In this document: positions 1 through 10,321 of the stretch, one piece after another
Layout of the letters: each line of letters starts with the position of its first letter
Position numbering within the stretch: the stretch's first letter is position 1
Source of the DNA: a virus
Lineage: Duplodnaviria > Heunggongvirae > Uroviricota > Caudoviricetes
Virus record (IMG/VR): IMGVR_UViG_2740892234_000013
DNA: 10,321 bases
Strand: one strand, 5' to 3'
The notes under the pieces: model-generated
Told to the model about the DNA's origin: nothing
The model's database searches: none
What the model saw: only the letters and a program-made list of their open reading frames with translations
Made by a program: the position numbers and the translations under genes

Positions 1-408
1 ACCTCTTTCTCAGGGAGTTTAGTCTCCAGGATTCCCGGGGCGGTTCAGTTTGAAACTGGTGATAATGGCAATGAATATTTTAAATGGCGCATCAGGTCTG
101 GCAGCACAACAAAAGATCTGATGACGCTTAAGTCTGATGCACTACGGGTTACCGGGCAGGTGATACCATCAAATTTCAGCAATTTTGACTCCCGCTATGT
201 CCGGGATCTCCGACTTGGTGGTGCAGCCACATACAAACCTGCGAACAATGGCATGACATGGACACATCAGGCACCGTCCGGGTGTGTATATACCGGCATT
301 ATTGTTCAGGATACCGGCTCAAACTCTGCCGATAACATTGGTGGCGTATATTACAGACCGGTTCAGAAATACATTAACGGGACATGGTACAACGTGGCGC
401 AGGTATAA
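1..408 (+). CDS. Tail fibre protein, C-terminal portion (5' end upstream of window)
   Basis: Frame 1 is open from base 1 with no stop until TAA at 406-408, so the 121..408 ORF in the track is only the tail of a longer gene. It lies immediately upstream of a Tfa gene with a 3-nt gap, the standard fibre/chaperone arrangement; by synteny it is the P2 H equivalent. Confidence 0.7.
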   Translation, partial: TSFSGSLVSRIPGAVQFETGDNGNEYFKWRIRSGSTTKDLMTLKSDALRVTGQVIPSNFSNFDSRYVRDLRLGGAATYKPANNGMTWTHQAPSGCVYTGIIVQDTGSNSADNIGGVYYRPVQKYINGTWYNVAQV

Positions 409-411
409 TTT

Positions 412-939
412 ATGCAGCATTTGATAAATATAACGGCAGGTAATCCAAAAACGGTTGAACAATATCAATTGACAAAGGACTTTGATGTTGTCTGGTTTTT
501 TACAGAAGATGGTAAGAACTGGTACGAAGAACAAAAGTATTTTGCTGATGACACGATAAAAATAGCGTACGACAAAGATAATATTATCCGCTATGTAGAA
601 AAGGATGTGACAGCTATCAGACCGGATGGATTAAGTGTTGTTGAAGTGCCGGATATTACTGCTAATCGACGGGCGGACATTTCAGGGAACTGGATGTTTA
701 AGGACGGTACAGTGATTAAACGAATTTATACGGCAGAGGAATTGCAGCAGCAGGCAGAAAATCGGAAAGCCAGACTTCTTGCAGATGCTGAATCCGTGAT
801 TTTGCCGCTGGAGCGCGCGGTCAGACTGAACATGGCAACAGATGAGGAGCTTAGCCGACTGGAAGCATGGGAACGCTACAGCGTTCTGGTCAGTCGTGTG
901 GATCCTGCAAATCCTGAATGGCCGGAAATGCCGCAATAA
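412..939 (+). CDS. tfa: Tail fibre assembly protein (Tfa family chaperone; P2 G position)
   Basis: 175 aa. The N-terminus ([30 protein letters not shown]...GKNWYEE) and C-terminus ([27 protein letters not shown]) are characteristic of the Tfa family as I recall it. Position directly after the tail-fibre gene. Confidence 0.85.
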
Positions 940-1160
940 GTTGTATGATCTCTGGAGTGAGCAAACGTATCTATGGCACAGAGTAAAGCCTAATCTGACA
1001 GGCCGCTCTGTGTCTGGAGTAGATTTTAGTAAAGCATTATTTTATTAGTGCAAATTCTAATCAATACATTTTATGTATATGATATCCTGCAGACTTTAAT
1101 GACTTGGTTTAGGCTAACCAGATAACACTGAAGGAATATTTTTGATAATTAAGGTACGGT

Positions 1161-1754
1161 ATGTTTACTAAGCGACGATTAAAAAATATTAACTGGGAGG
1201 CAAGTTCAGTGATTCTTGCTATGGTTCTCTTTGTTGGAAATATATTTTATACAAATCATCGTGATGATATAAGCATGGAGGCTGAGAGGGACAGTATCAG
1301 AACAATGTTTGCATATGAAATCACTAATAACCATCGCGCTCTCACTTTTCTTGATAAAACGAGATATATTGGCTTTGACGAAAATTCGGAGCATTTTGTT
1401 GGCGAGCCTTTTGCCATTAATGTCAAATCATTAGGGGGGCCTCGCTTACAGATTGCATTAAACCAGACTGATAAAGTGTTTAAATCCTACTTCAGCGAAT
1501 TAAGTAAGCTTGATAAAGAGGATGTTACTCTTCTTATGGACTATTACCATGAGCAAAGCATCCTGCTGGAGCGTGTAAAATCTACGTTACAGAAGATGAA
1601 AAGTGGTAATGATATTAAAGTTGATATTGATGGTTACTTATTAGAAGAACACTTCATGAATGAGCTTAATCTTTCTAATATTTTGCTTAAACGCTATAGC
1701 CATTTGTTGTCACAATACGCTAAAGAACATAAAACAAAAGATTTACATAATTGA
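1161..1754 (+). CDS. Hypothetical membrane-anchored protein of unknown function; cargo (moron) gene at the Z/fun-equivalent position
   Basis: 197-aa ORF with an AAGG Shine-Dalgarno at 1151-1154, 6 nt before the ATG. The N-terminus has basic residues (KRRLK) followed by one hydrophobic segment (SSVILAMVLFVGNIFY), i.e. a probable signal-anchor or uncleaved signal. The rest is hydrophilic and contains no Cys. The region is AT-rich: I counted 18 G+C in the 60 nt 1201-1260 versus 38 in 2101-2160 inside FI. I recognise no known family. Confidence 0.6.
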   Translation: MFTKRRLKNINWEASSVILAMVLFVGNIFYTNHRDDISMEAERDSIRTMFAYEITNNHRALTFLDKTRYIGFDENSEHFVGEPFAINVKSLGGPRLQIALNQTDKVFKSYFSELSKLDKEDVTLLMDYYHEQSILLERVKSTLQKMKSGNDIKVDIDGYLLEEHFMNELNLSNILLKRYSHLLSQYAKEHKTKDLHN

Positions 1755-1960
1755 TAATCTGCTAATGGTTATTCATGGGGTAACTATGTTTTATATGTAA
1801 TCCAACTCAGATGAATTATTGATTCTGGATAATAACCGCAGAGCGGCATATACCCTGACAGGCAAATGTCCGCTTCTTGTTCAAAGCAGACTGTCAGATT
1901 TGATAACTTTTGGGCTATGTAAATTGTCAGTCGGAAAATGAGTGAGTTCAAATCAGGACA

Positions 1961-1987
1961 GGCGGGCGAATTGCCCGCCTTTTCTTT
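1961..1987 (+). terminator. Rho-independent terminator downstream of the cargo gene
   Basis: Perfect 7-bp GC-rich stem GGCGGGC (1961-1967), loop GAATT, GCCCGCC (1973-1979), followed by TTTTCTTT (1980-1987). Confidence 0.7.
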
Positions 1988-1989
1988 AT

Positions 1990-2060
1990 CTGTTGTTTCA
2001 TCCACTGACCAGCCAGGTCAAATAGCGTCTCATGCTCTGCACAACAGAAAATAGTTGCAC
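1990..2060 (+). promoter_or_regulatory. Candidate late promoter region for the FI-FII-E-T-U-D operon (P2 P_F equivalent, Ogr-dependent)
   Basis: Located between the terminator and the FI start, where P2 has P_F. Contains TGTTGT (1991-1996), a perfect dyad TGACC-AGCCA-GGTCA (2006-2020) and ACAACA (2041-2046). I could not place an exact TGT-N12-ACA Ogr element, so the coordinates are approximate. Confidence 0.3.
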
Positions 2061-2083
2061 CCATTAACCACGGAGTTAAACGG

Positions 2084-3274
2084 ATGAGTGACTATCATCA
2101 CGGCGTGCAGGTGCTGGAGATTAACGACGGCACCCGCGTCATTTCCACCGTATCCACGGCCATTGTCGGCATGGTCTGCACGGCCAGCGATGCGGATGCG
2201 GAAACCTTCCCCCTCAATAAACCGGTGCTGATTACCAACGTGCAGAGCGCAATTGCAAAGGCCGGTAAAAAAGGCACGCTGGCGGCGTCGTTGCTGGCCA
2301 TCACTGACCAGTCAAAACCGGTCACCGTTGTCGTGCGCGTGGAAGACGGCAACGGCGATGACGAAGAAACGAAACTTGCGCAGACCGTTTCCAATATCAT
2401 CGGCACCACCGACGAAAACGGTCAGTACACCGGACTGAAAGCACTGCTGGCGGCGGAGTCGGTAACCGGTGTTAAACCGCGTATTCTCGGTGTGCCGGGA
2501 CTGGACACCAAAGAGGTTGCCGTCGCACTGGCATCAGTCTGTCAGAAGCTGCGCGCTTTCGGGTATATCAGCGCATGGGGCTGTAAGACCATTTCCGAGG
2601 TGAAAGCCTACCGCCAGAATTTCAGCCAGCGTGAGCTGATGGTCATCTGGCCGGATTTCCTCGCATGGGATACGGTCGCCAGTACCACCGCCACCGCGTA
2701 TGCCACCGCCCGTGCGCTGGGTCTGCGCGCTAAAATCGACCAGGAGCAGGGCTGGCATAAAACGCTGTCCAACGTCGGGGTGAACGGTGTTACCGGCATC
2801 AGCGCGTCCGTATTCTGGGATTTGCAGGAGTCCGGCACCGATGCTGACCTGCTTAACGAGTCAGGCGTCACAACGCTGATTCGCCGTGACGGTTTCCGCT
2901 TCTGGGGTAACCGTACCTGCTCTGATGACCCGCTGTTCCTCTTTGAAAACTACACCCGCACCGCGCAGGTGCTGGCCGACACGATGGCTGAGGCGCACAT
3001 GTGGGCGGTGGACAAGCCCATCACCGCAACGCTGATTCGCGACATCGTTGACGGCATCAATGCCAAATTCCGTGAGCTGAAAACAAACGGCTATATCGTG
3101 GATGCGACCTGCTGGTTCAGCGAAGAATCCAACGATGCGGAAACCCTCAAGGCCGGAAAACTGTATATCGACTACGACTATACACCGGTGCCTCCTCTCG
3201 AAAACCTGACCCTGCGCCAGCGTATTACCGATAAATACCTGGCAAATCTGGTCACCTCGGTTAACAGCAATTAA
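2084..3274 (+). CDS. FI: Contractile tail sheath protein (P2 gpFI)
   Basis: 396 aa, the same length as P2 FI. GGAG Shine-Dalgarno at 2072-2075. First gene of the conserved FI-FII-E-T-U-D block. Confidence 0.9.
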   Translation: MSDYHHGVQVLEINDGTRVISTVSTAIVGMVCTASDADAETFPLNKPVLITNVQSAIAKAGKKGTLAASLLAITDQSKPVTVVVRVEDGNGDDEETKLAQTVSNIIGTTDENGQYTGLKALLAAESVTGVKPRILGVPGLDTKEVAVALASVCQKLRAFGYISAWGCKTISEVKAYRQNFSQRELMVIWPDFLAWDTVASTTATAYATARALGLRAKIDQEQGWHKTLSNVGVNGVTGISASVFWDLQESGTDADLLNESGVTTLIRRDGFRFWGNRTCSDDPLFLFENYTRTAQVLADTMAEAHMWAVDKPITATLIRDIVDGINAKFRELKTNGYIVDATCWFSEESNDAETLKAGKLYIDYDYTPVPPLENLTLRQRITDKYLANLVTSVNSN

Positions 3275-3286
3275 GGAGCCTGACCG

Positions 3287-3805
3287 ATGGCAATGCCGCG
3301 CAAACTCAAGTTAATGAACGTCTTTCTGAACGGCTACAGCTATCAGGGCGTTGCAAAGTCCGTCACGCTGCCAAAACTGACCCGTAAACTCGAAAACTAT
3401 CGCGGTGCGGGGATGAACGGAAGCGCACCGGTAGACCTCGGCCTTGATGACGATGCGCTGTCAATGGAGTGGTCGCTCGGTGGTTTCCCGGATTCGGTTA
3501 TCTGGGAGCTTTACGCAGCAACCGGTGTGGATGCCGTGCCGATTCGTTTTGCAGGCTCTTACCAGCGCGACGATACCGGCGAAACGGTGGCCGTCGAGGT
3601 GGTCATGCGTGGACGTCAGAAAGAAATCGACACCGGCGAGGGTAAACAGGGAGAAGACACCGAGTCGAAAATCTCCGTGGTCTGCACCTATTTCCGGCTG
3701 ACGATGGACGGTAAGGAGCTGGTCGAAATCGACACCATCAACATGATTGAGAAGGTGAACGGCGTCGACCGGCTGGAGCAACACCGCCGCAATATCGGCC
3801 TGTAA
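3287..3805 (+). CDS. FII: Tail tube protein (P2 gpFII)
   Basis: 172 aa, the same length as P2 FII. AAGGAG Shine-Dalgarno at 3272-3277. Immediately follows the sheath gene. Confidence 0.9.
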   Translation: MAMPRKLKLMNVFLNGYSYQGVAKSVTLPKLTRKLENYRGAGMNGSAPVDLGLDDDALSMEWSLGGFPDSVIWELYAATGVDAVPIRFAGSYQRDDTGETVAVEVVMRGRQKEIDTGEGKQGEDTESKISVVCTYFRLTMDGKELVEIDTINMIEKVNGVDRLEQHRRNIGL

Positions 3806-3861
3806 TTTTCATCCGGTCAGCCTGGCTGACCGGTTAACCCCGATTCAGAAGTGAGAAAACC

Positions 3862-4137
3862 ATGAACAAAGAAAATGTGATTACCCTGGACAATCCGGTC
3901 AAGCGTGGTGAGCAGGTTATCGAACAGGTCACGCTGATGAAACCCAGTGCGGGGACGCTGCGCGGTGTCAGTCTGGCTGCGGTCGCAAACTCAGAAGTCG
4001 ATGCACTGATTAAGGTGCTGCCGCGCATGACGGCACCGATGCTGACCGAGCAGGAAGTCGCCGCGCTGGAACTGCCTGACCTTGTGGCGCTGGCCGGTAA
4101 GGTGGTCGGTTTTTTGTCGCCGAACTCGGTGCAGTAA
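3862..4137 (+). CDS. E: Tail assembly chaperone gpE (in-frame product)
   Basis: 91 aa, the same length as P2 gpE. Sits between tube and tape-measure genes and ends just after a TTTTTTG slippery heptamer. Confidence 0.9.
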   Translation: MNKENVITLDNPVKRGEQVIEQVTLMKPSAGTLRGVSLAAVANSEVDALIKVLPRMTAPMLTEQEVAALELPDLVALAGKVVGFLSPNSVQ

Positions 4138-4289
4138 CGTTCCCGAAAAATCTGTCGGTCGATGACCTGATGGCGGATGTGGCAGTGATATTTCACTGGC
4201 CGCCATCAGAACTGTATCCCATGAGCCTGACCGAACTCATCACATGGCGCGAAAAGGCGCTCCGGCGAAGCGGAAACACGAATGAGTAA
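3862..4289 (+). CDS. E+E': Tail assembly chaperone gpE+E' made by a -1 programmed frameshift at 4110-4116
   Basis: After the T-run the -1 frame is open to TAA at 4287-4289. My translation of that frame is FVAELGAVTFPKNLSVDDLMADVAVIFHWPPSELYPMSLTELITWREKALRRSGNTNE, which matches the P2 E' extension as I recall it. The stop overlaps the T start codon at 4282. Confidence 0.8.
4110..4116 (+). other. Slippery heptamer TTTTTTG for the E/E' -1 frameshift
   Basis: T(4110) TTTTT(4111-4115) G(4116), 21 nt before the gpE stop. Equivalent to the G/GT and E/E' shift sites of lambda and P2. Confidence 0.75.
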
Positions 4290-6729
4290 CAATGTAAAAT
4301 TACAGGTATTGCTCAGGGCTGTTGACCAGGCATCCCGCCCGTTTAAATCCATCCGCACAGCGAGCAAATCGCTGTCGGGGGATATCCGGGAAACACAAAA
4401 ATCACTGCGCGAGCTGAACGGTCAGGCATCCCGTATTGAGGGATTTCGCAAGACCAGTGCACAGCTCGCCGTGACTGGTCATGCACTTGAAAAGGCACGG
4501 CAGGAGGCCGAAGCCCTTGCCACACAGTTTAAAAACACCGAACGTCCGACACGTGCTCAGGCGAAAGTGCTGGAATCAGCAAAGCGTGCGGCGGAGGACT
4601 TACAGGCGAAATATAACCGCCTGACGGATTCCGTTAAACGCCAGCAGCGGGAACTGGCCGTTGTGGGAATTAATACCCGCAATCTTGCACATGATGAGCA
4701 GGGACTGAAAAACCGTATCAGTGAAACCACCGCACAGCTTAACCGTCAGCGTGACGCGCTGGCGCGTGTCAGTGCGCAACAGGCAAAACTTAACGCAGTA
4801 AAACAGCGTTATCATGCTGGCAAGGAACTGTCCGGAAATATGGCCTCAGTGGGCGCTGCCGGTGTGGGGATTGCGGCGGCGGGAACGATGGCCGGAGTTA
4901 AGCTGCTGATGCCCGGTTATGAGTTTGCGCAGAAAAACTCAGAATTGCAGGCCGTGCTCGGTGTGGCAAAAGATTCCGCCGAAATGGCCGCGCTCCGCAA
5001 ACAGGCGCGCCAGCTCGGCGACAATACCGCCGCCTCAGCGGATGATGCGGCCGGTGCGCAGATTATCATTGCGAAAGCGGGTGGGGATGTTGATGCCATT
5101 CAGGCGGCAACGCCGGTCACGCTGAACATGGCGCTGGCGAACCGCCGCACGATGGAAGAAAACGCCGCCCTGCTGATGGGGATGAAATCCGCCTTTCAGC
5201 TTTCAAACGATAAGGTCGCTCATATCGGGGATGTTCTCTCCGTGACGATGAACAAAACCGCCGCCGATTTTGACGGCATGAGCGATGCGCTGACCTATGC
5301 CGCACCTGTGGCAAAAAATGCCGGTGTCAGCATTGAAGAAACCGCCGCAATGGTCGGGGCGCTGCATGATGCAAAAATTACAGGCTCAATGGCGGGGACG
5401 GGAAGCCGTGCCGTGTTAAGTCGCCTGCAGGCACCAACGGGAAAAGCATGGGATGCACTCAAAGAGCTTGGCGTGAAAACCTCAGACAGCAAGGGAAACA
5501 CCCGGCCAATATTTACCATTCTGAAAGAAATGCAGGCCAGTTTTGAGAAAAACCGGCTCGGTACTGCCCAGCAGGCGGAATACATGAAAACTATTTTCGG
5601 GGAGGAGGCCAGCTCAGCCGCCGCCGTGCTGATGACTGCCGCCTCAACCGGAAAACTGGACAAACTGACCGCTGCGTTTAAAGCCTCAGACGGGAAGACT
5701 GCCGAGCTGGTAAATATCATGCAGGACAACCTCGGCGGTGACTTTAAGGAGTTTCAGTCCGCTTATGAGGCGGTAGGGACAGACCTGTTTGACCAGCAGG
5801 AAGGCGCACTGCGTAAGCTCACACAGACGGCCACAAAGTATGTGTTAAAACTCGACGGCTGGATACAGAAAAACAAATCACTGGCGTCAACCATTGGCAT
5901 CATTGCCGGTGGCGCGCTGGCGCTTACTGGCATCATCGGTGCAATTGGTCTTGTAGCCTGGCCGGTTATCACCGGCATCAATGCCATCATCGCGGCAGCA
6001 GGCGCAATGGGTGCAATCTTCACGACGGTTGGCAGTGCCGTTATGACTGCTATCGGGGCGATTAGCTGGCCGGTTGTGGCAGTGGTGACCGCGATTGTCG
6101 CCGGGGCGTTGCTTATCCGTAAATACTGGGAGCCTGTCAGCGCATTCTTTGGCGGTGTGGTGGAAGGGCTGAAAGCGGCATTTGCGCCGGTGGGAGAACT
6201 GTTCACGCCACTGAAGCCGGTGTTTGACTGGCTGGGGGAAAAGTTACAGGCTGCGTGGCAGTGGTTTAAAAACCTGATTGCACCGGTCAAAGCCACCCGG
6301 GACACCCTGAACCGTTGCCGTGACACGGGCGTCATGTTCGGGCTGGCACTGGCTGACGCGCTGATGCTGCCGCTTAATGCGTTCAACAAATTACGCAGCG
6401 GCATTGACTGGGTACTGGAAAAGCTCGGGGTCATCAACAAAGAGTCAGACACACTTGACCAGACCGCCGCCAGAACTCATGCCGCCACGTATGGCACCGG
6501 TGGTTATATTCCGGCGACCAGCTCTTATGCAGGCTATCAGGCTTATCAGCCGGTCACGGCACCGGCTGGCCGCTCTTATGTGGACCAGAGTAAAAACGAA
6601 TATCACATCAGCCTGACGGGTGGTACTGCACCGGGGACACAGCTTGACCGCCAGTTACAGGATGCGCTCGAAAAATACGAGCGGGATAAACGTGCGCGCG
6701 CCCGTGCCAGCATGATGCATGACGGTTAA
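4282..6729 (+). CDS. T: Tail tape measure protein (P2 gpT)
   Basis: 815 aa, the same length as P2 T. Coiled-coil-like Q/R/A-rich N-terminus and a long Gly/Ala/Ile-rich hydrophobic central segment (GIIAGGALALTGIIGAIGLVAWPVITGINAIIAAAGAMGAIFTTVGSAVMTAIGAISWPVVAVVTAIVAGALL), typical of tape-measure proteins. Confidence 0.9.
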   Translation: MSNNVKLQVLLRAVDQASRPFKSIRTASKSLSGDIRETQKSLRELNGQASRIEGFRKTSAQLAVTGHALEKARQEAEALATQFKNTERPTRAQAKVLESAKRAAEDLQAKYNRLTDSVKRQQRELAVVGINTRNLAHDEQGLKNRISETTAQLNRQRDALARVSAQQAKLNAVKQRYHAGKELSGNMASVGAAGVGIAAAGTMAGVKLLMPGYEFAQKNSELQAVLGVAKDSAEMAALRKQARQLGDNTAASADDAAGAQIIIAKAGGDVDAIQAATPVTLNMALANRRTMEENAALLMGMKSAFQLSNDKVAHIGDVLSVTMNKTAADFDGMSDALTYAAPVAKNAGVSIEETAAMVGALHDAKITGSMAGTGSRAVLSRLQAPTGKAWDALKELGVKTSDSKGNTRPIFTILKEMQASFEKNRLGTAQQAEYMKTIFGEEASSAAAVLMTAASTGKLDKLTAAFKASDGKTAELVNIMQDNLGGDFKEFQSAYEAVGTDLFDQQEGALRKLTQTATKYVLKLDGWIQKNKSLASTIGIIAGGALALTGIIGAIGLVAWPVITGINAIIAAAGAMGAIFTTVGSAVMTAIGAISWPVVAVVTAIVAGALLIRKYWEPVSAFFGGVVEGLKAAFAPVGELFTPLKPVFDWLGEKLQAAWQWFKNLIAPVKATRDTLNRCRDTGVMFGLALADALMLPLNAFNKLRSGIDWVLEKLGVINKESDTLDQTAARTHAATYGTGGYIPATSSYAGYQAYQPVTAPAGRSYVDQSKNEYHISLTGGTAPGTQLDRQLQDALEKYERDKRARARASMMHDG

Positions 6730-6743
6730 GGAGGTGACGAAAA

Positions 6744-7223
6744 ATGATGCTCGCGTTAGGTATGTTTGTTTTTATGCGCCAGACGCTGCCACACCAGACC
6801 ATGCAGCGTGAATCAGATTATCGCTGGCCGTCAAATTCCCGTATCGGTAAACGGGATGCCTACCAGTTTCTCGGCGTTGGTGAGGAAAACATGACGCTTG
6901 CCGGTGTGCTTTATCCCGAACTGACCGGCGGCAAGCTGACGATGACCACGCTCAGGATGATGGCTGAGGAAGGCCGGGCGTGGCCGTTGCTGGATGGCAC
7001 CGGCATGATTTACGGCATGTATGTTATCAGCAGGGTGAGTGAAACAGGGAGTATTTTCTTTGCAGACGGCACACCCCGGAAAATTGATTTTACGCTGTCG
7101 CTCACCCGCGTTGATGAATCACTGGCCGCGCTTTATGGCGATATCGGTAAACAGGCGGAGTCGCTCATCGGTAAGGCTGGCAGTATGGCGACCAGATTCA
7201 CGGGTATGACGGGGGCGGGATAA
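6744..7223 (+). CDS. U: Tail protein gpU (tail terminator/completion)
   Basis: 159 aa, the same length as P2 U. Strong AAGGAGGTGA Shine-Dalgarno at 6727-6736. Its stop overlaps the D start by 1 nt (TAATG). Confidence 0.9.
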   Translation: MMLALGMFVFMRQTLPHQTMQRESDYRWPSNSRIGKRDAYQFLGVGEENMTLAGVLYPELTGGKLTMTTLRMMAEEGRAWPLLDGTGMIYGMYVISRVSETGSIFFADGTPRKIDFTLSLTRVDESLAALYGDIGKQAESLIGKAGSMATRFTGMTGAG

Positions 7224-8386
7224 TGCTGGATGCGCTGACATTTGATGCAGGCAGTACGCTGACGCCGGATTACATGCTGATGCTCGACAGCAGGGATATT
7301 ACCGGCAATATCAGCGACCGTCTGATGAGCATGACTCTGACGGATAACCGGGGCTTTGAGGCTGACCAGCTTGATATTGAACTGAACGATGCCGACGGGC
7401 AGGTCGAACTGCCGGTTCGTGGCGCTGTCCTGACGGTGTATATCGGCTGGAAAGGTTTTGCCCTGGTATGCAAAGGGAAATTCACCGTTGATGAGGTAGA
7501 ACACCGGGGCGCGCCGGATGTGGTCACCATCCGGGCCCGGAGTGCAGATTTTCGTGGCACGCTCAATTCCCGCCGTGAAGGCTCCTGGCATGACACCACG
7601 CTCGGTGCGATTGTTGAGGCGATAGCCTCCCGTAACAGGCTGGAAGCCAGTGTCGCTCCGTCACTGGCCGGAATTAAAATCCCGCACATCGACCAGTCGC
7701 AGGAGTCTGATGCTAAATTCTTGACCCGTCTTGCTGAACGCAACGGCGGTGAGGTGTCGGTAAAAATGGGAAAACTGCTGTTTCTCAAAGCGGGGCAGGG
7801 GGTGACGGCCAGCGGTAAAAAAATCCCGCAGGTCACCATCACCCGCAGCGACGGTGACCGCCATCATTTTGCGATTGCTGACCGTGGAGCCTACACCGGC
7901 GTAACGGCGAAGTGGTTACACACCAAAGACCCGAAGCCGCAAAAGCAGAAGGTAAAACTGAAACGCAAAAAGAAAGAGAAACACCTGCGCGCACTGGAGC
8001 ACCCCAAAGCGAAACCGGTCACGCAGAAGAAAGCGCCAAAAGTACCGGAAGCGCGCGAAGGTGAATACATGGCCGGTGAAGCTGACAACGTTTTTGCCCT
8101 GACTACGGTATATGCCACAAAAGCGCAGGCCATGCGCGCCGCTCAGGCAAAGTGGGATAAGCTGCAACGGGGCGTTGCGGAGTTCTCCATCAGTCTGGCT
8201 ACTGGTCGGGCAGATATTTACACGGAAACGCCGGTCAAAGTGTCAGGCTTTAAGCGCGTCATAGACGAGCAGGACTGGACAATCACTAAGGTGACACATT
8301 TTCTGAATAATAGCGGCTTCACGACGTCCTTAGAGCTTGAGGTCAGGCTTTCTGATGTGGAGTACGAAACAGAAGATGATGAGTGA
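7223..8386 (+). CDS. D: Tail protein gpD (late control gene D, tail hub/baseplate-proximal)
   Basis: 387 aa, the same length as P2 D. Translationally coupled to U. Last gene of the tail operon, before ogr. Confidence 0.9.
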   Translation: MLDALTFDAGSTLTPDYMLMLDSRDITGNISDRLMSMTLTDNRGFEADQLDIELNDADGQVELPVRGAVLTVYIGWKGFALVCKGKFTVDEVEHRGAPDVVTIRARSADFRGTLNSRREGSWHDTTLGAIVEAIASRNRLEASVAPSLAGIKIPHIDQSQESDAKFLTRLAERNGGEVSVKMGKLLFLKAGQGVTASGKKIPQVTITRSDGDRHHFAIADRGAYTGVTAKWLHTKDPKPQKQKVKLKRKKKEKHLRALEHPKAKPVTQKKAPKVPEAREGEYMAGEADNVFALTTVYATKAQAMRAAQAKWDKLQRGVAEFSISLATGRADIYTETPVKVSGFKRVIDEQDWTITKVTHFLNNSGFTTSLELEVRLSDVEYETEDDE

Positions 8387-8404
8387 TGTTTTTATTTTAT
8401 CTGT

Positions 8405-8433
8405 TTGTTTTGTAAGGGTAAATTAACTAAAAT
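8405..8433 (+). promoter_or_regulatory. Candidate sigma70 promoter for ogr
   Basis: TTGTTT (8405-8410), 17-bp spacer, TAAAAT (8428-8433), about 35 nt upstream of the ogr ATG. Confidence 0.35.
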
Positions 8434-8467
8434 GGCACCATCAACAAAACCGGAAGAGGTGCTCGCG

Positions 8468-8686
8468 ATGTTTCATTGTCCTTTATGCCAGCATGCCGCA
8501 CATGCGCGTACAAGCCGCTATATCACTGACACGACAAAAGAGCGTTATCACCAGTGCCAGAACGTGAATTGCAGCGCCACGTTCATCACTTATGAGTCGG
8601 TACAGCGATACATCGTGAAGCCGGGAGAAGTCCACGCCGTGAGGCCGCACCCGTTGCCGTCAGGGCAGCAAATTATGTGGATGTAA
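8468..8686 (+). CDS. ogr: Late-gene transcriptional activator Ogr (C4 zinc-finger)
   Basis: The 72-aa product from the internal ATG at 8468 starts MFHCPLCQHAAHARTSRYITDTTKERYHQCQNVNCSATF, i.e. a CxxC...CxxxxC zinc-binding pattern and the Ogr/Delta family N-terminus. GGAAGAGG lies just upstream. The 93-aa ORF in the track from 8405 is probably an over-extension. Confidence 0.85.
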   Translation: MFHCPLCQHAAHARTSRYITDTTKERYHQCQNVNCSATFITYESVQRYIVKPGEVHAVRPHPLPSGQQIMWM

Positions 8687-8698
8687 TTACAAACAGAA

Positions 8699-8724
8699 AG
8701 CCCCTCAGTCGAGGGGCTTTTTTT
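8699..8724 (+). terminator. Rho-independent terminator after ogr
   Basis: Stem AGCCCCTC (8699-8706), loop AGTC, GAGGGGCT (8711-8718), then a run of 7 T. Confidence 0.8.
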
Positions 8725-8788
8725 GTCGATGTGGTCAATGTGTGGACGTGACCAGAAATAAATCCTTTTATTTCAATTTGTTGTACGT

Positions 8789-8815
8789 AAAAAATAAGCC
8801 CGTGTAAGGGAGATT
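8789..8815. other. attR: P2 att core (attR crossover region), prophage/host boundary
   Basis: AAAAAATAAGCCCGTGTAAGGGAGATT matches the 27-bp P2 attP/attB core as I recall it. It lies after ogr, where P2 attP is located, and coincides with the 3' end of cyaR. Confidence 0.7.
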
Positions 8816-8875
8816 ACACAGGCTAAGGAGGTGGTTCCTGGTACAGCTAGCATTTTATGGGTTATGTTTTTCAGC
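8789..8875 (-). ncRNA. cyaR: CyaR (RyeE) small regulatory RNA, Hfq-dependent and CRP-activated
   Basis: The reverse complement of 8789-8875 reads GCTGAAAAACATAACCCATAAAATGCTAGCTGTACCAGGAACCACCTCCTTAGCCTGTGTAATCTCCCTTACACGGGCTTATTTTTT (87 nt), which matches the CyaR sequence as I recall it, including the CCTCCTT motif. The terminator hairpin is GCCTGTGTAA/TTACACGGGC plus a U-tract. Confidence 0.75.
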
Positions 8876-8930
8876 GAAACGGATGATAACCTTAATAAAT
8901 ACAGCTGTATGTGATCGGTTTCTAAGAATT
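8876..8930 (-). promoter_or_regulatory. cyaR promoter with candidate class II CRP site
   Basis: On the - strand, TATCAT sits at 8888-8883 (about -13 to -8 from a 5' end at 8875). A TGTGA half-site at 8910-8914 places a 22-bp CRP window centred at about -41.5; the second half-site (TTTCT) is weak. Confidence 0.4.
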
Positions 8931-8959
8931 TTCCATCCGGGAAAAATAATCGAAATTAA

Positions 8960-10321
8960 TCACTTACCGTGGGGATTACGCGTGGTTTCCCCGGAGAAAT
9001 TACGCATCAGCAGCGCGTAATTGAGCTCAAGATCCTGCGGGACCGGGAGCCACACAGTATAACCATCGCCTGGTGCTATCGGCATAGCTTCGCCTTTGGC
9101 GTTTTCCATGTGCTCAAGGGTAAAATTAATGTTGCCTTGCGGCGTCATCAGCTCAAGGCTGTCGCCAACGGAGAATTTATTTTTCACCGCTACCGCCGCG
9201 AGGTCCCCCTTGCGCTCACCGGTAAACTCACCAACAAACTGCTGGCGGTCAGAAACTGAATAACCGTATTCGTAGTTCTGATAATCGTCGTGAGTATGAC
9301 GACGCAGGAAACCTTCGGTATAGCCACGATGCGCCAGGCCTTCCAGGGTTTCCAGCAGGCTGGTGTCAAACGGTTTGCCCGCAGCGGCGTCATCAATAGC
9401 TTTGCGGTAAACCTGTGCGGTGCGTGCGCAATAGTAGAAAGATTTGGTACGGCCTTCGATTTTCAGCGAATGCACGCCCATTTTGGTCAGGCGTTCTACA
9501 TGGGCGATAGCGCGCAGATCTTTCGAGTTCATGATGTAAGTGCCGTGCTCATCTTCAAACGCGGTCATATACTCGCCCGGACGCTGGGCTTCTTCGATCA
9601 TAAACACTTTGTCGGTTGGTGCGCCGATACCCAGCGTCGGCTCAACATTTTGCACCGGAATCGGCTCGTACTTGTGTACGATGTTGCCAACATCATCTTC
9701 TTTCCCTTCCTGGACGTTGTACTCCCAGCGGCAGGCGTTGGTGCAGGTGCCCTGGTTCGGGTCGCGCTTGTTGATATAGCCAGAGAGCAGGCAGCGACCG
9801 GAGTAGGCCATGCACAGCGCGCCGTGCACGAAGATCTCTACCTCCATATCCGGCACCTGATTGCGGATCTCTTCAATCTCTTCCAGCGACAGCTCGCGAG
9901 AGAGGATCACGCGGGTCAGTCCCATTTGCTGCCAGAATTTCACCGTCGCCCAGTTCACGGCGTTAGCCTGTACCGAGAGATGGATCGGCATTTCAGGGAA
10001 GTGCTCCCGCACCAGCATAATCAGCCCCGGATCGGACATAATCAGCGCATCCGGCCCCATTTCCACCACCGGTTTCAGGTCACGGATAAAGGTTTTCAGC
10101 TTGGCGTTGTGCGGTGCAATGTTGACCACGACATAAAACTTTTTCCCCAGCGCGTGGGCTTCATTGATGCCGAGCTGAAGATTTTCGTGGTTGAATTCGT
10201 TGTTGCGCACACGCAGGGAATAACGCGGCTGGCCCGCATAAACAGCATCTGCGCCATAAGCGAAAGCGTAACGCATATTTTTCAGCGTTCCCGCCGGGGA
10301 AAGGAGTTCCGGTTTAAACAT
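8960..10321 (-). CDS. trhP: U32-family peptidase-like protein YegQ/TrhP (prephenate-dependent tRNA U34 hydroxylation)
   Basis: Complete 453-aa ORF whose start codon is the last 3 nt of the window on the - strand. The sequence (MFKPELLSPAGTLKNMRYAFAYGADAVYAGQPRYSLR...) matches E. coli YegQ as I recall it, which is also 453 aa. GC-rich host-like composition. Confidence 0.85.
   Translation of the reverse strand: MFKPELLSPAGTLKNMRYAFAYGADAVYAGQPRYSLRVRNNEFNHENLQLGINEAHALGKKFYVVVNIAPHNAKLKTFIRDLKPVVEMGPDALIMSDPGLIMLVREHFPEMPIHLSVQANAVNWATVKFWQQMGLTRVILSRELSLEEIEEIRNQVPDMEVEIFVHGALCMAYSGRCLLSGYINKRDPNQGTCTNACRWEYNVQEGKEDDVGNIVHKYEPIPVQNVEPTLGIGAPTDKVFMIEEAQRPGEYMTAFEDEHGTYIMNSKDLRAIAHVERLTKMGVHSLKIEGRTKSFYYCARTAQVYRKAIDDAAAGKPFDTSLLETLEGLAHRGYTEGFLRRHTHDDYQNYEYGYSVSDRQQFVGEFTGERKGDLAAVAVKNKFSVGDSLELMTPQGNINFTLEHMENAKGEAMPIAPGDGYTVWLPVPQDLELNYALLMRNFSGETTRNPHGK

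Follow-up and report, generated by a model that had tools for sequence, protein, structure and literature searches.

The G-FI hotspot and the closest described systems

P2-like phages carry accessory genes between the tail-fibre assembly gene G and the tail sheath gene FI, at the site held by fun(Z) in P2. The iLund4u preprint, which itself rediscovers this hotspot, refers for Z/fun to Calendar 1998 and Nilsson 2004. Vassallo 2022 (PMC9519451) treats it as a further P2 locus enriched in defence, the second one, where fun and three validated PD systems are found, and states that it "was not noted" in Rousset 2022. An initial annotation of the DNA studied here had credited the hotspot to Rousset 2022, and this attribution has to be withdrawn. 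That work tested old and tin, and a search of its text returned no mention of a tail fibre, a sheath or a second hotspot. In Moura de Sousa 2026 (PMC13586616), the tail-gene hotspot accounts for 16% of P2 defence systems and the primase-att hotspot for 7% of P4 defence systems. None of the new systems of that study resembles the protein described below.

The occupant studied here is a gene for a 197-aa protein. It shares with fun(Z), annotated in the P2 record as blocking T5, and with other G-FI cargo the same insertion point, the AT-richness, the format of a single accessory gene and the exchange between otherwise near-identical phages. Unlike Fun(Z), which has 528 aa and is encoded on the opposite strand, the 197-aa protein is predicted to be membrane-anchored, and the two have no sequence relation. 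Homology to Fun(Z) was rejected at an hhalign probability of 0.07%. As the hotspot itself is well known, the value of this locus lies in its occupant, present in about 4% of complete E. coli genomes under a generic name only and with no recognizable domain.

A second group for comparison comprises HK97 gp15, T4 Imm and T4 Sp. Like these, the 197-aa protein is small, comes from a phage and shows no enzymatic motif; it has a predicted membrane anchor at its N-terminus, and its moron-type gene lies among or next to tail genes. It differs from them in its larger size, in its predicted four-helix-bundle ectodomain and in having no detectable homology to any of them. The hhalign probabilities were 0.4% for HK97 gp15, 1.3% for T4 Imm and 0.05% for T4 Sp, and homology to these exclusion proteins was rejected. 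By analogy, they may still serve as a working model for the action of the 197-aa protein. It can also be likened to P22 SieA and lactococcal Sie2009, two further small membrane-anchored superinfection-exclusion proteins.

Organization of the window

The window, meaning the whole stretch of 10,321 nucleotides that was analysed, is the right-hand late region of a P2-like prophage, as seen from the ORF listing and Pfam scans. It contains the C-terminus of the tail fibre gene H (121-408) and then the equivalent of G (412-939, plus strand; Pfam Caudo_TAP, E 1.3e-34), which is annotated in matching genomes as encoding a tail fiber assembly protein. G closes the late V operon and forms the left flank of the hotspot. 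The right flank is the FI tail sheath gene (2084-3274, plus strand), with matches to Phage_sheath_1 (E 9.9e-34), Phage_sheath_1C and Gp18_domIII_N. Next come the tube gene FII (3287-3805), E, the tape measure gene T (4282-6729), U, D and ogr. Beyond ogr lie the CyaR sRNA (8792-8877, minus strand, 100.7 bits) and then a host gene, likewise on the minus strand.

In terms of base composition, the cargo between G and FI departs from the phage backbone. The interval 940-2083 has 36.9% G+C and the 197-aa ORF 34.7%, against 55.7% from FI to ogr, and the lowest 200-nt window falls to 27.5%. The AT-rich interval between G and FI proposed in the initial annotation is thus present, with Caudo_TAP and Phage_sheath_1 genes on its two sides.

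Two further ORFs were treated as spurious because they overlap conserved regulatory DNA. One is a minus-strand ORF at 1784-2005 and the other an annotated 39-aa ORF in the region of the pF promoter.

Limits of the cassette

The limits of the cargo were set by comparison with P2, Wphi, P24C9 and P22H4. Similarity to these phages extends 73 nt beyond the G stop, to position 1012, and restarts at 1864-1869. The swapped cassette therefore spans about 1013-1864 (plus strand), a stretch to which P2-like phages with other cargo show no similarity. This is narrower than the island of 940-2083 that had been drawn at first.

On the left, the spacer 940-1012 (plus strand) is backbone, conserved in P2, Wphi, P24C9 and P22H4. 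Most of a hairpin at 970-1018 (dG -24.2 kcal/mol, z -4.4), which has no U-run, falls within this spacer, and a counterpart follows G in the same four phages. On the right, positions 1865-2083 (plus strand) are backbone upstream of FI, with 88% mean column identity to the four phages. This segment holds the right arm of an inverted repeat, a terminator and the Ogr-activated pF promoter. With positions transferred from the P2 annotation, the activator site of pF lies at about 1991-2016 and its transcription start at about 2058, on the plus strand.

In P2, Wphi, P24C9 and P22H4 the cargo is bracketed by the inverted repeat, with CCAGAAGCGGAC as left arm and GTCCGCTTCTCG as right arm. The window retains the right arm only, as GTCCGCTTCT at 1868-1877. 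We also read from the sequence a 9-bp direct repeat, CTGACAGGC, at 995-1003 and 1855-1863.

The content of the site is variable. P2 carries fun(Z) (528 aa) on the minus strand, Wphi carries orf44 (299 aa) on the plus strand, P24C9 a NUDIX hydrolase and a HAD phosphatase on the plus strand, and P22H4 a gene of 251 aa on the minus strand. In Yersinia phage P37 the site is empty. Conserved flanks, unrelated content and an empty site are all found at G-FI, so the alignment across P2-like phages agrees with the earlier placement of the cargo at the P2 Z/fun-equivalent hotspot.

Terminator, promoter and transcription

A hairpin at 1960-1980 (plus strand; dG -20.1 kcal/mol, z -4.9) is followed on its 3' side by the U-rich run UUUUCUUUAU, and it is the Rho-independent terminator of the V operon. 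It is common to phages with other cargo and lies a short way 5' of both the Ogr activator site and the transcription start of pF annotated in P2. In P37, the G stop is followed by 5 nt, the same hairpin and then pF. The retention of the hairpin regardless of cargo, together with the layout of P37, identifies it as the terminator of the backbone. The initial annotation had assigned a strong terminator to the cargo gene; the terminator is real, but it is not the gene's own. In the phages compared, cargo is always inserted between G and the V-operon terminator, and the 197-aa gene has no terminator for itself. Any transcript of the gene would end at 1960-1980.

As for the upstream side, no canonical terminator was found between G and the 197-aa ORF, and late in infection transcription from G would continue into the gene. 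A candidate promoter region, with a putative function only, covers 1078-1149 on the plus strand, with TATGAT at 1078-1083 and ATAACA-16-GATAAT at 1122-1149. A consensus scan gave 2 sigma-70-like sites, against 3.8 expected by chance. Both candidate promoter blocks are conserved in the copy from a Pantoea island, and so is the Shine-Dalgarno-like AAGG at 1151-1154 (plus strand), read from the sequence 6 nt before the ATG.

In the sense of Juhala/Hendrix, a moron has its own promoter and terminator inside a late operon. At this locus, the promoter-like sites are not above chance, the upstream blocks are conserved with the Pantoea copy, and the sole downstream terminator is that of the backbone.

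The 197-aa gene and its product

The cargo gene lies at 1161-1754 on the plus strand. It is named "lysogenic conversion protein" at NCBI and corresponds to PHROG 3829. Between copies of different genera, dN/dS is 0.08-0.16, so this is a real gene and its protein is under purifying selection. The single 197-aa ORF with a Shine-Dalgarno noted in the initial annotation is confirmed in this way. Genes of the family are AT-rich in every host.

The protein has a single transmembrane helix (nucleotides 1197-1253, plus strand, approximately residues 13-31; hydropathy 1.5-2.0), preceded by the basic tail MFTKRRLK. It contains neither a second hydrophobic segment nor a cysteine, and no amphipathic or pore-like segment was found. 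Among 32 family members, the N-terminal side of the helix is the more positive one in 29, with a mean charge of +2.1 against -0.7 for the 15 residues after the helix. By the positive-inside rule, this bias predicts an N-in/C-out orientation with a periplasmic domain. A bitopic inner-membrane topology with the large domain in the periplasm is thus predicted, with that rule as its one basis. With one transmembrane helix and the predicted N-in/C-out orientation, the product would have the layout of a small, phage-encoded inner-membrane protein with an extracytoplasmic portion.

The AlphaFold2 model, built from the 32-sequence alignment, reached a pLDDT of 83.8 and a pTM of 0.72. Residues 12-66 are predicted to form a single long helix; the model also has a conserved loop, GEPFAINLKSLGG, and its helices are packed into a bundle of four. 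Since the sequence lacks both a Cys and an AXA-like site and the helix is continuous over 12-66 in the model, a cleavable signal peptide and a lipoprotein were both rejected. Family members of 165-218 aa share one layout, in which a basic N-terminus and a single hydrophobic helix precede a helical domain of some 165 residues. Residues R47, N57 and L117 are invariant, and A51, E53, I54, Y110, Y128, Y129 and F165 nearly so. The protein has no catalytic signature. A metal-binding site made of E53, H58, H130, E131 and H164 was considered and dropped, as the His residues are not conserved in distant members.

The bundle recalls periplasmic sensor domains of the 4HB_MCP type (Tar/Tsr, PcaY, PilJ, TorS). 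Unlike these, the 197-aa protein has no Pfam 4HB_MCP match, and it lacks both a second transmembrane helix and a signalling module in the cytoplasm. Sensor domains score lower than designed bundles, and the match is therefore one to a fold class only.

Database searches

Neither the protein nor any of the 32 family members has a match in Pfam. Against PADLOC-DB v2.0.0 (5027 models) the protein gave 0 matches at E<=10, and across the 32 members there were only four isolated matches, in one member each, with a best E of 0.0044. These results agree with the earlier remark that no known defence family is recognized at this locus. NCBIfam gave nothing, with TIGR04078 at E 0.028 being noise. The sole match in PHROGs is phrog_3829, of "unknown function", and a profile search of PDB sequences returned one chance-level match (6un9, E 0.07). 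A tblastn search of the phage collection recovered only the 13 records that carry the same gene.

The name "lysogenic conversion protein" is given by NCBI to many members of the family, and we could trace no experiment behind it in the literature. A search of the Vassallo 2022 and DefensePredictor supplements for the accessions of the protein and for its N-terminal peptide gave nothing. No phenotype of any family member was found in the papers and supplements searched. The closest format is that of the PADLOC "PDC" and Vassallo "PD-" candidates, which share the single-gene organization, the hotspot location and the association with mobile elements; unlike them, the 197-aa protein is absent from the 5027 PADLOC v2 models.

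Distribution of the cassette and of the family

The cassette 1013-1864 was found in 203 of the 5426 complete E. coli genomes, at 209 places, all chromosomal and with 95-99.8% identity. It is also present in 13 phage records, all of them Peduovirus. All sampled copies are located between the tail-fibre assembly gene and the sheath gene, and a few are disrupted by IS elements. The conserved pF segment was detected at 1471 places in 1018 genomes, so that approximately 14% of detectable P2-like G-FI junctions (209/1471) carry the cassette. The gene is non-essential, as other phages do without it.

This distribution bears on a possible role in the lytic cycle of the phage itself. As last gene of the V operon, the cargo could take part in tail-fibre assembly, adsorption or the timing of lysis. 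It is on the same strand as V to G, it is not separated from G by a canonical terminator, and the operon terminator lies downstream, all of which would suit such a role. Only about 14% of the junctions have the gene, however; in other phages the place is taken by unrelated genes, in part encoded on the opposite strand, or is empty, as in P37. The disrupted copies belong to otherwise similar prophages, and homologues exist in satellites, plasmids, ICE-like elements and chromosomal islands that have no tail genes. A function in the lytic cycle is highly improbable.

The family is very small, with roughly 600 members in all, and forms 38 clusters at 90% identity among 5.8 billion proteins and 28 representatives at 50% identity among 1.84 billion proteins; a profile search gives 50 clusters. 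Wherever a source organism is named, the member comes from Enterobacterales. Among 185,579 species-representative genomes, 2 carry a member. These two loci are too few for a statistical defence-association score.

Genomic context of the homologues

The homologues examined are always solitary and always on mobile or island DNA. In three cases (Pantoea ananatis, a Kosakonia sp. and K. oryzendophytica) the gene is part of a P4-like satellite, between the alpha primase and the end of the element, a location that Moura de Sousa 2026 counts among the P4 defence hotspots. At the end of a Salmonella lambdoid prophage, it lies immediately upstream of a type II pair, a methyltransferase and a restriction enzyme. 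On an ICE-like element, with an integrase adjoining, it lies downstream of a gene for a TIR protein with a match to PADLOC PDC-S66/ThsB, at a distance of 38 bp. One ParA-bearing contig has the gene divergent from Lamassu LmuA and LmuB, and in Proteus mirabilis it is placed between ahpCF and a putAbiC-domain protein together with an HD-domain protein. One further copy is found inside the tra genes of a conjugative element and another with resolvases and ParB. Two islands also carry the gene, one of them an AlpA island with Rhs genes nearby, the other containing RadC and an antirestriction gene.

As raw context counts, anti-phage systems adjoin the gene in four of about 12 contexts, and four more contexts are known P2/P4 defence hotspots. 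The company kept by the gene across mobile elements is the one expected of a defence or exclusion gene. The cassette is probably an anti-phage or anti-competitor cargo of lysogenic conversion, in this general form. The neighbouring restriction-modification, Lamassu and TIR systems act in the cytoplasm, so that the association supports defence in general and not a mechanism at the envelope.

TM-anchored effectors are common in defence systems, and the product could be one of them. As a membrane-located effector or sensor of abortive infection, the single-TM protein would oligomerize upon infection and collapse the membrane potential or signal to other systems, with phage entry not being blocked. 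The location in a hotspot and on mobile elements would fit this as well as it fits exclusion, and distant homologues adjoin a TIR gene (PDC-S66/ThsB-like, with the 38-bp gap), Lamassu and a putAbiC-domain protein. On the other hand, no recurrent partner accompanies the gene, which stands alone in E. coli, Pantoea, Kosakonia and Salmonella. The protein has one TM helix only, with no amphipathic or pore-like segment and no PADLOC model match. Judged by the charge bias, the large domain would also be extracytoplasmic and distant from most phage triggers. Abortive infection seems unlikely.

A different envelope function, not directed at phages, was also considered for the lysogen. The protein could confer orphan immunity to a periplasm-acting bacteriocin, a T6SS effector or a tailocin, or it could modulate a host periplasmic sensor or chemoreceptor and alter surface properties or fitness. 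No cognate toxin gene recurs nearby, and the protein resembles sensor domains no better than it resembles designed helical bundles. The anti-phage neighbours and the known P2/P4 defence hotspots counted above also speak against such a function, which we regard as improbable.

Proposed role in superinfection exclusion

Our preferred reading, put forward as a possibility, is that the gene encodes an envelope-level superinfection-exclusion protein expressed from the prophage. Such a protein would work in the manner of the small exclusion proteins introduced at the beginning. The gene adjoins receptor-binding genes, like cor and llp. Exclusion at the envelope is favoured since both the architecture of the protein and the position of its gene next to receptor-binding genes match, and it also draws on the place in the G-FI hotspot, the mobility as solitary cargo, the dN/dS of 0.08-0.16 and the AT-richness.

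The gene would be an accessory, moron-type gene of lysogenic conversion, inserted between the last gene of the V operon and the operon terminator. Its product would have a short basic N-terminus in the cytoplasm, one helix through the membrane and a four-helix bundle of about 165 residues in the periplasm. We infer that the protein would be made in the lysogen and act at the envelope. The target of the bundle may be a component ejected by the phage (a tape measure, tail-tip or ejection protein) or an entry factor in the inner membrane of the host. The DNA of the incoming phage would then fail to cross the periplasm and the inner membrane, which is the stage at which infection may be blocked. 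Two points would count against exclusion from the prophage: the promoter-like sites are not above chance, and late read-through from G is also expected.

If the protein does block phage entry, it would add a new family to the short list of envelope-level exclusion proteins. Such proteins matter for host-range prediction and, where E. coli, Salmonella and related pathogens are to be treated with phages, for the choice of the phage. A single small gene is easily cloned, and so the hypothesis is cheap to test.

Possible exchange among phages, satellites and islands

A wider and more doubtful proposal is that the family forms a new class of single-protein envelope immunity, restricted to Enterobacterales. 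Unrelated phages, and perhaps tailocins, would have their DNA-ejection machinery intercepted by its membrane-anchored periplasmic bundle. The gene would be traded among P2 helpers, P4 satellites, lambdoid prophages, ICEs and plasmids. If so, this would be a rare cargo family common to P2 and P4, at the family level (about 61% identity). In Moura de Sousa 2026 (PMC13586616), defence genes are reported to pass almost never between P2 and P4, as judged from close (>85% identity) homologues. The presence of the family in both P2 phages and P4-like satellites bears on this claim that the partners almost never share defence cargo.

Lastly, the copy on the Pantoea island shares the upstream blocks with the window and, beyond the right junction, approximately 30 nt of P2 backbone. 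This hints at its origin, and it probably came from a P2-like phage.

Insertion point and junctions of the hotspot cargo

We found an empty Z/fun site in the Yersinia phage P37 (NC_070907, 838-985) when it was compared with window 1955-2083. In this phage, the stop codon of the tail-fibre assembly gene G is followed after 5 nt by the conserved terminator hairpin and then by the pF promoter. This layout shows that the insertion point of all hotspot cargo lies between G and the terminator of the V operon.

The junctions themselves differ between phages. An inverted repeat, with CCAGAAGCGGAC on the left and GTCCGCTTCTCG on the right, flanks the cargo of P2, Wphi, P24C9 and P22H4. Its left arm is absent from the window (junction regions 995-1012 and 1839-1879). 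The window has a 9-bp direct repeat, CTGACAGGC, at 995-1003 and 1855-1863, together with an inverted pair at the two junctions, GCCGCTCTG (1002-1010) and CAGAGCGGC (1839-1847). These junction repeats may be remnants of the exchange mechanism.

A stable hairpin with no U-run is present at 970-1018 (dG -24.2 kcal/mol, z -4.4), directly 3' of the G stop codon, and is kept in P2, Wphi, P24C9 and P22H4. It may act as an RNA 3' stabiliser, a processing site or a recombination site.

Copies and homologues on other elements

The cassette is also found outside P2-like prophages. In Pantoea sp. OXWO6B1, a copy with 72% identity lies in a non-P2 island (locus L009, 5847-6738) and retains the upstream promoter-like blocks. 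P2 backbone continues there for ~30 nt past the right junction, reaching window 1897, and a P2-like phage was the probable source of this cassette.

In three species, P4-like satellites (L005, L010 and L027; Pantoea and Kosakonia) carry family members in their primase-to-att hotspot. The family is also present in the P2 hotspot in E. coli, with ~61% identity between the two groups. Moura de Sousa 2026 (PMC13586616) reports the sharing of defence cargo between P2 and P4 as almost nil.

Furthermore, locus L017 (5090-6657) holds a distant homologue of 218 aa, with 28% identity, which starts 38 bp past a TIR protein of 290 aa that matches PADLOC PDC-S66 (E 2.4e-112) and ThsB. The locus adjoins an integrase. 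The two genes could form a two-gene unit, or could be mere neighbours in an island.

Variation and loss in E. coli

The cargo gene is dispensable and at times lost. Some copies are broken by ISEc12 or IS1 (L025, E. coli 2023CK-01509, 2697-5537; hit H21, strain EECO1006), and about 40 contigs carry truncated 99-aa forms. Amino-acid changes among the E. coli copies (window 1161-1751) concentrate in the low-confidence C-terminal tail, at residues 186-191. Residue 55 is T in the window allele, whereas all other compared E. coli and phage copies have A55. The dN/dS within E. coli is 0.24-0.72, a range derived from very few substitutions.

Right end of the prophage

Just past ogr (about 8468-8686) is a complete gene for the CyaR/RyeE sRNA (8792-8877, minus strand; Rfam RF00112, 100.7 bits), and therefore the right end of the prophage adjoins cyaR and the host gene at 8960-10321 (minus strand). 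This is the same place at which E. coli K-12 retains the P2 remnant ogrK.

Follow-up and report, generated by a model that had tools for sequence, protein, structure and literature searches.

A single-gene cassette between tail genes of a P2-like prophage

The window, a 10,321-nucleotide stretch of DNA, contains part of a P2-like E. coli prophage in which an insert lies between the tail-fiber and tail-sheath genes. The gene carried by this insert is referred to below as the cargo gene. The locus comprises the following features:

412..939, plus strand: tail-fiber assembly gene G, the left flank (Caudo_TAP; Pfam E = 1e-34)
970..1018, plus strand: post-G hairpin, part of the P2 backbone and not a canonical terminator (RNA fold z = -2.5; identical sequence after G in P2)
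1015..1865, unstranded: AT-rich inserted cassette, ~850 bp, ~35% GC (composition; P2-backbone homology on both sides)
1151..1154, plus strand: AAGG resembling a Shine-Dalgarno sequence, 6 nt upstream of the cargo ATG (read from the sequence)
1161..1754, plus strand: cargo coding sequence, 197 aa, phrog_3829 (open reading frame list, translation, profile match, purifying selection, exact NCBI copy)
1960..1989, plus strand: strong intrinsic terminator, a 9-bp stem (7 GC pairs) followed by a T-run, conserved in the P2 backbone
2084..3274, plus strand: tail sheath gene FI, the right flank (Pfam sheath domains; P2 annotation)

The cassette has a GC content of 35%, compared to 55 to 59% in its flanks. 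In alignments with P2, backbone homology stops at ~1015 and resumes at ~1865, and other P2-like phages match the window only from ~1855 onward. The locus thus presents what defines cargo of the P2 Z/fun hotspot, a variable insert between G and FI with conserved P2 backbone on either side. The cargo gene was the only gene inserted in all 29 IMG/VR P2-like loci, whatever the H/G tail-fiber allele. It is a self-contained single-gene cassette, horizontally acquired and located in the Z/fun accessory hotspot. A link to one tail-fiber type was also considered and rejected, given that the cargo adjoins at least four H/G alleles.

The open reading frame at positions 1161 to 1754 is real rather than a product of chance. 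Its exact sequence was found in NCBI, the 90%-identity cluster containing the protein has 569 member sequences, and residues 1 to 197 match the 197-position profile of phrog_3829, a family annotated as of unknown function, with E = 9.3e-137. The pN values between homologues of the cargo gene are 0.16 to 0.30, compared to pS values of 0.64 to 0.97, and codons 1 to 35 behave likewise. This pattern indicates that the gene, N terminus included, is under strong purifying selection. The selection on codons 1 to 35 favors the 197-aa start over a 181-aa GTG start. Some records annotate the 181-aa version, with its GTG start. The sequence TTTTGATAATTAAGG upstream of the open reading frame is also retained upstream of an Enterobacter plasmid copy.

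The cargo gene runs in the direction of the late V-G operon, and terminator calling between G and the cargo gene returned none; the first canonical terminator after G is the one at 1960 to 1989. Since the post-G hairpin is not a canonical terminator, late transcripts of the V operon may read into the cargo gene, which may therefore be expressed late and not in the lysogen. In the interval from G to the cargo gene, a search for an Ogr/Delta-type late promoter revealed no TGT-N12-ACA dyad. The scan for sigma-70 promoters yielded one weak site, at 1122 to 1149, from which transcription would give a leader of ~5 nt that cuts off the Shine-Dalgarno sequence, and no promoter was assigned.

Distribution and genomic contexts of the family

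The cargo gene is present in 201 of 5426 complete E. coli genomes (~3.7%, or ~1 in 27). Of the E. coli genomes with a match to the P2 Z/fun flank, ~1/5 are carriers, which places the gene among the commoner occupants of a validated defense hotspot. A scan of species-representative genomes recovered only two loci. Relatives are located after the primase gene in three P4-like satellites, and family members from P2 phages and P4 satellites are ~62% identical. Among the other contexts, a Proteus relative adjoins genes for putAbiC and HD proteins, a relative in another prophage is preceded, 45 nt upstream, by a full-length PDC-S49 KAP-NTPase (a PADLOC defense candidate), a third is found in a Pantoea island near ArdA/RadC, and a fourth is carried on an IncFII plasmid. 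On the basis of the P2 Z/fun hotspot, the P4-satellite hotspot, and the AbiC-like and PDC-S49 neighbors, a defense-type context of the cargo gene is strongly supported. The Z/fun locus has been described as a second defense-enriched hotspot (PMC9519451; bioRxiv 10.1101/2024.10.15.618418; PMC13586616) and as a "mixed purpose" one that holds non-defense cargo too (bioRxiv 10.1101/2024.10.15.618418).

The family assignment extends to all members of a wide alignment, 22/22 of which also match phrog_3829. Searches of Pfam, NCBIfam, PADLOC, and PDB sequences returned no match for the window protein or the 22 family members. Pfam gave no match for the cargo protein at E ≤ 1, and PADLOC-DB v2 none for it at E ≤ 10, nor any for the Proteus and Kosakonia homologues. 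PGAP names the family "lysogenic conversion protein"; no NCBIfam model matches the cargo protein. The PHROGs search with the cargo family matched no annotated exclusion family, and literature searches for the family identifiers and for experiments on the family found nothing.

The N-terminal hydrophobic segment and predicted topology

Two features define the N-terminal region of the cargo protein:

1170..1184, plus strand: codons of the basic N-tail KRRLK, residues 4 to 8 (translation; flank-charge comparison across the family)
1194..1253, plus strand: codons of the sole hydrophobic helix, residues 12 to 31, WEASSVILAMVLFVGNIFYT (Kyte-Doolittle and dG scans; AF2 helix 12-31)

The first-pass annotation had described a single-pass protein with an N-in signal anchor and a C-terminal domain of roughly 165 residues in the periplasm. 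The layout on which it relied is borne out by translation and the hydropathy scan: KRRLK occupies residues 4 to 8, ahead of the sole hydrophobic segment, and no AxA motif follows that segment. The Kyte-Doolittle maximum of the protein falls at residues 14 to 32 (KD17 1.97, KD19 1.54), the next-best segment reaching just 0.73, and ~166 residues follow the hydrophobic segment. The segment is marginally hydrophobic. Its summed Hessa-2005 dG over 19 residues is +4.0 kcal/mol, far weaker than proven anchors under identical scoring (P22 Rz, -1.0; SieA, -1.3; HK97 gp15, -1.5; T4 Imm, -2.3) and close to two other values, that of the signal peptide of T4 Sp (+3.8) and that of the top-scoring segment in the soluble sheath protein (+5.4).

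Several features of the segment are conserved. Residues N11, W12, E13, A14, S16 to M21, L23, F24, and N27 are near-invariant in the family alignment, and helix 12-31 combines a W12/Y30 aromatic belt with the conserved polar N27. The W and Y/W at the two helix ends, ~18 residues apart, are kept in family alignments. The segment is as strongly conserved as the rest of the protein and retains a polar N/Q in its interior, which suggests a role beyond anchoring. The N-terminal flank of the cargo helix carries +4 from K/R (+5 if the N terminus is counted) and -1, compared to +2 and -5 in the C-terminal flank. The net charge of the N flank exceeds that of the C flank in nearly all family members, in agreement with the positive-inside bias. 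From the flank charge, the conserved aromatic belt, and the paired C-x4-C of distant relatives (see below), we infer membrane insertion with an N-in/C-out orientation as the best reading, and it is on these grounds that a single-pass protein with an N-in signal anchor is predicted.

The orientation proposed by the first-pass annotation is thereby retained, and its call of an anchor rather than a cleaved signal is insecure because the hydrophobicity is marginal and most homologues possess a site compatible with the -3/-1 rule. Cleavage to a soluble protein, or even a failure to insert in the membrane, is conceivable. Cleavage of a Sec signal peptide would release a soluble periplasmic bundle of ~166 aa, a rival for the topology alone, since exclusion would still be possible, as with T4 Sp. 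The segment has the hydrophobicity of the T4 Sp signal peptide, far under that of proven anchors, and an n/h/c-like layout of basic tail, 9- to 10-residue core, and G-N break, after which residues 29 to 31 are (I/V)-Y-(T/S) at -3 to -1 in most homologues. In the window protein these residues are F-Y-T, a poorer fit in which both F at -3 and T at -1 are poor for signal peptidase I. The segment is also as conserved as the mature part (pN 0.16 to 0.30), its near-invariant W12, E13, S16, and N27 and its aromatic belt are unusual in signal peptides, and AF2 gives one continuous helix from 12 to 31. Cleavage is the less likely reading, and the cargo gene most probably encodes a bitopic protein of the inner membrane.

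The C-terminal domain

The remainder of the protein contains two further features:

1266..1709, plus strand: codons of a predicted helical-bundle domain, residues 36 to 183 (helix 36-66, beta-hairpin 70-81, and helices 92-116, 119-148, and 151-183)
1296..1334, plus strand: codons of the most conserved motif, IRTMFAYEITNNH, residues 46 to 58 (wide family alignment, 22 members)

Down to 19% identity, IRTMFAYEITNNH retains an invariant R47 and N57, with A51, E53, and I54 near-invariant. The model predicts a generic helical-bundle fold, and a Foldseek search with the model against PDB and BFVD returned nothing at E ≤ 0.001. A HEPN-like Rx4-6H motif was ruled out, as the spacing from R47 to H58 is 10 residues and H58 is not conserved.

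Cysteine content had been part of the first-pass argument, which described the protein as Cys-free and took the lack of Cys and of a catalytic motif to fit a binding or blocking role. The window protein indeed has 0 Cys in 197 aa, an outcome with a chance of ~0.1 at ~1.1% Cys expected. Other family members differ: C138 is present in the cluster representative, and distant members contain 1 to 5 Cys. Lack of Cys is thus not a conserved property and lends no weight to a binding or blocking role; in favor of such a role stands the lack of any enzyme signature. The C-x4-C pairs of distant relatives are confined to the C-terminal domain, where they would fit periplasmic disulfides.

Comparison with known exclusion systems and helical-bundle proteins

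The closest parallel in location is P2 Fun(Z), an AT-rich, non-essential cargo found at the identical locus between G and FI, which blocks T5. Unlike the cargo protein, Fun(Z) has 528 aa and a P-loop-like N terminus and is encoded on the opposite strand, and hhalign indicated no homology between the two (probability, 0.1%). P22 SieA, located in the inner membrane, mediates superinfection exclusion by blocking the ejection-protein conduit (PMC10883804). SieA resembles the cargo as predicted here, a small, prophage-encoded, single-gene membrane protein without an enzymatic motif that would act at the inner membrane; it differs in having a strongest segment of dG -1.3 and no large periplasmic helical domain. 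The hhalign comparison of SieA with the cargo (probability, 0.6%) covered the hydrophobic stretch only and gave no homology.

HK97 gp15, which blocks DNA entry, shares with the cargo an N-terminal hydrophobic helix and a position as a moron among tail genes with its own terminator, but it comprises 62 aa rather than 197 aa and its helix is strongly hydrophobic (dG -1.5); no homology was found (probability, 0.4%). T4 Imm (83 aa) and Sp (97 aa, annotated as periplasmic) are small proteins of the envelope that halt the DNA of an incoming phage or the tail lysozyme, and the N-terminal hydrophobicity of Sp equals that of the cargo; comparison again yielded no homology (probabilities, 1.1% for Imm and 0.05% for Sp). 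As judged from these comparisons, the likeness of the cargo to SieA, Imm, Sp, and gp15 is architectural only. The lactococcal Sie2009-type proteins, ~160 to 170 aa long and prophage-encoded, are anchored in the membrane at the N terminus, have the rest of the chain outside the cytoplasm, and block DNA injection. They belong to Gram-positive hosts and are likened to the cargo by description.

Two other identities were considered and rejected. The cargo is not an i-spanin: the probability for P22 Rz was 0.3%, no spanin PHROG matched, and there is no lipoprotein partner, the overlapping and adjacent open reading frames having no lipobox Cys in proper context. A 4HB_MCP/TarH sensor domain was likewise discarded, with no Pfam match (E ≤ 1) and one hydrophobic segment instead of two flanking transmembrane helices. 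In comparison with the four-helix-bundle periplasmic domains of chemoreceptors (Tar, Tsr, PcaY, and PilJ), the cargo has no second transmembrane helix or signaling module. Its scores against these bundles are typical of any helical bundle, and de novo designed bundles score higher.

A candidate role in envelope-level exclusion

A periplasm-facing domain meets phage only at entry or lysis. The cargo gene sits where P2-like phages keep anti-phage genes, which makes it a reasonable candidate for an envelope-level phage block. Envelope-level exclusion, the role that the first-pass annotation preferred to a cytoplasmic abortive-infection enzyme, is plausible as a candidate function and the best single hypothesis. 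We infer an anti-phage role, target, and mode of action along the following lines. The short basic N-tail would be cytoplasmic, a single weakly hydrophobic helix with a conserved Asn would cross the membrane, and a four-helix bundle of ~150 residues with a small beta-hairpin would be located in the periplasm. Acting in mobile-element conflicts at the envelope, the bundle would bind a genome-delivery component of the incoming phage, such as tape-measure/ejection proteins, the tail tip, or an inner-membrane protein used by these. The face formed by R47, E53, and N57 is a possible binding surface, and the polar transmembrane helix may oligomerize or dock onto the delivery target. The DNA would thereby be kept from crossing the inner membrane, leaving the cell alive. 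Taken as a whole, a Z/fun cassette encoding a bitopic inner-membrane protein that blocks delivery of an incoming phage genome at the envelope is the best explanation, and we hold it tentatively.

Published phage challenges, which offer the only experimental hints, are negative and weaken the case for exclusion. Lysogens of E. coli C carrying P2_AC1 or P2_SIDE7, both of which contain the cargo gene, showed no protection against eight phages (lambda, T4, P1, 186, T7, and three others) beyond that of the TIR system of AC1 (PMC9122126). The sole reported lysogen protection, by AC1 against lambda and LF82_P8, was reproduced by this TIR system (PMC9122126). Functional selection with T4, lambda-vir, and T7 recovered three other systems from the Z/fun hotspot and not the cargo gene (PMC9519451). 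It is possible, if doubtful, that phrog_3829 is a single-protein immunity family common to P2-like phages (at Z/fun) and P4-like satellites (at primase-att), in which a periplasm-facing four-helix bundle on a functional Asn-containing transmembrane helix intercepts genome delivery by a phage group missing from the panels so far, e.g., T5-like phages, other contractile-tail phages, or tailocins. Such a family would be unrelated in sequence to SieA, Imm, Sp, and gp15.

As unlikely as signal cleavage is an abortive-infection or triggered effector that senses injection or a late phage product, oligomerizes via its polar transmembrane helix, depolarizes or permeabilizes the membrane, and kills the cell before progeny are made. 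Relatives adjoin a putAbiC-domain protein and a PDC-S49 candidate, a conserved Asn/Gln in a weakly hydrophobic helix is typical of self-associating helices, and P2/P4 hotspot systems commonly have single-pass membrane effectors (PMC9122126). However, the gene travels alone, with no conserved sensor or enzyme partner beside it, one weak helix would be a poor pore former, and the negative results with lysogens and in the functional selection count equally against this reading and against exclusion.

Somewhat less probable again is a function other than anti-phage defense. As a lysogenic-conversion or immunity factor directed at the envelope, the cargo could protect, e.g., against a bacteriocin, tailocin, or T6SS effector that acts in the periplasm, or it could alter envelope physiology to the benefit of the host. 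Some bacteriocin immunity proteins, e.g., that for colicin M, consist of an N-terminal anchor and a periplasmic domain, an architecture matched by the cargo. The PGAP name, the "mixed purpose" of the Z/fun hotspot, the copies on a plasmid and a genomic island, and the negative phage tests on lysogens also point in this direction. Against it, no toxin partner was found nearby in any context, and the contexts are mostly phage-conflict loci (P2 hotspot, P4 hotspot, AbiC-like, and PDC-S49).

A late function in the interest of the phage, such as averting superinfection, sparing ejection into cells that are already lysing, or tuning lysis, would be consistent with cotranscription with the tail-fiber operon (same orientation as V-W-J-I-H-G, with only a noncanonical hairpin before the gene and the strong terminator at 1960 to 1989) and with a superficially i-spanin-like architecture, but it is the least probable reading, as the gene is absent from P2 and most P2-like phages and hence not needed for growth, is also found outside P2-like phages, in P4 satellites, on a plasmid, and in chromosomal islets that lack late operons, and shows no similarity to Rz and no lipoprotein partner, with LysB/LysC already present in P2-like phages.

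The cargo gene is a common occupant of the hotspot, yet no database predicts it as defense. If the cargo protein blocks phage entry, it would represent a new envelope-level exclusion family and help to explain the resistance of some E. coli strains to therapeutic phages; if it has no anti-phage effect, part of the Z/fun hotspot cargo serves other purposes. That the family occurs in P2 phages as well as P4 satellites is of note, since according to a recent survey these two types of element almost never have defense genes in common.

The cargo lies at the Z/fun locus of a P2-like prophage

The 10.3-kb window runs through the right arm of a P2-like prophage into the adjoining host chromosome, with the following features:

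121-408, C-terminus of tail fiber gene H
412-939, tail-fiber assembly gene G (Caudo_TAP, E = 1e-34)
1161-1754 (+), cargo ORF
2084-3274, sheath gene FI
3287-3805, tube gene FII
3862-4137, gene E
4282-6729, tape measure gene T
6744-7223, gene U
7223-8386, gene D
end at 8686, ogr
8792-8877 (-), CyaR (RyeE) sRNA gene (100.7 bits, full length), between ogr and the yegQ-like gene
3′ of CyaR, U32-peptidase (yegQ-like) gene

E. coli K-12 carries a P2 remnant (ogrK, yegZ) at the position of CyaR, and the prophage therefore appears to use the attachment site of that remnant. The Ogr ORF was called mechanically at 8405-8686 (+; TTG start, 93 aa), and the ATG at 8468 begins the P2-type Ogr sequence MFHCPLCQH... 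(72 aa).

GC content is 35% across approximately 1000-1900, compared to 55-59% in the tail genes. In an alignment with phage P2, backbone homology runs ∼75 nt past G, including a conserved hairpin (970-1018), and starts again at ∼1865, which delimits the cargo as a cassette of ∼850 bp. It occupies the classical Z/fun locus, which in P2 holds an unrelated gene, fun(Z) (528 aa), on the opposite strand. P2 Fun(Z) (1176-2762, minus strand, in our P2 locus) has a P-loop-like motif, LVGEKGTGKT, near its N-terminus; this classical anti-T5 gene has no match in PADLOC v2. A 38-aa "hypothetical protein" annotated in some phage records at 1948-2064 (-) is probably spurious. Its span coincides in part with the backbone terminator and with the stretch ahead of FI, where P2 has the pF promoter and the activator site of that promoter.

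The cargo is a real gene of a small, portable family

The cargo ORF is a real gene. An identical protein is present in NCBI within a 569-member cluster, and ≥80% of the locus was found in 201/5426 complete E. coli genomes; 13 phage records also carry it. Between homologs, pN is 0.16 to 0.30 and synonymous sites are saturated (pS 0.64 to 0.97), with the same pattern in codons 1-35. This early conservation, together with AAGG at 1151-1154, supports the ATG at 1161. It speaks against an alternative GTG start at codon 17 (1209-1211), which yields the 181-aa product of some annotations; conservation of residues 9-16 likewise favors the 197-aa form. The shorter product, annotated in P2_AC1, P2_SIDE7, and 149 Logan sequences, would begin midway through the hydrophobic helix. 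An IS1 insertion in strain EECO1006 and 99-aa truncated versions on ∼40 contigs indicate that the gene is inactivated from time to time.

Only 28 matches, one of them a TPR false positive, came from a profile search against 1.8 billion representative proteins. Full-length members (165 to 218 aa) share a basic tail, a single hydrophobic segment, and a helical domain, and 22/22 members of the wide alignment match phrog_3829 ("unknown function"). The PGAP name, "lysogenic conversion protein," appears to be positional because no NCBIfam model matches the family and our literature search found no paper on it.

In 29 E. coli-type IMG/VR loci, the cargo gene lies 224 nt past G and 332 nt ahead of FI, always alone, alongside at least four different H/G alleles. 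Relatives elsewhere include the following:

L003 5402-6001, L012 7989-8591, and L045 5001-5579, homologs in P4-like satellites
L046 3172-4953 and 4998-5585, KAP P-loop NTPase and homolog in another prophage

The satellite homologs (61-62% identity; from Pantoea ananatis, Kosakonia oryzendophytica, and one IMG/VR contig) directly follow the primase. According to a 2026 survey, P2 and P4 almost never share defense genes, which makes a family common to both unusual. In the other prophage, the homolog (32% identity) is co-oriented with and 45 nt downstream of the NTPase, a full-length match to the PADLOC candidate PDC-S49 (E = 4e-88); in that prophage lineage, the two genes may belong to one unit. 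A Proteus mirabilis homolog (30% identity) sits next to ahpCF beside putAbiC-domain and HD-domain proteins. In strain ATCC 29906, this small islet (L013 3712-8591) encodes a 470-aa putAbiC-domain protein and a 509-aa HD-domain protein with weak dGTPase/Cas3-HD matches. Another member is near ArdA and RadC in a Pantoea island. One copy resides on an Enterobacter IncFII plasmid; the DNA upstream of it has kept a likeness to the P2 post-G hairpin region, which suggests capture from a P2-like phage. On this E. cloacae plasmid (L005, ∼5660-5900), the upstream match is GTGCCAA(A/G)AGCGGA, and the ATG start is seemingly replaced (in-frame sequence ...GALIKN).

Predicted membrane topology and fold

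The first-pass annotation described the 197-aa protein correctly: it has no Cys, KRRLK at residues 4-8, and a single hydrophobic segment (approximately residues 12-31) followed by 166 residues. Its use of the Cys-free composition as an argument for a binding or blocking role has to be dropped, as a lack of Cys does not characterize the family: the cluster representative has C138 and distant members have 1 to 5 Cys each.

The N-in anchor that it proposed is a reasonable call, less secure than was stated. In its favor, the N-terminal flank carries +4 from K/R (+5 counting the N-terminus) and -1, compared to +2 and -5 in the C-terminal flank, and the positive-charge bias has the same direction across the family. 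Trp12 and Tyr30 (Tyr/Trp in distant members) bracket the segment with a conserved spacing of ∼18 residues, as an aromatic belt at the membrane interface would. Paired C-x4-C cysteines in distant members are confined to the C-terminal domain (the tail in P0044, P0050, and P0054; the hairpin loop in two Proteus-type homologs), as disulfide-stapled periplasmic loops would look.

On the other side, the segment is weakly hydrophobic. In a sum of Hessa 2005 scale values that leaves out position terms, the best stretch of 19 residues scored +4.0 kcal/mol, compared to -1.0 for P22 Rz, -1.3 for SieA, -1.5 for HK97 gp15, and -2.3 for T4 Imm. By this scoring, it equals the segment at the N-terminus of T4 Sp, a periplasmic protein (+3.8), and comes fairly close to the top-scoring segment of the sheath protein, which is soluble (+5.4). 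As claimed, no AxA motif was found at the segment end. Most homologs have G-N-I-(I/V)-Y-(T/S) there, which meets the -3/-1 rule; the window protein has F-Y-T, a poorer fit. A cleaved, soluble periplasmic protein, which would alter the topology and remain compatible with exclusion, thus has some sequence in its favor, and we regard it as unlikely. The segment is conserved as strongly as the mature part (near-invariant N11, W12, E13, A14, S16-M21, L23, F24, and N27), a pattern that signal peptides would seldom show and that favors an uncleaved anchor.

An AlphaFold2 model built with 22 homologs (mean pLDDT 75, pTM 0.68) contains the following predicted elements:

residues 12-31, helix
residues 36-66, long helix
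residues 70-81, beta-hairpin
residues 92-116, broken helices
residues 119-148 and 151-183, two long helices

The domain is modeled as an up-down four-helix bundle. Foldseek found no significant match in PDB or BFVD; the top matches, not significant, were Borrelia Vsp/OspC lipid-anchored bundles (E = 0.04) and chemoreceptor domains. R47, N57, and L117 are invariant across the wide alignment, whose members reach as low as 19% identity, and S16, A51, E53, I54, and Y129 are nearly so. The conserved polar residues share one stretch of the first predicted periplasmic helix.

Possible anti-phage role

The cargo is a prophage hotspot cargo coding for a small, probable envelope protein, of a known kind and an uncharacterized family. 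Our preferred reading, at somewhat less than even confidence, is that an N-in/C-out bitopic inner-membrane protein blocks phage entry. The periplasmic bundle would bind the genome-delivery apparatus of an incoming phage, or a host protein that the phage uses; the conserved polar transmembrane helix would oligomerize or pair with a helix of the target. Infection would then be stopped at entry, with survival of the cell. Such action would resemble that of T4 Imm/Sp, P22 SieA, and HK97 gp15. The cargo is not a member of these families, and profile comparisons with known proteins, these included, gave probabilities of ∼1% or less.

The Z/fun locus is a defense-enriched hotspot (PMC9519451; Egorov et al. 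preprint; PMC13586616), and the primase-att position is a minor P4 hotspot (PMC13586616). Together with the neighbors of the homologs, guilt by association points to inter-element conflict. A triggered membrane effector acting by abortive infection would share these contexts and seems doubtful. In agreement with the first-pass annotation, no catalytic motif could be recognized, and the HEPN-type Rx4-6H motif is absent.

Published phage challenges bear on exclusion indirectly. P2_AC1 and P2_SIDE7, isolated by Rousset et al. (PMC9122126), both carry the gene intact. When E. coli C lysogens were challenged with lambda, T4, P1, 186, CLB_P2, LF82_P8, AL505_P2, and T7, the sole protection reported was that of AC1 against lambda and LF82_P8, reproduced by its TIR system (PMC9122126); by our reading of the text, the SIDE7 lysogen gave none. 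Vassallo et al. used T4, lambda-vir, and T7 to select from E. coli genomic libraries and recovered three systems from the Z/fun hotspot (PMC9519451), none of which matches the cargo. Neither panel included T5-like phages, the group that Fun(Z) of P2 itself excludes. Exclusion remains plausible, somewhat dented by these indirect negatives; an envelope or immunity function unrelated to phage, with which they are also compatible, is quite unlikely. The cargo is common and portable (P2, P4, plasmid, islets) and so merits a direct test; its kind is not surprising.

Expression

No lysogenic promoter could be assigned within 1015-1160. The one sigma-70-like site (1122-1149) would lose the SD if used, and no Ogr-type dyad was found upstream of the cargo. 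The cargo gene has the orientation of the late V-G operon, and all that separates it structurally from G is the backbone hairpin, which lacks a clean U-run; the first canonical terminator after G is at 1960-1989, on conserved backbone. Late read-through into the cargo is thus likely, judging from these signals. A late-expressed function of benefit to the phage would fit such read-through and is improbable for a family that also travels on a plasmid.

What the first reader, a model, noticed from the sequence alone, without database searches (positions are those of the whole stretch)
3862..4289. Conserved -1 programmed frameshift producing gpE+E' upstream of the tape measure gene
The slippery heptamer TTTTTTG (4110-4116) lies near the end of E, and the -1 frame stays open for 58 more codons to a stop overlapping the T start. 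This is the known P2 E/E' recoding site and is functionally analogous to lambda G/GT. It is often missed by automatic annotation, and it confirms that the tail assembly module is intact rather than decayed.
Basis: partly seen in the sequence, partly recalled or inferred. Interest (0 to 1): 0.45.

Follow-up and report, generated by a model that had tools for sequence, protein, structure and literature searches.

The report
Known P2 E/E' tail-chaperone frameshift
This is the already described -1 ribosomal frameshift site of phage P2 tail genes E and E+E', present unchanged in a P2-like prophage of E. coli, so it is real but ordinary.

Summary
Gene E runs 3862-4137 (91 aa). The heptamer T_TTT_TTG lies at 4110-4116 in the X_XXY_YYZ phase. 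The -1 frame stays open to TAA at 4287-4289, which overlaps the ATG of tape-measure gene T (4282) as ATGAGTAA.

The window is the right end of a P2-like prophage, colinear with the P2 F operon (FI-FII-E-E'-T-U-D-ogr) with no indel. The predicted 91-aa E and 142-aa E+E' proteins are identical to P2 TAP_BPP2 and TAPFS_BPP2 (NP_046780.1 / O64312). The E' part matches Pfam PF06528 at 1.2e-21.

The cassette is conserved: 80 of 80 IMG/VR relatives and 12 of 15 divergent phages keep the in-phase TTTTTTG. The other three carry TTTTTTC, AAATTTT or GGGAAAG.

No 3' stimulatory RNA structure is detectable, as the literature reports for P2. Annotation pipelines do often split E' off as a separate 39-aa "GpE family" ORF.

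"Confirms the tail module is intact" is only partly justified. All F-operon ORFs in the window are full length, but expression and the rest of the prophage were not tested.

Verdict: already known, low interest.

The parts
3862..4137 (+). Gene E (zero frame), 91-aa tail assembly chaperone gpE
   Evidence: ORF. Pfam PF10109 Phage_TAC_7 at 1.5e-12. Exact sequence equals UniProt TAP_BPP2. 100% aa identity to P2 E.
4110..4116 (+). Slippery heptamer T_TTT_TTG, the site of the -1 shift
   Evidence: Aligns with the annotated P2 frameshift site. Conserved in phase in 80 of 80 IMG/VR relatives and in 12 of 15 divergent phages.
4116..4289 (+). E' reading frame (-1 relative to E): 57 codons plus TAA. It encodes the C-terminal extension of gpE+E', residues 86-142.
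   Evidence: Pfam PF06528 Phage_P2_GpE at 1.2e-21 on residues 104-139 of the fusion. PHROG 1756 and 6416 'tail'. The fusion equals NP_046780.1/O64312.
3862..4289 (+). Whole E+E' recoded gene (142-aa product), join 3862..4116 with 4116..4289
   Evidence: Same length (428 nt) and same position as the joined P2 CDS P2p25.
4282..6729 (+). Gene T, tape measure protein (815 aa). Its ATG overlaps the E' stop as ATGAGTAA.
   Evidence: Pfam PF10145 at 2.1e-45. 98.3% aa identity to P2 T.
3287..3805 (+). Gene FII, tail tube protein, immediately upstream
   Evidence: Pfam PF04985 at 2.3e-60. 100% aa identity to P2 FII.
4100..4107 (+). Shine-Dalgarno-like AGGTGGTC, 2 nt upstream of the heptamer. Possible modulator of the shift; not established.
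   Evidence: Anti-SD duplex of -14 kcal/mol, in the top 1% of in-frame 22-nt windows of the operon. Synonymous-recoding test P = 0.04 here and 0.08-0.25 in the other lineages that use TTTTTTG or TTTTTTC.

Best explanation
This is the programmed -1 ribosomal frameshift cassette of a P2-type (Peduovirus) tail gene operon.

Most ribosomes translating E terminate at TAA 4135-4137 and make the 91-aa chaperone gpE. A minority slip back one base on U_UUU_UUG. The published figure for P2 is roughly 10%, described as 2-3 fold above lambda's roughly 1 in 30. In the standard model, the P-site tRNA-Phe re-pairs from UUU to UUU and the A-site tRNA-Leu re-pairs from UUG to UUU. Translation then continues with GUC (Val) in the -1 frame for 57 codons, giving the 142-aa gpE+E'. 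This product ends 5 nt after the start of the ATG of tape-measure gene T.

By analogy with lambda gpG/gpGT, the shared N-terminal domain is thought to coat the tape measure protein gpT. The E' extension is thought to recruit the tube protein FII. The fixed E to E+E' ratio would be set by the shift efficiency, and neither protein stays in the virion.

What is shown here: sequence anatomy, identity to P2, conservation of the site and of the -1 frame protein, and absence of a 3' structure. What is inferred from the literature or by analogy: that the shift occurs, its efficiency, and the chaperone roles.
For: - Heptamer in phase, with an open -1 frame of 57 codons.
- DNA 98.8% identical to P2 and colinear with the P2 features E, E+E' and 'site of -1 translational frameshift'.
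- The predicted fusion equals NP_046780.1/O64312 and E equals TAP_BPP2.
- PF10109 on the E part and PF06528 on the E' part.
- Gene order is tube, then E/E', then tape measure.
- Substitutions against relatives fall mostly on third positions of the -1 frame. Amino-acid identity is higher in that frame than in the other two.
- 80 of 80 IMG/VR relatives (77 unique sequences) keep the in-phase TTTTTTG and a 57-codon extension.
- In 401 of 418 matching phage records the fusion protein aligns over at least 80% of its length; all such rows listed show two pieces, which fits two reading frames.
- Twelve of 15 divergent phages, with hosts from Escherichia to Burkholderia, Ralstonia, Pseudomonas, Aeromonas and Acidovorax, keep T_TTT_TTG. 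The rest use T_TTT_TTC, A_AAT_TTT or G_GGA_AAG in the same place and phase.
- Literature: P2 shifts at TTTTTTG to give 91-aa E and 142-aa E+E', with no downstream hairpin (PMC3091744). Efficiency in P2 is 2-3 fold above lambda (PMC5009743).
- My recollection of the abstract of Christie et al. 2002 (J Bacteriol 184:6522; paper not held): E' is essential, lacks an initiation site, and is made at about 10%.
Against: Nothing in the data contradicts it. The limits are these:
- No expression data exist for this particular prophage.
- No 3' stimulator was found (z = -0.96; 0 conserved pairs). What sets the efficiency is therefore unexplained.
- U_UUU_UUG is not among the most shift-prone heptamers tested in E. 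coli. [quoted passage not shown]
- The chaperone roles of gpE and gpE+E' rest on analogy to lambda, not on P2 biochemistry that I could read.
Confidence: 0.95

Rival explanations
1. Transcriptional slippage. RNA polymerase stutters on the T6 run and adds one U to a fraction of transcripts. Standard translation of these transcripts would give E+E'.
For: The site is a homopolymeric run of six T. A weak hairpin-plus-T-run pattern that resembles a terminator or pause site is flagged at 4089-4116. Fusion-protein assays alone would not separate the two mechanisms.
Against: - Bacterial transcriptional slippage is described for runs of about 9 A or T (PMC5009743). Six is short.
- The heptamer is in the ribosomal X_XXY_YYZ phase in every relative examined.
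- Relatives replace it with A_AAT_TTT or G_GGA_AAG, which have no long homopolymer but are classical tandem-slippage heptamers.
- The upstream hairpin is not significant (z = -0.7) and not conserved.
Confidence: 0.03
2. E' is an independent small gene, as annotated by PGAP. It would initiate at ATG 4170 and give a 39-aa 'GpE family' protein, with no recoding.
For: Many public records annotate it this way. An in-frame ATG exists at 4170.
Against: - The -1 frame is open all the way back to the heptamer in all 15 divergent phages. The residues between the heptamer and that Met are conserved in the close relatives (VAE.G...P..L.VDDL).
- The Met is not conserved. It is Val in the Klebsiella phages, Ala in Ralstonia RSA1 and Ile in Acidovorax.
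- No promoter-like site was found in 3600-4400, and by eye I see no Shine-Dalgarno motif before 4170.
- The P2 reference record annotates E+E' as a -1 frameshift product sharing its amino terminus with gpE, and as essential.
- Genetics in P2: E' lacks an initiation site and is translated as an extension of E (Christie et al. 2002, recalled from memory).
Confidence: 0.02
3. Chance coincidence of a T-run and an open alternative frame, with no function.
For: The bare heptamer occurs at the chance rate in the window.
Against: Pfam hit at 1.2e-21 in the -1 frame. Conservation across genera and host phyla. A synonymous-biased substitution pattern in the -1 frame.
Confidence: 0.003

Closest known systems
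Bacteriophage P2 genes E and E+E' (P2p26/P2p25; UniProt TAP_BPP2 and TAPFS_BPP2; Christie et al. 2002, J Bacteriol 184:6522)
   Same: Identical E and E+E' protein sequences. Same heptamer, same phase, same 428-nt span, same overlap with T, and same flanking genes.
   Different: Ten silent nucleotide differences across the 428 nt: 7 in E including its stop codon (TAA here, TGA in P2) and 3 more downstream in E', the stop-codon change also being silent in E'. The element here is a prophage integrated next to cyaR/yegQ rather than the reference phage genome.
Phage lambda G/GT tail assembly chaperone frameshift (Levin, Hendrix and Casjens 1993; Xu, Hendrix and Duda 2004, 2013, 2014)
   Same: Same logic. 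Two proteins share an N-terminus and are made from a gene pair between the major tail (tube) gene and the tape measure gene by a -1 shift near the end of the first ORF. The products are chaperones that are absent from virions (PMC5009743; PMC3091744).
   Different: Different heptamer: G_GGA_AAG in lambda, T_TTT_TTG here. The P2 relative Mannheimia PHL101 does use G_GGA_AAG. Efficiency in P2 is reported as 2-3 fold higher. This is a contractile-tail phage. I recall that the abstract of Christie et al. 2002 reports no sequence similarity between the P2 and lambda tail gene products; I did not test this here.
E. coli dnaX -1 frameshift (A_AAA_AAG with a 5' SD and a 3' stem-loop)
   Same: A -1 tandem slippage on a homopolymer-rich heptamer in E. 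coli, with an SD-like sequence upstream.
   Different: No 3' stem-loop here. The SD-like element lies 2 nt from the heptamer, not the 9-14 nt reported as stimulatory for -1 shifts (PMC5009743). The efficiency is far lower than the 50% of dnaX.

Membership tests
P2-type E/E+E' tail assembly chaperone recoding cassette (Peduoviridae) | Located between the tail tube gene (FII) and the tape measure gene (T) | tested here: met
   FII is 3287-3805 (PF04985). T is 4282-6729 (PF10145)..
P2-type E/E+E' tail assembly chaperone recoding cassette (Peduoviridae) | The upstream ORF belongs to the gpE chaperone family (Pfam PF10109 Phage_TAC_7) | tested here: met
   E = 1.5e-12, 47.8 bits against a cutoff of 25. 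Exact match to TAP_BPP2.
P2-type E/E+E' tail assembly chaperone recoding cassette (Peduoviridae) | In-phase slippery heptamer (T_TTT_TTG) a few codons before the E stop | tested here: met
   Heptamer at 4110-4116, in phase X_XXY_YYZ, 7 codons before the stop.
P2-type E/E+E' tail assembly chaperone recoding cassette (Peduoviridae) | The -1 frame extension encodes the conserved GpE (E') domain (Pfam PF06528) and ends at or overlapping the T start | tested here: met
   PF06528 at 1.2e-21. The stop at 4287-4289 overlaps the ATG at 4282.
P2-type E/E+E' tail assembly chaperone recoding cassette (Peduoviridae) | E' has no translation initiation signal of its own | tested here: inconclusive
   The -1 frame is open and conserved back to the heptamer, and the internal Met is not conserved in relatives. 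No promoter-like site was found. Absence of initiation at ATG 4170 cannot be proven from sequence.
P2-type E/E+E' tail assembly chaperone recoding cassette (Peduoviridae) | A 142-aa fusion is actually produced (about 10% of E) and is essential for tail assembly | not testable with these tools
   Known for P2 from the literature (Christie et al. 2002 recalled from memory). Not measured for this prophage.
Lambda-type G/GT conserved tail chaperone frameshift (functional class of Xu, Hendrix and Duda 2004) | Two overlapping ORFs between the major tail gene and the tape measure gene, linked by a -1 shift near the end of the first | tested here: met
Lambda-type G/GT conserved tail chaperone frameshift (functional class of Xu, Hendrix and Duda 2004) | Sequence homology to lambda gpG/gpGT | not tested
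   Only PF10109 and PF06528 were hit in the Pfam scan at E up to 0.01. No direct comparison with lambda G/T was run. The class is defined by synteny and mechanism, not by homology.

The most novel reading that the evidence does not exclude
The Shine-Dalgarno-like sequence AGGTGGTC (4100-4107), 2 nt 5' of the heptamer, could be a selected mRNA:16S rRNA stimulator or tuner of the -1 shift. It would act at a spacing, or in an anti-SD register (pairing to GAUCACCU), different from the 9-14 nt known for dnaX. That would explain how P2-type phages reach an efficiency 2-3 fold above lambda with no 3' structure.

Strong anti-SD complementarity (top 1-5% of local in-frame windows) is found upstream of the site in all 12 of the 14 lineages tested that use TTTTTTG or TTTTTTC. 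It is absent in the two lineages that use AAATTTT or GGGAAAG.

Most of the signal is explained by the conserved (K/E)-V-(V/I)-G-F-L amino acids. Synonymous-recoding tests give only P = 0.04-0.25 per lineage, and the lineages are not independent.
Probability: 0.12. Interest if true: 0.35.

Novelty: already known. Interest (0 to 1): 0.08.

Why it matters
It matters mainly for annotation quality. The E+E' fusion should be annotated as one CDS with ribosomal slippage. At present the 39-aa "GpE family phage tail protein" fragment propagates through about 1000 contigs for this exact sequence alone.

An unchanged recoding cassette inside a full-length, P2-colinear F operon is weak supporting evidence that this prophage can still build tails. 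No open biological question is advanced. The site, its product and its role have been described for P2 since 2002, and its conservation in P2-like phages is published.

Tried and rejected
1. A 3' stimulatory structure. Folding 4117-4200 gives z = -0.96. RNAalifold on 11 relatives gives zero conserved pairs. Rfam finds nothing at the site. Rejected, in line with the literature.

2. A 5' hairpin or intrinsic terminator. The pattern scan flags 4089-4110 plus the T-run. The stem has 4 G-U pairs, z = -0.7, and it is not conserved in 14 relatives. Rejected as a pattern artefact.

3. A 5' SD-like stimulator. It is notable against local windows but only marginal once the amino-acid sequence is held fixed. 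Kept only as the 'novel case'.

4. A solved structure for gpE/E+E'. There is no meaningful PDB sequence match; the best has E = 0.88.

5. The primary paper, Christie et al. 2002, could not be read. Statements about about 10% efficiency, essentiality and the lack of an initiation site rest on my memory of its abstract. They are partly corroborated by PMC3091744 and PMC5009743.

6. Junction residue. The variants ...GFF|VAEL... The P2 reference protein is ...GFL|VAEL..., as tandem slippage predicts.

Full report
**1. What is in the sequence**

Reading 3700-4500 and listing ORFs shows an ATG-initiated ORF at 3862-4137 of 91 aa. TTTTTTG lies at 4110-4116. Because (4110-3862) mod 3 = 2, the zero-frame codons are GGT TTT TTG, so the heptamer is in the X_XXY_YYZ phase required for tandem -1 slippage.

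The -1 frame read from 4110 is open to TAA at 4287-4289. That is 57 sense codons after the heptamer. The ATG of the next long ORF (4282-6729, 815 aa) overlaps this stop as ATGAGTAA. Every coordinate in the finding is therefore exact.

**2. Is it more than chance?**

The heptamer alone is not unusual: 3 copies in the window against 3.0 expected. One of the other two (8719-8725) is the U-tract of the ogr/F-operon terminator.

Within the seven F-operon genes there are only five in-phase X_XXY_YYZ heptamers with Y = A or T. Only this one sits a few codons (7) before the zero-frame stop and opens into a long -1 frame; the others extend 5-33 codons. Only 3.7% of 57-codon windows in the alternative + frames of these genes are free of stops.

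The decisive point is that the -1 extension is a recognisable protein domain, Pfam PF06528 'Phage P2 GpE', at E = 1.2e-21. The zero-frame part is PF10109 'Phage tail assembly chaperone proteins E, or 41 or 14', at E = 1.5e-12. PHROGs agree, with tail families 103, 1756 and 6416.

**3. Identity with P2**

- Megablast of 3700-4500 finds 82 phage records, all P2-like, at up to 99.1% identity.
- The P2 reference record NC_001895 annotates, at exactly homologous positions, CDS E, a joined CDS E+E' ('shares amino terminus with gpE; -1 frameshift; essential tail protein') and a misc_feature 'site of -1 translational frameshift'.
- Applying the same slippage rule to the window and to P2 yields identical 142-aa proteins.
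- An exact-sequence look-up shows that this protein (junction ...GFL|VAEL...) is NP_046780.1 / AAD03292.1 / UniProt O64312 'Tail assembly protein E'' (TAPFS_BPP2). The 91-aa E is TAP_BPP2.
- The alternative junctions GFF|V and GFLF|A do not correspond to the P2 reference.

**4. Context**

From FI to ogr the window is colinear with P2 at a constant offset of 1431 nt. The ORF lengths are identical (396, 172, 91, 815, 159, 387 and 72 aa), there are no internal stops, and amino-acid identity is 97.7-100%.

Similarity to phages ends at 8775-8815. That is where the 27-nt P2 att core sits, at 8789-8815. It overlaps the 3' end of the sRNA gene cyaR (8792-8877, minus strand; Rfam 100.7 bits). The host gene yegQ/trhP follows at 8960-10321 on the minus strand.

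The window is therefore the right arm of a P2-like prophage in an E. coli chromosome. The E/E' segment occurs in 1582 of 5426 complete E. coli genomes.

**5. Conservation of the recoding signal**

Among 80 IMG/VR relatives (77 unique nucleotide sequences), all keep the in-phase TTTTTTG and a 57-codon extension.

A tblastn of the fusion finds 418 phage records. In 401 of them the fusion aligns over at least 80% of its length. All such rows listed show two pieces, which fits two reading frames.

I extracted 15 divergent representatives covering Peduovirus, Vimunumvirus, Eganvirus, Duonihilunusvirus, Gegavirus, Elveevirus, Tigrvirus, Aresaunavirus, Citexvirus, Piscesmortuivirus, Xuanwuvirus, Vhmlvirus, Baylorvirus and an unclassified Acidovorax phage. 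Twelve have T_TTT_TTG. Vibrio MAR has T_TTT_TTC, Escherichia phage 503458 has A_AAT_TTT, and Mannheimia PHL101 has G_GGA_AAG, the lambda heptamer. All are in phase and followed by a -1 ORF of 51-71 codons encoding the conserved ...(I/V)FHWPP...W(R/H)... domain.

Against relatives, differences concentrate on third positions of the -1 frame. Amino-acid identity is higher in that frame than in the other two. All three differences from P2 in the E' region are silent in that frame. One of them changes the E stop from TGA to TAA while remaining GTG to GTA (Val) in E'.

**6. Mechanism**

No 3' stimulator is evident. The 84 nt after the site fold no better than shuffles (z = -0.96). RNAalifold on 11 relatives predicts no pairs. 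Rfam has no hit there. This agrees with published statements that P2 and its Burkholderia relatives lack a downstream hairpin (PMC3091744).

The best-supported mechanism is simple tandem slippage on U_UUU_UUG. The review PMC5009743 states that P2-type efficiency is 2-3 fold above lambda's roughly 1:30. This is consistent with the figure of about 10% that I recall from Christie et al. 2002, a paper I could not open.

Transcriptional slippage is unlikely for three reasons. The run is only six T, whereas about nine is typical. The ribosomal phase is always kept. Some relatives use heptamers that lack a homopolymer.

Independent initiation of E' at ATG 4170, as PGAP annotates it, is also unlikely. 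The -1 frame is open back to the heptamer in all relatives, with conserved residues in the close ones, and that Met is replaced by Val, Ala or Ile in relatives.

**7. Function**

By position (tube gene, then E/E', then tape measure gene) and by the literature, gpE and gpE+E' are the P2 counterparts of lambda gpG and gpGT. Those are chaperones that coat the tape measure and recruit the tube subunit in a ratio fixed by the shift frequency, and they are absent from virions. This step is an analogy. It is not shown here.

**8. A side observation**

Two nucleotides upstream of the heptamer lies AGGTGGTC (4100-4107). It can form 8 pairs with the 3' end of 16S rRNA (GAUCACCU). The predicted duplex of -14 kcal/mol is in the top 1% of in-frame 22-nt windows of the operon.

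Comparable complementarity is present upstream of the site in all 12 tested lineages that use TTTTTTG or TTTTTTC. It is absent in the two lineages that use other heptamers.

When the amino-acid sequence is held fixed and codons are resampled, the observed pairing is only marginally unusual (P = 0.04-0.25 per lineage), and the lineages share ancestry. The spacing also does not match the 9-14 nt reported for SD stimulation of -1 shifts; 3 nt is the +1 spacing (PMC5009743). I therefore treat this as an untested possibility, not a finding.

A terminator-like pattern flagged at 4089-4110 is neither significant nor conserved.

**9. Annotation claim**

P2_4E6b, several Klebsiella and Yersinia phages and RefSeq E. 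coli genomes annotate E plus a separate 39-40-aa 'GpE family' or 'hypothetical' ORF. That exact 39-aa sequence is recorded on about 1000 contigs.

**10. Verdict**

Novelty is none: this is the P2 E/E+E' site itself, with identical protein products.

The clause about the module being 'intact' is reasonable for the F operon within the window. It does not follow from the frameshift site alone and says nothing about the rest of the prophage. Interest is low.

Noticed in passing
window 8789-8877 and 8960-10321: Prophage-host junction. The 27-nt P2 att core AAAAAATAAGCCCGTGTAAGGGAGATT lies at 8789-8815, where identity to P2-like phages ends. It overlaps the 3' end of the sRNA gene cyaR/ryeE (8792-8877, minus strand, Rfam RF00112 at 100.7 bits). 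The host gene yegQ/trhP (peptidase U32 family) follows on the minus strand. As I recall, this is the site that carries the ogrK P2 remnant in E. coli K-12.
   Followed up: partly
window 1161-1754 (+): A 197-aa ORF between the tail fibre assembly gene (412-939) and FI, in the slot where P2 carries fun(Z). It matches only PHROG 3829 'unknown function' (9e-137), with no Pfam and no PADLOC hit. An E. coli prophage with a 100% identical E/E' region has a restriction endonuclease in this slot. This looks like a variable cargo ('moron') position, so the ORF is a candidate host-benefit or defence gene.
   Followed up: partly
window 3813-3833 (+): A strong hairpin, CCGGTCAGCC-T-GGCTGACCGG, between FII and E (-16.5 kcal/mol, z = -3.9, 0 of 200 shuffles as stable), with no U-tract after it. 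Phage 186 annotates a 'tI partial terminator' between the homologous genes. It may lower transcription of E-T-U-D relative to the sheath and tube genes.
   Followed up: partly
window 4100-4107 (+): A Shine-Dalgarno-like AGGTGGTC lies 2 nt upstream of the slippery heptamer. Strong anti-SD complementarity recurs upstream of the site in 12 of 14 divergent relatives. It is largely explained by conserved amino acids (synonymous-recoding P = 0.04-0.25).
   Followed up: partly
L095 534-540; L094 552-558; L097 582-588: Relatives have swapped the heptamer. Vibrio phage MAR uses T_TTT_TTC, Escherichia phage 503458 uses A_AAT_TTT, and Mannheimia phage PHL101 uses G_GGA_AAG (the lambda G/GT heptamer). Each is at the homologous position and in phase.
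   Followed up: partly
window 8719-8725 and 8698-8718: The second + strand TTTTTTG is the U-tract of the rho-independent terminator after ogr (hairpin AAAGCCCCTC..GAGGGGCTTT). It has seven T here and six in P2.
   Followed up: no
L008 6509-6628 (NZ_CP151161.1), and window 4170-4289: RefSeq/PGAP annotates E' as a stand-alone 39-aa 'GpE family phage tail protein' starting at an internal ATG, instead of as a ribosomal-slippage CDS. This exact 39-aa sequence is on about 1000 contigs in the public protein collection.
   Followed up: yes

Follow-up and report, generated by a model that had tools for sequence, protein, structure and literature searches.

Within the 10,321-nucleotide stretch of DNA analyzed here (the window), positions 7223-10321 very likely comprise the right arm of a P2-type (Peduovirus) prophage together with its attR junction, a prophage that was recently inactivated and lies at the 3′ end of cyaR. 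The insertion point falls between yegR and yegQ/trhP, and the arrangement is already known: an ordinary P2-type prophage right end in P2's well-known chromosomal attachment site. We describe the prophage as recently inactivated and very probably unable to make infectious particles because its tail-fiber gene, H, is broken and because sister contigs differing by only three SNPs carry an intact H.

Results

The first-pass annotation had read the region as D, ogr, att, cyaR and yegQ, and Pfam, NCBIfam, Rfam and alignment to P2 (NC_001895) recovered every one of these elements in that order. The essential tail/baseplate-hub gene D (7223-8386, plus strand; Pfam Phage_GPD) encodes a full-length protein of 387 aa that is 98.97% identical to P2 gpD along its whole length. 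Downstream, ogr (8468-8686, plus strand; Pfam Ogr_Delta) encodes a 72-aa zinc-finger activator of P2 late promoters, with 100% identity to P2 Ogr and an NCBIfam equivalog score of 177.6 bits (cut-off, 116). A Rho-independent terminator that serves ogr and the F operon follows at 8697-8727 (plus strand), a 10-pair hairpin and then a T run; it aligns with, and is identical to, the terminator that P2 annotates at 24265-24288.

The phage sequence ends in a P2-type attachment site, complete with core, Int arm-type site and IHF site. The 27-bp core, AAAAAATAAGCCCGTGTAAGGGAGATT, lies at 8789-8815, forms the last 27 nt of cyaR, and matches, base for base, the attP core annotated in P2 (24356-24382) and the cores of K-12 and strain OkiPb01681. 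To its left, alignment with P2 places the P arm of attR, with the Int and IHF sites of P2 attP, at 8726-8788 (plus strand); this region differs from P2, which annotates Int at 24293-24320 and IHF at 24324-24357, by one base. P2 homology runs exactly to the core's end, and in unoccupied E. coli genomes the match to the window starts at 8788/8789.

On the host side, the small RNA gene cyaR occupies 8789-8877 on the minus strand. Rfam model RF00112 (CyaR/RyeE) matches 8792-8877 over model positions 1-85 of 85, at 100.7 bits (gathering score, 47). Part of the att core also lies within the cyaR terminator hairpin (8797-8824), and the cyaR annotated in K-12 ends where the core ends. Beyond it, yegQ/trhP (8960-10321, minus strand) encodes a host tRNA U34 hydroxylase of 453 aa (NCBIfam TrhP equivalog, 874.8 bits) that is annotated alike in K-12 and other genomes. 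By analogy with P2, an integrase of this type would recombine the 27-bp attP core with the identical cyaR-terminator sequence, an exchange that would leave D, ogr, terminator, P arm and core adjoining cyaR and would rebuild cyaR unchanged.

Upstream of D, the gene order FI-FII-E-E′-T-U-D followed by ogr and the attachment site is that of P2, as assigned by Pfam and PHROG and by tblastn matches that are full length at 97.7-100% identity. FI encodes the tail sheath (2084-3274, plus strand; 396 aa; Pfam sheath domains; 97.7% identical to P2 FI from end to end) and FII the tail tube (3287-3805, plus strand; 172 aa; Pfam Phage_tube, E-value 2.3e-60; 100% identical to P2). The tail assembly chaperone E (3862-4137, plus strand) is 100% identical to its P2 counterpart. 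T, the tape measure (4282-6729, plus strand; 815 aa; Pfam PhageMin_Tail), and U, an essential tail protein (6744-7223, plus strand; 159 aa; Pfam Phage_P2_GpU), are 98.3% and 98.1% identical to those of P2. The upstream tail genes are thus full length, as had been proposed. Overlapping stop and start codons, claimed for the same genes, were found at U/D (TAATG, 7221-7225) and E′/T (ATGAGTAA, 4282-4289) but not at FI/FII or T/U, which are 12-14 nt apart. The frameshift site described as intact is so: T TTT TTG at 4110-4116, read in the E frame and identical to that of P2 in both site and flanks. The -1 frame is open to 4289, and the predicted E+E′ chaperone (3862-4116 joined to 4116-4289, plus strand) would be a 142-aa product identical to that of P2, whose record itself annotates the E/E′ frameshift.

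Overall, P2 17433-24382 aligns to window positions 1869-8815 at 96.4% identity. Homology resumes at 1869 with the F-operon leader and late-promoter region (1869-2083, plus strand), where the window departs from P2 in the stretch that P2 annotates as its PF activator-binding site. Its presence in deposited phage genomes suggests that this promoter variant responds to Ogr.

The two genomes diverge more strongly further left. G, a tail-fiber assembly protein (412-939, plus strand; 175 aa; Pfam Caudo_TAP, E-value 1.3e-34), is only 74% identical to P2 gpG, and the C-terminus of H is unrelated to the receptor-binding end of P2 H. Where P2 has fun(Z), between G and FI, the window has a cargo gene (1161-1754, plus strand; 197 aa) that coincides with a dip in GC content to ~35%. 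Its match is phrog_3829 (9.3e-137), a PHROG labeled function unknown, and searches of Pfam, NCBIfam, PADLOC and the PDB gave no match.

The phage part of the window aligns as one unbroken match, with the same cargo gene, at 97.0-97.6% identity to OkiPb01681, P22H1, P24E6b, D8, 12W and PhiR44_1. These comprise complete P2-like prophages at this site and deposited Peduovirus phage genome records such as D8, 12W and PhiR44_1, which match the whole region without a break at ~97%. OkiPb01681, the closest complete genome (97.6%), holds a whole prophage, int-C-cox-B-A...Q-P-O-N...D-ogr, between yegR and cyaR. All of these prophages and phage records have an uninterrupted 736-aa H, whereas the lineage of the window carries an insertion sequence (IS) and a frameshift in this gene, lesions that also set it apart from P2.

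We next consider these lesions. Comparison of contig L004, which lacks the IS, with L005, which carries it, defined an element of 1310 bp inserted in H, whose last 47 nt form window positions 1-47 (minus strand; an IS3-family end with inverted repeat and leader upstream of orfA). In the two draft contigs that match the window at 100% identity, L005 and L008 (LM997072.1 and LM995608.1), the IS interrupts H and its transposase ORFs lie immediately to the left. A GTT target-site duplication occupies 48-50: L005 reads TGTGGTT, then the IS, then GTTTGAAACTGG, while the intact L004 reads TGTGGTTTGAAACTGG. The element is presumably IS629, judging by its ends (TGAACCGCCCCGG...); RefSeq names it only "IS3 family transposase". 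Like IS629/IS1203 of the IS3 family, it has two overlapping transposase ORFs (HTH_Tnp_1 and rve), imperfect terminal inverted repeats starting TGAACCGCCCCGG, a 3-bp duplication and a prophage location. STEC genomes carry multicopy elements, labeled "IS3 family transposase", to which it is 99.8-99.9% identical. IS629 makes target duplications of 3-4 bp and is preferentially located in prophages (PMC3271280).

The IS severs the C-terminal ~120 codons of H (48-408, plus strand; PHROG tail-fiber families, best E-value 3.7e-43), a stretch that is continuous with the 736-aa H of L004 and has no in-frame stop before 406-408. In the source contig, the one of the two identical contigs that extends upstream, H also carries a 1-base deletion (A5 to A4) upstream of the IS, which yields a truncated product of 582 aa. 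Both lesions recur in L006, which is an independent assembly. Sister contigs L004 and L007, in contrast, have an intact 736-aa H and differ by 3 SNPs in 10,274 nt (99.97% identity). Precise excision is possible for IS elements, yet the frameshift in H would persist.

These lesions bear directly on the first-pass view of a functional or recently functional prophage. Full function, meaning that the prophage excises, replicates and releases infectious P2-like virions, would be in keeping with tail, lysis and baseplate genes that, as far as they are seen, are all P2-like and full length except H, with a P2-type attR whose core is identical and whose arm is one base off, and with near-identical sister prophages that have H intact. 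Yet a gene split by a 1310-bp IS with its 3-bp duplication, and frameshifted by a further deletion, in two independent assemblies makes this reading very improbable: the P2 record lists H as a probable tail-fiber protein, and P2 adsorption requires its tail fiber. "Recently functional" is the part of the claim that finds support, in the visible genes (full length except H), the excess of synonymous substitutions and the intact H of the sister contigs.

How much of the element survives can be judged over the ~20 kb of phage sequence in the source contig, where M, L, X, Y, K, lysA, lysB, lysC, R, S, V, W, J and I are full length relative to P2. From M to I and from G to ogr every visible phage gene is full length, and only H is broken. 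With 23 full-length genes and one broken, this sequence is neither absent nor heavily pseudogenised, the outcome that would have spoken against the first-pass interpretation. Substitutions relative to the 97.6%-identical complete prophage are synonymous by a wide margin (29 synonymous to 3 nonsynonymous in D; 72 to 12 in T), a pattern that, at the level of sequence, indicates purifying selection.

The ogrK/D-fragment remnant of K-12 provides the obvious comparison. As the first-pass annotation stated, the gene order in MG1655 is trhP-cyaR-ogrK-yegZ; yegZ is annotated there as a pseudogene, and a 629-bp feature is named "cryptic prophage PR-X". PR-X shares with the window its site, its orientation relative to cyaR/trhP and its attR core, and the common stretch is 98.1% identical. 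However, only about 630 bp are kept (window ~8180-8815), including the last ~70 codons of D as yegZ; K-12 aligns to the window only at 8180-10321, and, alongside yegR, the interior of D is joined to the attL core. The window, with its full-length D of 387 aa and tail operon upstream, is not a remnant of the PR-X type. K-12 ogrK/yegZ derives from an insertion of this kind, also at this site, that has undergone far more deletion.

A milder version of such decay, an old and largely degraded cryptic element, less deleted than that of K-12 but with its left part absent or pseudogenised, is unlikely. It draws on the extent of the intactness estimate, which covers ~20 kb, so that further lesions or a large deletion may lie in the ~14 kb to the left (N for the most part, O, P, Q, cos, the second cargo locus, A, B, cox, C, int and attL), and on the fact that IS-rich genomes often hold decayed prophages (PMC3271280, PMC2669165). 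Against it stand the contiguity of those ~20 kb with a single broken gene, the 99.97%-identical sister lineage with an intact H, the complete prophage at the same site in the closest complete genome, and the substitution patterns of purifying selection. Recent inactivation of an otherwise largely intact prophage remains our preferred reading.

A contractile-tail operon beside a lysis cassette could also be a domesticated tail module, a P2-like-derived R-type tailocin kept by the host for bacteriocin production, and R-type pyocins are indeed related to P2 tails. A tailocin would lack head and packaging genes and keep those for tail and lysis, whereas the same contig holds the end of the capsid gene N, the terminase small subunit M and the head completion protein L. 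The element also retains Ogr and an attR bearing P2 arm sites, and the broken gene is the fiber gene, the very specificity determinant that a tailocin needs. We regard this origin as the most improbable of all those considered.

Finally, we asked how common the arrangement is. Full-length D adjoins cyaR-trhP in 727 of 5426 complete E. coli genomes (about 13%), and the K-12-type remnant is present in 358 of the 5426 (about 7%). In the remaining genomes, among the rows sampled, the match begins exactly at the att core, as expected for an unoccupied site.

Discussion

The window thus captures the right end of a P2-type prophage that, with an interrupted and frameshifted H, was very likely inactivated only recently. 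During a lytic cycle, Ogr would turn on the late promoters, and the F operon would then give sheath FI, tube FII, chaperones E and E+E′, tape measure T, U and D. As to expression, excision competence and phenotype, we infer that the prophage would probably still express tails and perhaps excise, but would not by itself make adsorbing, infectious virions. Because P2-type repressors have no SOS-cleavable peptidase motif, mitomycin C does not induce P2 (PMC2669165), and it is poorly suited to inducing the prophage described here.

We consider it unlikely that the prophage, rather than simply decaying without a working fiber, persists in its host clone as a fixed vehicle for the 197-aa low-GC cargo gene at the fun(Z) hotspot, a candidate uncharacterized anti-phage gene, or that it still excises and is packaged or transferred by means of fibers from another P2-like prophage. 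For the locus itself, the finding matters little beyond annotation: it is an ordinary, polymorphic P2 attachment site. In the source strain, the carrier of the cargo is probably immobile, so that selection on the cargo would act through the host and not through spread of the phage.

A P2-type prophage end at cyaR

The plus strand of the window carries the end of the tail-fibre gene H, then G, a low-GC cargo ORF, FI, FII, E, T, U, D and ogr, and the minus strand carries cyaR and yegQ/trhP. D (7223–8386, plus strand) encodes 387 aa with 99.0% identity to phage P2 gpD, and the product of ogr (8468–8686, plus strand) is 100% identical to P2 Ogr. Comparison with P2 attP located a terminator, an Int arm-type site and an IHF site downstream of ogr, the differences being a single substitution in the IHF/arm stretch and an additional T within the T run of the ogr terminator. 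The 27-bp att core (AAAAAATAAGCCCGTGTAAGGGAGATT, 8789–8815) is identical to the annotated P2 attP core, and its end is the exact limit of P2 homology, beyond which lies host DNA in a layout identical to that of K-12. The order D-ogr-att-cyaR-yegQ named in the first-pass annotation is therefore present, with D at full length. The core also forms the last 27 nt of cyaR, whose terminator hairpin (8797–8824) overlaps it; because of this double role, integration rebuilds an unchanged cyaR. A P2-type prophage occupies the P2 attachment site at cyaR, and the region is its right arm with attR.

Just past the window end, trhP and yegP are separated by a ParE/RelE–ParD toxin-antitoxin pair (20013–20528 in L004, a sister contig of the window, and 29877–30471 in L001). 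The trhP–yegP interval of K-12 MG1655 is without this pair.

Tail operon and cargo ORF

FI, FII, E, T and U are full length, with 97.7–100% identity to their P2 counterparts. The slippery heptamer T TTT TTG (4110–4116) lies in the E frame, and the −1 frame continues open as far as 4289 and overlaps the start of T; the predicted E+E' product of 142 aa is identical to that of P2, bearing out the earlier description of full-length tail genes with an intact frameshift site. U and D share one base. Synonymous differences from the closest complete genome, strain OkiPb01681 (97.6% identity), outnumber nonsynonymous ones 29 to 3 in D, 72 to 12 in T and 23 to 5 in FI, and the same right arm matches deposited P2-like phage genome records without a break at ~97% identity. 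Judged from sequence, the tail operon and Ogr are intact. At window 1990–2030, where P2 has its annotated PF activator (Ogr) binding site, the sequence is substantially unlike that of P2 between conserved flanks, a variant common to deposited P2-like phage genomes.

The cargo ORF (1161–1754, plus strand, 197 aa) has ~35% GC, against ~55% around it, and encodes a hydrophobic N-terminal stretch. Its only match is phrog_3829 (function unknown); searches of the protein against Pfam, NCBIfam, PADLOC and PDB gave no match. A prophage with 97.6% identity elsewhere carries a copy of the ORF at 99.5% identity. The place it occupies between G and FI, the fun(Z) position of P2, has been described as a defence hotspot (PMC13586616).

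The K-12 remnant

The MG1655 annotation reads trhP-cyaR-ogrK-yegZ(pseudogene), a 629-bp 'cryptic prophage PR-X', and MG1655 aligns to the window only over 8180–10321 (98.1% identity). Both the annotation and the extent of the alignment confirm the K-12 arrangement yegQ-cyaR-ogrK-yegZ as given in the first-pass annotation. K-12 has the interior of D running straight into the attL core beside yegR; hence, the remnant is what a large internal deletion left of a prophage at the same site. At the remnant's left junction (7804–7830 of the MG1655 locus, ~window 8176–8180), D interior is followed by the final 18 nt of the attL core (TACACGGGCTTATTTTTT) and then yegR-side DNA. This layout suggests that the deletion end lay inside the att core, and the deletion possibly arose by microhomology recombination or an aberrant Int-mediated event. 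Barreiro and Haggard-Ljungquist reportedly described the P2 remnant of K-12 and the locI site in 1992; the original description was not found in the literature searched.

A broken tail-fibre gene

In LM997072.1 and LM995608.1, draft contigs both 100% identical to the window, a 1310-bp IS3-family element abuts window base 1 on the left. With boundaries read from comparison with an IS-free sister contig, the IS end occupies window 1–47, a GTT target duplication 48–50, and the detached C-terminal ~120 codons of H 48–408. LM997072.1, from assembly GCA_000939195.1, extends upstream into H, where a 1-base deletion in an A run (A5 to A4) cuts the N-terminal part to 582 aa. An independent assembly has the same H deletion and the same IS, whereas sister contigs, 3 SNPs from the window in 10,274 nt, have an intact H of 736 aa. 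The fibre gene of the same prophage thus reads as broken twice, by an IS and by a frameshift. The IS is 99.8–99.9% identical to multicopy elements of STEC genomes, and its length, ends and 3-bp duplication all fit IS629, a name given here provisionally from the termini. IS629 favours prophages as insertion sites (PMC3271280). Upstream of the window, H also holds ~356-nt direct repeats, offset by 131 nt and ~85% identical (6990–7476 of L005, a stretch of the source contig), in intact and broken lineages alike.

The remaining phage genes visible on the source contig (M, L, X, Y, K, lysA, lysB, lysC, R, S, V, W, J and I) align to P2 at full length. In the closest complete genome, a whole prophage, int to ogr, lies between yegR and cyaR, and this genome is a picture of the intact form. 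The first-pass annotation had proposed a functional or recently functional prophage. Recent function is supported by the full length of every visible gene but H and by the intact H of the sisters; present function, given the double break, is not. The presence of head genes speaks against a tailocin, and that reading was rejected. From the part seen, the N end rightward, the prophage very probably lost its function recently and would now be unable to make infectious virions. P2-type repressors are without an SOS-cleavable motif, and mitomycin C does not induce P2 (PMC2669165), making this drug a poor probe of prophage function.

Related contigs and frequency in E. coli

Cluster representatives found by homology to portal Q and terminase M were 98–99% identical, none fully so, and IMG/VR scans with Q and G gave no contig of the window's lineage. 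The P2-like contig IMGVR_UViG_2609460060_000004 is 99.9% identical to this lineage over N–M (1.7 kb, 14141–15874), while its identity to P2 is only 53% in Int, 51% in C and 35% in Cox. It is a clear example of module swapping between structural and immunity/integration regions; as such a mosaic relative, it was rejected as a proxy for the source prophage's left arm. A 'partial' portal cluster (P0039, 279 aa, 1388 member sequences), whose contigs L010–L013 share one end point within Q, was likewise rejected as a lead, being contig-end truncations of a different lineage, 97% identical. The shared end suggests that a repeat, perhaps an IS, occupies that Q position in another widespread P2-like prophage lineage.

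Full-length D beside cyaR–trhP, scored as ≥80% of window 7223–10321 in one place, occurs in 727 of 5426 complete E. coli genomes; the whole window is covered to ≥80% at a single place in 778/5426, and the K-12-type remnant occurs in 358/5426. Among the remaining genomes, rows drawn at even spacing through the ranking start to match at window 8788/8789, the core's first base, as would an unoccupied site. P2-like prophages are reported in more than one-third of E. coli genomes (PMC13586616). The prophage end is a feature of an already known kind, and the arrangement is common in E. coli genomes and therefore a routine polymorphism.

Follow-up and report, generated by a model that had tools for sequence, protein, structure and literature searches.

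Recombination of phage P2 by its integrase (Int), IHF and Cox is known from the work of Yu and Haggard-Ljungquist, and the preferred P2 site of E. coli C is called locI. Integration at the 3' end of an RNA gene, with regeneration of the gene, has been described for phage 186 in tRNA-Ile, for Fels-2 and SopE-phi in ssrA, and at ryeB/sdsR in Salmonella (PMC3448106, PMC3603311, PMC3333887). For P2-type elements, the paper on the E. coli W genome gives 'cyaR RNA' as the insertion site in its Table 2 (PMC3032704); the site is occupied there by Wphi2 (P2) in W, by ogr-D' in K-12 and by P2*B in B. According to Bobay et al., ryeE of E. coli was already known as a phage target (PMC3603311, which cites Wassarman et al. 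2001 and, for ryeB in Salmonella, Balbontin et al. 2008). On the basis of these secondary citations and of the annotated P2 GenBank record, cyaR/ryeE is already known as a P2 insertion site; the general principle, in which phages target a conserved RNA gene at its 3' hairpin and bring along a copy that restores the gene, is textbook knowledge, and the cyaR/ryeE case is published.

The locus described here lies in a window of 10,321 nucleotides, which is the whole stretch of DNA that was analysed. Positions 8726-8824 are almost certainly the attR (P arm, core and B') of a P2-type (Peduovirus) prophage, integrated at the 3' end of cyaR, between yegR and yegQ, in the classic E. coli P2 site, by means of a heterobivalent tyrosine integrase (Table 1). 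As in the tRNA, tmRNA and sRNA systems, the phage brings along the 3' end of a structured RNA gene, so that integration rebuilds the gene, but here the terminator of an Hfq-dependent sRNA is used instead of a tRNA, and only 27 nt are duplicated. With P2 attP/attB it shares the identical 27-bp core, a near-identical ogr terminator and P arm, and the order D-ogr-att; the window prophage is a relative of P2 and not P2 itself, being 98.5% identical to it over D-ogr-att and having another cargo ORF between FI and the tail-fibre assembly gene. In K-12, the cryptic P2 remnant (ogrK, D') has the same P arm, core and cyaR-yegQ side (97.4% over 8600-9100), but keeps only about 0.6 kb, comprising the D' fragment and ogrK, in contrast to the full late region of the window. 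The practical value of the assignment lies in annotation, as it gives the exact right end of a P2-type prophage, with cyaR intact in the lysogen.

Table 1. Features of the window and the corresponding features annotated in the P2 record (AF063097).
Sequence	Feature	Position	Strand	Basis
Window	P2-type (Peduovirus) prophage late (tail) region	1..8686	+	Pfam, PHROG, OkiPb01681 gene order
Window	Tail fibre, 3' end	first gene of the region	+	PHROG
Window	Tail-fibre assembly	412-939	+	PHROG
Window	197-aa cargo ORF	1161-1754	+	PHROG 3829, function unknown
Window	Sheath FI	2084-3274	+	Pfam
Window	Tube FII	3287-3805	+	Pfam
Window	E	3862-4137	+	P2 gene order
Window	Tape measure T	4282-6729	+	Pfam
Window	U	6744-7223	+	Pfam GpU
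Window	D	7223-8386	+	Pfam GPD
Window	ogr	8468-8686	+	Pfam Ogr_Delta
Window	ogr / F operon intrinsic terminator (hairpin 8697-8720, then T run)	8697..8724	+	P2 annotation 24265-24288; terminator scan
Window	Int arm-type binding region, P arm (predicted)	8726..8753	+	homologous base for base to P2 'Int, P arm' 24293-24320
Window	IHF binding region, P arm (predicted)	8757..8790	+	homologous to P2 'IHF' 24324-24357
Window	att core (O): attP/attB identity, predicted strand exchange region	8789..8815	+	exact unique 27-mer; P2 attP; direct repeat in lysogens
Window	cyaR (ryeE) sRNA gene	8789..8877	-	Rfam match 8792-8877; U tract extends to 8789
Window	cyaR intrinsic terminator (11-bp stem, 6-nt loop, then UAUUUUUU)	8797..8824	-	terminator scan, RNAfold, Rfam structure line
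Window	yegQ/trhP (peptidase U32 family, tRNA U34 hydroxylase), B' side	8960..10321	-	Pfam Peptidase_U32 and C-terminal domain; yegQ/trhP in all matching genomes
P2 record	rho-independent terminator for ogr transcript and F operon	24265-24288
P2 record	Int 'P arm'	24293-24320
P2 record	IHF	24324-24357
P2 record	Int 'attP core'	24356-24383
P2 record	Cox	24399-24472
P2 record	int	24462-25475	opposite strand
P2 record	Int 'P' arm'	24470-24496

Core, junctions and the lysogens compared

The 27-mer AAAAAATAAGCCCGTGTAAGGGAGATT occurs as a single exact copy in the window (8789-8815, + strand), and its chance expectation was 0 in 200 dinucleotide-preserving shuffles, even with three mismatches tolerated. 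It is identical at 27 of 27 positions to the attP feature of phage P2 (AF063097, 24356-24382); in the extracted loci, the P2 attP copy of the core lies at L001 1989 and the empty attB copy at L005 2502. The boundaries of the junction were set by three independent alignments: with P2, with prophage-free E. coli, and of an attL query with empty sites. When positions 8300-8900 were compared by megablast with phage records, the P2 match (98.5% identity, query 1-516) stopped at window position 8815. When positions 8600-9100 were compared in the same way with 5426 complete E. coli genomes, the match of prophage-free strains started at query 189/190, equivalent to window 8788/8789, and with the attL query the match of the empty-site genomes ended on the last base of the core. 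The overlap between the phage match and the host match consists of the 27-mer and one fortuitous T at 8788; a T precedes the core in both attP and attB, giving an identity of 28 bp (8788-8815) in this comparison.

In the sequences compared, phage attP and host attB share the 27-bp core, and in the lysogens it is duplicated as a direct repeat, with attL (B-O-P') adjoining int and attR (P-O-B') adjoining ogr, the attR copy keeping cyaR complete and unchanged. By analogy with P2, Int, as a heterobivalent tyrosine recombinase, would bind both arm and core sites, IHF would bend the P arm, and Int and IHF on attP would exchange strands with attB inside the core. Excision would be the recombination of attL with attR and would also require Cox, the sites of which are expected in the P' arm, at the other end of the prophage.

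The closest complete genome among the 5426 was OkiPb01681, with 97.6% identity over 48-10321. UTAK-18 was 100% identical at the junction and 97.5% identical over 1993-10321, while window positions 1-1992 were unrelated, with no match in the UTAK-18 prophage region compared; over the 247 nt compared around the core, neither strain differed from the window. When the flanks were placed in register, P2 had the structure P-O-P' and the empty site of strain B1S11 the structure B-O-B', whereas the window and the ogr ends of the lysogens were P-O-B' (attR) and the int ends of UTAK-18 and OkiPb01681 were B-O-P' (attL), with a P' arm equal to that of P2 over the 110 nt compared.

An earlier note on this DNA, made from the letters of the sequence, had proposed looking for a second core at the other end of the prophage and for the empty site in a prophage-free strain. 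A core copy was indeed found at the attL of both relatives: the cores form direct repeats 30,286 bp apart in UTAK-18 (L003 9584 and L002 20190) and 31,172 bp apart in OkiPb01681 (L004 34103 and 2931), with the second core located between yegR and the integrase gene (1014 or 1002 nt). Both genomes, viewed in full, carry complete prophages with int and attL. The prophage-free B1S11 has one core, in the order yegR, core/cyaR, yegQ, and its host flank, on the cyaR-yegQ side, is 100% identical to the window. The same note had placed phage sequence at lower coordinates and host sequence at higher ones, in agreement with the P2-order late genes on the left and cyaR and yegQ/trhP on the right, and had seen no integrase in the window, which also holds; in the relatives the integrase gene adjoins attL, and C and cox are found at that end together with int.

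On the host side, past the right-hand end of the window, a ParD/ParE-RelE toxin-antitoxin pair is situated between yegQ and yegP in UTAK-18 (L002 21825-22419), OkiPb01681 (L004 728-1322) and B1S11 (L005 4137-4731), and is absent from K-12; the yegQ-yegP interval is a second variable spot beside the att locus.

Among the 5426 complete E. coli genomes, an attR-type junction (whole query covered, ogrK and yegQ) was present in 1168, an attL-type junction (B-O-P'-int) in 812, and at least 80% of the whole window in 778. Both junctions were found in about 812 genomes (~15%), which represent P2-type lysogens at the cyaR site, and a K-12-like remnant with attR only in about 350-356; the remaining genomes, most of the 5426, were empty, in a count that pools remnants with empty sites through the joining of pieces. 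In K-12 itself, the left junction consists of the B arm and attL core positions 1-18, fused straight to the gene D fragment (D').

With about 350 genomes carrying such a remnant, attR alone is therefore no proof of an excisable prophage, and the window, which holds no integrase gene, could belong to a defective element of the K-12 ogrK-D' kind, only larger, from which the int-attL end had been lost and which could not excise. The excess of some 356 genomes with attR and without attL speaks for this explanation, as does K-12, which is exactly of that type, its attL core running into D' at position 18. It is nevertheless improbable: the late region of the window is uninterrupted over 8.8 kb, the gene lengths compared are those of OkiPb01681, with U, D and ogr as in P2, genomes with at least 80% of the window (n = 778) are close in number to those with attL (n = 812), and the two relatives viewed in full are complete. 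The attR of a P2-type prophage remains the preferred reading, and, judging from the relatives, int and attL presumably lie at the other end of the window's own prophage as well.

The cyaR terminator as integration site

CyaR/RyeE (RF00112) was the only Rfam match above threshold in the whole window, with 100.7 bits against a gathering score of 47 (E = 9.9e-20; 8792-8877, minus strand, model 1-85/85). The minus-strand RNA from 8877 to 8789 folds (RNAfold MFE) into three hairpins, the last of which is the terminator (8824-8797), and the core corresponds to the last 24-27 nt of CyaR: all 11 nt of the 3' stem half with UAUUUUUU after them, the 6-nt loop, and 2 nt from the 5' half of the stem. By eye only, a TCACA half-site and a -10-like hexamer, TATCAT, were noticed on the minus strand upstream of 8877.

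These results agree, both by Rfam and by terminator mapping, with the claim of the earlier note that the 27-bp core sits exactly at the 3' end of cyaR, on the opposite strand. The note had further held that an sRNA terminator serves as attB and that the core supplied by the phage restores the sRNA 3' end, and this claim was borne out as well: H33 is 100% identical to the window over 8788-9100, and because lysogen and empty site have the same cyaR sequence, integration regenerates the 3' end of the gene. Loop, U tract and 3' stem half of the terminator all come from the core, and the sRNA is therefore rebuilt unchanged.

The proposal that core and cyaR overlap by an inconsequential coincidence of adjacent features, the insertion being merely in an intergenic spacer, could draw on a 2011 survey of P2-like sites, in which P2-type integrases insert 'between other genes' and cyaR/ryeE is unmentioned (PMC3448106), but it is hardly credible given that the core falls within the Rfam match to CyaR and provides the terminator parts listed above, and that in Escherichia, Shigella, Kluyvera and Enterobacter-labelled genomes alike the exact 27-mer always forms the 3' end of cyaR, with freely variable sequence on its other side. 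Integration into the cyaR 3' end itself is the reading retained, and the distribution of the core fits its conservation through a role in the sRNA.

The P arm and the phage late region

The P arm contains two direct repeats, TGTGGTCA (8730-8737) and TGTGGACG (8741-8748), both of which fit the arm-site consensus of P2-type integrases, tgTGGaCa (PMC3448106); in the P' arm of P2, TGTGGACA is present twice. A predicted IHF-like motif, TTTCAATTTGTTG, with one mismatch to WATCAANNNNTTR, is located at 8771-8783, between the arm repeats and the core. The window and P2 align without gaps from the terminator T run to the core, and the P-arm features of P2 therefore map to 8726-8753 (Int) and 8757-8790 (IHF). 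Only two differences from P2 were detected in the stretch from terminator to core, one extra T in the T run (8718-8724, seven T against six in P2) and a G for A (at about 8780) that falls in the N spacer of the IHF motif, neither of which affects a consensus position. The 63 bp at 8726-8788, which had been predicted to be a P arm carrying integrase and IHF sites, coincide with the Int and IHF footprints of P2 and would thus have that role, as far as homology tells. The P arm is flanked by two convergent intrinsic terminators, those of the ogr/F operon and of cyaR, which would insulate the two transcription units from each other.

Two P2-like phages with another core and another integrase (996 nt), P24E6b (L028) and vB_YpM_46 (L029), had the same sequence as P2 over the ogr terminator, the two Int arm repeats and the greater part of the IHF footprint, and diverged from it about 13 nt before the core (compared with window 8687-8860); the boundary of the swapped int/att module therefore falls within the IHF site. 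In the K-12 and E. ruysiae remnants, variation was likewise seen in just those last 13 nt before the core.

The late genes of the window have the order and lengths of those annotated in the OkiPb01681 prophage, and the lengths of U, D and ogr equal those in the P2 record. The 197-aa ORF had no match in Pfam or PADLOC and matched, over its full length, only the unannotated PHROG 3829; its slot, between the tail-fibre assembly gene and FI, is the one where P2 carries the non-essential Z/fun gene. In UTAK-18 the position of this ORF is occupied by a 'recombinase family protein', and the tail-fibre genes there lie on the opposite strand, which may point to an invertible segment.

A probable relic P arm in empty Escherichia sites

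In all 'empty' Escherichia sites examined, about 60 nt of the host arm resemble a decayed copy of the P arm. The B arm of the empty site in B1S11 reads AAGGGAGATT-cta-TCGATGTGGTCAATG-gaagACGgTGACCAG-ggatagggcttatgcat, followed by the core; this stretch lies at L005 2442-2501, and equivalents were found to the left of the core in L006 (2500-2558), L012, L013, L024 and L027. Local alignment of the P arm (window 8726-8788) with the B arm gave a score of 38; the highest score among 2000 shuffles was 28. The segment TCGATGTGGTCAATG, which includes the first Int arm-type repeat, matches at 15 of 15 positions between P arm and B arm and is followed by ACG.TGACCAG. In Escherichia sp. MOD1-EC7003 the stretch aligns collinearly with all 63 nt of the P arm and has ATAAATCCTTcTgTTTCATTG from the IHF region, while E. 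coli and Shigella have the same stretch minus 16 nt, as a deletion.

A scan for the exact 27-mer, with one genome per species, yielded 21 loci. About a dozen were in Kluyvera and two in records labelled Enterobacter hormaechei; the others were in Escherichia, Shigella, E. ruysiae and a genome from an Escherichia cryptic clade. cyaR was to the right of the core in 20 of the 21, the remaining one (L020) being the attL copy of the E. ruysiae prophage. P2-type prophages of Kluyvera carry the P arm, and native Kluyvera flanks, with yegS 74 nt from the core, are without it. Because P24E6b, vB_YpM_46 and the Kluyvera prophages carry the P arm and the native Kluyvera flanks do not, it is a feature of the phage lineage. 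The opposite origin of the likeness, by phage capture of host DNA, was considered less likely, as P2-like phages with another core and integrase share the P arm up to about 13 nt before the core, and the Kluyvera prophages, unlike native Kluyvera flanks, carry it as well.

From these comparisons, we favour, with some reserve, the interpretation that the 'empty' Escherichia P2 site is the scar of an ancient P2-like attR, its B arm being a decayed P arm. If so, each present-day integration at this site would recombine attP with a degenerate attR, and the surviving arm-type site could add to the strong preference of P2 for the cyaR site. The relic may represent a novelty, if a modest one, and would amount to a small evolutionary footnote.

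The 10-nt segment AAGGGAGATT (L005 2442-2451), which precedes the relic by 3 nt, is a copy of core positions 18-27, and the break after core position 18 in K-12 (L006 2558-2577) coincides with the start of this partial core. The shared breakpoint is suggestive, though unproven, of Int cleavage or of the overlap region within the core. A reading of AAGGGAGATT as a partial attL core is tentative, its left extension aligning unconvincingly with core positions 1-17.

In Kluyvera, the exact 27-mer of E. coli and P2 is likewise the 3' end of cyaR. Small inserted genes were observed between yegS and the core in five Kluyvera and Enterobacter hormaechei-labelled loci (L009, L010, L017, L018 and L025); in several Kluyvera this stretch holds a HicB-like antitoxin gene or a Gp49/HI1420 addiction module, and in one Enterobacter-labelled record a gene of the 2-thiouracil desulfurase family. 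In three of these loci (L009, L017 and L018) the stop codon of the inserted gene lies inside the core. L008 and L026 have P2-type P arms, which points to P2-like prophages at cyaR in Kluyvera-type genomes. As the left side of the core varies between genera, the 3' end of cyaR bounds a variable region in several of them.
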